Positions 1 to 64,000 of a stretch of DNA of 64,000 nt are shown one piece after another. The notes beneath the pieces are model-generated. The model was given only the letters and a program-made list of their open reading frames with translations, did no database searches and was not told where the DNA came from. Location: contig JAWPMS010000001.1 in NCBI GenBank assembly GCA_033344795.1, forward strand, positions 1,158,992 to 1,222,991, written 5' to 3'. This DNA is from Acidimicrobiia bacterium (lineage in GTDB: Bacteria; Actinomycetota; Acidimicrobiia; Acidimicrobiales; SHLQ01). The first letter of the stretch is position 1. Each line of letters opens with the position of its first letter. The translations under genes and the position numbers were made by a program.

Positions 1-132
1 AGAAGGTTTCGACGCGACAGAGGAAGAACTTGAGAAAAAATCTGAGAAATATCCCTGACGTGATTTTGTTCGGCGCGTCAGCCTGCGACCTGTAGCGAAT
101 TTTTGTAGGCCATTCGGCCTGTTCCACGAAGA

Positions 133-1128
133 TCAGTAGGTCTCGCTGGCACCCATGAATATTTCTGGGCGAAGGCCTCGAAGCTGCAGTTCCCGGAGAA
201 ATGGCAGGGCCTCGAACCACTCGGCAAGACCACGCGCGCCGGACTGACCATCGTCGGCGCCCAGGAGATGACTCACCGCGGTTGCCGCTACTGCCCCAGC
301 AGCCACCGCTGGCCGTTCGGCGCATCCGACGACGACATCGAGCTGGTCACCTTTGGCAACGCCGCGCAACTCGACTCGGACCGCTCCCAGGAGTCCTTCG
401 GGGTGGGGTTTGCGGAGCATCGGCAGATGCATCGTCAATCGGTCGCGACGAGTGGCAGCCATTCGCGCCGTGACTCGTTCGACATTCGGGTGCGCTCGAA
501 CGAGCAACAACGGATCAGCAAGAGCAGCTCGATAACAATCCGCGGCCTCGACGGGAGGCGGAAACCAGGCGAGTTCGCGGCCCGACCCCCCGGCTCTTCG
601 GACCCACCTGCCGTTGCGCCAGTCGAAACAGAGACCCTTGAGGGCGCTGTGGTGCTGACGAGCACAGTCAGGGCCACCGGTACCGAACTTCGAGACATGG
701 ACCTCGCGAACCTCATCGAACCAGGCACGGCCATGGCTCGCCAGGACGTCGGAAAGACCTGGCATGAGTCCGGCGCCAACCACGATCTTCACGCCGTGGG
801 AGCGAGCATGATCGTCGAGATCCAGGAGGCCCCGAACGTCGTTGATCGAGTCGCCCACCGACACGACGTGTTGGCCCGCCGCGGCACAGGTCTGCGCCAA
901 CGCGACGTGACTATTTGCGCGCGTCGCCAGCACGACCACCTCAGCGACCTCGGGAATCTCCGTCGTCGAACGGGCTTCGACCATGTCGCCTAGAGATTTT
1001 GTGCTGGACTGGGCGGCACCTTCCTCGTCGTCGACGAGAATGATGCGAGACACCACGCCCCGCCGTGCGAGCTGTCTCGCCGCACGCGTTCCCGTGGCGC
1101 CAGCACCCACGATGGCCACGGTGGCCAT
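133..1128 (-). CDS. Saccharopine dehydrogenase-like NAD(P)-binding oxidoreductase
   Basis: 331-aa ORF; N-terminal Rossmann fingerprint MATVAIVGAGATGTRAARQLARRG; family call by motif-level resemblance only. Confidence 0.65.
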   Translation of the reverse strand: MATVAIVGAGATGTRAARQLARRGVVSRIILVDDEEGAAQSSTKSLGDMVEARSTTEIPEVAEVVVLATRANSHVALAQTCAAAGQHVVSVGDSINDVRGLLDLDDHARSHGVKIVVGAGLMPGLSDVLASHGRAWFDEVREVHVSKFGTGGPDCARQHHSALKGLCFDWRNGRWVRRAGGSGRELAWFPPPVEAADCYRAALADPLLLVRAHPNVERVTARMAATRRDRLTMHLPMLRKPHPEGLLGAVRVELRGVAKGDQLDVVVGCAERPAVAAGAVAATAVSHLLGADDGQSGARGLAEWFEALPFLRELQLRGLRPEIFMGASETY

Positions 1129-1320
1129 CGCTACTCGAGCTCGTTGCCTGAGAGCTCCCGCCAGCCACCACTTCGAGGTGGAACGCCGCCCGATCCGCGC
1201 AAACGGAGCGCACCAGCGACTCCGGCCGCGATGCCAAGCGCAGCAGCGGCACGACGGACTAACAAGAAGATCTGCACGCGTGAAATTCTACTCTTGTCAG
1301 AAGTCGATGATCGGTGGTTG

Positions 1321-1941
1321 TTATCGAGGCAGCTTCGAAACGCCCGGGCCGTCGAGCTCGGATCGAGCATCGCGTCGATTGATGCTCATGAGAATTGCTT
1401 CGGCCGGACCGCTCACCAGATCGCCTTCTCCCCACGACCAATCCATGTCGGTCGCCTCGAGCCGAAGGCCGGCGATGTCTTTGGGCGGAACGTGGATCTT
1501 GCCCTTCGGATCGATCGTGCAGAAGTCCAAAGCCATGCGCAAGACCGCGGGGTCGAGCTCGCCATCGAGACCAAGACCACGACGCACGTCCTGGGTGTGT
1601 ACCGCGACATCGTTGGCAGTGAGACCCGCAGGAAACGACTTCATCGGTGCGGGCTGGGTGGCATGTGCCCGCAGCTTTCTCGAGATCTCCGCCGGTCCCT
1701 GGGCGGCGTACTTCGTCGCGTTGGCCTTCCACGCCTTGTCGACGTGGAAACCGGCCTTTGCCATGCTCAACATCATCGTTGGCAACGACATCTCGATGAA
1801 GCTCACGAGGTGCGCGCCCACTTCGACCGGGGTCCAACCCGGGCAGAGCGTTTCGGTGGCCAATTGCTCTGCGGACAAGCCATCGAGCATGTCGGCGAAG
1901 TCGATCCGTCCCTTGCCTGCTATTTCCATTGAATCTGCCAT
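1321..1941 (-). CDS. DinB-fold / mycothiol-dependent maleylpyruvate isomerase family protein
   Basis: Track ORF 1321..2061 trimmed to ATG at 1941 (MADSMEIAGK...) preceded by a GAGGAG SD; LSAEQLATETLCPGWTPVEVGAHL N-terminus typical of actinobacterial DinB/MDMPI proteins. Confidence 0.7.
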   Translation of the reverse strand: MADSMEIAGKGRIDFADMLDGLSAEQLATETLCPGWTPVEVGAHLVSFIEMSLPTMMLSMAKAGFHVDKAWKANATKYAAQGPAEISRKLRAHATQPAPMKSFPAGLTANDVAVHTQDVRRGLGLDGELDPAVLRMALDFCTIDPKGKIHVPPKDIAGLRLEATDMDWSWGEGDLVSGPAEAILMSINRRDARSELDGPGVSKLPR

Positions 1942-2188
1942 GTGAAGCTCCTCTTTCCGAGCGGTTCCGTCGCAGGGCAACGCCTTCGCGATCCGAATCC
2001 TGTTTATGTCACGACGAACGGCTTGTCCAAAAACGGACACGTCGCTGCCGTTCGCAAGCACTGCGAAGCACGAACGCTGACTTGCCGAGTTCTCGCCCGC
2101 CTCAAGGCTCCGAACATCGAACCATTGACAGACTGTGGCAGCATGCGTGCTCGTTCGTATCAGGTAACCGGGGAAGGAGATTCACAAA

Positions 2189-3025
2189 TTGGCGGTCCTT
2201 CTTGCCTTGTTGACAACGATGTCGATCAGTGCCGGCGAGTTCTTTGCCGCAGGCGTCACGAGGCGCACGCGAGCACATGAGGTCACGTCCTCGATGTTCG
2301 CCTCCGGCGTTGTCCTGACGTCCGTCGTGGCCCTTCTATGGCCCGGCGAGCCCACACGCACTGATCTACTCGTCGGCGCACTTTCAGGCGTCGCCAACGG
2401 CACGGCGGTCCTTTTGCTCTACCTCGCATACTCCCGTGGGTCGCTGCGATCTGCGGCACCTGCAGCAGCGGTGGTGATGTCAAGCGTGCCCATCGTCTGG
2501 GACGTGGTCGTGACGGGAACCAGCCCGTCCTTCATCACGTGGATCGGAATCATCCTGGGAGTGAGCGCCATTGCACTCACCACGTACGAAGGCGGAGGTG
2601 GTCAAGACGAGCAACCCATCCTGATGATCGCCGTCGCGGCGGGCGTGATCTTCGGTGTGATGCTCATCTTGCTCGGCGAGGTCGGCGAGGATGCGGGCGG
2701 ACGTCCCATCTTCTTTCAACGCGTCGTCGGCTTTTTGGTTGCAGCGATCGCGACGCGAGCGACAGGGCCAAGGATCTTTCCCGGGGACAAAGCCGTTCGG
2801 GCGAGGTCGTTCGTTGTGGGGCTGTTCGCAACGAGTGCGGTGCTGCTGTTCGTGTTGGCACTTCAGGCAGGAGGAAGCCTGGCGGTGGTGAGCGTCATTG
2901 GCTCGCAGTATGCAGCGGTCGCGGTACTTCTCGGTGTGGTCTTCGGGGGTCAGTCCATGAGGTGGTGGCAAGGGCTGGGCCTGCTCGGCACGAGCGTCGC
3001 CGTTGCCCTAATCACCATTGGTTGA
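2189..3025 (+). CDS. Polytopic membrane protein, DMT/EamA-like transporter
   Basis: 278-aa ORF, about 9-10 hydrophobic segments; TTG start with GGAGA 9 nt upstream (alternative ATG at 2219). Confidence 0.55.
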   Translation: MAVLLALLTTMSISAGEFFAAGVTRRTRAHEVTSSMFASGVVLTSVVALLWPGEPTRTDLLVGALSGVANGTAVLLLYLAYSRGSLRSAAPAAAVVMSSVPIVWDVVVTGTSPSFITWIGIILGVSAIALTTYEGGGGQDEQPILMIAVAAGVIFGVMLILLGEVGEDAGGRPIFFQRVVGFLVAAIATRATGPRIFPGDKAVRARSFVVGLFATSAVLLFVLALQAGGSLAVVSVIGSQYAAVAVLLGVVFGGQSMRWWQGLGLLGTSVAVALITIG

Positions 3026-3073
3026 ACGCAGAAGGTGGAAAGTGAGGCGCGACCCCGTCGTTCCTGGAGCGAA

Positions 3074-3115
3074 GCGTAAGGAAAAGGCGGTAAGTGAGGA
3101 GCCGCCTTGGGCGGC
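3074..3115 (-). terminator. Intrinsic terminator downstream of tRNA-Ile
   Basis: Minus-strand RNA: GCCGCC-CAA-GGCGGC, then AAGGCGG-(11 nt)-CCGCCUU followed by UUCCUU; stem arms at 3084..3090 and 3102..3108. Confidence 0.5.
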
Positions 3116-3126
3116 GACGAACGACG

Positions 3127-3200
<74 letters not shown>

Positions 3201-3235
3201 GTACGTACCCCGAAGGGCCATGAAACGGTATCGAC

Positions 3236-3802
3236 TCAGCCCCGTCGGGGCAACGTCGAAATGGGTCGAGCTGTCTCTTCTTCGACCACGGTCACCCGAA
3301 TTCCGCCCGTGAGGTCCGAAATCAGATTGAGAAGGATGGCAATGAGCACCGCAAACCCTGTTGCTGCAACTGCGACAACGAGCCCTCCGAGCGCAACTGC
3401 GTTGAAGATCGACTCACCCTCGAAGGTGAACTCCTCGAGCGCGAAGATCTCCTTGGCGAACTGTTCGACGTCAGAAATCGTGCCGGCGGTCTCCGCGGCG
3501 TTCCACAGCAGCACCCCGGCCACCATCGTGACGACCCACATGCAGAAGTTGAACAGCAACGCGACCTTGAGTACCGACCACGGCTCGATGTGGCGGACGA
3601 GGCGCCGGACCTTGCGGGCCCGAAGGCGGCGTTCTTGAATCCGCTCGACCAACAGCGGCGCTTCGGACTCCGGAACGATCGCCGGCGAGGCAGATTCCGG
3701 CTCGACAAGCGCCTCCGTGAAGAATTCATCGGCGCGCTGAGCTAGGGAGTCCTCGGAGGTACCCGTGAAAACGGTCTCTTCTGAGTCATCGATCGCGGTC
3801 AC
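3236..3802 (-). CDS. DUF3566-type membrane protein (conserved gyrA-downstream protein of actinobacteria)
   Basis: 188 aa; RHIEPWSVLKVALLFNFCMWVV...VAVAATGFAVLIAILLNLISDLTGGIRVTV matches the family; sits after gyrA as in other actinobacteria. Confidence 0.8.
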   Translation of the reverse strand: MTAIDDSEETVFTGTSEDSLAQRADEFFTEALVEPESASPAIVPESEAPLLVERIQERRLRARKVRRLVRHIEPWSVLKVALLFNFCMWVVTMVAGVLLWNAAETAGTISDVEQFAKEIFALEEFTFEGESIFNAVALGGLVVAVAATGFAVLIAILLNLISDLTGGIRVTVVEEETARPISTLPRRG

Positions 3803-3874
3803 GAAGAGAGAGTGTATTGCATCTCAACCCAACACACGGTCCGCCCGGTGGGGAGATCTCCCGAGACCCCTTGT

Positions 3875-4168
3875 TCATCCATCGCGGACAATGAGGCGTT
3901 CTGCGTGCGCGACCGCTCGAGCATCGCCAAGCCTGACCTCAACAGAGGTGACAGACCCACGAAACGACACCCTCACGAGCGTTGCACCGTTGCGCTCCGC
4001 GGCAACCTGCGCGGCCTCTGAACCTCCTGCAGCACCGGCAAGTGCTGCTGCGTCAGCCGCTGTGGCCGCACGTGCATCATCGATTGCGGCGTCGCCAACG
4101 GCAACGATGCCAATCAGGAGTGCCGCGGTCAGAGAGAGGCCCATGAGCCAACCGAGTAAACCCACCAT
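3875..4168 (-). CDS. Small TadE-like / Rv3654c-family membrane protein
   Basis: 97 aa; N-terminal TM segment, then AATAADAAALAGAAGG...NGATLVRVSFRGSVTSVEV, resembling the helicase/secretion-neighbourhood TadE-like family; no other tad genes in the window. Confidence 0.5.
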   Translation of the reverse strand: MVGLLGWLMGLSLTAALLIGIVAVGDAAIDDARAATAADAAALAGAAGGSEAAQVAAERNGATLVRVSFRGSVTSVEVRLGDARAVAHAERLIVRDG

Positions 4169-4227
4169 CGAACAACCTTCAACTCCGCGAACGGAGCGTA
4201 CGCAACGGGGGAAGTTACTTCGCCAGG

Positions 4228-6780
4228 CTATTCCTCTTCTGGCGACGACGTCTCGTTGGGTTCCGACGAGTCGACGGCGACGCCATCATCGTCGGCGGAT
4301 GACTCTTGTGGATCCTCGTCATCGAGATCTTCGTCGTCGCTGGCCAGCACACGAGCGACCGCCGCAACACGGTGACCTTCGCTCACATTCATCACACGGA
4401 CGCCAGACGCATCTCGACCTTGCGTCGAGATCGAGTTGACCGCGGTGCGGATCAACGTTCCGCCGTCCCCGATGAGCATGATCTCTTCGTCGTCGGCAAC
4501 CATGAAGGCCGCCACGACCTGACCCTTCTTCTCATTGACCCGGATGCCGCGAACACCGAGTCCACCACGACCCTTGATCGGGTACTGGTCGAGTTCGGAC
4601 TGTTTGCCGTAACCCTCACTCGTGATGATCAACAACCGAGTGCCCTCTTGTTCACGAGCACAAGCGACGAGCTCATCACCCTCGCGGAACTTCATGCCAC
4701 GAACACCAGCGGCGGTACGCCCCATTGGACGAACCGCGTCCTCGTCGAACCGGATCGTCTGACCGTTCTGAGATACGAGGAAGACATCCTGACCCTCATT
4801 GAGAGGAATGACATCCATCAGCTCATCGTCTTCGTTCAACTTGATGGCGATCAGTCCGGCCTTCAAGTTGCTGTCGTAGGCCGTGAATTGTGTCTTTTTG
4901 ACCCGACCGAGTTTGGTCGCAAAGAACAGGTACCGGTTGGTCTCGTAGTCGCGCGTGTCGATGATCGCTCGGATCTTCTCCTCGGGCTGAAGCTGGAGGA
5001 GGTTCACGATCGCCGTACCGCGTGCGGTACGGCTGGTCATCGGTATCTGGTGCGCCTTCAGGCGATACACCTTGCCGCGGTTGCTGAAGAACAGCAGGTA
5101 CGCGTGCGCGGTGGTGTGAATCATGTTGACGACGTAGTCATCATCTTTGAGATTCGCACCCGCAACCCCACGGCCACCACGGCTCTGCGTGCGGAACTCG
5201 TCGATCGACATGGTCTTGACATAGCCACCGGCCGACATTGTGAAGACGAGGTCTTCATCGTCGATGAGATCCTCGATGTCGATCTCGCCCGGATCATGCA
5301 TGAGTTCGGAACGACGCTCGTCGGCGTGCTCTTCGCGAACCTCGCTCAGCTGCTCCTTCATCACCTGGAACAGCGCAGCCTCGTCGCCGAGGATGCGCTC
5401 GAGCTCCGCGATATCGATGGTGAGTTGTGCCATCTCCTCGTCGAGATCTGCTCGGCCGAGACGGGTGAGCCGGCTCAACGGCATGTCGAGAATGTGGTTC
5501 GCCTGGATCTCGGAGAACTCGAATCCTTCACCCATGAGTCCTGCTCGGGCGGCGGCCTTGTCTTCGGAAGCGCGGATGAGCTTGATGATCTCGTCGATCA
5601 GGTCGAGGGCCTTGATCAGGCCTTCGACGATGTGCGCACGAGCACGCAGTTTGTCGAGCTCGAATTGACTTCGTCGGGTGATGACCTCGACCTGATGTTT
5701 GATGTACGGAACCAGGATCTCTCGGAGGTTGAGCGTGCGCGGCACTCCGTCGACCAGGGCGACGGCGTTCATCGAGAACGAGGTTTGCAATGGGGTCCGC
5801 TTGTACAAGTTGTTGAGAACGACCAACGCCGGAGCATCGCGCTTCAGCTTGATCTCCACGCGAGTTTCGCCCTGCGAGGAGAAGTCGTTGATGTCGGCGA
5901 TGCCGTCGAGTTCCTTCGCAGCGAGAAGTTCCTTGATCTTTGCGAACACCGAGTTTGGGCTGACTTGATACGGCAGTTCGGTGATCACGATCGTGTCGTT
6001 GGTCTTGCCCTCGACGATCTCGGCACGGGCGCGCATCTTGATGCTGCCTCGACCGGTTCGGTAGGCATCGGCGATACCGGCGCGACCCATGATGAGGCCA
6101 CCGGTTGGAAAGTCGGGGCCCTTCACGAACGCCATCAGGTCAGCGGGCTGAGCGTCAGGGTTGTCGATCAGGTGCATCGTGGCATCGATCACTTCACCGA
6201 GGTTGTGCGGCGGGATGCTGGTCGCCATACCCACGGCGATTCCCTGACCACCATTCACCAGCAGGTTCGGGAACCGGGCGGGAAGCACCTCGGGTTCGGA
6301 GAACTCACCCGAGTAGTTGTCGATGAAATCGACCGTGTTCTTGTTGATGTCGGCAAGAAGCTGTAGGGAGATCGGATCGAGACGACACTCCGTGTATCGA
6401 GCCGCAGCCGGCGAATCGTCGGGCGTGTAGCCAAAGTTGCCCTGGGGCTCGATGAGGCGATGACGCATCGAGAAGTCCTGCGCCATTCGGACCAGCGAGT
6501 CATAGATCGCAGAGTCACCGTGTGGGTGGTACTTGCCCATGACCTCGCCCGTGACGCGGGCGGATTTCATCGTTGGGCGATCGGGGTTGGCGTTGAGCTC
6601 GGACATGGCCCACAAGATCCGGCGGTGCACGGGCTTGAGGCCGTCGCGAACGTCTGGCAGCGCTCGCGACACGATGACCGACATCGCGTAGTCGAGGAAC
6701 GAACGCTCCATTTCTTCTTGGATGTCGATGGGTTCGATGGCGAACTGTGCGCCGTCGCCTGAGTCGGTGATATCGCTCAT
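4228..6780 (-). CDS. gyrA: DNA gyrase subunit A
   Basis: 850 aa; [17 protein letters not shown], active-site region HPHGD...AARYTE, C-terminal beta-pinwheel repeats and an acidic tail. Confidence 0.97.
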
Positions 6781-6789
6781 GATCGTCTC

Positions 6790-8748
6790 CTAGATGTCCA
6801 GGAAGCGAACGTCTTTGGCGTTCGTCTGGATGAAGTGTTTGCGGCGAGACACGTCCTCGCCCATCAACGTGCTGAAGACCTCGTCGGCCATTGCTGCGGT
6901 TTCGACCGACACCTGCAGGAGGGTTCGGTCGCCAGGGTTCATCGTGGTTTCGGCGAGTTCCTGCCACTGCATCTCGCCAAGGCCCTTCAGACGCTGAAAG
7001 TCCTTCTTGTGGTTCGGGTGTTCCTCGAGCCAGCTGTCCTTCTCGCGATCATCCTTGAGATAGACCTTGCCTTTGCCAACGTTGGTCGAATAGAGCGGCG
7101 GCTGGGCGATGTAGATGTGGTTGTTCTCGACGAGCTCGCGCATCTGGCGGAAGAAGAAGGTGAGCAGCAACGTACGGATGTGACTGCCATCGACATCGGC
7201 ATCAGCCAACAAGATGATCTTGTGGTAGCGGATCTTGCTGAGATCGAACTCGTCGCCGATACCCGCACCGATCGCTTGGATGAGCGTCTGCACTTCGAGG
7301 TTTTTCAACATCTTGTCGAGGCGAGCGCGCTCGACGTTGAGAATCTTGCCTCTGATGGGCAGGATCGCCATCGTTCGCGGATCGCGCGCCTGGATAGCGG
7401 ACCCACCAGCGGAGTCGCCCTCGACGATGAACAGCTCTCGTTCTCTCGGGTCCTTCGATGAGCAATCCTTGAGCTTCTCGGGCATGCCAGCGCCGTCGAG
7501 CGCTGTCTTGTTGCGAATCGTGTCTCTCGCTGCACGAGCGGCCTCACGTGCTCGCTGTGCGGCTATCGACTTGTGGATGATGAGCTTGCCCTCAGCGGGG
7601 TTCTCCTCGAGCCATTCGGCCAGCTTTTCGTTCGTGGCCTTCTCGACCATCGACCGGACCGACACGTTGCCGAGTTTGTCCTTGGTCTGCCCCTCGAACT
7701 GTGGGTCCTGCAGGCGGACGGAGATGATGGCGGTCAGACCTTCACGAACATCGTCTCCGGAAAGATCCTCGGAGTCCTTCAGCAGGTTCTTGTCTTTTCC
7801 GTACTTGTTGATCGTTCGAGTGAGCGCCGAGCGGAACCCGGTCTCGTGCATACCGCCGCCGCCGGTGGTGATGCCGTTCGCGAAGCTGTGCAAACCATCG
7901 GCGTTGAAGCCGGTGTTCCACTGGAATGCGATTTCGACCTCTTGGGTCTCTTCGGCCACCTCGTAGTAGCCAACCTTGGCGAACAACGCTTCCTTCGACT
8001 GGTTGACGTGGCGCACGAAATCTTTGATGCCGCCCTCGTAGTGGAACTCGATCCAACCGTCTTCGCCCGCATCCGCGTGCACCTCGGTCCGACGCAGATC
8101 CTGGAAACGAATTCGCAAGCCACGATTGAGAAACGCCATCATCTGGAAACGATCGAGGAGGGTCTGGGCCCGGAACTCGGTCTCTTCGAAGATGGTGTCG
8201 TCGGGCCAGAAACGAACGGTCGTGCCCGTGCGGTCGTCGGGAGAGTCGCCGCGCACCTCGAGCTTGGTTTTGACCGCTCCGCCGTCTGCGAAGTCCATGT
8301 AGTGATGCTTGCCTTCGCGATCGATCTGTACTTCGACCTTCTTGCTCAGCGCGTTGACGACGGAGATACCCACGCCGTGCAGGCCGCCGGAGACTTTGTA
8401 TCCGCCGCCACCGAACTTGCCGCCAGCGTGCAGAACGGTCATGACGACCTCGGCTGCCGACATTCCTTCGTACTTGGGATGTTCGCCGGTGGGAATCCCA
8501 CGACCGTCATCTCGGACCTCGACCGAATCGTCGGGGTGCACGATGACTTCAATTGCGCTGCAATACCCCGCCATCGCCTCATCGACGGAGTTGTCGACCA
8601 CTTCGTATACGAGGTGGTGAAGACCGGTCGGCCCGGTCGATCCGATGTACATGCCTGGGCGCTTGCGCACAGCCTCGAGGCCCTCGAGAACCGTGATGTT
8701 TTCTGCACCGTAGGAGTTCGTGTCGTCGCTCAACGCGTGACCTTTCAC
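6790..8748 (-). CDS. gyrB: DNA gyrase subunit B
   Basis: 652 aa; GLEAVRKRPGMYIGS, GGLHGVG, EGDSAGG and PLKGKILNVE-like motifs; GTG start, a TTG a few codons later is an alternative. Confidence 0.97.
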   Translation of the reverse strand: MKGHALSDDTNSYGAENITVLEGLEAVRKRPGMYIGSTGPTGLHHLVYEVVDNSVDEAMAGYCSAIEVIVHPDDSVEVRDDGRGIPTGEHPKYEGMSAAEVVMTVLHAGGKFGGGGYKVSGGLHGVGISVVNALSKKVEVQIDREGKHHYMDFADGGAVKTKLEVRGDSPDDRTGTTVRFWPDDTIFEETEFRAQTLLDRFQMMAFLNRGLRIRFQDLRRTEVHADAGEDGWIEFHYEGGIKDFVRHVNQSKEALFAKVGYYEVAEETQEVEIAFQWNTGFNADGLHSFANGITTGGGGMHETGFRSALTRTINKYGKDKNLLKDSEDLSGDDVREGLTAIISVRLQDPQFEGQTKDKLGNVSVRSMVEKATNEKLAEWLEENPAEGKLIIHKSIAAQRAREAARAARDTIRNKTALDGAGMPEKLKDCSSKDPRERELFIVEGDSAGGSAIQARDPRTMAILPIRGKILNVERARLDKMLKNLEVQTLIQAIGAGIGDEFDLSKIRYHKIILLADADVDGSHIRTLLLTFFFRQMRELVENNHIYIAQPPLYSTNVGKGKVYLKDDREKDSWLEEHPNHKKDFQRLKGLGEMQWQELAETTMNPGDRTLLQVSVETAAMADEVFSTLMGEDVSRRKHFIQTNAKDVRFLDI

Positions 8749-8914
8749 TTCGCCTAATCGTCTGCCGTGCAGCTGTGATCAGCAAGCGTCCGGATGCTCC
8801 GCGACGGCCCTCTGATCAGTCAAAATTACGACAATGTAATTGTACCAGGCAGGGGTGACAGATCGAGGGCACTACGGCAACGGATCCGCCTCGGAGTTTC
8901 GCGTTACTTTTTGT

Positions 8915-8939
8915 TGAAAAATCAAGCGTTTCTCAACGC
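8915..8939 (-). terminator. Weak terminator-like hairpin at the DUF721 stop
   Basis: Minus-strand RNA GCGUU-GAGA-AACGC followed by UUGAUUUUU; only a 5-bp stem, so weak. Confidence 0.3.
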
Positions 8940-9259
8940 GAGAGATGCACCTGAATCTCGGTGATCTCATCGCTCTCGAGCCTGCTCGAAATGCGTCGAA
9001 GAAGCTCCTCGCTCATCCACTTCATTTCGCTCGCCCAGGCGGGATCGTCGACCTCCAAATGCAGGACGCCGTTGCTGATCTTTTGTGGCGTGGTGTGCGC
9101 CCCGATCACCTCTCCTGCGAGCGTCGACCACTCGGAGAAGACGGTTTCGACGACATCGACGGTGGGTGCATCGAGGTGTTTCATCACTCGATCGATCCCC
9201 TTGCCCATCGGCTGCGGTCCATCGCGAAATCGTCGATACGGGTTGTTATGCCACGACAT
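8933..9259 (-). CDS. DUF721 (DciA-like) protein of the recF-gyrB interval
   Basis: Track ORF 8933..9418 trimmed to the ATG at 9259 that overlaps the recF stop; VLHLEVDDPAWASEMKWMSEELLRRI is typical of DUF721. Confidence 0.75.
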   Translation of the reverse strand: MSWHNNPYRRFRDGPQPMGKGIDRVMKHLDAPTVDVVETVFSEWSTLAGEVIGAHTTPQKISNGVLHLEVDDPAWASEMKWMSEELLRRISSRLESDEITEIQVHLSR

Positions 9260-10364
9260 TTGGCACCTCGGCATCGAACGTTGCCTCTCCGAGGCGAATG
9301 GTGGCATCGGCAACCGCACCCGGCGGGAGATCAACCGCCGACGTGAGCAACGTCTGACCGGAAGGAAGCGCCGCCACGAGCGCCGCCGAACGATCGTCGT
9401 CGAGTTCCGAGAAAACATCGTCGAGGACGAGCAACGGTGCGACCCCTGTCGTCACTCGAACCAACTCGTGGCCAGCCAGTCGCAGAGCAAGTGCCAGAGA
9501 CCGTTGCTCACCCTGTGAGGCGTGGGTGCGCGCAGGCATTCCGTTGAGCAATATCTCGAGCTCGTCGCGGTGCGGGCCGACGGTGGTCACGCCGCGCCGA
9601 ACATCGTCCTTACGCGCCTGGGTCAACGCCTCCGCGAGGCCGGCGTCAAACCAGGGAGCCGCATATCGGATCGTCACTTCACTAGATCCTCCTGCCACCG
9701 CCTGCAGGGCGTCGGTGACGAGCGGCGAGAGGCGTTCGAGGGCGGCCGCTCGAAGCGCTCCGAGTTCGTCACCAACACTTGCGAGTTTCGTGTCCCAAAC
9801 ATCGAGCGTGAACGCCGCATCATCGTTGAGGCGCCCATGCACCCCTTTCAACAGCGCATTCCGTTGCTTGAGCACCTTGTCGACCTGTGCCCTGGTCTGT
9901 TCATTTCGCGGGTGAAGTCCCACGACGACGTCGTCGATGTAGGTCCGTCGCTCGCCGGGTGAACCTTTGATCATCTCGAGGTCGTCAGGAGCAAATACGG
10001 TCACCGACATGACCCCGAGCAAGTCACGGTTTCGCTGCACGCGCTGCCGGTTCATCTGAATCCGAGCACGACCCGTTCGCGGAAGCTCAGCCTCAAGCAG
10101 CAACTCTCGCTCGTCGCTTCGCAGCGTCGCTCGGGCGATCGCTCGTTCAGCCCCCACCTTGATCAGCGCTTCTGTCGGAGCGCCCCGAAACGAGCGCATC
10201 GAGGTGAGCCACGCAATGGCCTCCACGATGTTCGTCTTGCCCGAACCGTTGGGACCGATGAGCGCCGTGACGCCTCGCGCAAACGACAAGTCGATCTGTT
10301 CATGGGAACGAAAATCGGTCAACCACAATCGTTCGAGCACAAGAGCGGAGGAGTGATCGGTCAC
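9246..10364 (-). CDS. recF: DNA replication and repair protein RecF
   Basis: LWLTDFRSHE start region, Walker A GPNGSGKTNIVEAI, signature ASQGEQRSLALALRLA, Walker B LLVLDDVFSELD; start uncertain (GTG 10364 or 10340; track start 10451). Confidence 0.9.
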   Translation of the reverse strand: MTDHSSALVLERLWLTDFRSHEQIDLSFARGVTALIGPNGSGKTNIVEAIAWLTSMRSFRGAPTEALIKVGAERAIARATLRSDERELLLEAELPRTGRARIQMNRQRVQRNRDLLGVMSVTVFAPDDLEMIKGSPGERRTYIDDVVVGLHPRNEQTRAQVDKVLKQRNALLKGVHGRLNDDAAFTLDVWDTKLASVGDELGALRAAALERLSPLVTDALQAVAGGSSEVTIRYAAPWFDAGLAEALTQARKDDVRRGVTTVGPHRDELEILLNGMPARTHASQGEQRSLALALRLAGHELVRVTTGVAPLLVLDDVFSELDDDRSAALVAALPSGQTLLTSAVDLPPGAVADATIRLGEATFDAEVPNVVA

Positions 10365-10485
10365 CGCTTCACCGTATCTGCTCGACACTTTTGTATTGTC
10401 GGGACTTCCGCCCGACACCGATCGAAGCAGATCCCCGCAGAACGCCGTCACTCACGTCGGGCGAATACGGGCCGATTGCAAACCC

Positions 10486-11574
10486 ATGGATCGTCATGTG
10501 CGCTGGTTTCGTCGCGAGATCGCGCTGAAGGTCGCTCAACGGCTCGGAATCGAGGCGGGCGTCGTCTGCGCGCTCGTGGTCGGGGCTCTCGTGGTCGCTG
10601 AAATCAATACGCCGATCGTGATACTCACCGGCGCCTCGACGATTCCCACCTTCATCGTCATCCGACTCGCGCTCTCCTGCGCACTCAACCCGACGTCGAG
10701 TTCGTACCTGGTGCGTTGGCCGCGTCCATCGGGCTCGCTGTCACCCGCGGAGCCCACCAACGTTGGCTCCGCGACCGATATCGCCCTGCAGGCAGCAGGA
10801 TTCTTGCCGCGAGGTGCCTTCAGTGAATGGGGTGGAGCCACGACGAACTTGTATGACGACGCCTCATGCACACTGGTACTGACCTGTCACGAAGACGACG
10901 TGGTCGTCCTCACCGGCCTCACCGACGGTCGACTCTGTGTCACCACCACCTACGTCATCCCGCCGCACGAGCGGCTGATCGTGAATCAGGAACGAGCCTC
11001 CGACGTTGGTTCAGTTCTCGCCAGCCACGCAACCTTGCTCGATGCCATCATCGGTCAGCCCACCATTGGCGCGGTCGAGACGAACGCACAGTTCATCGTC
11101 GACCTGCTCGTGCTCGAATGGGACATCTGGGATCAGCTGGGCCCGGTATTCGGTCCATTCGTCGCCGTCGGCAACCGTCCACAGCCAAGCCTTCTGCGGG
11201 TGCGAGTGGCCGCGCAAGATGTTCTGTCACGTGCACTCGCCGCGGCGCCACCGTCGGTCTCGGTGACCTACGAGCTGGAGCGTGCTGCGAGCGACACAGT
11301 CGTCGAGCAGCCATCTGAGGATGGACTGGCCCAGGAGATCATGAGCATCCTCGAACCGCCAACGCCCCTGCCGCCTGTAGCTCCCGCGACCCCTGTCGCG
11401 CCCACGGCACCTGTTGCTCCAGTGCCACCGCGTCGAGGGTTGTCCGTGCTCGCCGAGCAAGCGCGACTCGCCGATGAGCGAACCGAGCGAGCCCTCGCGG
11501 CCGGTGATGCGCAGGCGGCGAACAGGCGCCTCTTCGACGATGTTTCGGAATCTCCCATGGCGAAGGCCAGCTGA
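10486..11574 (+). CDS. Hypothetical membrane protein with Pro/Ala-rich segment
   Basis: Track ORF 10396..11574 trimmed to the ATG at 10486; N-terminal TM segments, PTPLPPVAPATPVAPTAPVAPVPP tract; stop overlaps the next start (TGATG). Confidence 0.5.
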   Translation: MDRHVRWFRREIALKVAQRLGIEAGVVCALVVGALVVAEINTPIVILTGASTIPTFIVIRLALSCALNPTSSSYLVRWPRPSGSLSPAEPTNVGSATDIALQAAGFLPRGAFSEWGGATTNLYDDASCTLVLTCHEDDVVVLTGLTDGRLCVTTTYVIPPHERLIVNQERASDVGSVLASHATLLDAIIGQPTIGAVETNAQFIVDLLVLEWDIWDQLGPVFGPFVAVGNRPQPSLLRVRVAAQDVLSRALAAAPPSVSVTYELERAASDTVVEQPSEDGLAQEIMSILEPPTPLPPVAPATPVAPTAPVAPVPPRRGLSVLAEQARLADERTERALAAGDAQAANRRLFDDVSESPMAKAS

Positions 11575-12461
11575 TGTTCGCCGTCCTTCTCGCCGCCTTG
11601 TCGGGTCTCTCGTACGGAGCATCGGACTTCTCGGGAGCACTCGCCACCAAGAAGAACGACGCCGCGCTCGTCACACTCGTGGTCCAGGTCATCTCGTTCG
11701 CCGCGCTCGCCGTCGTCCTTGTTCTGACCTTCGACGGAACGGTCTTGCCGAGCGATCTCGCCTGGGGCGCCCTCGGTGGCGTCGGCGCAATGGTCGGGCT
11801 CACGACCTTCTATCGAGCCCTCGCGGACGGTCCGATGTCGACGGCTGCATCGGTCACCGCACTCATCGGTGCCCTCTTGCCTGTGACCGCCGGTCTGTTG
11901 CTCGGCGAGATCCCCAATAGACCAACCCTGGTCGGCATTGCACTTGCGATTCCATCTGCGATCATCGTGTCCGTCGGCGGGCTCGAAGCGCACAAGTTGT
12001 CCCGAATGCTCAACCCTCGAGCGCGGGCCGCTGCCCGCGCACAGATTGCGGCCACCCGGCGCCTCAGCGTCGTTGCCGGCCTGGGGTTTGGTGTGTTCTT
12101 CACGGCGCTCGCACAAACATCGGCCGATTCGGGTCTCTTCCCGCTCGTCGGAGCTCGAGGAGCCTCGGTTGCCATCCTCGCCGTTCTGTTGACGATGCGC
12201 CGCTCGTGGAGCCGCATCGAACGATCCGACTACCCATCGATCGGCATCGCTGGCGTACTCGACTGCTCGGCGAACAGCTTCTATTTGCTCGCGCTGGCCG
12301 ACGGAAGCGTCACCTGGGTGGCAGCCGTCGTGTCGCTCTACCCCGTGGCCACGGTGCTCCTCGCAAGACTCCTTCTCAAAGAAGAACTCTCGCGGGTGCA
12401 GATCGCCGGTCTGATCATGGCGAGCTCAGCGCTTGTCTTCGTCGGACTCGGAGCATCCTGA
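11574..12461 (+). CDS. EamA/DMT family transporter
   Basis: 295 aa, 10 hydrophobic segments; LSGLSYGASDFSGALATK start typical of actinobacterial EamA proteins. Confidence 0.75.
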   Translation: MFAVLLAALSGLSYGASDFSGALATKKNDAALVTLVVQVISFAALAVVLVLTFDGTVLPSDLAWGALGGVGAMVGLTTFYRALADGPMSTAASVTALIGALLPVTAGLLLGEIPNRPTLVGIALAIPSAIIVSVGGLEAHKLSRMLNPRARAAARAQIAATRRLSVVAGLGFGVFFTALAQTSADSGLFPLVGARGASVAILAVLLTMRRSWSRIERSDYPSIGIAGVLDCSANSFYLLALADGSVTWVAAVVSLYPVATVLLARLLLKEELSRVQIAGLIMASSALVFVGLGAS

Positions 12462-12527
12462 GCAACTCCGTTTGGGGGTTTTCCCCGACCAAACTGCCGC
12501 CAATACGGCGGCGTAGGGAAGATATCT

Positions 12528-12549
12528 GGGCAATTTGATCTAATTGCCC
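12528..12549. promoter_or_regulatory. Perfect 8-bp inverted repeat GGGCAATT-N6-AATTGCCC upstream of the GGDEF-EAL gene
   Basis: Seen directly; ends 35 nt before the ATG at 12584; a GCCGCC-AATAC-GGCGGC hairpin lies at 12496..12512. Confidence 0.3.
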
Positions 12550-12583
12550 GCGGAACCTTAGGGATCACCAACCCGCCTCCGAT

Positions 12584-15500
12584 ATGTCCTACATGAAGTA
12601 CGCGTGGGAATCAGGCCGTATGGCGATGGCATGGAAAATTTGGTTCGGAGTCGCGATCACGCTGACGACGATCTATTTCGTCGTGGAGAAGTCCGCCACA
12701 TCGAAGCTGGTGTTGTACAACGGCGTGGGACTCATGTCGATCGTGATGCTGCTCATCGGCGTCAAGGTCAACAAGCCCGACATGCTGAAGCCATGGCTGT
12801 GGTTCGCCGGCGGTCTGACCTCGTTCCTGACCGCCGACGTCATCTACTACCTCATCGAGCTTCGCTCGGGTGAGGCGGGACCACCATTCCCCAACTGGGC
12901 CGATGCGTTCTACCTGGGTATGTACCCGCTGATGATCCTTGGCCTGATCAAGCTGGTCCGAGCGGTAGCACCAGGTCGCAGTCGGGCAAGCCTCATCGAC
13001 GGCGCCATCGTGGGCGTCGCAATGTTCGGCCTCATGTGGGTGTTGTTCGTCGACGAAGTCGTCACGTTCGAGCAGACCACCGCAGCTCTTGTCGTGTCGC
13101 TCGCCTACCCAGTGATGGATGTCATCCTTCTCGCTGTGGCAGCTCGCCTCCTGGTGACCGTGCACCTCACACACCCACCCTTCGCATTCATCGCCATCGC
13201 GATCGGCTCGTTGGCAATCGCCGACACGGGCTATCAGATCTACCTGACGAACGGAACCTTCCGGACAGGCCTTTGGGTCGATGCGTTCTGGCTGACGTTC
13301 TATGTGGGCTTCGGTGCCGCTGCTCTCCATCCGGCGCTGGGACGGACAACGCCCCAACAGCAGAATCAGGATCGTCTGACACCAATTCAGCTGGCGATCA
13401 TGTTCATCGCAACGCTGAGCGTGCCGTTGGTCGACCTCTTCTGGGGCAACGCAGAAGACCGCACGGTCACGATCGCTGCGTCGGCGTTCCTCTTCCTACT
13501 GATCTTGATTCGCATCTTCGACCTCATGAAGACGGTCGAGCAGGGTCGAGACCGACTGCGCCACGACGCCGAGCACGATTCTCTCACCGGCCTCGCCAAC
13601 CGGGTTCGGTTCGCTGAACGCACCAAGGCATCGTTGGCCAAGGCCGATCAGAAGCACCCCGTCGCGGTGCTGTTCATCGACCTCGATGACTTCAAGACCG
13701 TCAACGACAGCCTCGGTCATCAAGCTGGCGACGAACTCCTCGCCGTCGTGGCGAAGCGTCTCGAGACCGTCGTTCGAGATGGCGACACGGTTGCCCGCTT
13801 CGGTGGCGACGAATTCGCGGTGCTTCTCGAATCAGCGGTGGATCGACGCGATGCAATGAACGTTGCTCGCCGCGCCCTGGATTCGCTCGGTGAACCGATC
13901 GAGATCGGCGATCGCGCGGTGCGTGCTCTCGCCAGTATCGGCATCGCGATGGACATCGAAGGCAGCAGCGACGTCGACACGATGATGCGCAACGCAGACG
14001 TCGCCATGTATCTGTCGAAGTCTCGTGGCAAGGGTCGCTACGAATTCTTCGAAGAAGCAATGCACGAGGAAGCCGTCGAACGCCTCGACCTGAAGGCCGA
14101 TCTTCAGCGAGCCATCGACGACGAAGAATTCCTGCTCCACTATCAGCCGATCTTCAATCTCGAGAGCGGCAAGGTCGACCTCGTCGAGGCGCTCATCCGC
14201 TGGAAGCACCCGGAACGTGGACTCGTCGACCCCGACCGGTTCATCTCTCTTGCCGAGGAGAACGGACTCATCGTTCCGATCGGCAACTGGGTGATCCGCG
14301 AGGCCTGCCGTCAAGCGGCTGCCTGGCACAAGATCCCCGGCTGCGAAGAGATCGACATCTCGATCAACCTGTCGATGCGCCAGCTGCAGGACGATCAGCT
14401 CATCAACACGCTGACGAACGCCATTGCGGCCACCGGCGTGAACGCAAGCAACCTGGTGCTTGAAATCACCGAGTCGATGCTGGCCATCGACGCCGAACAG
14501 AGTGTGGGCATTCTCGGCCAGCTCAAGACCATCGGCGTGAAACTCGCGATCGATGATTTCGGAACGGGCTACTCGTCGCTCAGCTACCTGAAGGCCTTCC
14601 CGGTTGACGCGATCAAGATCGACCGTTCGTTCATCAACGAGCTTCATCGCTCATCGACGTCATCTGCGCTCGTGGAAGCCGTCGTCAACCTGTCGACCGC
14701 ACTCGGCGCGTACACGGTTGCCGAGGGCATCGAGTACTCCGACCAGGCCGACATCCTTCGACGTCTCGGCTGCGACCGCGGACAAGGCTTCTACTACTGC
14801 CGTCCGCTGCCAGGTCCTGCGCTGACGACTCTCTTCCGTGAACACCTCGACGATGAACTCGAGCCACTCGAGGCTTGGCGTCAGTCGGCAGAGAAGATTC
14901 AAGATCGCAGCTACGACACCGAAGTCCGCTTCGGCATGAACGAGATCCGAACGGTTTCCAAGGACATCGATGACCTGATCTCAGACCTCAAGATGCCCGT
15001 CATGTCGAGCTTCTCATGGCTGCAACACTGGTCGGAAGCGTTCACCAACTGGACCCCGATGATGGTCGAGGTACGCACGCCGCAGACGCAGCAGCTCGCA
15101 GCGTGCGCCATGCTCGCCATCGACAAACGTGCGGAAGGGGCCACCGTTGTTGCGATGGGCCACAGCAGCTCGCTCTATGCCGGTCTGCCAGCACGCGACC
15201 CTGCCTCGGCGAAGGCATTGGCCAAGGCGATCGTCGCTGCTTTGAACGACGTGGCCGAGGTTTGGTCGCTCGATCTCGAACAGCTCCCGGATCACGATCC
15301 AACGCTTGGCTTTTTGAACGAGGAACTCGACAACGGTCAGTTGCTCCCCGAGCTCCGTGTCCCTCGCGTCGTGTTCTCGACCGCCCACAACGCCGACGAG
15401 GTGCTGAGCAAGAGCAAGCGCAAGCAACTCCGCAGGGCACGAGCGAAGATCGAGAACGACGGACTCGAGATGGTCATCGCATTCGACCGTGGTCGTGCCA

Positions 15501-15982
15501 TCAGCGCTGAGCTGCTCGACGAGGTCGAGGCCGTGCACGTCTCTCGAGATCGTCACGCTCGCCGTAACAGTGACCTCGACCGACCTGCCGAGCGCGAGTT
15601 CTGGCGCCGCGTGGTCGAAGGTGGCCACGAGGAATGGGAGATCGAGATCGCGACGCTGCGTCTCGACGGCAACCTCGCCGCCTACGCAGTAGCGATCCTC
15701 GATGAGGACGTCTATCGCATCTACGACGGCCGCATGAGCACCGACTGGCAGCACTACTCGCCAGGTCGACTCGTCGAGGCTGCTGCGCTGCAACGTGCAC
15801 TCGCTGATCAGCGGTTCCAGGTACTCGACTGGATGTCGGGAATCGCCGCCGAGAAGCTGCTCACCACGAACTTCGCCGAGAGCCGTGCTCGTCTCGTCGC
15901 CACATCGGGCAGCCGTTCGATGAAGCCACGCCTGACGAAGACGGCGCTCAGCGAGGACAGCCAAGAAGCTGCAGCTGCCTGA
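12584..15982 (+). CDS. Membrane-bound GGDEF (diguanylate cyclase) - EAL (phosphodiesterase) protein with C-terminal CelD/BioF2-like GNAT domain
   Basis: 1132 aa; about 9 N-terminal TM helices; intact GGDEF (ARFGGDEFAV), EAL motifs (LVEALIRW, DDFGTGYSSL, KIDRSF, EGIE); last ~370 aa resemble Acetyltransf_6/CelD. Confidence 0.85.
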   Translation: MSYMKYAWESGRMAMAWKIWFGVAITLTTIYFVVEKSATSKLVLYNGVGLMSIVMLLIGVKVNKPDMLKPWLWFAGGLTSFLTADVIYYLIELRSGEAGPPFPNWADAFYLGMYPLMILGLIKLVRAVAPGRSRASLIDGAIVGVAMFGLMWVLFVDEVVTFEQTTAALVVSLAYPVMDVILLAVAARLLVTVHLTHPPFAFIAIAIGSLAIADTGYQIYLTNGTFRTGLWVDAFWLTFYVGFGAAALHPALGRTTPQQQNQDRLTPIQLAIMFIATLSVPLVDLFWGNAEDRTVTIAASAFLFLLILIRIFDLMKTVEQGRDRLRHDAEHDSLTGLANRVRFAERTKASLAKADQKHPVAVLFIDLDDFKTVNDSLGHQAGDELLAVVAKRLETVVRDGDTVARFGGDEFAVLLESAVDRRDAMNVARRALDSLGEPIEIGDRAVRALASIGIAMDIEGSSDVDTMMRNADVAMYLSKSRGKGRYEFFEEAMHEEAVERLDLKADLQRAIDDEEFLLHYQPIFNLESGKVDLVEALIRWKHPERGLVDPDRFISLAEENGLIVPIGNWVIREACRQAAAWHKIPGCEEIDISINLSMRQLQDDQLINTLTNAIAATGVNASNLVLEITESMLAIDAEQSVGILGQLKTIGVKLAIDDFGTGYSSLSYLKAFPVDAIKIDRSFINELHRSSTSSALVEAVVNLSTALGAYTVAEGIEYSDQADILRRLGCDRGQGFYYCRPLPGPALTTLFREHLDDELEPLEAWRQSAEKIQDRSYDTEVRFGMNEIRTVSKDIDDLISDLKMPVMSSFSWLQHWSEAFTNWTPMMVEVRTPQTQQLAACAMLAIDKRAEGATVVAMGHSSSLYAGLPARDPASAKALAKAIVAALNDVAEVWSLDLEQLPDHDPTLGFLNEELDNGQLLPELRVPRVVFSTAHNADEVLSKSKRKQLRRARAKIENDGLEMVIAFDRGRAISAELLDEVEAVHVSRDRHARRNSDLDRPAEREFWRRVVEGGHEEWEIEIATLRLDGNLAAYAVAILDEDVYRIYDGRMSTDWQHYSPGRLVEAAALQRALADQRFQVLDWMSGIAAEKLLTTNFAESRARLVATSGSRSMKPRLTKTALSEDSQEAAAA

Positions 15983-16039
15983 CCCGCAGTTGGTCTCCAA
16001 GTACTGGTCCCAAGTGGTTCCGGTGCTGTAGGTGCACAG

Positions 16040-16272
16040 CTTCGCCCTCCCCGTTGCGCATCGCTTCGCTCGCTTCACTAGAAGTCGGGCTGCGCTGCAC
16101 CCCTACATCTCCGACTCTCCTACGTTCCACCATTCGGCTTCCCACCGGGTCGACTGGGCAGCCTTCCGCTGAGTTGGGTTGCAGGTCGGCGGCAAGACTG
16201 GGGCCGTTCCGGGATGGGTGGTGCGGCGTAGTCCGACTTTCAGTGGAGCGAAGCGGAACGGGGAGGACGAAG
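16040..16272. repeat. Long imperfect palindrome (~233 bp hairpin-forming element) between convergent genes
   Basis: Left arm CTTCGCCCTCCCCGTT...GCTTCGCTC...AGAAGTCGGGCTGCGCTGCACC pairs with right arm GGTGCGGCGTAGTCCGACTTT...GAGCGAAGC...AACGGGGAGGACGAAG; shares motifs with 52977..53357. Confidence 0.65.
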
Positions 16273-16334
16273 ACGTGCCGCCCGGTCCGGACAGAGGCCT
16301 TGGTCTTGCCGCCGACCGGCTGAGGCGTCCGCAC

Positions 16335-18461
16335 TCAGCGGGTCTGTAGGACGAAGGGGAGTACCGGGCCCGAGCCGGCTTCTTGAAGCAGGTGCGCGGC
16401 GACCGTGATGGTCCAGCGACTGTCCGCGGTGTCGTCGATGAGCAGCACGGGTGTTGATCGAAGGGACTCATCGGGAAGCTCTGCGACGTCGACGTCGAGC
16501 AGGCCCCAGACGTTGGCGAGCTGAAAGGCGCTGTTCGACTGCTCGGCCTGCCATCCGGCGCTCTGGTTGCGGACCAGCCCGCGGTGAACCGGCAACTTGC
16601 CGAGCTTGCCCACTTCGGCGGCCAGGGTGTCGATGACGACCCCGTTGCGCCGCGATGGCATCGTGCAGATCCAGCCGGGTCGCTGTTCCCACTCCCAGCG
16701 CCGCAGGATGCCGACGATCCCATTCACGAGCTCGGGTGAAATCGTGGTGCTCGAGCCATCGAGCAACGACGCCACCTGGGGCCCCCAACCACCATCACCC
16801 AACCGGCTGAGCGCTCGACCCATGCGCGCTTGGCGAGCCGGCGCGATCTTGCCCTTCGGTTCATCGAGACCCGGCGCCCATTGCCGGCGCGGCTCAACGG
16901 CGATGTCGACTCCTCGAAGGTGATCTCGCGCATCTTGGGCACCAGAGCTGACCTCGGAACTCAAGCGCAGCGGCTTCCCGAGCCGAAGCAGGCATCGATC
17001 GCAGCGGTCACAGTCATCCGCCTCGGCGTCGTCGAGCAAGTCTCGGAGATACCGAAGGCGACAACCTTCGTGCGATGCGTATTGGCGCATCTGCTCGCTC
17101 TCGACCGAACGCAGCTCGCGGAGCCGATCGGCCAACTCGCCGTCGTAGGTCCATGCCTGTGATGAGCGCAACCAACCACCCTTCGCTCGCGTGACCGCGC
17201 CTTGCACATCGAGGATGCTCAGAAGCGTGTTGAGCCGCGTCCGCCCCATGTTGACCACCGCTTCGAGGCGTGGGATCGACATGGCGGACTTCGTGTCGAG
17301 TTCGGACAGGACCCGCGTGCACACCTCTTCGCTCGGCATCGAAACCGACTCGAACCATTTCCAGATGCGTTCGTCTTCGCGGGGTCGAGGCAGGGCGATG
17401 ACCTCGGCGTGTTCGATACCACGCCCCGCTCGGCCGATCTGCTGGTAGTAGGCAACAGGTGTCGGTGGAAGCCCGAGGTGGATACAGAACGCCATGTCAG
17501 ATTTGTCGAAGCCCATACCAAGAGCGCTCGTGGCCACCAGGGCCTTGAGCTCGTTGTTGCGCAGGCGGCACTCGAGACGCTCGCGATCTTCAGGCGTGGT
17601 CGAACCCGAGTAGGCCGCCACATCGTGGCCCCGCTGTCGCAGCCAATCAGCAGCAGTGATCGCCTGGTCGACGGTGAGGGCGTAGATGATGCCCGAACCT
17701 TCGATGTCTCCGAGGTTGTCGGCGACCCACGCAAGGCGCTCGGCGTCGTCGTCGAGTTCGATCACGCTGCAGTGCAGCGACGCACGGTCGAGGCTGGTGC
17801 GCAAGACCACGGTGTCGGAACCGAGTTGGGAGGCGACGTCGTCGGTGACTCGCTGATTCGCTGTCGCCGTCGTGGCAAGGATCGGGGCCCATTCGGGAAG
17901 CTCGGCGATGACCGTGCGCAGTCTCAGATAGTCGGGACGGAAGTCATGACCCCAGTCGGATATGCAATGTGCCTCGTCGCACACAAGTGCGAACGGTCGG
18001 GCCAACATCATCGAGAACACCCGCTTGCGAAAGCCGGGGTTTGCGAGGCGTTCGGGCGCGATGAGCAAAAGGTCGATCTCATCGGCGAGCAAGGCGTCTT
18101 CGATCTCGCCCCAATCATCGGTGTTTGCCGAGTTGATCGTCTCGGCTCGAAGGCCCAGCGTGGCCGCAGCGGCAACCTGGTCGCGCATCAGCGCCAACAG
18201 GGGTGAGATGACGATGCTCGGCCCCCACCCGCGATCGCGAAGCATCTTTGTACTCGAGAAGTAGACGGCCGACTTTCCGAACCCGGTGCGGGCGACGAGC
18301 AGCGTGCGTTTCCGATTGGCGACGACGGCTTGCACGGCTTCGAGTTGTTCTGGTCGCGGCACGGCATCGGGCCCTGCGAGCAAGCGCACGTGTGCGGTGA
18401 GCTCGGCCTCAACCTCCTCGGGGGTCGGGCGGAGGGGCTCGATGAGTGCAGCGGTCGCCAT
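16335..18461 (-). CDS. recQ: RecQ-family ATP-dependent DNA helicase with C-terminal ComF/phosphoribosyltransferase-like domain
   Basis: 708 aa; TGFGKS Walker A, VCDEAHCISDWGHDFRPDY, Cys cluster CDRCDRC; C-terminus VLLIDDTADSRWTITVAAHLLQEAG resembles the PRTase/ComFC loop. Confidence 0.88.
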   Translation of the reverse strand: MATAALIEPLRPTPEEVEAELTAHVRLLAGPDAVPRPEQLEAVQAVVANRKRTLLVARTGFGKSAVYFSSTKMLRDRGWGPSIVISPLLALMRDQVAAAATLGLRAETINSANTDDWGEIEDALLADEIDLLLIAPERLANPGFRKRVFSMMLARPFALVCDEAHCISDWGHDFRPDYLRLRTVIAELPEWAPILATTATANQRVTDDVASQLGSDTVVLRTSLDRASLHCSVIELDDDAERLAWVADNLGDIEGSGIIYALTVDQAITAADWLRQRGHDVAAYSGSTTPEDRERLECRLRNNELKALVATSALGMGFDKSDMAFCIHLGLPPTPVAYYQQIGRAGRGIEHAEVIALPRPREDERIWKWFESVSMPSEEVCTRVLSELDTKSAMSIPRLEAVVNMGRTRLNTLLSILDVQGAVTRAKGGWLRSSQAWTYDGELADRLRELRSVESEQMRQYASHEGCRLRYLRDLLDDAEADDCDRCDRCLLRLGKPLRLSSEVSSGAQDARDHLRGVDIAVEPRRQWAPGLDEPKGKIAPARQARMGRALSRLGDGGWGPQVASLLDGSSTTISPELVNGIVGILRRWEWEQRPGWICTMPSRRNGVVIDTLAAEVGKLGKLPVHRGLVRNQSAGWQAEQSNSAFQLANVWGLLDVDVAELPDESLRSTPVLLIDDTADSRWTITVAAHLLQEAGSGPVLPFVLQTR

Positions 18462-18492
18462 GAGGGTCAGACCCTACGACGTCGCGCTGACA

Positions 18493-18966
18493 TCAGCTGG
18501 GGAGGTCGCTCGGAGAATCGCCCAGCAGATATCGCGGACCATCACCAAGGGACGCGGCGCCGTCGTCGATGTTGTAGATACCGCAGTTCTCGAGCGACAG
18601 ACATCCGCAGCCGATGCAGCCGTCGAGCTTGTTGCGCAGCAGGGTCAGATCGGCGATGCGCTGGTCGATCTCATCGGCAAAACCAACCGCCATTCGATTC
18701 CAGTCGCGTTCGGTTGGCGTGCGTTCGTTCGGCAACGACTCGAGATGCGCCTTGATCTCGTCGAGCGAATAGCCAAGCCGCTGACAGATCCGAACGAACG
18801 ACAGCCGCCGCATCGCAGAGCGACGAAAGCGTCGATGACCCGATGAGGCTCGCTCTGACGAGACCAGCCCAACCGATTCGTAGAAACGAATCGCTGACAC
18901 CGCGAGGCCGGTGTGCTCCGCGACAGCACCGATCGACATGGGAGGGTCTTCGCGTCGCTGGCTCAC
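18493..18966 (-). CDS. soxR: Redox-sensitive MerR-family activator SoxR
   Basis: HTH IGAVAEHTGLAVSAIRFYE plus the [2Fe-2S] cysteine cluster CIGCGCLSLENCGIYN; start 18966 or 18939. Confidence 0.85.
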   Translation of the reverse strand: MSQRREDPPMSIGAVAEHTGLAVSAIRFYESVGLVSSERASSGHRRFRRSAMRRLSFVRICQRLGYSLDEIKAHLESLPNERTPTERDWNRMAVGFADEIDQRIADLTLLRNKLDGCIGCGCLSLENCGIYNIDDGAASLGDGPRYLLGDSPSDLPS

Positions 18967-19012
18967 GTGTCTTGTCGTCGTGGGATTCGAGATCTACACA
19001 TTACTTGAGATG

Positions 19013-19729
19013 TTACTGTGCCGATTCCCAGACGATCACCTCGGAGTCGCCGACGCTCTCGAGCGAGACCTCGCCGGCATCGGTCAGCCGGACGGCATCC
19101 CCCGCGGTCAGGGCGTGGTCAGCAAATCGAGCGTCACCCTTGGCGATGAACAGGTGAACACGATGCGCGTCGGGAAGATCAACGGTCTCGCCGTCGCCAA
19201 GCCGTCCCGCCCACATCACCGCAGCGCTCTGGTGAATCGTGATGGCACCCTCGTGCCCGCGCCCGGATGCGACGGCAACCAGCCCTCCCCCGTCGAGCGC
19301 ATCGTTGAGATCACGCTCCTCGTAACTCGGAGCGATGCCGTCCGTGTCTGGAAGCACCCACATCTGGATGAAGTGCACCGGCTCACTTTCGCTGCCGTTC
19401 ATCTCGGAATGTGTGATCCCGGATCCCGCGGACATTCGTTGTGCGAGACCAGGGTAGAGGCGTCCGTGGTTGCCCTCGGAGTCTCGGTGCTCGAGCTGGC
19501 CCTCCAGCACCCAGGTGACGATTTCCATGTTCTGGTGCGCGTGCGGGGTGAAACCCTTGCCCGGCGCGACCCAGTCATCGTTGTGCACGATCAGCAGGCC
19601 GTGGCCGACGTTGTCGGGGTCATAGTGGGGCCCGAAGCTGAAGCTGTGCTTGGAGTCGAGCCATCCGATGTTTGTCGGGAATCGGTCGGCTGCGGGGCGT
19701 ACGTCGACGGTGGCCGGAGAGGTGGACAT
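19013..19729 (-). CDS. Pirin family protein
   Basis: Track ORF trimmed to the ATG at 19729 (AAAGGAAC SD); SFSFGPHYDP...GFTPHAHQNMEIVTWVLEGQLEHRDS cupin metal-site motif. Confidence 0.85.
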   Translation of the reverse strand: MSTSPATVDVRPAADRFPTNIGWLDSKHSFSFGPHYDPDNVGHGLLIVHNDDWVAPGKGFTPHAHQNMEIVTWVLEGQLEHRDSEGNHGRLYPGLAQRMSAGSGITHSEMNGSESEPVHFIQMWVLPDTDGIAPSYEERDLNDALDGGGLVAVASGRGHEGAITIHQSAAVMWAGRLGDGETVDLPDAHRVHLFIAKGDARFADHALTAGDAVRLTDAGEVSLESVGDSEVIVWESAQ

Positions 19730-19769
19730 GAGGTTCCTTTGGGAAGAAGGTCTGATGCGTTCCTCAGTA

Positions 19770-19787
19770 TAGTTCAAGTTTGAACTA
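19770..19787. promoter_or_regulatory. 18-bp palindrome TAGTTCAA-GT-TTGAACTA upstream of pirin
   Basis: Perfect 8-bp arms seen directly; overlaps the VOC stop codon, 41 nt upstream of the pirin ATG; a TATACT -10-like hexamer follows on the minus strand. Confidence 0.35.
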
Positions 19788-20213
19788 GTTGCTCTCGACG
19801 TCCCCTTCAGGCTCCAGTGAGCCGCCAATGCGAAGGAGGTTTCCGTCGGCATCGAGGAGCGCAAACTCACGCAAGCCGTAGTCCGTGTCGACCGGCGGCA
19901 ACACCCGCCCCGCCTTCCCTGCGACCACCGCGAACCCCGACGACTCAGCGACGACCTCCCACGCCGAGTGCAGGGAATTGACCGGCTCGACCGAACCGAA
20001 CCGGATGTACACCGCATGATCGTTTGCCTTCGATTTCACTTTGCCGGCGCCGTAGAAATGCAACTCGATGCCAACCGGGTGCTCGAGGATCAGATAGTTC
20101 GTGCCGAATCGATTCGATTCGACGAACCCCAGCGTCGCGTAGAACGCCGCGGTTCGCTCGAAATCGCTGCTGGGAAAGACCGGGATCTGCGTGGGTGTTT
20201 GAGGGGTCGCCAT
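19785..20213 (-). CDS. VOC (glyoxalase/bleomycin-resistance) family protein
   Basis: 142 aa; PVFPSSDFERTAAFYATLGF...DYGLREFALLDADGNLLRIG is typical of the VOC fold. Confidence 0.75.
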   Translation of the reverse strand: MATPQTPTQIPVFPSSDFERTAAFYATLGFVESNRFGTNYLILEHPVGIELHFYGAGKVKSKANDHAVYIRFGSVEPVNSLHSAWEVVAESSGFAVVAGKAGRVLPPVDTDYGLREFALLDADGNLLRIGGSLEPEGDVESN

Positions 20214-20227
20214 CCCTCTGGTTTAGC

Positions 20228-20899
20228 TCAGAACGACGATCCCGTGAGGGCTGCCGCCAGCTCGACGAAGTCGTTGACCGACACGTCTGCGGGCGGATAG
20301 CTATCGGCATAGTGCATGTGCGGGCGCCGAACGTAGGCCGTGCGAAGGCCCACGCTTCGAGCACCTTGCAAGTCCCAATCGTGACACGCCACGAGCCACG
20401 TGTGCTCGGGGTCTGCTCCGCCGATCTCGAGTGCGTGCAGATACGGCGCGCGGTGTGGCTTGAATCGTTGCACCAAGTCGACCGACAGGATTTCGTCGAA
20501 GAGATGCCCGAGCCCGTTGCCGTCGACTTGGGCGGTCACGCCAGCGAGCGAGCTGTTCGTCAGCGGCATCGTCTTCCATCCCGCTTCCCGCAGTGACTCG
20601 AGTCCCTCCACCACGTCTGGATATGGAGCGATCGCTGCCAGAGACGCTCCCACGCGAGGCACAGCGTCCGCCGCCAATGTCCGATCGATCGAGGCCGCAG
20701 TGGTTCGCAACGCCGAGGGCGCCAACACCCCGAAGTCCTGATAGCTGTCGGTGATCGCAGACGTCATCGCCAACTGGAGGAGCTTCTGAAACCACATCGT
20801 GAAGCCGTGCTCACTCCCGAGCACGTCATTCACCGTCGCTCGCACGTCCGCGAGATCGAGGGTGGTTTCGTTCATGTCGAACAGCGCAACGTTGGTCAT
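20228..20899 (-). CDS. HAD-superfamily hydrolase, haloacid dehalogenase type II-like
   Basis: 223 aa; ALFDMNETTLDL (DxxxT nucleophile motif), downstream KPHRAPY and ACHDWDLQGA motifs. Confidence 0.78.
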   Translation of the reverse strand: MTNVALFDMNETTLDLADVRATVNDVLGSEHGFTMWFQKLLQLAMTSAITDSYQDFGVLAPSALRTTAASIDRTLAADAVPRVGASLAAIAPYPDVVEGLESLREAGWKTMPLTNSSLAGVTAQVDGNGLGHLFDEILSVDLVQRFKPHRAPYLHALEIGGADPEHTWLVACHDWDLQGARSVGLRTAYVRRPHMHYADSYPPADVSVNDFVELAAALTGSSF

Positions 20900-20930
20900 G
20901 GGTCATGTGTAGTCCCGTCCCCACGATTTC

Positions 20931-20980
20931 CGAAATTTGCAGGCTGCTGGGCCGGATTGGCCCAGCAGCCTGCAAAATTG
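20931..20980. repeat. Palindromic repeat element, copy 1 (18-bp perfect arms TTTGCAGGCTGCTGGGCC / GGCCCAGCAGCCTGCAAA)
   Basis: Arms at 20936..20953 and 20959..20976 with a 5-nt loop; about 80% identical by eye to the element at 22892..22941. Confidence 0.8.
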
Positions 20981-21024
20981 CGATCGGTGTGTCACATCTC
21001 GTGTGGCTGCGGTGTCATAGAGAC

Positions 21025-21600
21025 ATGGAGCGATCGGCGGAGAACGCAGCGATAGGCAGCGGTTCGGTCCGCGAACAATTCGCCACGTTCGAAGAGATGT
21101 ACCCGTCACTTCGCCGATTCGCGGCTGTCGTCGCCGATCTCGACATGGATCCCGACGACCTCGTGCAAGATGCGCTGGCATCGACGCTCCAGCGATATGC
21201 CTTTGACGAACTCGACCAGCCTCTCGCCTACCTGAAGCGTGCGATCGTCCATCGCGCCGCGAACAAACGTCGGCGTGCTGGGCGGCTACGGGCCCTCCTG
21301 CCTCGGCTCAAGAACGACACATCCCAGTCGGATGTGTATCCGTCGGACCTCGCTGTGTTGGACGAGCTCGCACCGCTCGATCGAGCCGTCATCTTCCTCG
21401 CCGATGTCGAGGGCGAACCGCACGAACGAATCGCAGCTGAGCTCGGCCTGACCCCAGCCGCGGTCAGAAAACGCGCAAGCCGCGCCCGGAGACAGCTGCG
21501 GTCGATCCTTCATCCACAGATCTCCGCGGTCAGGCACGACGGGGTTGACGCAGCTGAGAGCCCGGCTGTTCGCGGCGACACCGAATCGAAAGGAACATGA
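21025..21600 (+). CDS. ECF-type sigma-70 family RNA polymerase sigma factor
   Basis: Track ORF trimmed to the ATG at 21025; region 2 DPDDLVQDALASTL and region 4 HTH RIAAELGLTPAAVRKRASRARRQL. Confidence 0.8.
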   Translation: MERSAENAAIGSGSVREQFATFEEMYPSLRRFAAVVADLDMDPDDLVQDALASTLQRYAFDELDQPLAYLKRAIVHRAANKRRRAGRLRALLPRLKNDTSQSDVYPSDLAVLDELAPLDRAVIFLADVEGEPHERIAAELGLTPAAVRKRASRARRQLRSILHPQISAVRHDGVDAAESPAVRGDTESKGT

Positions 21601-22901
21601 TGAACGGAACCGATCTTCTCGAACGACGCGCCGAGCGCGGTTCCGCGCGGGGAGCGGCAAACGTGTGGGCCAACGCGCAGCTATCACCTCACGATGGCCG
21701 AGGGCCAGAGCATCGATCGCGGTTGCTCTTTCGAATTGCACTCGTCGTGTGGATCGTCGGTCTCATCGCCGTCGCTCTCGATCAGGCCAATGACGATTCT
21801 CCAACCGACACCGTCGACCAACCCGACACGACCGAGCCAGTCTCGGCCGATGACGAAGCACTCCTACCAGAGCCCATTCTGATCGATGGCATGAAGCTCG
21901 ACGGCGCGTCGATCCCCTTCAGTTATTCCACCGCGGACTCCGAAGGTGCTGTCGAGGGCGCTGTTGAGGACTTCTTCGATGGACTGTTCGGATCGAACCG
22001 TGATCGGGCGGTCATCAACGATGCCGACGAACGGGGGACGTCGACCGTCATCTTCGCCGACCCTGAACGCCCCTTCGAAGAACCAATTCTCGGATTGTTG
22101 CTCTTCGGTTCCGGTGGGTTTCGGCCTTGGGGCGTCAACGTCGAGCCGGGTCAACTCGAGGAACTCTCCGCGCACGTCGCCCAGCAGGACGGCGACTGGA
22201 GGATCGACGAAGACAGCGGCCTCGTCGAAGTTGCTCGGTTCGATGACGACCCGTGGGACATGGTTCGCTATGGATGGCAGTTCGACTTCGTCGATGGTGA
22301 CGATCAAGCGACGTTGCAAGCGGAACGTCACGATGCGTTCGCCGAGTGGATCTGGCTCTCGCGTCTCGGATCCGGTGAGGTCGACAGCGGACGAAACCTC
22401 TCTGTGACGCCCACGACGGTGCTCGGCAACGACGCCCTGGTTCTGTCGATAGAAGGTACGGACAGGCGAGACCCCGACTTCGCGGACGCTCGTACGGAGC
22501 TGCTTTGGACGTCCGACGACTTCGCGTATCGGCTCGTCTCGTCGTCGGTGCGAGACAACACCGCGTTTGGACGGGCGCCCGATGAAGACGTCGACAACCT
22601 CACGCTCGTCGAGCGTCAGGTGTGGCTCGATTCCATCGACCGAGCGAACCGCACACCGATCATCGAATGGGTTGGCGGTCTGTTGAGCATCACCCTGATG
22701 CTTGCGCTGATCGTGAGCTCCGTGGTGTTGCTCTTTCGCAGGTCGTATCGCTCGTCTGCGATCGCATTCGCGACGGTGCTCGTCTGGATCGTCGTGCTTG
22801 GATCCTTCGGCTTCTCACAACTCCTCATCTTGACCGCCGGCCTGGGGCTCGCCTGGTGGTCATGGCGCACCCGAGCGCGTGGCCCAATTGGCGAAATTTG
22901 A
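21597..22901 (+). CDS. Sigma-coupled membrane protein (putative anti-sigma-like partner)
   Basis: 434 aa; ATGA overlap with the sigma stop; one N-proximal TM, a large acidic domain and 3 C-terminal TM segments; no ZAS motif. Confidence 0.6.
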   Translation: MMNGTDLLERRAERGSARGAANVWANAQLSPHDGRGPEHRSRLLFRIALVVWIVGLIAVALDQANDDSPTDTVDQPDTTEPVSADDEALLPEPILIDGMKLDGASIPFSYSTADSEGAVEGAVEDFFDGLFGSNRDRAVINDADERGTSTVIFADPERPFEEPILGLLLFGSGGFRPWGVNVEPGQLEELSAHVAQQDGDWRIDEDSGLVEVARFDDDPWDMVRYGWQFDFVDGDDQATLQAERHDAFAEWIWLSRLGSGEVDSGRNLSVTPTTVLGNDALVLSIEGTDRRDPDFADARTELLWTSDDFAYRLVSSSVRDNTAFGRAPDEDVDNLTLVERQVWLDSIDRANRTPIIEWVGGLLSITLMLALIVSSVVLLFRRSYRSSAIAFATVLVWIVVLGSFGFSQLLILTAGLGLAWWSWRTRARGPIGEI

Positions 22902-22941
22902 AGCCTGCTGGGCCAATCTGGCCCACCATCCTTCAAATTTG
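22892..22941. repeat. Palindromic repeat element, copy 2 (degenerate)
   Basis: CGAAATTTGAAGCCTGCTGGGCCAATCTGGCCCACCATCCTTCAAATTTG; the stop codons of both convergent genes (22899..22901 plus strand, 22933..22935 minus strand) lie in the AAATTTGA arms. Confidence 0.75.
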
Positions 22942-24687
22942 GAATTGGCCGGCGGTGGGAGCTCGGTAGACCTCGGTGTAGTCCGGAGCGAGCGTCTCGT
23001 TTCCGAGGATGATGTCCGCGGCCCGTTCGGCGATCATCATCGTCGGGGCATAGATGTTGCCGTTGCTGACCGCTGGCATCACGGACGCGTCGACGACATA
23101 AAGCCCCTCGGTGCCGTGGACCTGCATGGTGGACGGGTCCACCACGGCCATGGGGTCGGACGCCGGCCCCATCTTCGCGGTACAAGAAGGGTGCAACGCG
23201 GTCTCGGCATCCTGGCGAATCCAGTCGAGGATCTGCTCGTCGGTCTCCACGTCGGGCCCAGGAGACACCTCTCCCCCGTCGTACGGGGCGAAGGCTGGTT
23301 GGCGCATGATGTGTCGAGCAGTACGAATTGCTTCGACCCATTCCTTGCGATCGTTCTCGGTCGAGAGGTAGTTGAACTGCACCGCTGGGTGTTCGCGTGG
23401 GTTCGTCGATTTGATCTTCACCGTGCCGCGCACGTCGCTGTACATCGGTCCAACGTGAACCTGGTAGCCGTGACCTCCCTCTGGAGACGATCCGTCGTAG
23501 CGAATCGCGATCGGCAGGAAGTGGAACATCAGGTTGGGATACTCGACGTCGTCGTTGCTGCGAACGAACGCTCCTGCCTCGAAATGATTGGTCGCCGCCG
23601 GACCCTTGCGAAACAGCCACTGCAGCCCGATGAAGGGCATGCGCCACTTGGCGTTGTAGGGCTGCATCGAAACCGGTTGGGTGCACGAATGTTGGATGTA
23701 GACCTCGAGATGATCCTGCAGGTTCTCGCCGACACCAGGGAGATCGGACACGACGTCGATGCCCAGCGCCGAAAGGTGCTTCCAGTCGCCGACACCACTG
23801 AGCTGCAAGAGCTGAGGCGAATTGAACGCCCCGCCACAACTGATGACGTTCTTGGCCTTCGCCACATGTGTCTTGCGACCACGCTTGTACTCGACGCCGA
23901 CCGCCTTGTTTCCTTCGAACTGGATCTTGTTCACCTGTGCCAAGGTCTTGAGCGTCAGGTTCGGGCGATCGAGCACGGGGTGGAGATAAGCGCGAGCTGC
24001 ACTCATGCGCCGCCCTCGGGTCATGTTCTTGTCGAAGATCGCGAAGCCCTCTTGACGAAAACCGTTCACATCGGTGGTTGCGGCGAACCCAGCTTCGGGT
24101 CCCGCCTTCAGCCAGGCCTTGAAGAGCGGCGTACTGGCGGGTCCGGTTTCCATCTGCAAGGGACCTTCATCGCCGCGCCAGTCGTCGCCGCCGACGAGTC
24201 GATTCTCCATGCGCTTGAAGTAGGGCAAACAATGGGCATAGTCCCAAGCCTCGAGGCCGTCGGTTGCCCCCCACTTGTCGTAGTCCATGGGGTTGCCGCG
24301 CTGGAAGATCATGCCGTTGATGCTCGACGATCCCCCGAGCACCTTGCCGCGAGCGTGGTAGATCTTGCGACCATTCATGTGTGGCTCGGGTTCGCTCTCG
24401 TACTTCCAGTCGTAGAACCGGGATCCGATCGGATAGGTCAGGGCCGCGGGCATGTGGATGAATACGTCCCACTTCCAGTCCTTGCGACCTGCCTCGAGCA
24501 CGAGAACCTTGTTGTTCGGATCGGCGCTCAGACGGTTGGCCATCGCGCAACCCGCGCTGCCGCCGCCAATGACCACGTAGTCGAACTGTGTTTCTCGTGA
24601 TACTTCCGATCGACGCTTCGAGCGAGTTTCAGTTGCAGCGATGGCCTTCGCCCTCGCGCCATTCATCTTCTCGAACAATGTGCTCAT
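22933..24687 (-). CDS. GMC-family FAD oxidoreductase (choline dehydrogenase-like)
   Basis: Track ORF trimmed to the ATG at 24687; [34 protein letters not shown] and C-terminal [12 protein letters not shown] signatures. Confidence 0.9.
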
Positions 24688-24816
24688 GGTTCCCCAATTC
24701 GACAAAAACCGTCTGAGCAGTACAGTAACTGACATGATCGAGATTCTCAAGCGGAGCGGAGCTCGCGAAGCGAACAACACATCGGACTCGGATGTCGGGC
24801 GGAAGTCTCGACAACA

Positions 24817-25377
24817 ATGAAGCAGCACGCAAAGACAGAGGCGACGAAAGCCAAGCTGCTCGACGCGGCGGCGGAAGTCGTGCGAGCCGATGGCGTCTCG
24901 AACCTCACGCTCGATCGCGTCGCGGAGAGCGCCGGTGTCAGCAAAGGCGGGCTGCTGTACCACTACCCGACGAAGCAGGCGCTCATTGCGGCGATGTTGG
25001 AGCGCACCCTCGCCCGCGCGGATGACAGGCTCAACGAGCTGGCGGTCACGAACGGTCGAACCACCGGTGCGTTCGCCCAGGCGTACCTCGACTACGTACG
25101 CTCCGATCAGCCCGCCGAGCTCGATTCAGCAACGGGAATTTTCGCCTCTGCAGCGCTCGACGATGGAGACCTCACCCCGGCCCAAGAACAATTCGCGTCG
25201 TGGCAGGAACGGCTGCTCGACGACGATGGCCTCGACCCGACGACCGCCCTCCTCGCTCGGGTCGTAGGCGACGGACTCTGGTTGATCGATCTCTTCGGTC
25301 TCGCGCCACCAACTCACGAGCAACGCAACGAATTGATCGCCATGGTCGAAGCATTGGTCCAGAGATCGTCAAGCTGA
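24817..25377 (+). CDS. TetR/AcrR family transcriptional regulator
   Basis: 186 aa; [31 protein letters not shown]; divergent from the GMC oxidoreductase. Confidence 0.85.
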
Positions 25378-25395
25378 GATGCCCGGCCAGACGTC

Positions 25396-26460
25396 TTAGT
25401 TGATGGTGGCGTCCTCGGGATGTTGCATCAACCCGTCGAACAAGTCGTCGAGGTCGAGGTTCTCCAGATCGAGGTTCTCGAGATCCAGGGGGAAGTCCTT
25501 GAACGGACCCTCGTCGAGAAAGCTGTCGAAGTTGGGCAGGTCACAGTCGGGAATTTCGATCTTGGTCGTCGTCCCCGATCGATCGACGGTGACGTTCATG
25601 CACTCGGCAAAGTCCTTCATCTCGTTCTCAAATTCGCGGAAGGTCCCATCCTCGAAGAAGGGAAAGAACGGGCTCTCTCCCTCTTCGGACGGGAAATCCT
25701 CGAAGGAGAAGTCCTCGCCGGGGAAACCGTCACTGTCGAAGAGACCTTCCGGCAGCCCGAATCGTTCGGCGAACTCGCTCGGATCGAAGAACATCACCGG
25801 ACCATCGGCGTGCTCGGACACGAGGTCGAGGATCCGTTCGATCTGCTCCTTCGGGCCACGGACCTCCACGAATGTCTCGTCGTCGAATAACGCCGAGGCG
25901 GTCACCTCGTCTCCGTCGTTCTTGATCCAGACCGTTTGGTCGTCGATCTGGCGGGTCTCATCGGCAGCGGCTTCGGCATCGGCAGCACGGGAAGCAGCGT
26001 CGTCTCCGCTGATGACGGCGATGGCGAACGACTCATCGCCCAGGTTGAGCTGCAGGTCGAAGTTCTCGTCGTTCAACCCGGCGAAGGGGCCACGCCCCTC
26101 AGGCGGATCGAGCGGCGCATCCGTGACCGTGGTCTCGGTCGACGAACTCGGCGCGGCGGTCGTCGACGTGGTGGACGGCTCCACCTGCGAAGCGAGACCG
26201 GCGGGTTCCTCCGACGAGATCTCCTCGCCATCATCGGTTGCCAAGGTGATGGCATCCGGCTGGTCGTCGCTTACCAGCGCAACACCGATCGGCAAGGCGA
26301 TGACGGCCACGAGCGCGGCCATCGCACCGCCAATGACCTTGCGGCGTTTGTTTCGACGGCGTCCGACTTCTGCGGTGAGCTCGTCGATTGTGGGTGGGGT
26401 CGGGACCGGTCCGAGAGCGGCGCGTCGACCGGCGGCTTCGAGATAATCATTTGAAGGCAT
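25396..26460 (-). CDS. Single-pass membrane protein with highly acidic Phe/Asp/Glu-rich ectodomain (anti-sigma-like partner)
   Basis: Track ORF trimmed to the ATG at 26460, which overlaps the sigma stop by 14 nt; RRRNKRRK then TM VIGGAMAALVAVIALPIGVALV. Confidence 0.6.
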   Translation of the reverse strand: MPSNDYLEAAGRRAALGPVPTPPTIDELTAEVGRRRNKRRKVIGGAMAALVAVIALPIGVALVSDDQPDAITLATDDGEEISSEEPAGLASQVEPSTTSTTAAPSSSTETTVTDAPLDPPEGRGPFAGLNDENFDLQLNLGDESFAIAVISGDDAASRAADAEAAADETRQIDDQTVWIKNDGDEVTASALFDDETFVEVRGPKEQIERILDLVSEHADGPVMFFDPSEFAERFGLPEGLFDSDGFPGEDFSFEDFPSEEGESPFFPFFEDGTFREFENEMKDFAECMNVTVDRSGTTTKIEIPDCDLPNFDSFLDEGPFKDFPLDLENLDLENLDLDDLFDGLMQHPEDATIN

Positions 26461-26950
26461 GAAACAAACGTCTTTCTGAGGAGTGGTTCGAACCGAGATC
26501 TTGTGCGAGTGCGTCGTGCGCCCGGCGAAGCATTGTGGCGACCGTGCCACGCTGCACTCCAAGCGCTTCCGCGATGCCGGCTTCGGTCAGGTCGCCGACG
26601 TACCGCAGGATGACGGCTGACCGGGTGCGATCCGGCAACCGAGAAACCGCATTCCACAATTCGTGGTCTGGTTCGATGGGCGCTGCTGTCGTTGGGGTCC
26701 AGCCGAGGTCGGCGGCAACCGACCGATCGCGAGCGGATCGACGCAAACGCCGTCGCGCGTCGTTGAGCGCAACTTTGTAGAGCCAACCGCCTGGACGATC
26801 CATCTTCGAGACGCGATCCCACTTCGCGAGCGCTCTCACGAACGCCTCCGACGCTGCGTCGGCCGAAACCTGACCATCTCCGGTGAGCAACGTGAGAGCG
26901 TTGACCACACGGGGATACTCACTTTGGTACCACGTAGCGAAATCGATCAT
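26447..26950 (-). CDS. ECF-type sigma-70 family sigma factor
   Basis: ATG at 26950 (track start 26977); GWLYKVALNDARRRLR (region 2), AEALGVQRGTVATMLRRAHDAL (region 4). Confidence 0.85.
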   Translation of the reverse strand: MIDFATWYQSEYPRVVNALTLLTGDGQVSADAASEAFVRALAKWDRVSKMDRPGGWLYKVALNDARRRLRRSARDRSVAADLGWTPTTAAPIEPDHELWNAVSRLPDRTRSAVILRYVGDLTEAGIAEALGVQRGTVATMLRRAHDALAQDLGSNHSSERRLFHAFK

Positions 26951-27014
26951 CGAGACAACAAGCCTCCTCAGGCCCAAAAGGTAGACAAACTCGACAGAAA
27001 AAGATCCGCGGTGT

Positions 27015-27043
27015 GTAAACGTTCCCGTGTGACGAATCGTCTT
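27015..27043 (+). promoter_or_regulatory. ECF-promoter-like element GTAAAC-N17-CGTCTT upstream of the 27079 sigma gene
   Basis: Seen directly; the complement of the same AACGTT core reads GGGAAC toward the divergent sigma gene; inference only. Confidence 0.3.
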
Positions 27044-27078
27044 AGTGATGTGGGCACACGTCGATCTGCGGGCAAAAC

Positions 27079-27558
27079 ATGGTGAGCGTTGGCCAACTCG
27101 AGGCCCTGTACTCGCAACAGCTTGATCACTTTGTTGGACTCGCGGACTGGATCATCGGCGATCGATCGATCGCTGAAGAGGTCGTACAAGACACCTTCAT
27201 TCGTCTGGTCGCCAGCCCGCCTCATCTCCGAGACCACGCCGCCCTCGAGGCGTATGTGCGGTCGGCGGTGCTGAACCGCTGCCGAACGAGAGGCCGGCGT
27301 CTCACGTTGGAACGCCGACACGCGCGCTCGCTTTCGGAGCCCATGATCGAGGATGAATATCTCGACGGGCACGTCAGACAAGCGGTGTTGTCGTTGCCCA
27401 TGAGGCAACGACAGTGTGTCGTGCTCCGCTTCTACGACGACCTGACCGTCGCACAAATCGCGAAAACCCTGCGGCTCCGACCGGGCACGGTCAAGAGCCA
27501 CCTTCACCGGGGTCTACAGACCCTCGGCAAGCAACTCAACGAGGAGGTCCGATCATGA
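27079..27558 (+). CDS. ECF-type sigma-70 family sigma factor
   Basis: 159 aa; EEVVQDTFIRL (region 2), QRQCVVLRFYDDLTVAQIAKTLRLRPGTVKSHLHRG (region 4). Confidence 0.85.
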   Translation: MVSVGQLEALYSQQLDHFVGLADWIIGDRSIAEEVVQDTFIRLVASPPHLRDHAALEAYVRSAVLNRCRTRGRRLTLERRHARSLSEPMIEDEYLDGHVRQAVLSLPMRQRQCVVLRFYDDLTVAQIAKTLRLRPGTVKSHLHRGLQTLGKQLNEEVRS

Positions 27559-28643
27559 ACACCGAACTCGAAGAGCGACTTCGGACATCGATCCAAACCC
27601 CAGCAACATCGGTACGTCGCGACTGGGAGTCGATCACTGCGTCTGCAGACCGGAGGACACGTCGAAGCAGCCGCACATTTCGACTGGCGCTCGTTTCATT
27701 CGTCGCGATTCTCGGTTTCACGCTGGTCGTCAACGGCAGCACCGGTGAGGTCACGAACGTCGATCCTGCGACATCACCCGGGAGTCTCGAGGAAGCCGCA
27801 CCGCTCACCACGCCCGCGCTCGTCCTCGCCGTCGTGCTCACGATCGGGCTGACCCTGATGGCGGTCTCCGCACTCGTTCGACGACCCATCCATCAAGAAG
27901 ACGCACTCGTGGGCTGGCGACGATGGTGGCCTCTTTTGCTGCTCCCGCCAACGGTCACGGCCGCGGTTGCTTCAGCTTGGGTGTTCTCCGACTTCGAGTC
28001 GTATGTCCTGCTCGTTTCCGCAGCCTTGCTCTCGGTGCCCTGCGTACCGGTCGTGATCTGGTTGCTTGCCGAGCGCGTGGCCGAGCAGCCGAAGCGGTGG
28101 CGAATCGCCTCCGGCGTGTGGATATCACTCGGGGTCGCTTGCGTCTTGTGGACTCGGTGGTTCATCGTCGACATCATCGGATTGACCCAAGGAAGCCGTT
28201 TGTGGCCGACCGAGGCCGACCCCGACGTTCTTCTCAGCCTCGACCACCCGCCGGATGGCTCGTGGACACCCGATCGAATCATGACCACGGAACTCGTCTT
28301 CGTCGTCATCATCGCGATCATGACCGGCTCCGTTCTGCGCGCGGTGCGAACGGCGCCCCGATACGCGGTCGCCATGGTTCCCGTGCTGGTTTGGACGATG
28401 CTTGGCATTTACCAGCTCGTCGCGCCGCTGTCCTTCGTGCTCGACTACGACACCTTCTTCGGCGACCTCGTGCTGGGTGGCACCTACGCCAACTTGACGT
28501 TCGTTCTTCCCTTCGACGTGGTCGGCAGCGGAGCAATCGCCCTCGCGTGCCTCTCGATGGGGCTGATGCTCCATGGTTGGGGTGGGCCGGTGAGACCCGC
28601 TGCGGATGACTCGGAAGACGCCCCAGTCGACGAGACCGAGTAG
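27555..28643 (+). CDS. Sigma-coupled polytopic membrane protein
   Basis: Track ORF trimmed to the ATG at 27555 (GAGGAGG SD, ATGA overlap with the sigma stop); about 9 TM segments. Confidence 0.6.
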   Translation: MNTELEERLRTSIQTPATSVRRDWESITASADRRTRRSSRTFRLALVSFVAILGFTLVVNGSTGEVTNVDPATSPGSLEEAAPLTTPALVLAVVLTIGLTLMAVSALVRRPIHQEDALVGWRRWWPLLLLPPTVTAAVASAWVFSDFESYVLLVSAALLSVPCVPVVIWLLAERVAEQPKRWRIASGVWISLGVACVLWTRWFIVDIIGLTQGSRLWPTEADPDVLLSLDHPPDGSWTPDRIMTTELVFVVIIAIMTGSVLRAVRTAPRYAVAMVPVLVWTMLGIYQLVAPLSFVLDYDTFFGDLVLGGTYANLTFVLPFDVVGSGAIALACLSMGLMLHGWGGPVRPAADDSEDAPVDETE

Positions 28644-28706
28644 CGCGCCGCGACGTCATACAGCTCCATCAGGAAACATCGCCATGCTTTCGGGCAGAGT
28701 GTCAAG

Positions 28707-29375
28707 GTGTCTGACGTCGACGACCGCCCGCGAGCACTCCAAATGGCAGCACGTGTCGAGAAGCTCGAGCCTCCGCATCTCGAGGATGTGTTCGCCGCGG
28801 CCGCGCTCGGCGTGGTCGCGCTGCTCGACGACTACCGCAGCCTTCCGGGCGGCGAGTGGCACGACGAGGTAGCCGCATGGAACGGTGCTCGCATCCGCAA
28901 GATCATGCGCCGAGCACGGGCTTCGGCGTGGGTACGCTCCCACACGGTCCCCGGATTGACGATCCGGCACCGAACGGCCCAAGTGCGGATCTTCGTGCCG
29001 GGCGTGGTCGCTGACGCTCCCGCCGAATTGAGCAAACTTCAGATCCAGTCGACGCCACTCGACGAACCGGATCGCGCACGATCGCTCGAGACGGTCGACC
29101 GACCGACGCTCACGGTGTTGTTGAACCCCGCAGTCGAAATGAGCTGGGGAAAGCGTGGAGCGCAGGTGGCCCATGCAGCGCAACGATGTTGGCAACAACT
29201 CGAGCGCCGAGATCGTCTCGACTGGAACGCGGCCGGACAACCGGTCCGCGTGCTCACGCCGACCGATGCTCTCTGGGCCGACCAAATCGACCGTCTGCCC
29301 ACCACGATTCGCGATGGTGGGTTCACCGAGATTGCGCCCGGTACCCTCACGGCCGCGGCGGGGCTGAGCCGCTAG
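28707..29375 (+). CDS. PTH2-family peptidyl-tRNA hydrolase-like protein with N-terminal extension
   Basis: 222 aa, GTG start; C-terminal half MSWGKRGAQVAHAAQ...IRDGGFTEIAPGTLTAAA matches the PTH2 pattern. Confidence 0.55.
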   Translation: MSDVDDRPRALQMAARVEKLEPPHLEDVFAAAALGVVALLDDYRSLPGGEWHDEVAAWNGARIRKIMRRARASAWVRSHTVPGLTIRHRTAQVRIFVPGVVADAPAELSKLQIQSTPLDEPDRARSLETVDRPTLTVLLNPAVEMSWGKRGAQVAHAAQRCWQQLERRDRLDWNAAGQPVRVLTPTDALWADQIDRLPTTIRDGGFTEIAPGTLTAAAGLSR

Positions 29376-29378
29376 GGC

Positions 29379-30179
29379 TCAGTACGAAATCGAAGAGCGG
29401 CGCTCGGCGAGCAGCAACGCACAGCCGAGGACGAGAAGGCCTGCGCCGGCCAAGACCAGAGCCCACGTCTTCGTCGATGGTCCGGTGATTGCGAGCAGCG
29501 GAGCTGGCGCAGCGACGACGACCGAGGGGTCCGCTACTTCAGAAACGGACGAGGAGTCCATCACTTCAACCGCGCGTTTGACCTCAACGGGCACCTCCGG
29601 GTCGTTCGGCACCTCCGAGACGACGGGTACCTCGGGCAGATTCGGTATGTCGGTCGCAGGCAGAACAGGTTCGTCCCCACCCGGGACTTGGCTGGGCTCG
29701 GCAGGTGTGCTCACGGTCGTGAAACCGACGCACATCGGTGCCACCGAGTTGATGCCGCCCTCGCCGAGATGATGCACGGTGATCGCACTCGCATCCGCTT
29801 TGATCACTCCGGTGAACGAGTCGACGGCGGTGTTCGACTCGTCTGGGATGTCGGAGGACACTGGCGACACGTAGCCGGAATCGAGGGTGAAGTACCACTG
29901 CTCCTGGGTTTGTTCGGTTTGGCCAGGATGATCGGCGTGATCGTCGAACGAGTGCAGCGTGATCTCATAGGTGCCCGCCGGCATGGTGATCGCAAACGGA
30001 CCAGCGCTGTCGCTGATGCCATCGTTGAGCAACCGAGTGCCCTCGAAGCCGAACGAGTACTCGCCACAGCCAGCGGCGGCGCCAGCGGCCGAGGCGGTCG
30101 CAGTGCTGAGAAATGCAGCGCCGGCCAGGACAAACGCAGCCGCGGCAAATCGAAGGGAACGCCTTGGTCGAACGGTCAT
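29379..30179 (-). CDS. Secreted cell-surface protein with LAxTG (class E sortase-type) sorting signal
   Basis: ATG at 30179 (GGAGGAAG SD); signal peptide; C-terminus LAITG + hydrophobic stretch + ERRSS tail. Confidence 0.7.
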   Translation of the reverse strand: MTVRPRRSLRFAAAAFVLAGAAFLSTATASAAGAAAGCGEYSFGFEGTRLLNDGISDSAGPFAITMPAGTYEITLHSFDDHADHPGQTEQTQEQWYFTLDSGYVSPVSSDIPDESNTAVDSFTGVIKADASAITVHHLGEGGINSVAPMCVGFTTVSTPAEPSQVPGGDEPVLPATDIPNLPEVPVVSEVPNDPEVPVEVKRAVEVMDSSSVSEVADPSVVVAAPAPLLAITGPSTKTWALVLAGAGLLVLGCALLLAERRSSISY

Positions 30180-30431
30180 GACAACAACTTCCTCCGTCAC
30201 AGGTTTGTAGCCATCTCTCTCCACAGTCTCACTATCGGGATGAAACGATGCACTTCGATGACACCTATGTGTCAATTGGTCGACAATTCGACTGTCTCGT
30301 GACACAAACCACATCCCGCACGGAGTCTCGCGAGGCGAAGAAGCAGCTCAAGCAGAGCCATAGATTGACTCTATGAGCTGCGCGATCATGGCGGTCTAGC
30401 GCTCACAGGTCAAACCTATGACCATGACGTC

Positions 30432-31481
30432 ATGGCAATCACCACGTCGGCCCCCGCAACGTCTTCGCCGGCACTCCCGACCGACACCCCAGCAAGCTTG
30501 CGTCGCGAGCGTGCTGTTGAGCTTGCACCTGGCGTCATCACTGCAGTCGCCCTGGCGCTGGTTGCCCGACAAATCGCTGGCTACGCACCGATCTCCGCAC
30601 TCACGTTCGCCGTTGTCGCGGGCATGGTTCTCGGCAACGTCAAGATCAACATCGAACGACTCCGCCCCGGGTTGATGTTCTCCGGCCGAACCATCCTGCG
30701 AATGGGAGTCGTCGTGCTCGGCATGCGCCTCTCGATCGGACAGATCGGCGACCTCGGTCTTCCCGTCATTCTCGTCATCGTCGCCACGGTTGCCGTCACG
30801 TTCTTCGGTACACAGGCACTCGGTCGACGGCTCGGCGTGTCCAGGCCACTCTCGTTGCTCATCGCCACCGGCTATTCGATCTGCGGGGCCTCCGCGATCG
30901 CAGCGATGGAGAGCACTTCCGACGCCGACGAAGAAGAGGTTGCCCTCGCCATCGGGCTCGTCACCCTGGCCGGCAGCATCGCCATGTTCTCGATCCCCGT
31001 GCTCGGCGACCTGTTCTCTCTTAGCGATAGGCAGTACGCGGTGTGGGCAGGAGCAAGCATTCACGATGTCGCTCAGGTCGTCGCTGCTGGCTCAATTCGC
31101 GGATCGGCTGTTCTCGCTGGTGCCGTGGTGGTCAAGCTGACCCGGGTCATGCTGCTCGCCCCACTGGTGACCGGTGTCAGCCTCGCCAGGAGCCATCGAG
31201 CAACCGAGTCGGCGAGCACTCGCCCGGCGCCGATCCCTGCATTCGTCGCGGGCTTCCTGGTCTTTGTCGCCATCCGAAGCTCGGGATTCGTTCCGAGTGC
31301 TGTGGTCGATGGCACCGCCACGGTCGAAAAACTCCTCTTCGCCGTTGCGCTCGTGGGACTCGGTGCCGGCGTGCGACTCGATCGCATTCGCAACCTCGGC
31401 GGAGCCCCACTGCTGCTCGGAGCGCTCGCATCAGGGATCGTTGCAACCGTCAGCCTCGGCGCGGTCCTCTTCACCGTGTGA
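30432..31481 (+). CDS. YeiH/UPF0324 family membrane protein
   Basis: 349 aa; GRTILRMGVVVLGMRL...LLIATGYSICGASAIAA is typical of PF03601. Confidence 0.78.
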   Translation: MAITTSAPATSSPALPTDTPASLRRERAVELAPGVITAVALALVARQIAGYAPISALTFAVVAGMVLGNVKINIERLRPGLMFSGRTILRMGVVVLGMRLSIGQIGDLGLPVILVIVATVAVTFFGTQALGRRLGVSRPLSLLIATGYSICGASAIAAMESTSDADEEEVALAIGLVTLAGSIAMFSIPVLGDLFSLSDRQYAVWAGASIHDVAQVVAAGSIRGSAVLAGAVVVKLTRVMLLAPLVTGVSLARSHRATESASTRPAPIPAFVAGFLVFVAIRSSGFVPSAVVDGTATVEKLLFAVALVGLGAGVRLDRIRNLGGAPLLLGALASGIVATVSLGAVLFTV

Positions 31482-31497
31482 GCTGCAAAGCTGCGGC

Positions 31498-31908
31498 ATG
31501 GTGCACAACGACCTGATTCTACCGATCTCCGTCAAGGGCATCCTCGGCCCACCGGGAAAGATCGTCCTGCTCCGAAATGAACGAGGCGAATGGGAGTTTC
31601 CCGGCGGCCGACTCGATGTCAAAGACACGTCACCTCCGATGTGTCTCCAGCGAGAGATCACCGAAGAACTCGACCTCGTCGTCGATGTCCAAGATCCCGT
31701 GCACTCCTGGCGCTATGAACCTCTCCCAGGGCACCACGTATTGCTCATTGCGTACAGATGCGAACTCATCGGCGACTGGCCCGAGCGCCTCTGGCACAGC
31801 GATGAACACCTCGGCGTTCGTCTCTTCGATCTCACCGAGCTCGCCGCCATCAACCTCCCAGCGGGTTACCGAGATGCACTGCGTCTCGCCGGGTTGGACG
31901 TCGGTTAA
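31498..31908 (+). CDS. NUDIX hydrolase
   Basis: ATG at 31498; Nudix box GEWEFPGGRLDVKDTSPPMCLQREITEELDL. Confidence 0.75.
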   Translation: MVHNDLILPISVKGILGPPGKIVLLRNERGEWEFPGGRLDVKDTSPPMCLQREITEELDLVVDVQDPVHSWRYEPLPGHHVLLIAYRCELIGDWPERLWHSDEHLGVRLFDLTELAAINLPAGYRDALRLAGLDVG

Positions 31909-33404
31909 AGAGCGGAGTGAGCAGCGGGAAACTCGATCTGGAAACGGGCTCCTCCAAGCGGCGAGTCGAGCACCGCGATCGTGCCGTCCATCTGCTCGAC
32001 CGCCGAGTGAACCACGGCCAGACCGAGACCGGCGCCACCCCGGTCGCGCGTGCGAGCGTCGTCGAGTCGAATGAAGCGCTCAAAGATTCGCTGACGTTCG
32101 TCCTCGGAGATACCTGGGCCGTCATCGTCGACCCATATCCTCACGACCTCACCAACGGTCTGCACACCGACCGCTACACGCCTCTCAGCGTGTCGTGCCG
32201 CATTGTCGAGTAGGTGCGCGATGACGCGGGTCATCACATCTGCATGCCCGACAACGCGACCGGCAGAAACCGCACTCTTGTCGACGGGAATGGCCCGGGA
32301 TCGCAGTGCCTCGGCCAAGACCACCTCGTCGACGTCGACCGTGGAAGTACTTGCGAGGGTTCTCGACTCATCACCGCGAGCGAGGGCCAGTAGATCTTCA
32401 ACCAACCGTTCGAGACGCCCGGACTCATTGAGCACAACTGCGGCGAAGTCATCGATGGTCGTCGAATCGGGCGCTCGACGAGCGACCTCGGCCTCACTGC
32501 GCAACACGGCCACCGGGGTACGAAGCTCATGCGAGGCATCGGAAACGAACTGGCGACGTTTGAGGTCCGACGTCTCCAAACGACCGAGCATCGTGTTCAT
32601 CGTTCGTGCCAGCACCCCGATCTCGTCAGCACTGCCCGGTTCGGGCACCCGATCGCTCAATGTTCCAGACGTGATCGCTCGCACCTGATCGGTGATGGCT
32701 CCGACAGGGCGCAAGGCTCGGCCGGCGATGAACCAGGTAGCGATGCCTGCAAGCACGGTCAAGATCGCGACAGCGATGGCCATCGTGTTGCGAACTTCGT
32801 CCAGCGCGTCCAGGCCTTCGGATACTTCGGCAAAGAATCCGATCCGGGTCGTACCAAATGTCCGTTCACCGAACGCGAGCTCGAGGCGTTCCGATGGGCT
32901 CGGTGAGCCGAATCGATCGAACCCGAGGGTGTCCAGATCGAAGAGATCCGTGACGGGCACAGCCGGTGTGGGCGGATCGTCGACAATGGCCGCGCGCCCC
33001 GCCGAATCGATCGAGATGATCTCGTCAGGCCCAAGCCAAATCAGGAGACGGTTGTCGTCTGTCCCGAACGCGCCGACGAGTTGACCAAACACTTCGGGTT
33101 CGTCGATCAAGTTCTGTATGACGAACAACTCGAATGTGCTGTCGAGAGGTTCCACACTGATGACCTCTCCGCCGATCAGCTCGTCGAATATCTCCGTCGC
33201 AACGCCCGCCTCGATGGCGCCGTCTTCGAATACGACTCCGTCGAACCCAAGGTCCTCGAAGAGCTCGATCCGCTCGTCGATCGCGGCGTCCTTCACCTGT
33301 GTTTCGAGCACGCCCATTCCGAACCAGAGGCCGAGCGCGAGCACCACCAATGTCATCACGACAATCGCCAGCGTGAGGCGGCTACGAATGTTCCAGCCAC
33401 TCAT
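31905..33404 (-). CDS. Sensor histidine kinase (HAMP-HisKA-HATPase)
   Basis: ATG at 33404 (ATGA overlap with the regulator stop); H-box FVSDASHELRTP, N/G boxes LLDNAARHA and DDGPGI...GGAGLGLAVV. Confidence 0.87.
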   Translation of the reverse strand: MSGWNIRSRLTLAIVVMTLVVLALGLWFGMGVLETQVKDAAIDERIELFEDLGFDGVVFEDGAIEAGVATEIFDELIGGEVISVEPLDSTFELFVIQNLIDEPEVFGQLVGAFGTDDNRLLIWLGPDEIISIDSAGRAAIVDDPPTPAVPVTDLFDLDTLGFDRFGSPSPSERLELAFGERTFGTTRIGFFAEVSEGLDALDEVRNTMAIAVAILTVLAGIATWFIAGRALRPVGAITDQVRAITSGTLSDRVPEPGSADEIGVLARTMNTMLGRLETSDLKRRQFVSDASHELRTPVAVLRSEAEVARRAPDSTTIDDFAAVVLNESGRLERLVEDLLALARGDESRTLASTSTVDVDEVVLAEALRSRAIPVDKSAVSAGRVVGHADVMTRVIAHLLDNAARHAERRVAVGVQTVGEVVRIWVDDDGPGISEDERQRIFERFIRLDDARTRDRGGAGLGLAVVHSAVEQMDGTIAVLDSPLGGARFQIEFPAAHSAL

Positions 33405-34075
33405 TTGGCGCCCACCGCTTGATAGCCGATGCCTCGCACCGTCTTGACGGTCTCGGTACCGAACGGGCGATCGATCTTCCGGCGCACGTACCCGACGTAC
33501 ACCTCGATGATGTTGGGGTCTCCATCGAAGTCCATGCCCCACACCGCGTCGATCAACTCACGCTTTGAGACCACCTGCGGGGCTCTCCGAAGCAACGTCT
33601 CGAGGACCGAGAACTCGCGCGGCGTGAGGTCGATCGGCGTGTCTCCCCGGCGGCAGTGCATTGCCCCAGGGTCGAGGGCGAGGTCACCAACGATCAATTC
33701 CATCGGACGTGCGGTGGCGCCCCGCCGGACGAGCGACCGCAACCGCGCAACGAGGACGACGTGGGAGAACGGCTTGCGCAAATAGTCGTCTGCTCCGAGG
33801 TCGAACGCGTCGGCCTCGTCGTATTCACCGTCCTTGGCCGTCAGCATGATGATCGGTGTCCAGACCTCATCCTCGCGGAGCTTGCGGCACACCTCATAGC
33901 CATTCATGCCGGGAAGCATGATGTCGAGCACGATGACGTCGTATTCACCTTCACGCGCTCTCCAGAGACCGTCGAGACCATCAGCGACGTGATCGATGCT
34001 CATGCCTTCGGCTTCGAGGCCGCGACGAAGAGAGTCGGCAAGGGTCAACTCGTCTTCCACCAGCAGCACTCGCAT
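33401..34075 (-). CDS. OmpR/PhoB-family response regulator
   Basis: MRVLLVEDE..., phospho-acceptor VIVLDIMLPGMNG, winged-helix LTPREFSVLETLL...VRGIGY. Confidence 0.9.
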   Translation of the reverse strand: MRVLLVEDELTLADSLRRGLEAEGMSIDHVADGLDGLWRAREGEYDVIVLDIMLPGMNGYEVCRKLREDEVWTPIIMLTAKDGEYDEADAFDLGADDYLRKPFSHVVLVARLRSLVRRGATARPMELIVGDLALDPGAMHCRRGDTPIDLTPREFSVLETLLRRAPQVVSKRELIDAVWGMDFDGDPNIIEVYVGYVRRKIDRPFGTETVKTVRGIGYQAVGAK

Positions 34076-34210
34076 CACACCAGTGTGCACACACTTCCTG
34101 AAGCAATCCTGAGAACGTCCTCAGCTGCTCTCAGGCTGCATTCAGCCACGATCGGCACTCTTTGGTCATCACCCAGAACGGGTGCCCACAACCAAGGAGA
34201 ATCCCCCACC

Positions 34211-34930
34211 ATGGAAGAAACCCCCACTCCCGACCTCCCCCGGTCGAACCGCAAAGCTGGTCTCATCGGCGGCGTGGTCGGATCGATTGGACTGGCCGCC
34301 TCGATCTTTGCTCTCACCGCCACTGCCGGCGCAGCTGGCCCCGTCCTCCAGGCCCAGGACGGCGCGTCCGAGTCCGAGCCGGCTCCCGTCCTCGACGAAG
34401 ACTTCCCAGATGAGGAAGCGTGGGCCGAGTACGACGCGTGCATTGATGCGGTATTCGAAGCGCACGGGTTCGATATCGACGAGGCGTTCGCCGATGTCGA
34501 GATGCTCGACATGGAGGACTTCGAGGGCGACTTCGACGAATTCGACTTCGGACCAGCCGTATCGATCATGGACGGCGAAGACATGAGCTTCGCCGAGTTC
34601 GGCGACGGTAACGGATCGATCACGATCACCAAGACCGGTGATGACATCTCGGTGACCACCGATGGTGACGTCGTGGTCGAAGAGATCAACTGGGACGACC
34701 TCGAGGCGGAAGGCATCGCAGTGCTCGAGGGTGAAGCGTTCGCAGGCGACATCGAGATGCTCGACGACTTCGACCACGAGGCCTTCGAAGAGATCGACGA
34801 AGCACTGTCGACGTGTGATGACCAACTCCCTGAGGGAGTCGATCTGGACGTCGAGTTCGGTGAGTTCGAAGACTTCGACTTCGACGAGGCAGAAGACGTC
34901 GACGAAGCAGAACTGACCGAGGCGAGCTGA
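34211..34930 (+). CDS. Membrane-anchored/exported, extremely acidic Asp/Glu/Phe-rich protein
   Basis: Track ORF trimmed to the ATG at 34211 (AAGGAGA SD); TM/signal AGLIGGVVGSIGLAASIFALTATAGA. Confidence 0.6.
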   Translation: MEETPTPDLPRSNRKAGLIGGVVGSIGLAASIFALTATAGAAGPVLQAQDGASESEPAPVLDEDFPDEEAWAEYDACIDAVFEAHGFDIDEAFADVEMLDMEDFEGDFDEFDFGPAVSIMDGEDMSFAEFGDGNGSITITKTGDDISVTTDGDVVVEEINWDDLEAEGIAVLEGEAFAGDIEMLDDFDHEAFEEIDEALSTCDDQLPEGVDLDVEFGEFEDFDFDEAEDVDEAELTEAS

Positions 34931-34964
34931 TTGGCTTTGTCCGTTTGAGAATTCCCTCCACCTG

Positions 34965-35001
34965 AGCGGTGCTGGTCGGCCCTTGGCTGATCAGCACCGC
35001 T
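34965..35001 (+). terminator. 10-bp perfect stem hairpin between the acidic-protein gene and the ABC genes
   Basis: AGCGGTGCTG-(17 nt)-CAGCACCGCT followed by TCGGTGGTT; no clean U-tract. Confidence 0.45.
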
Positions 35002-35052
35002 TCGGTGGTTGAGGCACTGCGAGTGTCACAGAGCGCCGCTAGTTTCGTTCGA

Positions 35053-35994
35053 ATGGAACACGTGATCGAGACCAACGGTCTTCAACGAAGCTTCGGCGAT
35101 GTTCATGCGGTCCGGGGGGTTGATCTCGCGGTGGCCAAGGGCGAGATCTACGGCTTTCTCGGGCCCAACGGCGCCGGGAAGTCCACTGTGGTCAAGATGC
35201 TCACCACACTCCTGGCCCCGACGGGTGGAACCGCCCAGGTGCTTGGACACGACGTCGTGTCGGGCGCCGATCAGATTCGTCTCCGAATCGGCGCCGCACT
35301 GCAGGAGGCGTCGCTCGACGACAAACAGAGCGGCCGCGAAATCCTCCAACTCCAGGGGGCGTTGTATGGCCTCACCAAGCCAGAAGTCAACCAACGCATC
35401 GACGAACTCTCCTCGCTGATCGAATTCGACGCCATCGATCGATGGATCCGCGAGTACTCCGGTGGTATGAAACGGCGCCTCGACTTGGCTGCTTCGCTCA
35501 TGCACAACCCAGACCTGTTGTTTCTGGACGAACCGACGACCGGTCTCGATCCGACCAGCCGTGTGCGTGTCTGGGAAGAGGTCCGAGCCCTCAACAGCGA
35601 GCTCGGCACCACGATCTTTCTCACCACGCAATACCTGGAAGAGGCCGACGAACTCGCCGACCGCGTCGGGATCATCAACGATGGCCTGATCGCTGCCGAG
35701 GGCACGCCAGACGAACTCAAGAGATCCGTTGGCGCCGATGTCGTTTCGGTTCGGCTCACGTCCGACGATGCACCAGCGATCGAGGCTCTGCGAAAGCTCC
35801 CCGATGTCGACAAGGTCGAGCAAGGACCTCGGGCATTGCTCGTATCGGTCAGCAACGGCGCAGCCGCGGTCTCGCCCATTGCCGTCGAGCTCGACAACAT
35901 AGGCGCACAGGTCGCAGAGCTGACACTGCGGACGCCCACGCTCGACGATGTGTTTCTCGAACTCACCGGTGATCGAATCGAGGTATCAACATGA
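35053..35994 (+). CDS. ABC transporter ATP-binding protein (DrrA/ABC-2 type)
   Basis: ATG at 35053; Walker A GPNGAGKST, signature YSGGMKRRL, Walker B LLFLDEPTTGLD. Confidence 0.9.
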   Translation: MEHVIETNGLQRSFGDVHAVRGVDLAVAKGEIYGFLGPNGAGKSTVVKMLTTLLAPTGGTAQVLGHDVVSGADQIRLRIGAALQEASLDDKQSGREILQLQGALYGLTKPEVNQRIDELSSLIEFDAIDRWIREYSGGMKRRLDLAASLMHNPDLLFLDEPTTGLDPTSRVRVWEEVRALNSELGTTIFLTTQYLEEADELADRVGIINDGLIAAEGTPDELKRSVGADVVSVRLTSDDAPAIEALRKLPDVDKVEQGPRALLVSVSNGAAAVSPIAVELDNIGAQVAELTLRTPTLDDVFLELTGDRIEVST

Positions 35995-36812
35995 CCACGA
36001 CAACCACCGGAACCATCCCCCGGTCGAACGTCCAGGCGAAGCCGTCTGGTTTCTTTCGCGATCTGTTCACGGTCGCCGGACGCGCTCTTCGGAGCATTCC
36101 ACGAGAACCGGAAACCTTCATCCCCGGCCTGTTCATTCCGGCGTTCTTCTTCATTGTGAACGTCGGCGCGCTCCAGGACCTCACCGAGAGTGTGCCGGGC
36201 GCTGCTGGCTTCAACTACCGCGAGTTTCAGCTGCCGACGGCGATCATCTTCGCGGTCACGGGCATCAGTCGCGCCCCCGGTCTCGTGACCGACATTCAGT
36301 CTGGCTACTTCGATCGGCTGTTGTTGAGCCCAGCGCGACGACTACCACTGCTGTTGGGACTCATGGTCGCCGACTTCGCTCTCGTCGTGCTCTTGTGCGT
36401 CCCGGTGATCATCCTCGGATTGTTCCTGGGCGTGTCCTTTGGAACGGGATTTCTCGGATTGCTCGTGTTCATTGCGATCGGCGCATTCTGGGGATTGGCC
36501 TTCACCGGGTTTCCCTACGCAATCGCACTGAAGACAGCGAACCCTGGCGCGGTCGCTTCGAGCTTCATCTTGTTCTTCCCATTCGCATTCTTGACGTCGT
36601 CGACCGTGCCATTGGAAAACCTCACCGGTTGGATGCGAACGATCGCTCGATACAACCCGATCACCTATGTGCTCGAAGGCATGCGGTCGCTGTTCGAGGA
36701 CGAATGGGACTTTGCCGACATCGGCAAGGCGTTTCTGGCCATCTTGATCTTGGGTGCGATCAGTCAGACCCTTGCACTGACAGCGCTTCGGGGGCGGCTC
36801 GACCGAGGCTGA
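35991..36812 (+). CDS. ABC-2 type transporter permease
   Basis: 273 aa, 6 TM segments; ATGA overlap with the ATPase gene. Confidence 0.8.
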   Translation: MTTTTTGTIPRSNVQAKPSGFFRDLFTVAGRALRSIPREPETFIPGLFIPAFFFIVNVGALQDLTESVPGAAGFNYREFQLPTAIIFAVTGISRAPGLVTDIQSGYFDRLLLSPARRLPLLLGLMVADFALVVLLCVPVIILGLFLGVSFGTGFLGLLVFIAIGAFWGLAFTGFPYAIALKTANPGAVASSFILFFPFAFLTSSTVPLENLTGWMRTIARYNPITYVLEGMRSLFEDEWDFADIGKAFLAILILGAISQTLALTALRGRLDRG

Positions 36813-36867
36813 TCTGCGTGTCTGAAAACCGCTAGTACTTCGGTGGTGTGCCCGGCACACTGAGCAC

Positions 36868-37689
36868 ATGCACAGTTCGGACGCCCTTCGACTCGACGAA
36901 GACCGCTGCTACGACGCGCTCGTCAGCCGCGATCGGCGATTCGATGGGCAATTCATTGCGGCGATCACCTCAACCGGAATCTACTGCCGACCAAGCTGCC
37001 CGGCTCCTGTGCGCCCGAAACGCAAGAACGTGCGGGTGTACGCGACGGCCGCGGCCGCGCAACAGGGTGGATTCCGGTCGTGTAAACGTTGCAGGCCCGA
37101 CGCGGCGCCAGGATCACCGGAGTGGGATCGCCGCGGCGACCTCGTTGGTCGAGCGATGCGGCTCATCGAACGCGGTGAAATCGATCGCATCGGCGTGAAG
37201 GGTTTGGCTGCTCGCCTTCATGTGAGCGAACGGCATCTCAACCGCATGTTGAACGAAGCCGTCGGCGCCGGTCCCATTGCGCTTGCCAGAGCGCAACGCG
37301 CCAACCTCGCTCGAGTACTTCTCGAGACCACCCAAGTACCCGTCACCGACACGGCGTTCGCCGCCGGCTTCGCCAGCATCCGACAGTTCAACGACACGAT
37401 TCGAGCCGTCTACGATCGCACCCCGAGCGAACTTCGACAGAACGCCAGCAACCAAACCGCCGACAGCGCTGAAACGTCGAGTCCATTGGAGATCCGGCTG
37501 TGGTTGCCCGCGCGTGCGCCCGTCGATCATGACTGGATGTTCGGATTTCTGTCTGGCCACGCGACACCAGGGATCGCCACCGGAGACCGATCCTCGTTCT
37601 CTCGATCGCTCTCGTTGCCCGGCGGTCCTGCTCGAGTACACGCACGCCATGACCCACAAAACGCGGCAGGTCTATGGGCAACGTTCTAA
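36868..37689 (+). CDS. Ada N-terminal (methylphosphotriester methyltransferase Zn domain) - AraC HTH - partial AlkA N-domain protein, ends at in-frame TAA
   Basis: YCRPSCPAPVRPKRKNV...GFRSCKRCRPD matches the E. coli Ada Cys4 site; AraC HTH; the next ORF continues in the same frame. Confidence 0.8.
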   Translation: MHSSDALRLDEDRCYDALVSRDRRFDGQFIAAITSTGIYCRPSCPAPVRPKRKNVRVYATAAAAQQGGFRSCKRCRPDAAPGSPEWDRRGDLVGRAMRLIERGEIDRIGVKGLAARLHVSERHLNRMLNEAVGAGPIALARAQRANLARVLLETTQVPVTDTAFAAGFASIRQFNDTIRAVYDRTPSELRQNASNQTADSAETSSPLEIRLWLPARAPVDHDWMFGFLSGHATPGIATGDRSSFSRSLSLPGGPARVHARHDPQNAAGLWATF

Positions 37690-37737
37690 CTGCAGGGCCT
37701 CAGCGATCTTGCCGACGCAATCTCTCGGACGCGTCGA

Positions 37738-38355
37738 ATGTTCGACCTCGATGCGGACCCCGAACACATCGATGAGACCTTGGGGTCAGACCCCGTGATT
37801 GGACCATTGCGCCGGCAGCGACCAGGCGTACGGGTCCCGGGTGCGGTCGACGGATACGAAGCCGCCCTTGGCGCGATCATCGGTCAACAGATTTCCGTAG
37901 CGGGAGCGAACACGATGATGGGTCGACTGGTCGACGCCGCACCTACCCCGATCGACTCGCTTCACCGTACGTTTCCCGACGCGACGACGGTCGCGAACAT
38001 GGATCTGAGTTCGATCGGCCTCACCACCCGTCGCCAGGCAACCATCAGGGCCTTGACGGACAGCGTGCTCGACGGCGCGATCGATCTCGACCCGGGCGCC
38101 GATCGAGAATCGACTCGAGCTTCATTGCTGGAGCTTCCAGGAATCGGTCCGTGGACCGCCGATGTGATCGCGATGAGAGCACTCGGAGATCCCGACGTCT
38201 TGCTCGCCTCGGATCTCGTCATCGGAAGACGGCTCGCCGAAACCAACAGTGGCGACTTGGCCCATCTCTCCCCGTGGCGTTCGTATGTCACCTGCACCTT
38301 GTGGGCCACGCGAGATGACCAGACCACACTCCCCAAGAAGGAATCACGCTCATGA
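37738..38355 (+). CDS. alkA: DNA-3-methyladenine glycosylase II (HhH-GPD domain), 3' part of the split ada-alkA
   Basis: MFDLDADPEHI aligns with E. coli AlkA SRLFDLQCNPQIV; HhH LPGIGPWTADVIAMRALGDPDVLLASDL with the catalytic Asp context. Confidence 0.8.
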   Translation: MFDLDADPEHIDETLGSDPVIGPLRRQRPGVRVPGAVDGYEAALGAIIGQQISVAGANTMMGRLVDAAPTPIDSLHRTFPDATTVANMDLSSIGLTTRRQATIRALTDSVLDGAIDLDPGADRESTRASLLELPGIGPWTADVIAMRALGDPDVLLASDLVIGRRLAETNSGDLAHLSPWRSYVTCTLWATRDDQTTLPKKESRS

Positions 38356-38843
38356 AGACACTCACTCGTTCGACCGTCGATTCTCCCGTTGGGCTGCTCC
38401 GCCTGATCGGGTCCGACTCTGGGCTCCGAGCCATCCTCTGGCCCGAAGAACGCGAGGGTCGGGTGACCTTCGATGAAACGATCATCGATGGAGAACACCC
38501 AGTTCTCACCGAGACCGCGACGCAACTCGCGAGTTATCTCGCCGGAGATCGGCACGACTTCGACCTTCCACTCGATCCCGTCGGTACGGACTTCCAACGC
38601 GAGGTATGGGCCGGGCTGCAAGAGATTCCCTACGGCGAGACCCAGACCTACGGCGAGTTGGCAGATTCACTCGAAAAACCAGGCGCCGCGCGTGCTGTCG
38701 GAGCGGCAACCGGCCGCAATCCGATTTCGATCGTGATTCCTTGTCATCGCTTGGTCGGATCGACCGGAGCACTCACCGGTTTTGCCGGTGGGATCGAATC
38801 GAAACGCTGGCTGCTCAACCACGAATCGAACAGCCTCTTCTGA
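38352..38843 (+). CDS. ogt: Methylated-DNA--protein-cysteine methyltransferase
   Basis: 163 aa; active site IVIPCHRLVGSTG; ATGA overlap with alkA. Confidence 0.9.
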   Translation: MKTLTRSTVDSPVGLLRLIGSDSGLRAILWPEEREGRVTFDETIIDGEHPVLTETATQLASYLAGDRHDFDLPLDPVGTDFQREVWAGLQEIPYGETQTYGELADSLEKPGAARAVGAATGRNPISIVIPCHRLVGSTGALTGFAGGIESKRWLLNHESNSLF

Positions 38844-38852
38844 CGAACGGCG

Positions 38853-40301
38853 TTATTCGCGCCAGCTGCGCTCGAACGGCAGACGCCACGCTTGCGGAGC
38901 GATGAGTTGGTGGATTTGGTTGGGTCCCCACGTCCCGCGGGCGTACGGGCGCACGGGTGGCATGTCGCTGAGAAGTGGTTCGGACACTTCCCACAGCCGT
39001 TCGACTCCTTCCGCAGAGGTGAACAGCGTGCGGTCGCCACGAACCGCGTCGAGAATGAGCCGCTCGTATGCCTCCAACACTTCATCAAAGCCGCTGGATG
39101 TGTCGGCAGAGAACTGCATCGACAGCTTGTCGAGCCGAAATCCGGGGCCAGGTCGTTTTCCATAGAAGGACAACGACAGTCGCGACTCATCAGCGAGATC
39201 GAACGTCAGATGGTCTGGCCCGAGCTGGCCGACGCCCGAGCCGGCTGGGAACATCGACTTTGGTGGTTCTTTGAAGGCGATCGAAATGATGCGTTTGCCC
39301 TCGGCCATGTTCTTGCCCGTCCGGAGATAGAACGGCACACCCGCCCAACGCCAGTTGTCGATGTAACAGCGCAGCGCAATGAAGGTTTCAGTTGTCGACT
39401 CGGGGTCAACACCCTCTTCGTCGCGATATCCGGCGTATTGACCTCGAACGACATCGCGCGGTCGAAGTGGAAGCATCGATCGAAAGACCTTGTTCTTCTC
39501 TTCGGTGATGGCGCGCGGTTCGAGTGATGTTGGAGCCTCCATCGCGGTGAAGGCCATGACCTGGAACAGGTGCGTCACAACCATGTCTCGATAGGCGCCG
39601 GTTGCTTCGTAGAAGTCGGCGCGCTGCTCGAGGCCGAGCTCTTCGGGCACGTCAATTTGCACGTGGTCGATCATGTTTCGGTGCCAAATCGGCTCGAACA
39701 AACCGTTTCCGAAGCGAAACGCCAAGATGTTCAGGGCCGCTTCCTTCCCCAGGAAATGGTCGATGCGAAAGACCTGCGACTCATCGAAGACCGCGTGCAC
39801 CGCAGCGTTGAGGACTCGTGCGCTCGCGAGATCGGTTCCGAAGGGTTTCTCCATCACGACGCGGCTGTTCTCGACCAGGTCCGCTTGCCGCAGCGTGTCG
39901 ATGACGGCGAGTGCCGCTCGAGGGGGCACGGAAAGATAGTGCAGCAATCGTTGCGGCGTATCGAGCTCGGACTCGACCTCAGCGATCGCGTTGCGGAGCG
40001 ACTCCGGTGTTCCTCCCGGAGCCCAAACGAGTCGTCGGGAGAAGTCTTCCCAGTTCTCGTCGCTGATCGTTCCTTCGAACTTGCCGAGCGATTCGCGGGC
40101 GAAGGCGACGAACGACTCCTGGGTGTGTTCGTCGAGCGAAGTGCCCACGATCCGGACGTGAGGGAGCAGGCCGTTCGTGAGCAGCCGAAAGAGGCCAGGC
40201 AAGAGTTTTCGACGAGACAGGTCGCCGGTTGCACCGAAGAGTACGACCGTTGTCGGAGGTGCTGGGTCGTGAGAAGCGTGAGACTTCGCCGTGTTCGTCA
40301 T
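38853..40301 (-). CDS. zwf: Glucose-6-phosphate 1-dehydrogenase
   Basis: 482 aa; LFGATGDLSRRKLLP, RIDHFLGKE active-site motif. Confidence 0.93.
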   Translation of the reverse strand: MTNTAKSHASHDPAPPTTVVLFGATGDLSRRKLLPGLFRLLTNGLLPHVRIVGTSLDEHTQESFVAFARESLGKFEGTISDENWEDFSRRLVWAPGGTPESLRNAIAEVESELDTPQRLLHYLSVPPRAALAVIDTLRQADLVENSRVVMEKPFGTDLASARVLNAAVHAVFDESQVFRIDHFLGKEAALNILAFRFGNGLFEPIWHRNMIDHVQIDVPEELGLEQRADFYEATGAYRDMVVTHLFQVMAFTAMEAPTSLEPRAITEEKNKVFRSMLPLRPRDVVRGQYAGYRDEEGVDPESTTETFIALRCYIDNWRWAGVPFYLRTGKNMAEGKRIISIAFKEPPKSMFPAGSGVGQLGPDHLTFDLADESRLSLSFYGKRPGPGFRLDKLSMQFSADTSSGFDEVLEAYERLILDAVRGDRTLFTSAEGVERLWEVSEPLLSDMPPVRPYARGTWGPNQIHQLIAPQAWRLPFERSWRE

Positions 40302-40358
40302 GCCGCCAAGCTTTCCACAAGCGCTTCACCGCAGCCCCTTCTCGCCGAGGTCGGTTCG

Positions 40359-41462
40359 TCAGCTTGTTACTTCAGGTCCGACGTAGCGAGCGCTTGGTCG
40401 GATGATCTTGCCGTCGGCTGCTTGTTCGAGAACATGAGCGGACCAGCCGATGACTCGACTCACCGCGAAGCTCGGCGTGAACAGCTCCGGCGGGAGGCCA
40501 GCAAGGCCCAGGGCGACAGCCGCCCAATACTCCACGTTGGTCACGATCGTTTGCTCAGGACGCCATTCAGCGAGGGTGCCCAGAATGACCTGCTCGATCT
40601 CGAGGGCTCGCTTTGCGAGGTCTCCTCCGATGTCTTCGGCCGCCTCACGCAGCACCACCCCTCTCGGGTCCTCCGCCCGATACACCGCATGCCCAAACCC
40701 CATGACCTTGTTGCCAGCATCGAGAGTCTCGTGCACCCACGCCGCGGCGTTTTCGGCCGTGCCGATCTCATCGATCATCATCAGTGCTCGCCCCGGTGCA
40801 CCTCCGTGCAGCGGTCCGCTCAGCGCTCCGAGTCCCGCAACGAGTGCGCTCGCCACCGATGCTCCTGTACTTGCAACGACTCGGGTCGTGAACGTCGATG
40901 CATTGAATCCGTGGTCAATCGTCGAGACGAGGTATTTCTCGACAGCGGTGGCGCAGCTCGTTTCAGGAACCGACCCGGTCGACATCCGCAGATAATCGGC
41001 GGCGTGCGACAGCGTCGCGTCCGGTTCGATCGGCTCGCAACCCAGCCGACGTCGATGGTGACGTGCAACGATGGTGGGAACGATCGCGACCAATCGGAGC
41101 GCATCTTCGCGACGTTGGGCCGTATCGATGTCGAGCACCGGCCGATGTCCTTCAACCTCGGCGGTGGCCAACAACGCAGCCCTGATGATCGACAGCGAAT
41201 CGGCCGAATAGGGCGACATCAGGTCGACGAGTTCGGCGACGGCCGTCGGGAGGACCCGTCTCTGACCGAGCTCGATGGCCGGCGATTCGGGCGGAAGGGC
41301 ACCGTCGATGACCAACGTCAGGACGTCATCGAGAGATCGGTTCCGGGCAAGCTCCGCGGCGTCGTACTGTCGATAGTGGTAGAAACCTTCGCTTCCTCTG
41401 ACAGAGCCGATCGTCGTGTCGGCGACGACGACACCTTTGAGTCCTGCGGGGGCGATATTCAT
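40359..41462 (-). CDS. Citrate synthase family protein (CitA-like paralog)
   Basis: ATG at 41462 (GAGGAG SD); [34 protein letters not shown]; NVEYW where NVDF is usual. Confidence 0.85.
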
Positions 41463-41506
41463 GTGAACTCCTCGTGCTGGAACCTCCAGAGTCGGGGCCG
41501 GGTAGT

Positions 41507-41549
41507 ACATTGACAACGTTGATCCAATCAACGTTGATTCAATCAATGT
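41507..41549. promoter_or_regulatory. Operator-like array of ATCAA/TTGAT half-sites, including the 12-bp perfect palindrome ATCAACGTTGAT
   Basis: CAACGTTGAT at 41514..41523 and 41529..41538; ATCAACGTTGAT at 41527..41538; outer arms ACATTGA/TCAATGT; lies between the divergent citrate-synthase genes. Confidence 0.45.
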
Positions 41550-41565
41550 AAAGAAGGAACCGCTC

Positions 41566-42804
41566 ATGTCCCGATTGAGCACGGAGGAGACGGCCGCTCG
41601 GCTCGGGGTCAAGCGCGAGACCGTCTATGCGTACGTGAGTCGCGGAATCTTGACCCGACAAAAGGCGGTGGATGGCAAAGCATCCACGTTCGACGAATTC
41701 GAGGTCGACCGTCTTCGCCGCCAGCGAGTCGGCGATCATCCAGGTCGCCTCGAGGCGGCGGTGACCACCTCCATCACGGAGGTGAGCGATGGTGTTGTCC
41801 GATATCGCGGAACCGCCGTCGACGAGCTGATCGAGGCGGGCATCTCCTATGAGGAAGCCGCCGCGTTGTTGTGGGAGGTTCCGTCGTCTTCGGAGCCATG
41901 GACCGCTCCATCGAACATCATCGAGGCTGTCGAGCTCGCGATGAGGCAGCTCCCCTCGTCGGCCACGTTGATCGATCGTCTCCTCGCAGCAACCGTGATG
42001 GCCGGCGCGCACGATCCATTCCGTGACGACCGCACACGCGCAGGCGCGTCCAGCTCAATGCGTCATCTCGTTGCCGCCACGATCGAGGCGCTGCCCATGC
42101 AAAAGGCCGTCACGTTCAAGAGCTCAGCGACGATCGCTCAACGCCTTTGGCCCCGGCTCACCACAGCTCCACGAACCAACGCGTGGATTCTCGATCGAGC
42201 CCTCGTATTACTCGCAGACCATGGCATGGCATCATCGACCCTTGCGGCGCGTATCGCCGCGAGCACCCGTGCCGGCCCCCACGCATCGGTCATTGCTGGC
42301 CTCGGTGCGCTGAACGGGCCACTTCATGGCGCCGCGAGCGGTTCGGTACACGCCCTTCTACAGCGCGCCGAAGCCGCAGGTCCCGACGTCGCCATTGCAG
42401 AAGCGCTCCGAAACAACGGCCGATTGCCCGGCATCGGGCACTTCATCCACCGTACGTCTGATCCACGATTCACGATCATGATGTCTTCACTTGCCGAATC
42501 GACCCTTAGTCGACGTCGTGTGGCAATCGTGAACGAGGTTGTCGACAGGACCTCGGACCGGATCCGCGCACCGCACAATATCGACTTCTCTCTCGGCAGT
42601 CTGACCTACGCCGCTGGAATGGAGCCAGACGCTGGAGAACTGATCTTCGCTCTCTCGAGAGTTGTGGGCTGGGTTGCGCACACGCTCGAAGAATATGAAG
42701 AAGCGCCACTTCGATTTCGGCCGGTCGGCCGCTACGACGCCAACCGGCCGAGACCTGCACCCGTTTCGACCGAGGACCTCGCAAGACAAGGCCGAGCTTG
42801 GTGA
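41566..42804 (+). CDS. Citrate synthase family protein with N-terminal excisionase/MerR-type HTH domain
   Basis: 412 aa; [26 protein letters not shown] (HTH_17-like), then [43 protein letters not shown]. Confidence 0.8.
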
Positions 42805-43280
42805 CGGCGTTCGTTCTTCCGCGTGGCGCGACCGGTTTCAACATCGACGACCCACCCCGCGAGCGAAATGATCGTCGAGGAAATTTCGTCGCGTGGGCCC
42901 GCACCGTTGCCACTTCACTCGACAGCACAACAACGATCGTCGAGTCCGTCGGCAACTTCGATGTCGTCGAACTCGAAACGCTCGGGTTCTGGTTGCTCCA
43001 GAACCGCTTTTTGCCGTTGGTTGGCGTCATCGCTCAGCCACCCACCGCAGGATTCGCCTATGCGGTTGATGCCGAGTTCGTCGATTTGCCGCCACTGCCT
43101 GGTCATCTCGGTGGATGGGGTCCTCGGCTCCTGGCCGCCGAGATCGTCAACCGTGCGCTGTCGCCCAACGATTGGAAGGAGTTCAGCGACCCAGCGCTGG
43201 CCCATGCCGACCGTTTCAAGCCAACGCAGATCGGCCACGTGTTGTTCAACTACTGGGATCAGTCTACGAAAAGGTGCTGA
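42798..43280 (+). CDS. Hypothetical protein
   Basis: 160-aa ORF (TTG start overlapping the upstream stop) with protein-like composition; no recognised motif. Confidence 0.4.
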   Translation: MVTAFVLPRGATGFNIDDPPRERNDRRGNFVAWARTVATSLDSTTTIVESVGNFDVVELETLGFWLLQNRFLPLVGVIAQPPTAGFAYAVDAEFVDLPPLPGHLGGWGPRLLAAEIVNRALSPNDWKEFSDPALAHADRFKPTQIGHVLFNYWDQSTKRC

Positions 43281-43314
43281 TCCAAGGCTGGAGAACGTCT
43301 CTACACTTGCGCGG

Positions 43315-44004
43315 GTGAAGACCGAGCTCCCTGACGCCCCAGGAACTGCCGAACTTCGCGCCCACGGTCACGACAAGCCGCGGTTTCGCGGTTTCATCCA
43401 CCTGCTCGCGTTCTCCAGCGCTCTCACCCTGGCTCCGATTCTCATCGTCGTCACGCCTGGAGTCGCCGACCGTTTCATCATGGCGATCTACGGAATCGCC
43501 ATCGCCGGCCTGTTCGGCGTGAGCGCTCTCTATCACCGCAACGACTGGAGCGATCGAGCAATCGCGATCGTTCGGCGAATCGATCACTCGATGATTTTCG
43601 TCGCGACCGCTGCCACGCACACGCCGATCGCCCTGATTGCGCTCCCGTCGCGCCCTGGCTGGACGCTCTTCTTCATTGTTTGGACCGGCGCGATCGCGGG
43701 CATCGTCGGCCGAGTGTTCTTTCCGAACGCTCCCTACGCGGTGGTCGCCGTGCCATACGTTCTCGTCGGCTGGTCATCGTTGTTCGTCATCAACCACGTG
43801 TGGTCATCGCTCGGTGTCGCCGGCTTCACGTTGCTGGTCGTCGGTGGCGTCCTCTACACCGCGGGCGCTGTGATCTACGCACTGCATCGACCGAACCCGT
43901 GGCCGCGAAGTTTTGGCTATCACGAGATCTTTCACGCGCTGACGGTCGCAGGAGCGGCCTGTCACTACGTCGTGATCGCAATATTCGTCCGCAACCTCAT
44001 TTAG
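43315..44004 (+). CDS. Hemolysin III / PAQR family membrane protein
   Basis: Track ORF 42823..44004 trimmed to the GTG at 43315; KPRFRGFIHLLAF..., ALYHR, RIDHSMIF, HEIFHALTVAGAACHY. Confidence 0.8.
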   Translation: MKTELPDAPGTAELRAHGHDKPRFRGFIHLLAFSSALTLAPILIVVTPGVADRFIMAIYGIAIAGLFGVSALYHRNDWSDRAIAIVRRIDHSMIFVATAATHTPIALIALPSRPGWTLFFIVWTGAIAGIVGRVFFPNAPYAVVAVPYVLVGWSSLFVINHVWSSLGVAGFTLLVVGGVLYTAGAVIYALHRPNPWPRSFGYHEIFHALTVAGAACHYVVIAIFVRNLI

Positions 44005-44028
44005 CGGACCCTGATAGTGGAGTAGGCC

Positions 44029-44562
44029 TCAGGCTGCGGCCAACGCCTCGACGCGTTGTGTCAGACCTTCAAGACCCAACGCCGAGATCAAGGTCTCGGT
44101 TGTGCCATCGTCATTGATGAAGACGAACGCAGGCTGACTCGTCACGCCAAACGTGGCCCAGATCTCGCTGTCCTCATCGGCAACATGATCGAATGCGCCA
44201 ACACCTCGTTCGGACACGAACTCTTCCATGTCTCGAAGATCATCACGACCGGCAACACCAATGATGTTGACCTGATCTCCAAATTTCTGCTGCACTTCTG
44301 CGACCGCAGGAGCTTCCCGGACACAGGTTGGTCACCAGGGCGCCCAGAACCACAACACCGTGTCCTGTCCAGCGAGTGCGCCGAGGTCGAGCTGCCCACC
44401 TGCGACCGTCGGAAACGTTCCCTCGATCGCCGGACCAGCAGGTGCTGATTCAGCGGCTTCGGTTGCCGGTGCAGCGGACTCCGTCGTCGACGCTTCGCTT
44501 CCACACGCTGCGAGCGTGAGGATGAGGGCCGCGGTGGCTGCAGCGGAACGAAAACGTGTCAT
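44029..44562 (-). CDS. TlpA/ResA-like thiol-disulfide oxidoreductase lipoprotein with in-frame UGA (candidate selenocysteine) in a U-P-T-C redox motif
   Basis: Two same-frame ORFs (44332..44640, 44029..44295) joined across the TGA at 44332..44334: LWFWAPW-[TGA]-PTCVREAPAVAEVQQKFGDQVNIIGV; lipobox LTLAAC after the ATG at 44562. Confidence 0.65.
44294..44313 (-). promoter_or_regulatory. Candidate bacterial SECIS hairpin
   Basis: RNA GCUCCUGC-GGUC-GCAGAAGU (one C/A mismatch); the loop starts 27 nt after the UGA. Confidence 0.45.
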
Positions 44563-44666
44563 ATCAATGAGGGTATCGGTCGTCCAAGACCCCTCTTGAT
44601 CGCGTTCGCAAAAGTTCACATCCTCCCATGCCATCAACACGCTGCGTGTTCGCGTAAGTTCGACTT

Positions 44667-46211
44667 ATGCGCAGCCTCCTCACTCGATTCGTAGTACTCG
44701 CCCTCCTCGCGTCCACGCTGTCTTTGGCCGCCCAGACCACGCAGAGCGAGGCGTCTGCTCAGGCGACGTTCAGTACCGAGCAGGCCAAACGCGAGGCGAT
44801 TCACGAGATCTATCAAGATCTCCTCGGGAGACAAGCCCGCCAAGACGAACTCGACCGCTTCACCCCACGACTCGGTGTCGGACAGACCGAAAATGATGTG
44901 CGTGCCCGAGTCCTTGCGTCGCGAGCCTTCTTTCGTGAGGTTGCGGGCAAGACGCGAGCCGGATTTGTCCGCGCGCTCTATCAAGAAGTCGAAGGACGGG
45001 CGCCCACGACCGGCGAGTTGACGCGAGGCAAGCGGCTGCTGTTCCGGAGCACCAAGTCGCTCGTGGGTCGCCGACTCGTTCTGGCCGACCAGGTGTTGAC
45101 CCGCGCCGCCTACAACCCAGACGGATTCGGGGTGACCGAGCTGGTATTGCACAAGAACGCAGCAGGGCTGATCACCCGTTTCGCGTTCGAAGTAGATGCT
45201 CCGATCCGGCCTGACGAGGTCACGCTGACCGTGAGCATCAAAGGACAGATGCAATCGGGCGCTGTCAGAGTGCGAGCGTTCGAAAACATCGTCTCGCTCG
45301 TTCCCGACCAACCCGTTCCCGTCGACGGGAAGATCGTGGGGCTCGTATTCGTGCGGAGCGGTGACACCCTTCGAATCGCTGATCTGTCTACGCCTGCCCG
45401 CCGACTTCCTCCCCGAGTCATACCCGACAACTCCAAGTGGCCCGAACGCGTCTTTGCCGATCAACGGATCGTGGCGTACTACGGCAATCACCTTTCCCCG
45501 TTGCTTGGCGTGCTCGGCGAGACTGGGCCAGAAGGTGCGGTTCCCCGGGTGAAGGCCGCTGCGGCACGATTCGACGAACCCCAGAAGAAGGCAACCGGCG
45601 CCTTTGAGATGATCGTCACCGTCGCGCAAGCGTCGGCTGGTGGGGATGGCAATTACAGCCACCCGTCCAAGCTCGAGGATGTGTCCCGTTGGATCGACGT
45701 CGCCGAACGGGAAGGGTTGTACGTCATCTTGGACATCCAGCCGGGGCGGAGCGACTTTCTCACCGAGACGGTGAGATACCGAGAGCTCCTCCTACGACCG
45801 AACGTGGGTCTGGCCCTTGACCCCGAATGGAGGATGGGACCCACACAACGACCAGGACAGACCGTTGGTTCGGTCACTGCAGCCGAGGTCAACCAGGTCT
45901 CGAAGTGGTTGTCCGACCTCGTGATCGAAAACGATCTTCCGGAAAAGATGTTCATCCTTCATCAGTTCCAGTCACGCATGATCAAGAACCGCGAACAGGT
46001 GGTGGATCGGCCCGGTCTCGCAACGGTCATCCACGCCGACGGCTTCGGGGGACGAGCGATCAAACTGCAGACCTACTCGATCATCAAGGTGGGTCCACCG
46101 CTCTACAACGGGTTCAAACTGTTCATCGACGAGGACACCAGAATCTTCCAACCGCGCGAGGTTCTCGCGTTCGACTCGGTACCCGTACCGGACCTGATCA
46201 CCTACCAGTAG
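44667..46211 (+). CDS. Secreted protein with DUF4214-like N-terminal repeats and uncharacterised C-terminal domain
   Basis: 514 aa; signal peptide; IYQDLLGRQARQDELDRF and LYQEVEGRAPTTGEL repeats; C-terminal domain function not recognised. Confidence 0.6.
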   Translation: MRSLLTRFVVLALLASTLSLAAQTTQSEASAQATFSTEQAKREAIHEIYQDLLGRQARQDELDRFTPRLGVGQTENDVRARVLASRAFFREVAGKTRAGFVRALYQEVEGRAPTTGELTRGKRLLFRSTKSLVGRRLVLADQVLTRAAYNPDGFGVTELVLHKNAAGLITRFAFEVDAPIRPDEVTLTVSIKGQMQSGAVRVRAFENIVSLVPDQPVPVDGKIVGLVFVRSGDTLRIADLSTPARRLPPRVIPDNSKWPERVFADQRIVAYYGNHLSPLLGVLGETGPEGAVPRVKAAAARFDEPQKKATGAFEMIVTVAQASAGGDGNYSHPSKLEDVSRWIDVAEREGLYVILDIQPGRSDFLTETVRYRELLLRPNVGLALDPEWRMGPTQRPGQTVGSVTAAEVNQVSKWLSDLVIENDLPEKMFILHQFQSRMIKNREQVVDRPGLATVIHADGFGGRAIKLQTYSIIKVGPPLYNGFKLFIDEDTRIFQPREVLAFDSVPVPDLITYQ

Positions 46212-46350
46212 GCAGCGTTTACCGCGGCCTGTTAGGGCTTCGCTCGGGGAATTTCGCAATTCATCTGCTAAAACACGTGTGTCCACTTCGGTAGACGATC
46301 AAAAATATCGGGCTGCGGCGAGGGTGGCCTGCTTCTCAGGAGGAGCAAAA

Positions 46351-46926
46351 ATGGGAGTATTCGATTTCGTTCGCAACGCAGGTGCGAAGATTGGCATCGG
46401 CAAAAGCACCGATGAAATTGCCGAAGAAGCGCAGGCAGAACGTGATGCCGCAGCAGCTGAGGCAGCCGCACGACGCAACAAGGCCAAAGAGCGAATGCGC
46501 GCTCGCGCAGACGCCAAGCGCACGGCCGAAAACGCCGAGAAGCGCAAGGAAGCTCGCAAATCGGTCGAGCTCGAGAAGTACGTTCGCGACATGGGCCTCG
46601 AGGTCTCCGGTCTCGACATTCGTTTCGATGACGGCACCGCATACATCGACGGCGAGACCGCCGATGCAGCAACCAAGGAGCGGGTCATCCTTGCAGTTGG
46701 CAACGCGCAGGGTGTCTCGCAGGTCGACGAGAGCCTGACCGTCGCACAAGACGATGGCAGCGAGTCCGAGATGTACGTCGTCGAAAAGGGTGACACGTTG
46801 TGGGCAATCGCAACTGCGACCTACGGCGATGGAAGCCGCTACCCAGAGATCTTTGAAGCAAACAAGCCAATGCTCACGGATCCCGACCTGATCTTCCCTG
46901 GTCAGGTTCTGCGCATTCCTCAGTAA
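46351..46926 (+). CDS. kbp: BON-LysM potassium-binding protein Kbp (YgaU) homologue
   Basis: ATG at 46351 (AGGAGC SD); MGVFDFVRNAGAKIG and YVVEKGDTLWAIA...IFEANKPMLTDPDLIFPGQVLRIP closely parallel E. coli Kbp. Confidence 0.85.
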   Translation: MGVFDFVRNAGAKIGIGKSTDEIAEEAQAERDAAAAEAAARRNKAKERMRARADAKRTAENAEKRKEARKSVELEKYVRDMGLEVSGLDIRFDDGTAYIDGETADAATKERVILAVGNAQGVSQVDESLTVAQDDGSESEMYVVEKGDTLWAIATATYGDGSRYPEIFEANKPMLTDPDLIFPGQVLRIPQ

Positions 46927-46944
46927 CACTTTTGTTTGAACGAG

Positions 46945-46985
46945 CTGTGGGCCCCGCCGATAGGTGGGGCCCACAGTCGTTTTCG
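46945..46985 (+). terminator. Rho-independent terminator after kbp
   Basis: CTGTGGGCCCC-(10 nt)-GGGGCCCACAG (11-bp perfect stem) followed by TCGTTTTCG. Confidence 0.7.
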
Positions 46986-46998
46986 TGAGCTGCCCATC

Positions 46999-48213
46999 AT
47001 GCGTGATCTTGATCTCATCATTCAGCAGACAACACACGCTCTTCTTCGTCTACGCGGAGAAACCGCCGAGCTCTCGCTGGCCTCCCAATTCGTCAAACGA
47101 TTCGCCGCACTCGACTCGGAAGGTGTCGATACCTTCTTCACCTTTCTGCTCGAGGAGCTCGGGCCCGACGAAGAGGCGGTCAGCCGCGCGATCGAGGCGT
47201 ATCAGACAACCGGTGAACAGACGGCACTCGCCGATCTGGCTGACGCAGCGGAGTCGAATCGACTCCACCTGTTCAGACGAATCAACGTCGCCCCCGGTGG
47301 AATCTCCAGCTTGTTGTCGATGCGCACTGCACTGCTCAACCGGCGGCACCACCGGCCAGAGCTAGGCCCCATCGAACGCGACCTTTCCCACCTGCTTCGC
47401 TCGTGGTTCAATCGCGGCTTCCTCGAACTGCGAAAACTCGACTGGGAGACGCCTGCGCACATCCTGGAAAAGTTGATCGAATATGAAGCCGTTCATGAAA
47501 TTCAGGGGTGGTCCGATCTCCAACGGCGACTTGCACCTGACCGACGTGCGTTCGGCTTCTTTCATCCGTCGTTGCCAAACGAACCGATCATCTTCGTCGA
47601 GGTTGCACTCACGACAGGTATGGCGAGCTCGATTCAGTCTCTGCTCGATTCCGAGCCAGAACCGGTCAGCGAACAGACCGACTGCGCGATGTTCTATTCG
47701 ATCACGAACTGTCAGTCCGGTTTGCGCGGAATCTCGTTTGGGAGTTTTCTCATCAAGCAGGTAACGGCCGAGCTGCAAGCCGAACTGCCACAAATTCACA
47801 CATTTTCCACACTCTCTCCGATCCCTGGATTCGCTGCTTGGCTCGAAAATGAGGTCAGCGAAGGAAGCCCGATCGATATCGACGACCGTGCCGAGGTCGA
47901 AGCGGCATGCGCTCGATACCTCGTGGGCACACGGCACAAGAACTTGCCTGTGGACGCTGTGGCTCGATTCCATCTACGCAACGGAGCTCGAGTCGAACGG
48001 TTGAACTGGCAAGGTGACGTCTCGGACAAGGGTCGCCGCGAGTCGCACACGATGCTGGTGAACTACCTGTACTCAGGCCAAGATCTCGAAGCGAATCACG
48101 ATGCATTGGTTCTCGATGGCGTCATCGTGGCCTCATCGTCGGTGATTTCGCTCGCCGACGGTGCAATCGACGAAGGTTCGGTAGTCGAGTCTCCATCCGA
48201 CGTCATCTTCTGA
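46999..48213 (+). CDS. Malonyl-CoA decarboxylase
   Basis: ATG at 46999, downstream of the terminator; FFHPSLPNEPIIFVEVAL...FYSITNCQSGLRGISFGSFLIKQV...FSTLSPIPGF. Confidence 0.85.
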   Translation: MRDLDLIIQQTTHALLRLRGETAELSLASQFVKRFAALDSEGVDTFFTFLLEELGPDEEAVSRAIEAYQTTGEQTALADLADAAESNRLHLFRRINVAPGGISSLLSMRTALLNRRHHRPELGPIERDLSHLLRSWFNRGFLELRKLDWETPAHILEKLIEYEAVHEIQGWSDLQRRLAPDRRAFGFFHPSLPNEPIIFVEVALTTGMASSIQSLLDSEPEPVSEQTDCAMFYSITNCQSGLRGISFGSFLIKQVTAELQAELPQIHTFSTLSPIPGFAAWLENEVSEGSPIDIDDRAEVEAACARYLVGTRHKNLPVDAVARFHLRNGARVERLNWQGDVSDKGRRESHTMLVNYLYSGQDLEANHDALVLDGVIVASSSVISLADGAIDEGSVVESPSDVIF

Positions 48214-48219
48214 CGAGTT

Positions 48220-48861
48220 GTGGCTCGTCGAAGCGGCGGGCACGCTGATGGCATCGCAACTGATCGCACCATCGTCGAGTGCCTCGCACAGGCAACTATT
48301 CCGACAGTCCACGGAGACTTCACTGCACACGCATATCGCTCCGTGGCAGACGGTCGCGAACACCTCGCCTACACGATGGGCAACGTCGCCGATGCTGTCT
48401 CTCCCCTGGTTCGACTGCACTCCGAGTGCCTGACGGGGGATGTGCTCGGTTCGCAGCGGTGTGATTGCGGTCAGCAACTCGACCACGCGCTCGCAGAGAT
48501 TGCGCTCGATACGTGCGGCGCACTGGTCTACCTACGCGGGCACGAGGGCAGAGGGATAGGACTTGCCAACAAGATTCGGGCGTATGCCCTGCAGGATCTC
48601 GACGGGCTCGACACCATCGATGCCAATACGGTGCAAGGACTCCCGATCGACAGCCGCGACTATCAGATCGGGGCCGCGATTCTGCACGACCTCGGTGTCT
48701 CGAGCTTGCGTCTCCTCACGAACAACCCACAAAAGACGATTGCCCTGCGACAACACGGTATTGAAGTCACCGAACAACTGCCCGTGATCACGGCAGCAAA
48801 TGAGCACAATTCACGCTACTTGTCCACCAAGCGTGACCGCCTGGGCCACACGCTCACTTGA
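48220..48861 (+). CDS. ribA: GTP cyclohydrolase II
   Basis: 213 aa, GTG start; VRLHSECLTGDVLGSQRCDCGQQL zinc site, HEGRGIGLANKIRAY. Confidence 0.9.
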   Translation: MARRSGGHADGIATDRTIVECLAQATIPTVHGDFTAHAYRSVADGREHLAYTMGNVADAVSPLVRLHSECLTGDVLGSQRCDCGQQLDHALAEIALDTCGALVYLRGHEGRGIGLANKIRAYALQDLDGLDTIDANTVQGLPIDSRDYQIGAAILHDLGVSSLRLLTNNPQKTIALRQHGIEVTEQLPVITAANEHNSRYLSTKRDRLGHTLT

Positions 48862-49005
48862 GACGAGAGCCAGTCGAACACAAACGCCAAAGTTGCTCTG
48901 GGTGAAAATTTGCCCAACTATCATTTTTGGTTGGTGAACAATCGAAAAGTCGCTCTTAGGGTGAGCACGCCCGGTTGGAGAACCGCCGTCTCCGGCTCGG
49001 GAAGT

Positions 49006-49047
49006 CCCCGGTCGCGTTCCGCCATGCGGCCGGGGGCGTTAATTTTT
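49006..49047 (+). terminator. Hairpin between convergent ribA and ior
   Basis: CCCCGGTCGC-(10 nt)-GCGGCCGGGG (one G-U pair) followed by GCGTTAATTTTTGC; the T-run overlaps the ior stop codon. Confidence 0.45.
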
Positions 49048-52000
49048 GCTGTCACCCAAAAGTGCGTCGACCCGAGACAAGAATTGCGTCTGGTACTCCT
49101 TCGCACGACTCCATTTCAGCGCTTCGAAGCCGCGCACGTGATCCGGTAGTTCAGCCAAGCCAATCACCGCGTCAACCTCGACCGGTCGGCTCGACGCAAG
49201 CGCGTCGCACATGGCCTCGATGCCACCCTCGTACTCGTCGATCAGGACTCGCTCCAACCTCCGCAAGGGAGCGCGGCCGAATGGATCGAACCTCGTACCA
49301 CGAAGACCCTTGGATCTTGCAAGGGCAACGAACATCGGCCGCGACGTTGACCCGAATCGCAGCTTGCGATCGAGTCCGAGTGCCGAGAGTGCAGGCGGAT
49401 GAAGATGCCACTTCACCGTCGATTCGTTTGCACCCGTTATGCGTTTTGCCGCTTGCATTCCGTCGGGGCGCAGCATCAACCGAGCCACCTCGTACTCATC
49501 CTTGTAGGTCAGCAACTTGTGAAACCCGCGCGCCACCGCCATCGCCAATCCAATGCCGCCCACCGTGAAGGCGCGCTCGACGAGACGGACGAGACGCTCT
49601 CCCTGCGCGACGTCTTGATGCGCAACCGCATCACCGGTGAGCATCTCCAACTCGAGTCGCTCGCTGGACGGAAGCTCGAGATGCGCAATCGCCGTCCTCA
49701 GGTTCTCCGGAATCGGATCCCGGTCGACCGAGGGCATCTCGCTCACCTCCAGAAGCGCGTAGACATCGTCGCGTGCGTGCCACAATCGACGACCCCACTC
49801 GAGTGCCAATTCGTTGGCCTCGACAGCCACTCCGTTCAGCTCGATCGCTTGCCGTACAGCATCCAGTTCGAGCGGGATTGCGCCCGACTGGAGCGCAGCT
49901 CCGAGAAGCAACATGTTGGCCGTCGCCGGCGTTCCCGTCAGTCCGTCAGCGAGAGCGGTCGCACCGATCGTGAATGGCGGCTGGCCCGTCTCCGCAGTGA
50001 AGCGATCCGAGAGCACGTTGTCCGCTGGGGTCTCGATCGTTGGATTGGTGACCTGGCGTCCCGTGGGGGTTCCGGTGCTCGAGGCGAAGACCTGCGTTCC
50101 AGCTCGCATACCCGCTAGGGCACTGCCGCTGACGCCCACGAGTCGATCGAATGCCAAGGCGACGTCGATCTGACGTTCGCCAGGCGCGTTCGTTCGATTT
50201 TTCCTTGCTGCCTCGGTCGACTGTGTGACGATCGTGAGATCGCTGATGACGGGACCGGCCTTCTGGGAAAGGCCGGTCTGGTCGAGGCCAAGAGCGGTGA
50301 AGCCCGAGATCGTGGCCGCAGTGCCTATCACCTGGGCCACCGTCACGACCCCGGTGCCGCCGATACCCGCGAGTCGCAACACCGTCGTCTCGATGGTCGG
50401 ATCGGGCTCCGGTACAGAAATGATCGTCGGGTCGGGCAACGCGCTGCCGGCGATCGAACCGACCGCATCGTCCTCCACATCGACGGTCATGAAGGCTGGG
50501 CAATCACCCTGCAGGCATGAGAGGTCGAGATTGCAACTGGCCTGATCAATCGTGGTCTTTCGGCCAAGTGGTGTTTCGACCGGCTGCACCGACAAACAAC
50601 TGCTCACATCGCCACAATCACCGCAGCCCTCACATATCCGGTGGTTGATCACCACCCGAGTCTTGGGCGTATCGAGCGTCTTGCGCTTTCTTGCGCGACG
50701 AACCTCCGCCGCACAGTCCTGGTCATGTATGAGCACGGTGACGCCCGGAATGATCGCCAATTCTCGTTGCACTTCGAGAATCTTGGTCCGGTCGTGGACG
50801 GTCACTCCGCCTGGCAGCGAGACTCGACGATACGAATCCACGTCGTCGGTGGTGATCGAGACCTTCTTGACGCCGTGCTCGAGCAGAATCGACGCCAATG
50901 ACGCTGGTTGGACCCGGTGAGAGGTTTCCTGCCCACCGGTCATCGCCACGGTGTGGTTGTACAAGATCTTGAATGTGACGTTCGCACCAGCCCCAATGGC
51001 GGCTTGGACAGCGAGTTGCCCGGAGTGAAAGTACGTGCCGTCGCCGAAGTTCTGAAAGACGTGTGTGGTGTCGACGAAACGTTCCATGCCCAGCCACTGC
51101 GCACCTTCATTGCCCATGGCGGTGATGCCGATGCTGTCGCCGACTCGCTCCTCATCCATCAAGAGCGTCATTCCGTGGCATCCAGTTCCCATACCGACCA
51201 CGCTCCCTTCTGGCACCTTCGTCCCCCAGTTGTGGGGGCAGCCCGAACAAAAGAACGGCGCTCGTTGCACCGCCAGTGGGATACGGGTTGGCTTCTTCGG
51301 TGGTTCGGGGGCGAGGCGATCGCCGAGCCTTTTCTCGAGCCGAGAGCGCAGCGCTTGAATGATGTGATCAGCGTCGAGACGACCGTATGACTGCAGCAAC
51401 TGCACGCCCTCGTTGTCGGTCTTGCCAACGACCCGTGGTCGCATCGACGTCGGGTACAGGGCATCTCGAACCAAACGTTCGAGCGTTGGATTCTTCTCTT
51501 CAATGACGAAGATCTCTTCGAGACCATTGGCGAAGTGCACGATCGACTGGGTATCGAACGGAATCGGCATGCGCAGATTGAGCAACCGAATCCCAGCTCG
51601 AGAGATGTCATCCAGGGACGAAAGCCCCAAACGACGCAGCGCTTCGCGCACTTCACCAAACGTGAAGCCCGTCGCCACTATCCCAATCCATGCATCCGAG
51701 GGGTTCGACGGGGTCTGGTTGAGTTTGTTCTCAACCCCGTACCGAAGGGCGAGTGCACTACGAATCTCATGGAACTCTCGTTCAACTTCGACCATCCTTG
51801 GCCCAAGAAATTGCGCCGACGGCTTCGAACGCCAGACCTGGCCTTCGACGATCTGTTGCGGGATCACCGGCTCTGCGTGAAGTACGGGAAGGTGGACGGT
51901 TGCGGTCCCATCAGCCACGGCTGTGACGACCTTCAGCGCAGACCACAGACCGGTGGCACGTGACATTGCAATGCCGTGGAGTCCTAGCTCCAAACACTCC

Positions 52001-52554
52001 GCCGGGTCTCTCGGATACAGAATCGGCATGTGTAGATCCACCAGGGCGGCGTCCGACGACGATGGCATGGTCGATGACTTCGCAGACGGATCGTCGCCAA
52101 CCAGCGCCAGCGCTCCTCCAAGGGCGCTCGATCCGGCAAACACACCATGTCGCAACGCGTCAGTCGCGCGATCGAGACCCGGCGCCTTGCCGTACCAAAT
52201 GCCGACGATTCCGTCGTACTGCACGTCCGGCCGCTCCGCGGCCAGCTGTGAACCCATCACCGCACTCGCGCCCAGCTCCTCGTTCACGGCGGGAAGATGC
52301 TCGATAGCGAACTCGCCCCCCATCGTCTTCAACATTCTCGCCATCTCGAGATCGAATCCCCCGAGTGGAGAACCGGGATATCCCGAGACGAAGGCCGCCG
52401 TGTTGAGCCCGACGGCGCGGTCCCGTCGCAACTGTTCGCTGGGGATTCTCGCCAGCGCCTGAACACCTGACAGGAACACCGAGCCTTCGGCCGCCAAGTA
52501 CCGATCACTCAGTGAGTACTCACGTGATACATCTGACGTACGATTTATACCCAT
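49039..52554 (-). CDS. Indolepyruvate ferredoxin oxidoreductase family protein (fused alpha/beta)
   Basis: 1171 aa; YSLSDRYLAAEGSVFLSGVQALAR N-terminus, TPP-binding region, CxxCxxCxxxC ferredoxin-type clusters. Confidence 0.92.
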   Translation of the reverse strand: MGINRTSDVSREYSLSDRYLAAEGSVFLSGVQALARIPSEQLRRDRAVGLNTAAFVSGYPGSPLGGFDLEMARMLKTMGGEFAIEHLPAVNEELGASAVMGSQLAAERPDVQYDGIVGIWYGKAPGLDRATDALRHGVFAGSSALGGALALVGDDPSAKSSTMPSSSDAALVDLHMPILYPRDPAECLELGLHGIAMSRATGLWSALKVVTAVADGTATVHLPVLHAEPVIPQQIVEGQVWRSKPSAQFLGPRMVEVEREFHEIRSALALRYGVENKLNQTPSNPSDAWIGIVATGFTFGEVREALRRLGLSSLDDISRAGIRLLNLRMPIPFDTQSIVHFANGLEEIFVIEEKNPTLERLVRDALYPTSMRPRVVGKTDNEGVQLLQSYGRLDADHIIQALRSRLEKRLGDRLAPEPPKKPTRIPLAVQRAPFFCSGCPHNWGTKVPEGSVVGMGTGCHGMTLLMDEERVGDSIGITAMGNEGAQWLGMERFVDTTHVFQNFGDGTYFHSGQLAVQAAIGAGANVTFKILYNHTVAMTGGQETSHRVQPASLASILLEHGVKKVSITTDDVDSYRRVSLPGGVTVHDRTKILEVQRELAIIPGVTVLIHDQDCAAEVRRARKRKTLDTPKTRVVINHRICEGCGDCGDVSSCLSVQPVETPLGRKTTIDQASCNLDLSCLQGDCPAFMTVDVEDDAVGSIAGSALPDPTIISVPEPDPTIETTVLRLAGIGGTGVVTVAQVIGTAATISGFTALGLDQTGLSQKAGPVISDLTIVTQSTEAARKNRTNAPGERQIDVALAFDRLVGVSGSALAGMRAGTQVFASSTGTPTGRQVTNPTIETPADNVLSDRFTAETGQPPFTIGATALADGLTGTPATANMLLLGAALQSGAIPLELDAVRQAIELNGVAVEANELALEWGRRLWHARDDVYALLEVSEMPSVDRDPIPENLRTAIAHLELPSSERLELEMLTGDAVAHQDVAQGERLVRLVERAFTVGGIGLAMAVARGFHKLLTYKDEYEVARLMLRPDGMQAAKRITGANESTVKWHLHPPALSALGLDRKLRFGSTSRPMFVALARSKGLRGTRFDPFGRAPLRRLERVLIDEYEGGIEAMCDALASSRPVEVDAVIGLAELPDHVRGFEALKWSRAKEYQTQFLSRVDALLGDSKN

Positions 52555-52610
52555 TCACGTATCATAATGACGTCCCGCCAGGGCGTGAAGAGCAACTCTG
52601 TCGCTCGTCG

Positions 52611-52835
52611 TCAACCAGACAGGAGCGTCGCAAGCGCCCATACGGTCATGATCAAGCCGATGCCGATGAACACCAACGTGCGAACGAGCGGTGGGCGCTC
52701 GAGGTCATTCTCGTCGAGATCGGGTGGCGGCTTCACAAGCGCAAAGCCGGGCCCGAGAACGAGTGCAGCGCCAAAGGCCAATGCCAGAAGAGGCAGGAAG
52801 TTGTCTCCAAGGAGCTCGACTTGGGCAAGCAGCAC
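52611..52835 (-). CDS. Small two-TM membrane protein
   Basis: 74 aa; GTG start with GAGAGGGA SD 4-5 nt upstream; two hydrophobic helices. Confidence 0.5.
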   Translation of the reverse strand: MLLAQVELLGDNFLPLLALAFGAALVLGPGFALVKPPPDLDENDLERPPLVRTLVFIGIGLIMTVWALATLLSG

Positions 52836-53111
52836 AATTCCCTCTCAAGATGTTCGAGATCGGTCCCGATGCTACTTGTGTCTGGTGATTCGCCCTCGCT
52901 GGACACGCAGTGGGATTCAGGGTGGGAGTCACGACTCCCTCCACGCATCACGCCAGAACTTCGGTCCTGGTCCGTGGCTTCCGCCCTCCCACGTTCCGAT
53001 CACACCTCGACACTTCCGGTCGAGATCCGGCGAAGCCGAGTTGGTCGCTCCGCGAGCTCCCGTGCGCGCTGGCAGCTCCTCGTGCGCATAGACACACATG
53101 TGACGACCGAC

Positions 53112-53157
53112 ACAAGGGGTCTGACCCCTTTTTAGAAAAAGGGGTCAGACCCCTTGT
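53112..53157. terminator. Perfect 22+22 bp palindrome forming two convergent terminator-like units (GGGGTCTGACCCC + T5 on each strand)
   Basis: ACAAGGGGTCTGACCCCTTTTT-AG-AAAAAGGGGTCAGACCCCTTGT seen directly; 350 nt downstream of the dnaB stop. Confidence 0.6.
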
Positions 53158-53377
53158 TAGCTCGTGGGCTAGTGCCTACGCGGCAGCGGAGCTGGACTCA
53201 GCTGAACGCGTGAGCCTGTATGCGCACAGTCACCCGCCAGCACCGGACTGAGGAGGGACGACGAACGGCTGGCGGCCTCAAGGAATCCGCAGGATTCCCG
53301 CAGTCCGCAGAGCACACCGAGCCGAAGGCGAATGTGCGATTGCCGGGAGCGAAGCGGGAAACAGGGACCAGCGACCA

Positions 53378-53457
53378 GGCACGGCCTCCGGCAGGGCTCT
53401 TGTAACGAGCTAGTTCGAAGCTGCGGAGCCGGTTCGAGCGGGCACGGCCTCCGGCAG
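53378..53457. repeat. 17-bp direct repeat GGCACGGCCTCCGGCAG x2 (63-bp period)
   Basis: Copies at 53378..53394 and 53441..53457, verified against the ORF-track frames. Confidence 0.85.
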
Positions 53458-53503
53458 TCCACCGAGCATCGAGGAGCCGACAGGCGACGGATTGCGACCG
53501 CGG

Positions 53504-54925
53504 CTACAACCCAGGGTTTCTCGCCATGTTCGCGAAGCGGGTGTATTGGGGCAGGAAGGCCAGCCGGATGGTGTCGGTTGGGCCGTTTCGATGTTTTGCG
53601 ATGATGACTTCGGCGATGCCCGCGTCCGGGCTCTCCGCGTTGTACACCTCGTCGCGATACAGGAACATCACCACGTCGGCATCCTGCTCGATGGCCCCAG
53701 ACTCTCGCAGGTCGGACAACATTGGTCGTTTGTCCTGGCGAGACTCGAGCGTTCGTGACAGCTGCGACAAACCAACGACGGGCACTTCGAGCTCACGGGC
53801 CAGGATCTTGAGATTTCGAGAGATCTCCGAAATCTCGACCTGGCGACTCTCCGCTCCCGACCGACCGGTCATCAGCTGGATGTAGTCGACGACGATGAGC
53901 CCCAAGTCGCCCACCTGAGATTTCAGACGCCGCGCACGGCCACGAATGTCCATCACCGTCAGGCCCGGATTGTCATCGATCCAGATGGGGGCCTCCGAGA
54001 GGCGTCCGACACCGGAACTGATCTTGGTCCAGTCGCTTTCGTCGAGCTTGCCGTCGCGCATCTTCATGGCGTCGACACGCGATTCTGAACACAACATGCG
54101 CTGTGACAGTTCGAGCTGGCCCATCTCGAGCGAGAAGACGAGCGTGGGCTTGTTCGCCTCGATCGCCGCGTGCGCTGCGAGGTTCAACGCAAAACTCGTC
54201 TTGCCCATGGCAGGTCGCGCACCGACGACGATCAACGCGTTTGGTTGCAGGCCGGACAAAAGTTCATCGAGATCGACGAAGCCCGTTGGTGTACCGGTGA
54301 TTCCCTCGCCGCGCTCATAGAGCATCTCGAGTCGATCGAGGCTCTGCTCGATCAACGAACGCATGTCGGCCATCGTGTCGGACGCACGACCCTGGGCCAC
54401 TTCGAACACCAGGTGTTCAGCTTGATCGACAGCCTTGACGACATCTTCGGGTCGGTCGTAGGCAATCTCGGCAATCTCGTTGCCTACGCTGATCAGACGA
54501 CGAAGAAGAGCGTTCTCGCGAACGATCTCGGCGTACTTCTTCGCTCCCGTGATCGCCGGTGCCTGTGCCTGCAGATCCATGAGGGTCGAAGATCCGCCCA
54601 TGCCTTCGAGCAAACCGCTGCGGTCGAGCAGATCTGACACGGTGACGACGTCGGCCTCATCGCCGGCGCCATACAACGTGGTGATGGCCTCGAAGATGTG
54701 TTGATGTGCCGGTCGGTAGAAATGTGCGGGCTCGACAACCTCGAGGGCGCTCGCGATTGCATCGCGCGACAAGAGCAGGACACCGATGAGCGATTGCTCC
54801 ACCTGGATGTTGTGCGGCGGCGTGCGACCGGTCTTTGCTTCGATGACCCGAGCAGGTCCATCGTCGAAGTCTTCATACGGAGGCGCGTCTGCGTAGGCGT
54901 CAGCCATCAGTTGACGGCCAATCAA
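53504..54925 (-). CDS. dnaB: Replicative DNA helicase DnaB
   Basis: 473 aa; PPHNIQVEQSLIGVLL, Walker A GARPAMGKTSFAL, IVVDYIQLM; no intein; TTG start 54925 or ATG 54907. Confidence 0.95.
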   Translation of the reverse strand: MIGRQLMADAYADAPPYEDFDDGPARVIEAKTGRTPPHNIQVEQSLIGVLLLSRDAIASALEVVEPAHFYRPAHQHIFEAITTLYGAGDEADVVTVSDLLDRSGLLEGMGGSSTLMDLQAQAPAITGAKKYAEIVRENALLRRLISVGNEIAEIAYDRPEDVVKAVDQAEHLVFEVAQGRASDTMADMRSLIEQSLDRLEMLYERGEGITGTPTGFVDLDELLSGLQPNALIVVGARPAMGKTSFALNLAAHAAIEANKPTLVFSLEMGQLELSQRMLCSESRVDAMKMRDGKLDESDWTKISSGVGRLSEAPIWIDDNPGLTVMDIRGRARRLKSQVGDLGLIVVDYIQLMTGRSGAESRQVEISEISRNLKILARELEVPVVGLSQLSRTLESRQDKRPMLSDLRESGAIEQDADVVMFLYRDEVYNAESPDAGIAEVIIAKHRNGPTDTIRLAFLPQYTRFANMARNPGL

Positions 54926-54943
54926 TCGAATCCCGACCGAACA

Positions 54944-55858
54944 TCAGTGAGGAGAACTGCACGTCCTCATCGTGACGATGGGGTGTGACAGTGGCACGGC
55001 AGGTCTCGATCGAGACGCTGGCGACCGGTTCTTCGGGAGTCGTTGGCACACCGTCAAGGGTGCCAGGGAATGGTTGTGAGGAACCAGTGGGTAACTGGGG
55101 GAAATCGCGCGGTTTCGCGAGGTTTGTGCTGTGGATGAGCTGTGGACAAGTGCCATGTTGTCCCCAGCTTTCGCACGGGACTGGTGATAAGCGGATGCGC
55201 CGGCTAGCGCAACGACGGCAAAGAGTGAGCCGACGATCGCATCGAGCAAGAAATGATGACCGGTGATGACCACGACGACGACCGTCAGGGCTGGATGCAC
55301 GATGCCGACGAGCCTCACAACAGGCGTGTTCGCCGAACGCCAGAGAGCCCACCCAGCCACCAGAGCCCATGCGACGTGCATCGAGGGCATGGCGGCGAAC
55401 TGATTCGCGGCACCACTACCGGGAATGGCATATGGATTCGGCCCATACATCGTGGAGGCATCAATGATGTCGTCGAGCATGCGGGGTGGTGCGAGGGGAA
55501 ACACCAGGTGCACGACCAGTCCGAGAAAGGTCATCACGACCAAACCGTCGCGTACGACAGGAAAGATCGTCGCTCGATGACGGACGAACATGGCGATCAA
55601 CAAGATGACGGTGACGGGAAAGTGCAACAGGTAGTACGAGTTGGCCAACGTGCCCACCGCCTCACCGAGCAGAGCCTCTTGCATACTTGCTTCGATGCCG
55701 ATCCCGAGCGCACCTTGGAGTGAATCCACCATCTCCGCATTGGCACGGGCAACGTCGACCGACCCGGTCGTGAGCAGGCGAACGACCGAGTATCCCGCCC
55801 ACGCAGTGGACAGAATTGCGACGCTCTTGGCGACCTCTCGAAACAGCTCCTTGTTCAC
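54944..55858 (-). CDS. PAP2-superfamily membrane protein
   Basis: 304 aa; AAMPSMHVAWAL and ITGHHFLLDAIVG motifs; the last ~90 aa are low-complexity and may not be genuine. Confidence 0.65.
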   Translation of the reverse strand: MNKELFREVAKSVAILSTAWAGYSVVRLLTTGSVDVARANAEMVDSLQGALGIGIEASMQEALLGEAVGTLANSYYLLHFPVTVILLIAMFVRHRATIFPVVRDGLVVMTFLGLVVHLVFPLAPPRMLDDIIDASTMYGPNPYAIPGSGAANQFAAMPSMHVAWALVAGWALWRSANTPVVRLVGIVHPALTVVVVVITGHHFLLDAIVGSLFAVVALAGASAYHQSRAKAGDNMALVHSSSTAQTSRNRAISPSYPLVPHNHSLAPLTVCQRLPKNRSPASRSRPAVPLSHPIVTMRTCSSPH

Positions 55859-55964
55859 CTACTCAGCGTCGCAATCACCGAGGTCGGATACATCACCCAC
55901 AAGTGGGATTCACCCTCGTTCGAGAGGATGATCTACATCGGCGACAGCATCAGCCGAATGGACG

Positions 55965-56008
55965 GGTTGAAAACGGCAAAGGGCCGCACCGCGATGCGGT
56001 GCGGCCCT
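55965..56008 (-). terminator. Rho-independent terminator after rplI
   Basis: AGGGCCGCACCGC-GAT-GCGGTGCGGCCCT (13-bp perfect stem, 55980..56008), then UUGCCGUUUUC on the minus-strand RNA. Confidence 0.65.
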
Positions 56009-56022
56009 CAAAAATCGATTGC

Positions 56023-56478
56023 CTAGCTCTCGTCAGCGATGATTTCCACCGTGACGGGGAACTGCACCTGTGAGTGGATGCTGGTCATCACCATGTGCTG
56101 GCCAAGCTCCTTCAGTGCGTTGTCGAGCTTGAACGCCTTGCGGTCGATCACATGTCCGGTCTGCTCTTCGACAGCAGCCGAGATGTCCGCGGCGCCGACG
56201 GACCCAAAGAGGGTTCCACCTTCGGCGGTCTTGGCTGCGATGGTCACGACCTGAGGGACGAGTGCTGCCGCTACCTTGTCGGCCTCGGCCCTGCTGGCCT
56301 CGTTCTTTGCCGCACTGGACTTGCGCATTGCCTGGGCCTCGGCCTCGGCGCCCTTCGTGGCCTTGTATCCAAGTCCACGTGGAAGCAAATAGTTGCGGAA
56401 GTAGCCGTCGGCCACCGTAACCACGTCGCCGCGCGTTCCCAGTCCGCTCACGTCAGCTTTGAGAATGATGTCCATCAT
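56023..56478 (-). CDS. rplI: 50S ribosomal protein L9
   Basis: 151 aa; [34 protein letters not shown]. Confidence 0.93.
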
Positions 56479-56903
56479 GCCTCCTCGATCCCTGCGACCT
56501 CAGCAACCTCTGCGTCGATCGCATCGCCGACATCAAGGTCAAGATCGATGTCGAGATCTTCGGATTCGCTCGGTGCGTCTCCGCGGGGAGCATCGTCACG
56601 AGGACCGCGATCACGTCCGCGGTCGCGGTTGTTGCGCTGCGTCGTGACTCGAGTCGTGTACGGCAACAGCGCCATTTCACGGGCGTTCTTGATCGCACGT
56701 GCGACCTCAGCTTGTTGCTGGGTGTCGTTCCCAGTGACCCGACGTGCACGAACTTTCGAGCGGTCAGACACGAATCGCTTGAGCAGATTCACGTCCTTGT
56801 AGTCGATGTAGTCGATCTTGTCGGTCGTGAGTACGGACACCTTCTTCTTGGTGCGGCGTCCGTTGTCGCTCTTCTTCGAGCGTGGTGGTGGCTTCTTGGC
56901 CAT
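56475..56903 (-). CDS. rpsR: 30S ribosomal protein S18 with long acidic C-terminal extension
   Basis: ATG at 56903; [26 protein letters not shown]...REMALLPY core, plus about 55 extra residues. Confidence 0.9.
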
Positions 56904-56935
56904 GAGTAATCGTTCGTCCTTGTTTGAGATGGGCC

Positions 56936-57412
56936 CTAGAAGGGCTCTTCGTTCATGTCGTACTGCGGCGCGGGCGCTGCGGCTGGTTGAGCTGGAGAGT
57001 TCTGGGCTGGTTGGTATTGACCACCGCCGCCTCCCTGGCCTTGTCCGCCGCCGTCGCCCTTGTATTCGTTGCGGGTGAGTTCCACCGTGGCCCACTTGAG
57101 GCTCGGAGCGACATCGTCGGCGACGATCTCAACTTTGCTTCGACGCTCGCCATCCTGGTTCTCCCAGGACCGCTGATCGAGACGACCATGTACGACGACA
57201 CGGGAGCCCTTGGTCAGCGAGTCGCTCACGTTTTCTGCAAGCTGACGCCAGCACGTGACATCGAAGTACGAGACCTTGTCCTCGGCTCCGTCGCGGCCCT
57301 TCAAGTTCCAGGCCACGCCGAAGTTCGCGACAGCCGCTCCACCAGGGGTGAAACGAAGTTCGGGATCTCGGGTGAGGTTTCCAACGATTGTGATGGTGTT
57401 GTCAAATGCCAT
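56936..57412 (-). CDS. ssb: Single-stranded DNA-binding protein
   Basis: 158 aa; OB-fold [19 protein letters not shown], Gly/Gln-rich linker, acidic tip MNEEPF. Confidence 0.93.
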
Positions 57413-57433
57413 GGTGGTTCGCCTTTCCGGCTC

Positions 57434-57772
57434 TTATGCCGAAGCTGGGGCGCCCAGAAGGCCACGTCGGGTGGCTTCTCCTTCGGGCAACCGGATGATC
57501 TTGTGGCGAACGACATCGTCCGCGAGACGGAGAGCACGATCTTGGGTAGACAGATCCTTGCGCTCTGGAAGCAAGATCTCGAGCACCAGATAGGTGCCTT
57601 CGTTCTTGTGGTTGATCGGATAGGCGAAGCGACGCTTGCCCCAGTGATCGACCTTGGCGACCGAGCCACCGTCGGCTTCGACGGTCTCGGAGATCAGTGT
57701 CTTCAAATGACCCTGAACCGTTGCATCCGCAACGTCAGCATCAAAGATGACCATCAATTCATAGGCTCGCAT
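57434..57772 (-). CDS. rpsF: 30S ribosomal protein S6
   Basis: ATG at 57772 (GGGAGG SD); MRAYELMVIFDAD...WGKRRFAYPI. Confidence 0.9.
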   Translation of the reverse strand: MRAYELMVIFDADVADATVQGHLKTLISETVEADGGSVAKVDHWGKRRFAYPINHKNEGTYLVLEILLPERKDLSTQDRALRLADDVVRHKIIRLPEGEATRRGLLGAPASA

Positions 57773-57863
57773 ATGTGCAAGTACCTCCCTGTGGACTCGG
57801 CTTTCACCGAGGCCCCGGATTTCGGAGCAGGGCATCTGTTGTCAAACAAATCTGGCCTCGGTG
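57773..57863 (-). promoter_or_regulatory. Structured rpsF 5' leader candidate (10-bp perfect stem with competing downstream hairpin)
   Basis: Minus RNA CACCGAGGCC-(39 nt)-GGCCUCGGUG; CUCGG of the 3' arm can instead pair with CCGAG 6 nt downstream, just before the SD. Confidence 0.35.
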
Positions 57864-58091
57864 CGCACAAAGACGAACCGGACCAGCAGACAAGCCTACA
57901 AACGCCTAGACGCGAATCCGAATCGAAATTTGGATTCGCGAAAACAACCTTAGAGATGTGCTGTGACACCATCAGCTGAACGTCGCCCGTCTCACCACCG
58001 CACGTCAATCATCACGAGCAAAAGGTCCCGATCGGTAGGTTCTGATAGCTTCATGAGTTCATGCGGTCGCGGTGTGTGAGAAGCAGCGAAA

Positions 58092-59117
58092 ATGACACCT
58101 GATTGGCAGCCGATAACTCCCGAAGAATTCGAGCTCTTGTTCGAACGACCGCTCGAGGATGAGTCGACTCACAGACCACTCAGGCTCGGGTTCGCCCAGG
58201 AGCCTGACGTTCTGTTGCGGTCATCATCCGAATCCGCACCGTCGACACCTCACAAGAGACGTCTCGTTCCCGTTGTCTGTTTCTCAACGGTGTTGTTCGT
58301 TGTGCTGCTGGTCGCGTTGGGAACGAACAGGAGTCAGTCCACCCCACGGGTGGGCGAACCCAGCCAACAGCTGACCGCTCGCCTCATAAAGTCTGGCTCC
58401 GACCCGGCCACCTCACTTCAAGAGTCCACGACGAATGACCCGTCGAACGCGACGCTCATTGCGCCTGCAACTTCTCCGCCCCGTCAGCCTTCGACCGAGT
58501 CCAAGAGTGCCGCTCTTCCCCTGTCGCTAGGCGATACAACCACGGCCAGCAACCACACTTCACCGACCGTTCGACCAGAAGCAGAACCGGATCGTTCATC
58601 CACGACGGTCGCGCGAGAACCGGCGGGCGACCATCGGGTGGCCAAAACGGCCCCGACCCAAGGACAGCCAGCCGCGGTGGTCACGACGACCACGGCCTCA
58701 AACGATGTCGCGGCGGTCAACATCGGAACCGAACCCCCTGAATCGACGAGTGAACCGGGCCGTGGCCGCACCGCCACGCCCCCGTCGACGACAAGCCGAC
58801 CAACAACGACAACAGAAGCGACCACGACGACCACAACCCCATCGACGACAAGCCGACCAACAACGACAACAGAAGCGACCACGACGACCACAACCCCATC
58901 GACGACTGAGGTGAGCACGACGATCGATCCGCCGTGTCATCCTGCTTACACAGGTGTGTGCGTCCCATTCGCTTCTGATGTCGACTGCAACAAGCGTGGA
59001 GGAGGCAGAGGCGGCAACGGTCCCGAGTTTGTCTCGGGTCCACTCATGGTGGTCGACCCTGAGATCGATCCCTACAAACTCGATCCAGACGGAGACGGCA
59101 TCGCCTGCGACAAGTGA
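58092..59117 (+). CDS. Membrane-anchored Ser/Thr/Pro-rich protein with C-terminal Excalibur calcium-binding domain
   Basis: 341 aa; TM LVPVVCFSTVLFVVLLVALG; repeats PSTTSRPTTTTEATTTTTT x2; C-terminus DPDGDGIACDK. Confidence 0.7.
   Translation: MTPDWQPITPEEFELLFERPLEDESTHRPLRLGFAQEPDVLLRSSSESAPSTPHKRRLVPVVCFSTVLFVVLLVALGTNRSQSTPRVGEPSQQLTARLIKSGSDPATSLQESTTNDPSNATLIAPATSPPRQPSTESKSAALPLSLGDTTTASNHTSPTVRPEAEPDRSSTTVAREPAGDHRVAKTAPTQGQPAAVVTTTTASNDVAAVNIGTEPPESTSEPGRGRTATPPSTTSRPTTTTEATTTTTTPSTTSRPTTTTEATTTTTTPSTTEVSTTIDPPCHPAYTGVCVPFASDVDCNKRGGGRGGNGPEFVSGPLMVVDPEIDPYKLDPDGDGIACDK
58785..58898 (+). repeat. Perfect 57-bp tandem repeat x2 (plus 8-bp partial third unit) inside the CDS
   Basis: TCGACGACAAGCCGACCAACAACGACAACAGAAGCGACCACGACGACCACAACCCCA at 58785 and 58842. 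Confidence 0.92.
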
Positions 59118-59131
59118 CCGTTCGAGCTGCT

Positions 59132-60547
59132 TCAGCTATCGAATCCGATTCCAAAACGTTCGAGCAACGAGAGCCACAGTCCCGGCTTTCCCTCATTCGC
59201 ATCAGCCTTCGCGATCTGGCTTCGGGTGAACTGAATCACCACGTTTCGAAGCGGCTCGGGAGGAAACGGCAAAGGCTTGCGCCGGACCATCGTGAGCTGG
59301 GTGCGTTCAGACATCCGGCCATCGACCAGGTCGAGTCCGACTCGCGCGCCCCAACGAGAGGCCCCAACGCCCAGACCGGTGTATCCCGCCACCCAGGACA
59401 GACGCCCGTCGTACTTCGTCCCGAACGCTGCGGTGAACTTCGACGTCGTACCGATGGGGCCCGCCCACCGGTGCGAAAACCCGAGCCCTTCCAATTGTGG
59501 AAAAGTCTCGAAGAAGTGACTGGCGATTGTGATGTGCGAGTCGATCCGGTGCTCGAACTCGGGGCCCATTCCATTGCCCTTGTAGTAGTTGGCGTCGTAC
59601 CCACCCCACAGAATGCGATTGTCTTCGGTGAGCCGGTAATAGTGGAACTGGTTGGCGAAGTCCGAGAGGCCACGCCGCGCTCCCCATCCAATTGCCGCCA
59701 TCTGGCTGGAGCTGAGCGGTTCGGTCATCAACACGTGGTCATAGATCGGGATCACGTAGTTGCGGATCTGCTTTTCGGGTTCTGCCCATGCATTGGTGGC
59801 AACCAACACCCGCTCGGCGGCGATTGCGCCGGCCGCCGTTCGAACGGTGAGCGAAGACTCGTTCGGGTCGATCGAGGTGACACGGCTGTTCTCGTGAACG
59901 ACGACGCCGAGTCTCTCCACGGTGGCCCGCAGGCCCCACACCAATTTGGCGGGGTCGATGATCGCTGTGCCGCTTGGCTCGATGACACCGGCGAGATACG
60001 TCGGCGAATCGACCTCGGCACGCGTCGCAGCCGCGTCGAGCAGCTCCGCATCTTCGCCATGCGCACGCAGCGTTTCGGCGTACTCGCCCATGTCGTCCAC
60101 TTGCCACGGCTGCGTTGCGACATTCATCGTGCCGGTGACCTCGACCGCGGCATCGATTTCAAGGCGATCGATGTCGGCCAAGAGTCCGGCAAGGTTCTCG
60201 TTGCCCATGCGACTGAGCGCCGCGATCTCGTTGGGCCAATGCGACAGCCCGTTCAACAACCCGTGCGTGAGTGACGCCTCGCAGAAGCCGCCATTTCGGC
60301 TCGAGGCACCATGGCCAATCCGTTCGGCTTCGACCACGTGAACCGACCGACCCGGCGATTCTTCGATGGCCTGCAGCGCGGCCCACAGGCCCGTGAAGCC
60401 ACCGCCCACGATGACGAGGTCGGCTTGGTGGGCACCCGTGAGCGACTCGCCGAGGTCCGGCGCAAAACTGCGATCGCTCCAATACACGGCGGGTTTCGCG
60501 TCGCGCACGGCCGCGTCGACTGCGGCCTGATCGACGCTCGCGCTCAT
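59132..60547 (-). CDS. FAD-dependent oxidoreductase (DadA/PuuB-like amine oxidase)
   Basis: ATG at 60547 overlapping the cupin stop; dinucleotide motif DLVIVGGGFTGLWAAL. Confidence 0.82.
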   Translation of the reverse strand: MSASVDQAAVDAAVRDAKPAVYWSDRSFAPDLGESLTGAHQADLVIVGGGFTGLWAALQAIEESPGRSVHVVEAERIGHGASSRNGGFCEASLTHGLLNGLSHWPNEIAALSRMGNENLAGLLADIDRLEIDAAVEVTGTMNVATQPWQVDDMGEYAETLRAHGEDAELLDAAATRAEVDSPTYLAGVIEPSGTAIIDPAKLVWGLRATVERLGVVVHENSRVTSIDPNESSLTVRTAAGAIAAERVLVATNAWAEPEKQIRNYVIPIYDHVLMTEPLSSSQMAAIGWGARRGLSDFANQFHYYRLTEDNRILWGGYDANYYKGNGMGPEFEHRIDSHITIASHFFETFPQLEGLGFSHRWAGPIGTTSKFTAAFGTKYDGRLSWVAGYTGLGVGASRWGARVGLDLVDGRMSERTQLTMVRRKPLPFPPEPLRNVVIQFTRSQIAKADANEGKPGLWLSLLERFGIGFDS

Positions 60548-60912
60548 GGAACGATCACATAGATCTTTGCCATGGGTTCGATCACTTCCCACCGACCAGC
60601 CCAACCCTTTGGCAGAGCAAAAATGTCACCTTCGGTCAGGTCGTGCACCGTGCCATCCGCGTTGGTGATGCGCAGGTGGCCCTTGGTGACCACCATGACC
60701 TCATCGACGGGATAGTCAGCCTCGTCCCAGACACCGACTTCCGATGTCCAGATTCCGGACTCGACGTTGCCTTCGGTCAGCGCGGCATACATCCACGCGG
60801 GATCACCCGACACGAACTGATCAGGACGGTCAGGGTCAGCCTCGAGCCGACCGGCCATAGCTTCCAAATTGTCGAACGCACGATCCATCACATCACCGTT
60901 TCTCTTGAACAT
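60544..60912 (-). CDS. Cupin (DUF861/EutQ-like) domain protein
   Basis: 122 aa; GIWTSEVGVWDEADYPVDEVMVVTKGHLRITNADG...FALPKGWAGRWEV. Confidence 0.72.
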   Translation of the reverse strand: MFKRNGDVMDRAFDNLEAMAGRLEADPDRPDQFVSGDPAWMYAALTEGNVESGIWTSEVGVWDEADYPVDEVMVVTKGHLRITNADGTVHDLTEGDIFALPKGWAGRWEVIEPMAKIYVIVP

Positions 60913-60923
60913 GTTTCCCCCGC

Positions 60924-61052
60924 CCCCGGCGTAAAGCCTGCGTGGCGAATGAACGCCCGCCGGAGGCGGAGAAAGAGCTTGCCTATCTACCCGTTCTGAC
61001 CGTCCCCGGCGTAAAGCCTGCGTGGCGAATGAACGCCCGCCGGAGGCGGAGA
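60924..61052. repeat. Perfect 49-bp direct repeat pair (80-bp period) in the intergenic region of the polyamine operon
   Basis: CCCCGGCGTAAAGCCTGCGTGGCGAATGAACGCCCGCCGGAGGCGGAGA at 60924..60972 and 61004..61052. Confidence 0.92.
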
Positions 61053-61113
61053 GCAGAACGGCAAACCCGTAGATGGCAGAATCGCGGCGGAGCCGCTGCC
61101 ATCGAAGGGTCCG

Positions 61114-62223
61114 TTACCCCTTTGCAGCGATGAAGGAGTCGCTGAAGTTGGTCTCGAAGTCACCCGTGTCCTCGATCTCTTCGAGCTTCGAGGTGTCGGT
61201 CGGGTACACGATTGGGTCGTCGAGAACTTCCTGATCGATGAACTCGACGGCTGCCTCGTTCGGGCTGGCGTACAGATTCCAGTTCGTCAACTGAGCTCCG
61301 CGCTCGGCGTCGAGCAGGAAGTCGATGAACGTGTGTGCAGTGCAGGGATGCGGCGCGTCCTTCGGGATCGCCATGTTGTCGATCCAACGCGTGCCACCCT
61401 CTTCTGGGACGAAGTAGGTGTACTGATCTGGATTCTCGGCATCGAGGAACTGGAACAAGAAGTTGCCGCTGTAGCCATGGGCGACCGCAGAGTCTCCGGT
61501 CACCAGCAATTCGTCGTACTGGTCGGAATCGAAGGCGGCGACGCGATCCAACGCACCGGTCACGAGCTCTTGTGCTTCGGTGAGTTCAGCCTCGCTGGTC
61601 GTGTTGAGCGAGTACCCGAGGTACTTGAGCGCCGCACCGAGGGTCTCTCGTGGGTCGTTCAACAAGGTCGCGACCTGTCCGTCGAGGCCGTACTGGGCTG
61701 CGAGGTCGGCGTCGAAGATCAGGCCCCAGGTTCGAGGAACGTCTTCACCGGTCACGGAGAGGTCGACACCAAGACCGGTCGTACCCCATTGGTACGGCGC
61801 GGTGTAGGTGCCCTCGGGGTCATATGGCAGCCCCGACGCAAAGTCTGCGGAGAGGTTTGAGATGTTCGGGATTGCGTCCTTGTTGAGCGGCTGGATGTCG
61901 CCGGCGTCGATCATGATCGACACCATGTAGTCAGACGGCACGATGAAGTCGTAGCCCGAACCACCTGCATTGATGATCGGCTGCATCGCTTCGTTCGAGT
62001 CGTAGTTGTCCTCGGTGACCTCGACACCGAACTCGGCCGCAAACGCGTCCTTGAGCTCGGGGTCCATGTACTCGGTCCAGTTGTAGATGGCGAGCGGACC
62101 ATCGGTCTGCCCCGCTTCGCACTCGGCCGCCGAAGCAGCGTCGTCATCGCCTCCACATGCCGCGGCGACCAACGCCACCGCTGTCATTGCGGCGACAAAC
62201 CGCATCTTTCGCTTCAATTTCAC
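61114..62223 (-). CDS. Spermidine/putrescine-type ABC transporter substrate-binding lipoprotein (PotD/PotF-like)
   Basis: GTG at 62223 with GGAGGG SD (ATG alternative at 62205); lipobox LVAAACGG; PotD-like core. Confidence 0.85.
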   Translation of the reverse strand: MKLKRKMRFVAAMTAVALVAAACGGDDDAASAAECEAGQTDGPLAIYNWTEYMDPELKDAFAAEFGVEVTEDNYDSNEAMQPIINAGGSGYDFIVPSDYMVSIMIDAGDIQPLNKDAIPNISNLSADFASGLPYDPEGTYTAPYQWGTTGLGVDLSVTGEDVPRTWGLIFDADLAAQYGLDGQVATLLNDPRETLGAALKYLGYSLNTTSEAELTEAQELVTGALDRVAAFDSDQYDELLVTGDSAVAHGYSGNFLFQFLDAENPDQYTYFVPEEGGTRWIDNMAIPKDAPHPCTAHTFIDFLLDAERGAQLTNWNLYASPNEAAVEFIDQEVLDDPIVYPTDTSKLEEIEDTGDFETNFSDSFIAAKG

Positions 62224-62254
62224 AATACCCTCCAGGGTTCTTTTGTTTCGAGAT

Positions 62255-63079
62255 TCAGGTTGTCGTCCCGCCACGAGCCCGCTGGGCAAACAGTGACAGT
62301 ACGACGAGAAAGACCGATGCGGCGAGCATGACCACCGAGACCGCATTGATGAGTGGCGACACGCCACGGCGAATGAGACCGAACACGTAGACCGGGAGTG
62401 TGGTCGAACCAGGCCCGGCGACGAACTGGGTGATCACGACATCGTCGAGCGACAAGGTGAGCGCCAGCAACGCTCCGCCGATGACCCCAGGCAGGATCAG
62501 CGGCAACGTGACAAATCGGAACGCCTGCCAACGCGAGGCATAGAGATCTTGTGCAGCTTCCTCGAGGGTTTCGGTCATGCCCGCGAGACGAGCCCGAACC
62601 ACGATCGACACGAAGCTGATGCTGAACGCGATGTGGCTGAGCGTGATCGTCGAGAACCCCTTGGTGACCTGCAAGCCAATGAGGTCGTCGAGGCTCGTGA
62701 AGAAGATCAACATCATCACCGCCATCGTGACGTCGGGAATGATGACGGGCAGATAGAGAAGTGCATCGAAGATGCGGTTGCCCTTGAAGCGATATCGCTC
62801 GAGCGCCAGAGCGGACAGTGTTCCGAGCACCACCGAGATGAGTGTCGACAGAATCGCCACCCGCACCGACACGCCGAGCGCCGATTGCACTTCGTCGTTC
62901 TCGGCGAAGTCGCCATACCACCGCAGGGTGAAACCACCCCAGCGGCCGACCAGGTTGTCGTCGCTGAACGAGAACAGCACCAACAAGGCAATCGGTGCGT
63001 AGAAGAAGACGTATACGAGCAGAGCGTTGATGCTCAGCGCCCAGCGGGTGCCGCCACGGAGTTCTTTTGGTGTGGCCAC
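62255..63079 (-). CDS. ABC transporter permease (PotC-like)
   Basis: 274 aa, 6 TM segments; EAAQDLYASRWQAFRFVTLP EAA loop. Confidence 0.85.
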   Translation of the reverse strand: MATPKELRGGTRWALSINALLVYVFFYAPIALLVLFSFSDDNLVGRWGGFTLRWYGDFAENDEVQSALGVSVRVAILSTLISVVLGTLSALALERYRFKGNRIFDALLYLPVIIPDVTMAVMMLIFFTSLDDLIGLQVTKGFSTITLSHIAFSISFVSIVVRARLAGMTETLEEAAQDLYASRWQAFRFVTLPLILPGVIGGALLALTLSLDDVVITQFVAGPGSTTLPVYVFGLIRRGVSPLINAVSVVMLAASVFLVVLSLFAQRARGGTTT

Positions 63080-63978
63080 TAGAGCGTCCTCCCGCCCTTG
63101 CGGAAGTACACCAGTGTCGCGGCGAGCATGATCGCCATGAGCACCGTCGACGAGGCCGCCCCGACCGGCCAGTTCCTAGCCGTGAGGAACTGCGTGACGA
63201 TGTAACTGCCCAGCAGAACCTGCTTGCCGCCACCGAGGATCTCAGGCGTGACATACGCGCCCAGACTGGGAATGAACACCAGGATCGAACCCGCGATCAC
63301 ACCCGGCATCGACAGCGGAAGTGTGACGCTGCGAAAGGTCTGGAACCCGGTCGCACCAAGATCACGACTGGCCTCCAGAAGACTCCAATCCATCCGCTCG
63401 ATGGCGGCGTAGAGCGGCAAGATCATGAACGGCAAGAAGCCGTACACCAGGCCCAACACGACCGCGGTCGGCGTGAACAGGATACGAGTCTCGCCCAACC
63501 CGATTGCCTCGGTGAGCTGTGAGACCGGCCCGTCGTTGCCGAGCAGCACGCGCCATGCGTAGTTGCGAACGAGAAAGTTCGACCAGAACGGGATCATCAC
63601 GAAGACCAACATCAGGTTTCTGACCGCGGGTCGACGTGTCGCCAAGAAGTACGCAAACGGATACGCAACCAGCAAACAGATGACGGTGGTCATGATCGCA
63701 AGACCGAGCGATCGAAACAGGATGTCTCGGACGATCGGGTCACCGAGTTTCCCGTAGGACTCGAGATTCCAACCCGACAAGTCGGTGCCGCCGAATCGAT
63801 TCCGCGTGGCGAACGAATAGACGACGACGATGATCAGCGGGAAGGCAAAGAAGATGATCAGGTACAGATAGGCGGGCAGAGCCATGAGAAAACCCTGACG
63901 CTGCCGCTTCCGTTCGTTCGCGACATCGAGATCGACGTGGTCGCCGAGCTCGGAAGGAGATTCCTGGACGGCGGTCAT
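63079..63978 (-). CDS. ABC transporter permease (PotB-like)
   Basis: 299 aa; EASRDLGATGFQTFRSVTLP EAA loop. Confidence 0.85.
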   Translation of the reverse strand: MTAVQESPSELGDHVDLDVANERKRQRQGFLMALPAYLYLIIFFAFPLIIVVVYSFATRNRFGGTDLSGWNLESYGKLGDPIVRDILFRSLGLAIMTTVICLLVAYPFAYFLATRRPAVRNLMLVFVMIPFWSNFLVRNYAWRVLLGNDGPVSQLTEAIGLGETRILFTPTAVVLGLVYGFLPFMILPLYAAIERMDWSLLEASRDLGATGFQTFRSVTLPLSMPGVIAGSILVFIPSLGAYVTPEILGGGKQVLLGSYIVTQFLTARNWPVGAASSTVLMAIMLAATLVYFRKGGRTL

Positions 63979-64000
63979 CAGTCGGCGACCACCCAGTCAG
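63978..64000 (-). CDS. 3' end of upstream gene, probably the ABC ATPase (PotA-like); truncated by the window edge
   Basis: TGA at 63978..63980 overlaps the PotB-like ATG; product inferred only from usual operon order. Confidence 0.3.

Follow-up and report, generated by a model that had tools for sequence, protein, structure and literature searches.

A conserved structured leader RNA and an unrelated, fast-evolving spacer probably make up the gap behind dnaB in an Acidimicrobiia bacterium

Background

In a 64,000-nt stretch of DNA from an Acidimicrobiia bacterium (hereafter the window), dnaB is followed by a 668-bp gap at positions 52836-53503, which a preliminary description presented as one structured region centred on a perfect 46-bp palindrome. 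The question raised by this locus is whether the gap is a single structured element, and which part of it, if any, is maintained by selection. We conclude that the gap is probably a composite of two unrelated parts and not one structured element; this confidence applies to the whole explanation, spacer and leader together. The main features, in the order of transcription of the flanking genes, are as follows.

53504-54925, minus strand: dnaB (Pfam DnaB and DnaB_C, E = 2.3e-108)
52996-53503: spacer separating the dnaB stop from the leader, lineage-specific and fast-evolving, palindrome included
52825-52995, minus strand: conserved structured leader RNA of about 170 nt (covariance model R1, 191 bits, E = 6.5e-50)
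52611-52835, minus strand: gene of a 74-aa membrane protein (two helices by eye), directly downstream of the leader

Results and discussion

General properties of the gap

The gap was confirmed to be non-coding, since it has no third-position GC periodicity, which both dnaB and the small ORF show, and its ORFs have no Pfam match. A protein-coding reading was rejected on the same lack of codon periodicity, on the absence of Pfam hits for the three longest ORFs, and on frame-breaking indels in the leader alignment. No tRNA or tmRNA was found in the gap, and a search of the whole 64-kb window against Rfam returned a single tRNA. When the region 52700-53600 was compared with Rfam 15 at E <= 10, no family threshold was reached and nothing fell on the leader; the best match was that of the palindrome to a plastid 3'UTR hairpin model (28 bits against a threshold of 53). 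The folding z-scores of the whole region were -4.6 for the minus strand and -6.2 for the plus strand, and they probably owe much to the palindrome, because the palindrome alone folds as 21 bp at -40 kcal/mol, and region and shuffles differ by about 30 kcal/mol.

Several smaller motifs had been pointed out in the gap. The GAATCC-GCA-GGATTC hairpin, the three CCGCAG motifs and the direct repeat (17 nt exact, or 23 nt at 91%, 53372-53394 and 53435-53457) are all present where they had been placed. The long-range pairing of TAGCTCGT with ACGAGCTA amounts to a single 8-mer pair, and by our own estimate chance alone would give about three of them in 668 nt. The motifs said to be shared with the palindrome at 16.0-16.3 kb reduce to one 12-mer (E = 2.1) and a marginal local alignment of 43 nt, whose score of 29 compares with 22.2 +/- 2.6 (maximum 35) for shuffles. 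A replication- or recombination-related structure next to dnaB found no support, since no TTGTCCACA-like DnaA box (<=1 mismatch) was found in 52836-53503 and the cumulative GC skew falls monotonically through the region, with no turn in the gap.

A conserved leader RNA upstream of a small membrane-protein gene

In functional terms the gap is not centred on the palindrome; its conserved part is the left-hand 170 nt. Conservation in blastn searches was limited to 52836 to about 53029. Compared with the related locus L110, the leader is 100% identical over 160 nt, against 93.2% for dnaB and 90.2% for the small ORF. Within the gap, clear selection is confined to the leader. Indels between members of the leader family are not multiples of three, and the leader is therefore non-coding. 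In several deposited assemblies, gene callers have placed spurious ORFs over or beside it.

The leader was found in one Acidimicrobiia subclade only. Each of the 14 distinct copies is followed on the same strand by the small ORF, at a distance of 0 to about 120 nt and whatever the upstream neighbour, and 8 of 14 pattern hits in metagenomes were true copies, all directly upstream of the small ORF. The leader stays with the small ORF also in L089, L087 and L111, where dnaB is not the neighbour, and in L100 the whole leader-ORF module is inverted relative to dnaB; in these four loci the start codon lies further downstream. Covariance model R1 gave no match in more distant Acidimicrobiia, where the small ORF abuts or overlaps dnaB. 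The 74-aa protein is 100% identical to a deposited 'hypothetical protein [Acidimicrobiia bacterium]', belongs to no family in Pfam or NCBIfam, and has 316 cluster representatives at E <= 0.001 among 1.84 billion; its ORF follows dnaB in many Acidimicrobiia.

Neither in sequence nor in structure did the leader match any of the 4227 families of Rfam 15. The same search of four homologous loci returned FMN riboswitches only, elsewhere in those loci, and these served as a positive control. A literature search on Acidimicrobiia and riboswitches returned nothing relevant.

Secondary structure of the leader

The predicted structure consists of the following elements, given from the 5' end.

52987-52992, minus strand: 5' strand of P1, GUGGGA, pairing with UCCCAC at 52910-52915; all six pairs covary
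52972-52986, minus strand: 5' strand of P2, GGGCGGAAGCCACGG, pairing with UCGUGACUCCCACCC at 52920-52934, with three 1x1 mismatches
52953-52970, minus strand: P3 hairpin CCAGGAC-CGAA-GUUCUGG, with double changes at 5 of 7 pairs (CAACAC/GUGUUG, CAGUGC/GCACUG)
52935-52951, minus strand: junction strand GUGAUGCGUGGAGGGAG, of which the last 15 nt, GAUGCGUGGAGGGAG, are invariant in 14 sequences save for a one-base insertion in L111
52878-52906, minus strand: P4 hairpin GUGUC...GACAC with the near-invariant loop motif GAGGGCGAA, the loop GGGCGA being invariant
52836-52877, minus strand: linker AGUAGCAUCGG, then a variable hairpin, the invariant CUUGAG at 52844-52849 and GAGAGGGAA, which resembles a Shine-Dalgarno sequence and precedes the GTG start at 52835

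In the alignment of 14 sequences (6 of them near-identical), which was fitted to the model, the four helices P1-P4 carry double changes at 19 of 33 pairs, and 90.2% of the cells are paired. None of 500 shuffles reached this value, and slid controls gave 38-45%. In an unfitted MAFFT alignment P2 and P3 were also predicted, with double changes at 10 of 27 pairs; for P2, the prediction there was made by RNAalifold. In the fitted alignment 5 of the 12 pairs of P2 show double changes, for example UUGCGG/UCGCAA in L083. The variants of P1 are GUAGGA/UCCUAC in L100, AUAG-AA/UUCCUAU in L087, CAGGU/ACCUG in L089 and GCGGGCG/CGCCCGC in L111. A shuffle test of our own for this helix was set aside as poorly specified, since G-U wobble and the G/C-rich composition allowed many alternative matches. 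The stem of P4 occurs as GUGUCUGG/CCAGACAC, GUCCGG/CCGGAC, ACAGCGA/UCGCUGU and GUGUCGGUGG/CCACCGACAC. Two further pairings of the junction strand, an alternative local one with ACUCCCACC (95.5% of cells) and one of its GAUGC with GCAUC at 52868-52872 (92.9% paired), involve invariant bases and are thus without covariation, while a UCUCGA/UUGAGA hairpin over the ribosome-binding site is weakly supported (77% paired, one double change).

The structure is specific to the minus strand, as seen from its G-U pairs and from the model score of 191 bits; opposite-strand matches occurred in three related loci only, at 11-12 bits. Compensatory changes across the aligned sequences back a conserved secondary structure, and we regard the leader with high confidence as a functional structured RNA. 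The earlier proposal of one or two novel sRNAs accordingly holds in part: a structured RNA absent from Rfam is present, but as a minus-strand 5' leader (52825-52995) that the preliminary description had not picked out, and the plus-strand transcript is unsupported.

Possible function of the leader

Considering its position and conservation, the leader is rather likely to act in cis on the small ORF, where it would control expression of the 74-aa membrane-protein gene; we infer its promoter, transcript 5' end and termination site from sequence. In the mechanism that we propose, the C-rich strand ACUCCCACCC would have two mutually exclusive partners, the 5' G-rich strand (forming P2) and the invariant GGAGGGAGU, both pairings being preserved, and a ligand or protein stabilising one of these folds would change access to the ribosome-binding region CUUGAGAGGGAA, giving a translational switch.

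What might bind the leader is a matter of more tentative readings. The leader may be no ligand sensor, serving instead as a platform for a protein or the 30S subunit, or as a processing or stability element of a dnaB-small ORF co-transcript, an option that we take seriously while giving it less than an even chance. It is favoured by four repeated GAGGG-type motifs (GAGGGCGGAAG, GGAGGGAG, GAGGGCGAA and GAGAGGGAA), two of which are nearly identical (GAGGGCGRAA), by the leader of L092, which starts about 10 nt past the dnaB stop and makes co-transcription likely, and by the small ORF abutting or overlapping dnaB in distant relatives; the multi-helix fold, the invariant junction and the single associated gene family, however, fit a riboswitch equally well. 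That the leader senses a small molecule or ion as a riboswitch is possible, and we put it forward tentatively. In its boldest form, and as speculatively, the segment 52825-52995 might be the founding member of a new riboswitch class, with the GAUGCGUGGAGGGAG junction and the GAGGGCGAA loop as a pocket for an ion or small metabolite, controlling an unnamed family of two-helix membrane proteins of about 70 aa, genetically tied to dnaB, the replicative helicase gene, throughout Acidimicrobiia.

Whichever of these readings applies, the leader is the useful result from this locus, as a structured RNA absent from Rfam that is constrained more strongly than the surrounding protein-coding genes. Its companion is a family of small membrane proteins that has yet to be characterised, in an actinobacterial class that is uncultured and little studied, and the leader offers a testable handle on the function of the protein and on why its gene is kept beside dnaB. 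If a ligand were found, a riboswitch class would be added.

The palindrome and its hairpin unit

The rest of the gap, the spacer, contains the following features.

53279-53403: 125-nt segment absent from L110, in which lie the GAATCC hairpin, the repeated CCGCAG and one of the two direct-repeat copies
53217-53227, plus strand: inverted second copy of motif M, TGTATGCGCAC, pairing with the first copy in the dyad
53112-53157: perfect 46-bp palindrome, formed by the hairpin GGGGTCWGACCCC in two copies that face each other, with T5/A5 tracts
53136-53157, minus strand: hairpin unit ACAAGGGGUCUGACCCCUUUUU, a hairpin followed by U5, likely the intrinsic terminator of dnaB
53112-53133, plus strand: second copy of the hairpin unit, without a gene or supported transcript to terminate
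53082-53092, minus strand: motif M, TCTATGCGCAC, directed towards the leader from about 95 nt upstream
53006-53024, minus strand: P0 hairpin CUCGAC-CGGAAGU-GUCGAG, just upstream of the leader

The palindrome is real and perfect: its arms (53112-53133 and 53136-53157, 22 nt each) are 100% complementary, with 2 nt between them. The hairpin GGGGTCWGACCCC is over-represented in the window (3 matches, 0.07 expected), and its third copy, at 37782, is without the A/T tracts flanking the other two. The minus-strand unit has a 7-bp stem and a 3-nt loop (-9.3 kcal/mol) followed by U5, about 350 nt past the dnaB stop; the stem is modest, and pairing with the upstream AA is possible for two of the five U. 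A consensus scan for terminators returned no site, while a simpler scan of our own flagged the minus-strand hairpin, the palindrome hairpin being the sole canonical-looking hairpin with a T-run that it found in the window. The earlier suggestion that this hairpin could end the dnaB transcript after a tail of about 350 nt agrees with the state of L093, which keeps that one copy in the same orientation (a single GGGGTCTGACCCCTTTTT, in dnaB orientation). The minus-strand unit probably terminates dnaB transcription, as judged from hairpin, U-run and position.

The palindrome as such varies even between strains. A 98%-identical strain (L107) has three substitutions within the 46 nt, none of them compensated across the long stem, both 13-nt hairpins being intact, and the T5 of its minus-strand copy reads TCTTT; L110 has three 41-nt tandem repeats at the same position instead. 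The best explanation of the palindrome is a recent, strain-level inverted duplication of one unit of hairpin and U-tract. The plus-strand copy would then be a by-product, giving at most insulation against antisense transcription. The hairpin is also repeated in IMG/VR viral contigs, in some cases as pairs. These contigs share only the 20-nt hairpin and not its flanks; cultured phages yielded nothing as a source of the palindrome, and a literature search for the 13-mer hairpin found no paper.

Variation of the spacer among relatives

Between the dnaB stop and the leader lie 511 nt in the window, about 10 nt in L092, 52 in L097, 55 in L096 and about 567 in L093/L094. L110, the nearest relative with the same spacer orientation, is collinear with the window, and the two spacers are 75.2% identical with 140 gap columns. 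Since third codon positions in the same comparison are 82.7% identical in dnaB and 77% in the small ORF, the spacer is conserved no better than these positions and is probably essentially unconstrained, on a basis that is mainly this one relative; distant DnaB loci (<=66% identity) were too remote to inform on the spacer. In L093/L094 the spacer is inverted and rearranged, the end segments being swapped and inverted relative to the window. In the same species, short-read contigs break off within the spacer, at 53408, 53278, 53144, 53030 and 53021, and two of these ends lie at the borders of the 125-nt segment (L001 at 53408, L107/L108 at 53278). A derivation of the dnaB-proximal arm from the leader arm, by inverted duplication and decay, was rejected, as their local alignment is not significant (score 32 against 27 +/- 4.5).

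The dyad symmetry reported on the flanks of the palindrome could be reproduced (74% complementarity, 53068-53090 against 53219-53241), and we explain it by two inverted copies of the 11-mer TSTATGCGCAC (motif M) that lie there. This 11-mer occurs nowhere else in the window (0.01 expected). Orthologous copies are found upstream of the leader in L100, L107, L109 and L110, and divergent pairs also in L093, L107 and L110. Such conservation within the spacer suggests that part of it may be a promoter or operator. Motif M as the leader promoter was rejected for want of a fit to the actinobacterial -10 element, and a sigma-70 scan found no promoter in the spacer. P0 adjoins the leader in the window, L110, L087 and L095, and lies inverted beside the dnaB stop in L093; L097 has a truncated half of P0 only.

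Short inverted motifs were recognised by eye at the spacer ends, namely GATCACACGTCG on the left and CGACGATGTGAT on the right in L093, and GGTGTGATCGG beside the leader and GCAATCCGTCGCC beside dnaB in the window. They are about 11 nt long, imperfect and ATCACACGTCG-like. Compared by eye with L097, the L093 insert is flanked by imperfect 9-nt direct repeats, ACTTCCGCC and ACTCCGGCC. As terminal repeats and target-site duplications these sequences are only suggestive.

Origin of the spacer

We propose that small duplications and deletions, together with inversions between short inverted repeats, have enlarged and reshuffled the spacer. The preliminary description offered nested MITE-like insertions, and this holds in part, as the window has extra DNA relative to close relatives, the DNA is inverted in another lineage, and small duplications and indels occur. 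In the strict form of this idea, one or more non-autonomous MITE-like elements inserted between dnaB and the leader, in opposite orientations by lineage, and the palindrome belongs to the element. Presence and absence among close relatives, the orientation in L093 opposite to that of the window, the inverted motif at both ends, the direct repeats around the L093 insert and the recurrence of the hairpin in viral contigs all agree with insertion. On the other hand, neither the 64-kb window nor about 1 Mb of related loci, mostly from other taxa, yielded a second copy of any spacer segment; in these loci motif M and the hairpin are confined to the orthologous site, and the viral contigs have only the 20-nt hairpin in common. 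Further, the 'empty' site of L097 keeps half of P0, which fits a deletion better than a clean empty site, and the X-P0 part stands upstream of the leader in the distant L087 and L100, which indicates ancestral local sequence and not an insert. We therefore consider such insertion unlikely.

It is considerably less probable that the palindrome is a functional bidirectional terminator whose plus-strand half ends a novel plus-strand sRNA arising in 52836-53111, as the preliminary description had read it. Each half is indeed a hairpin with five T on its own strand, no other canonical-looking hairpin with a T-run appeared in our own scan of the window, and pairs of the hairpin occur in viral contigs. 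In the proposed source interval, however, lie the minus-strand leader and the sequence upstream of it, all plus-strand sequence upstream of the plus-strand unit is antisense to the leader and the small ORF, and both the structure and the score of 191 bits belong to the minus strand only. Moreover, a promoter scan gave no plus-strand site, L110 has a degraded plus-strand copy and L093 has none, and the TCTTT in the minus-strand copy of L107 indicates that the T-run is not strictly maintained.

Least credible is an inverton, in which a recombinase would flip the segment between short inverted repeats to switch the small-ORF leader on and off while the double terminator insulates the two states: the segment from the dnaB stop to the leader is seen in both orientations, with short inverted motifs at its ends, a divergent M pair inside, assemblies breaking in the region and an L100 leader-ORF module itself inverted relative to dnaB, but the two orientations occur only between lineages that differ by about 12% in dnaB nucleotides and by many indels, the contig ends match indel borders and the palindrome and not the putative inverted repeats, these repeats are imperfect and of about 11 nt, and the closest relatives with a short spacer are without the segment altogether.

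Under gradual reshuffling, the reading that we prefer, the palindrome itself is of small consequence, and mainly illustrates the turnover of hairpin-rich spacers and the breaks that they cause in short-read assemblies.

Comparison with known systems

The closest known counterparts of the leader are orphan riboswitch candidates and cis-regulatory leaders upstream of small membrane or exporter genes, among them the fluoride/crcB, guanidine/ykkC-SMR and Li+/Na+ nhaA-I classes. The leader resembles these classes in its multi-helix fold with covarying stems and invariant unpaired junction and loop nucleotides, in its fixed place immediately 5' of one family of small membrane proteins, and in the overlap of its 3' part with the ribosome-binding region in most members. 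It differs from them in having no match among the 4227 Rfam families, in its restriction to one Acidimicrobiia subclade and in a downstream protein without a described family.

The spacer resembles MITEs and REP/ERIC repeats in being small, non-coding and rich in inverted repeats, and in its variable presence and orientation at a single intergenic site in related genomes; unlike them, it has no extra copies that we could detect (in the 64-kb window, and for two motifs in related loci), and part of it is ancestral local DNA. With fimS- or hin-type invertons it shares a size of about 0.5 kb, a position between a gene and its upstream neighbour, short inverted motifs and both orientations, but its orientation differs between lineages and its inverted repeats are weak. 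The palindrome is like bidirectional intrinsic (Rho-independent) terminators in having a GC-rich hairpin between an A-tract and a T-tract, and hence a U-run on both strands. In contrast to such terminators, it consists of two complete copies head to head in a perfect 46 bp, lies between genes on the same strand and 350 nt past the dnaB stop, and is not conserved even in the closest relatives.

Coding content of the gap and its neighbours

The 668-nt gap (52836-53503) lies in a window of 61% G+C between minus-strand genes.

53504-54925, minus strand, dnaB (Pfam DnaB and DnaB_C)
52611-52835, minus strand, 74-aa ORF downstream of dnaB on the same strand
49039-52554, minus strand, indolepyruvate-ferredoxin-oxidoreductase-family gene, downstream of dnaB

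Third-position G+C periodicity was present in both genes flanking the gap and absent across it, and a Pfam search of the ORFs within the gap gave no match, confirming the preliminary description of this region as non-coding. The smaller features listed in that description were also found where it had placed them, whereas the long-range 8-mer pairing proposed within the gap was at chance level. Sharing of motifs with the region near 16 kb came down to one 12-mer and a marginal alignment. The latter region holds an imperfect long inverted repeat (16034-16101 and 16220-16278; its arms, paired over 37 and 32 nt in two adjoining blocks, are 81% complementary and about 120-170 nt apart) in an apparently intergenic stretch, and it is a separate hairpin-like element with only a marginal resemblance to the dnaB spacer. 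No support was found for a replication element in the gap, and the total number of DnaA boxes in the window was at chance level. Within the PAP2-family gene upstream of dnaB, at 55141-55166, a perfect consensus DnaA box on the minus strand (TTGTCCACA) lies 9 nt from a plus-strand copy with one mismatch.

Conservation among relatives

The DnaB loci of species-representative genomes were all distant (≤66% identity) and had no DNA similarity to the gap. We therefore gathered closer relatives: contigs carrying a DnaB homologue of 82-95% identity, metagenome contigs picked out by a pattern scan, and contigs carrying a homologue of the small protein. A deposited hypothetical protein from an 'Acidimicrobiia bacterium' MAG matches the 74-aa protein at 100% identity. 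By blastn against the related loci, only about 52836-53029 of the gap was conserved; in the relatives gathered first, whose DnaB is about 90-93% identical, the palindrome and the dnaB-proximal half were not conserved. The conserved segment stays with the small ORF even when genes intervene before dnaB (loci L087 and L089) or when dnaB lies elsewhere (L111, a more distant relative whose DnaB, at 4168-6180, carries an intein; Pfam Intein_splicing). These comparisons suggest that the gap consists of two parts, an unstable spacer on the dnaB side and a conserved leader on the left.

52996-53503, spacer
53006-53024, hairpin P0, just upstream of the leader
52825-52995, minus strand, leader RNA

Rearrangement of the spacer

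The first helix of the conserved segment lies 511 nt from the dnaB stop in the window, about 567 nt from it in L093/L094, and about 10, 52 and 55 nt from it in L092, L097 and L096, whose dnaB genes are 82-85% identical to that of the window at the nucleotide level. The nearest relative in the same orientation, L110, has a collinear locus and a small protein that, at 95%, is the most similar; it lacks segment 53279-53403, and three tandem 41-nt repeats (2586-2690, upstream of the leader) stand in place of the palindrome, of which only the remnant GGGGTCAGACC is left. In L093/L094, two independent assemblies, the segment on the leader side in the window (53133-52997, with hairpin P0, CTCGAC-CGGAAGT-GTCGAG) is inverted and adjoins the dnaB stop, the dnaB-side segment (53470-53235) is inverted and adjoins the leader, and a middle piece (53279-53180) keeps its orientation, an arrangement that fits inversion of the whole spacer plus a nested rearrangement. 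Since the more distant L087, L095 and L100 share the arrangement of the window, with P0 adjoining the leader (and motif M, described below, in L100), the orientation in the window is probably ancestral. L097 looks like a deletion derivative, with half of P0 kept beside the dnaB stop.

Aligned with L110, the spacer had 140 gap columns and 75.2% identity across its 435 alignable positions; identity at third codon positions was 82.7% for dnaB and 77% for the small ORF. The spacer therefore evolves no more slowly than silent sites. Contigs assembled from short reads of the same species end at 53408 and 53278 (near either end of the 125-nt indel), at 53144 (within the palindrome) and at 53030/53021 (beside P0), exactly as strain-level indels and a palindrome exceeding the k-mer would give. 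An inverton is unlikely. No spacer segment was found to recur elsewhere in the 64-kb window, which leaves the proposed MITE-like insertions unsupported as a multi-copy mobile element.

In L100 (7033-8651) the whole module of motif M, P0, leader and small ORF lies on the strand opposite dnaB, convergent with it, apparently through one more inversion at this locus. Repeats also occur upstream of the leader in L087 (about 7604-7860; a unit of about 100 nt, repeats about 150 nt apart) and L113 (about 2720-2830; about 50 nt). This region appears to be a local hot spot for duplications that differ between relatives.

The palindrome and motif M

The palindrome at 53112-53157 is perfect, as had been described: its 22-nt arms (53112-53133 and 53136-53157) are 100% complementary and 2 nt apart. 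In predicted folds, each half-unit (AA-GGGGU-CUG-ACCCC-UU, then U's) forms 7 bp with a 3-nt loop (-9.3 kcal/mol), and the entire palindrome forms a 21-bp hairpin (-40 kcal/mol) without a U-tail. L093 has a single copy of the hairpin, GGGGTCTGACCCCTTTTT, which is oriented with dnaB and lies about 180 nt past its stop. Strain L107, which is 98% identical, reads ACAAGGGGTCTGACCCCTCTTT-CC-AAAAAGGGGTCAGACCCCCTGT at the palindrome: none of its three changes is matched by a compensating one on the other side of the long stem, and each of the two 13-nt hairpins is preserved. The long palindrome itself therefore does not appear to be the maintained feature, and we read it as a probable recent inverted duplication of a terminator-type hairpin. 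The minus-strand copy is a plausible terminator of dnaB. It was not called by a consensus terminator scan; a simpler scan gave the palindrome hairpin as the sole canonical-looking hairpin with a T-run in 64 kb. The analysis gave nothing in favour of a plus-strand sRNA.

Five IMG/VR viral contigs contain the exact 20-mer AAGGGGTCTGACCCCTTTTT, often in several copies and as inverted pairs; the match to the window stops at the hairpin, and the 20-mer is absent from the other Acidimicrobiia loci gathered here. We take it to be a recurring, presumably generic bidirectional-terminator sequence. The hairpin AAAAGGGGTCWGACCCCTTTT is repeated many times in a few IMG/VR viral contigs (L119-L125; 53-65% G+C), frequently in inverted pairs as in the window (for example L121, 2063-2104 and 3862-3910; L125, 6372-6419).

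The 'degenerate dyad symmetry' reported for the flanks is accounted for by motif M, an 11-mer (TSTATRCRCAC) present as an inverted pair.

53082-53092, minus strand, motif M copy 1
53217-53227, plus strand, motif M copy 2

There were no further copies in the window; the divergent pair is also found in L093, L107 and L110, and the motif is possibly a promoter or operator.

Structure of the leader RNA

We aligned 14 distinct copies of the leader with MAFFT. GAUGCGUGGAGGGAG was exact in 13 of them (L111 has one extra U inside), and GGGCGA, UCGG and CUUGAG were invariant in all 14. From this plain alignment, RNAalifold predicted a long helix of GGGCGGAAGCCACGG with UCGUGACUCCCACCC enclosing a hairpin, with double changes in 10 of 27 pairs. 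A further outer helix, P1, was seen by reading the sequences, with independent compensated variants.

Variants of helix P1
window, GUGGGA/UCCCAC
L100, GUAGGA/UCCUAC
L087, AUAG-AA/UUCCUAU
L089, CAGGU/ACCUG
L111, GCGGGCG/CGCCCGC

Hairpin P4 encloses the loop GAGGGCGAA, and its stem sequence varies between members. When a covariance model was built with P1-P4, 90.2% of cells in the model-fitted alignment were paired, with double changes in 19 of 33 pairs; the fitted alignment leans towards the model, but P2 and P3 had already emerged from the unfitted alignment, and the variants of P1 can be read directly from the sequences. None of 500 column shuffles reached the observed values, sliding the partners by 1-3 columns lowered pairing to 38-45%, and RNAalifold on the fitted alignment returned the same four helices. 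The fold is strand-specific, with G-U pairs and 191 bits on the minus strand; opposite-strand matches scored 11-12 bits and occurred only in three related loci. The leader was 100% identical to that of L110 over 160 nt, compared with 93.2% for dnaB and 90.2% for the small ORF. Because indels between members break any reading frame, the leader is evidently not coding. Deposited gene calls over the leader or directly upstream (L116-L118, 3001-3300; L082, 6683-7207; L110, 2737-2967) comprise a 99-aa version of the small protein from a GTG inside P4, a 174-aa ORF and a 76-aa reverse-strand ORF, and look like annotation artefacts.

The small membrane-protein gene

The 74-aa protein has two hydrophobic helices, as judged by eye, and no family in Pfam or NCBIfam. 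It does belong to a real family, which counts 316 representatives at E ≤ 0.001 and, at the stricter E ≤ 1e-10, 159. By tblastn, the small ORF lies downstream of dnaB in many Acidimicrobiia. A gene for a two-helix membrane protein of about 70 aa lies just after the dnaB match in L003, L004, L017, L019 and L020, as at 52611-52835 of the window, and across Acidimicrobiia it often abuts or overlaps the dnaB stop codon. In several distant Acidimicrobiia the gap of about 0-50 nt is too short for the leader, and the covariance model found none there; the pair of dnaB and small ORF is therefore older, and the leader was added to it in one subclade.

A possible switch, and comparison with known RNAs

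Two partners are available to the C-rich strand ACUCCCACCC: the 5' G-rich strand, giving P2, and, locally, the invariant GGAGGGAGU (95.5% of cells). GAUGC in the leader also has a possible partner in a GCAUC further downstream (92.9% of cells). These alternative pairings exclude P1/P2, and both sets are preserved in all members, covariation being uninformative on the alternatives because the bases are invariant. The 3' part contains the invariant CUUGAG and, in most members, a weakly supported hairpin overlapping the ribosome-binding sequence. In our working model, which we infer from these pairings, the leader would act as a translational switch between two folds, and a ligand or protein would set the choice.

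An Rfam search of the window and four homologous loci matched the leader to no family; as a positive control, it recovered FMN riboswitches (97 bits) ahead of the riboflavin operon in L083 (9684-9833) and L087 (10655-10815), an operon that neighbours the dnaB-small ORF pair in several relatives. The preliminary description is correct in what it observed but puts the weight on the wrong part of the gap. The palindrome and the dnaB-proximal half are an unstable spacer of low interest, and the left-hand 170 nt are well supported as a new structured leader RNA, of moderate interest, outside the known Rfam families.
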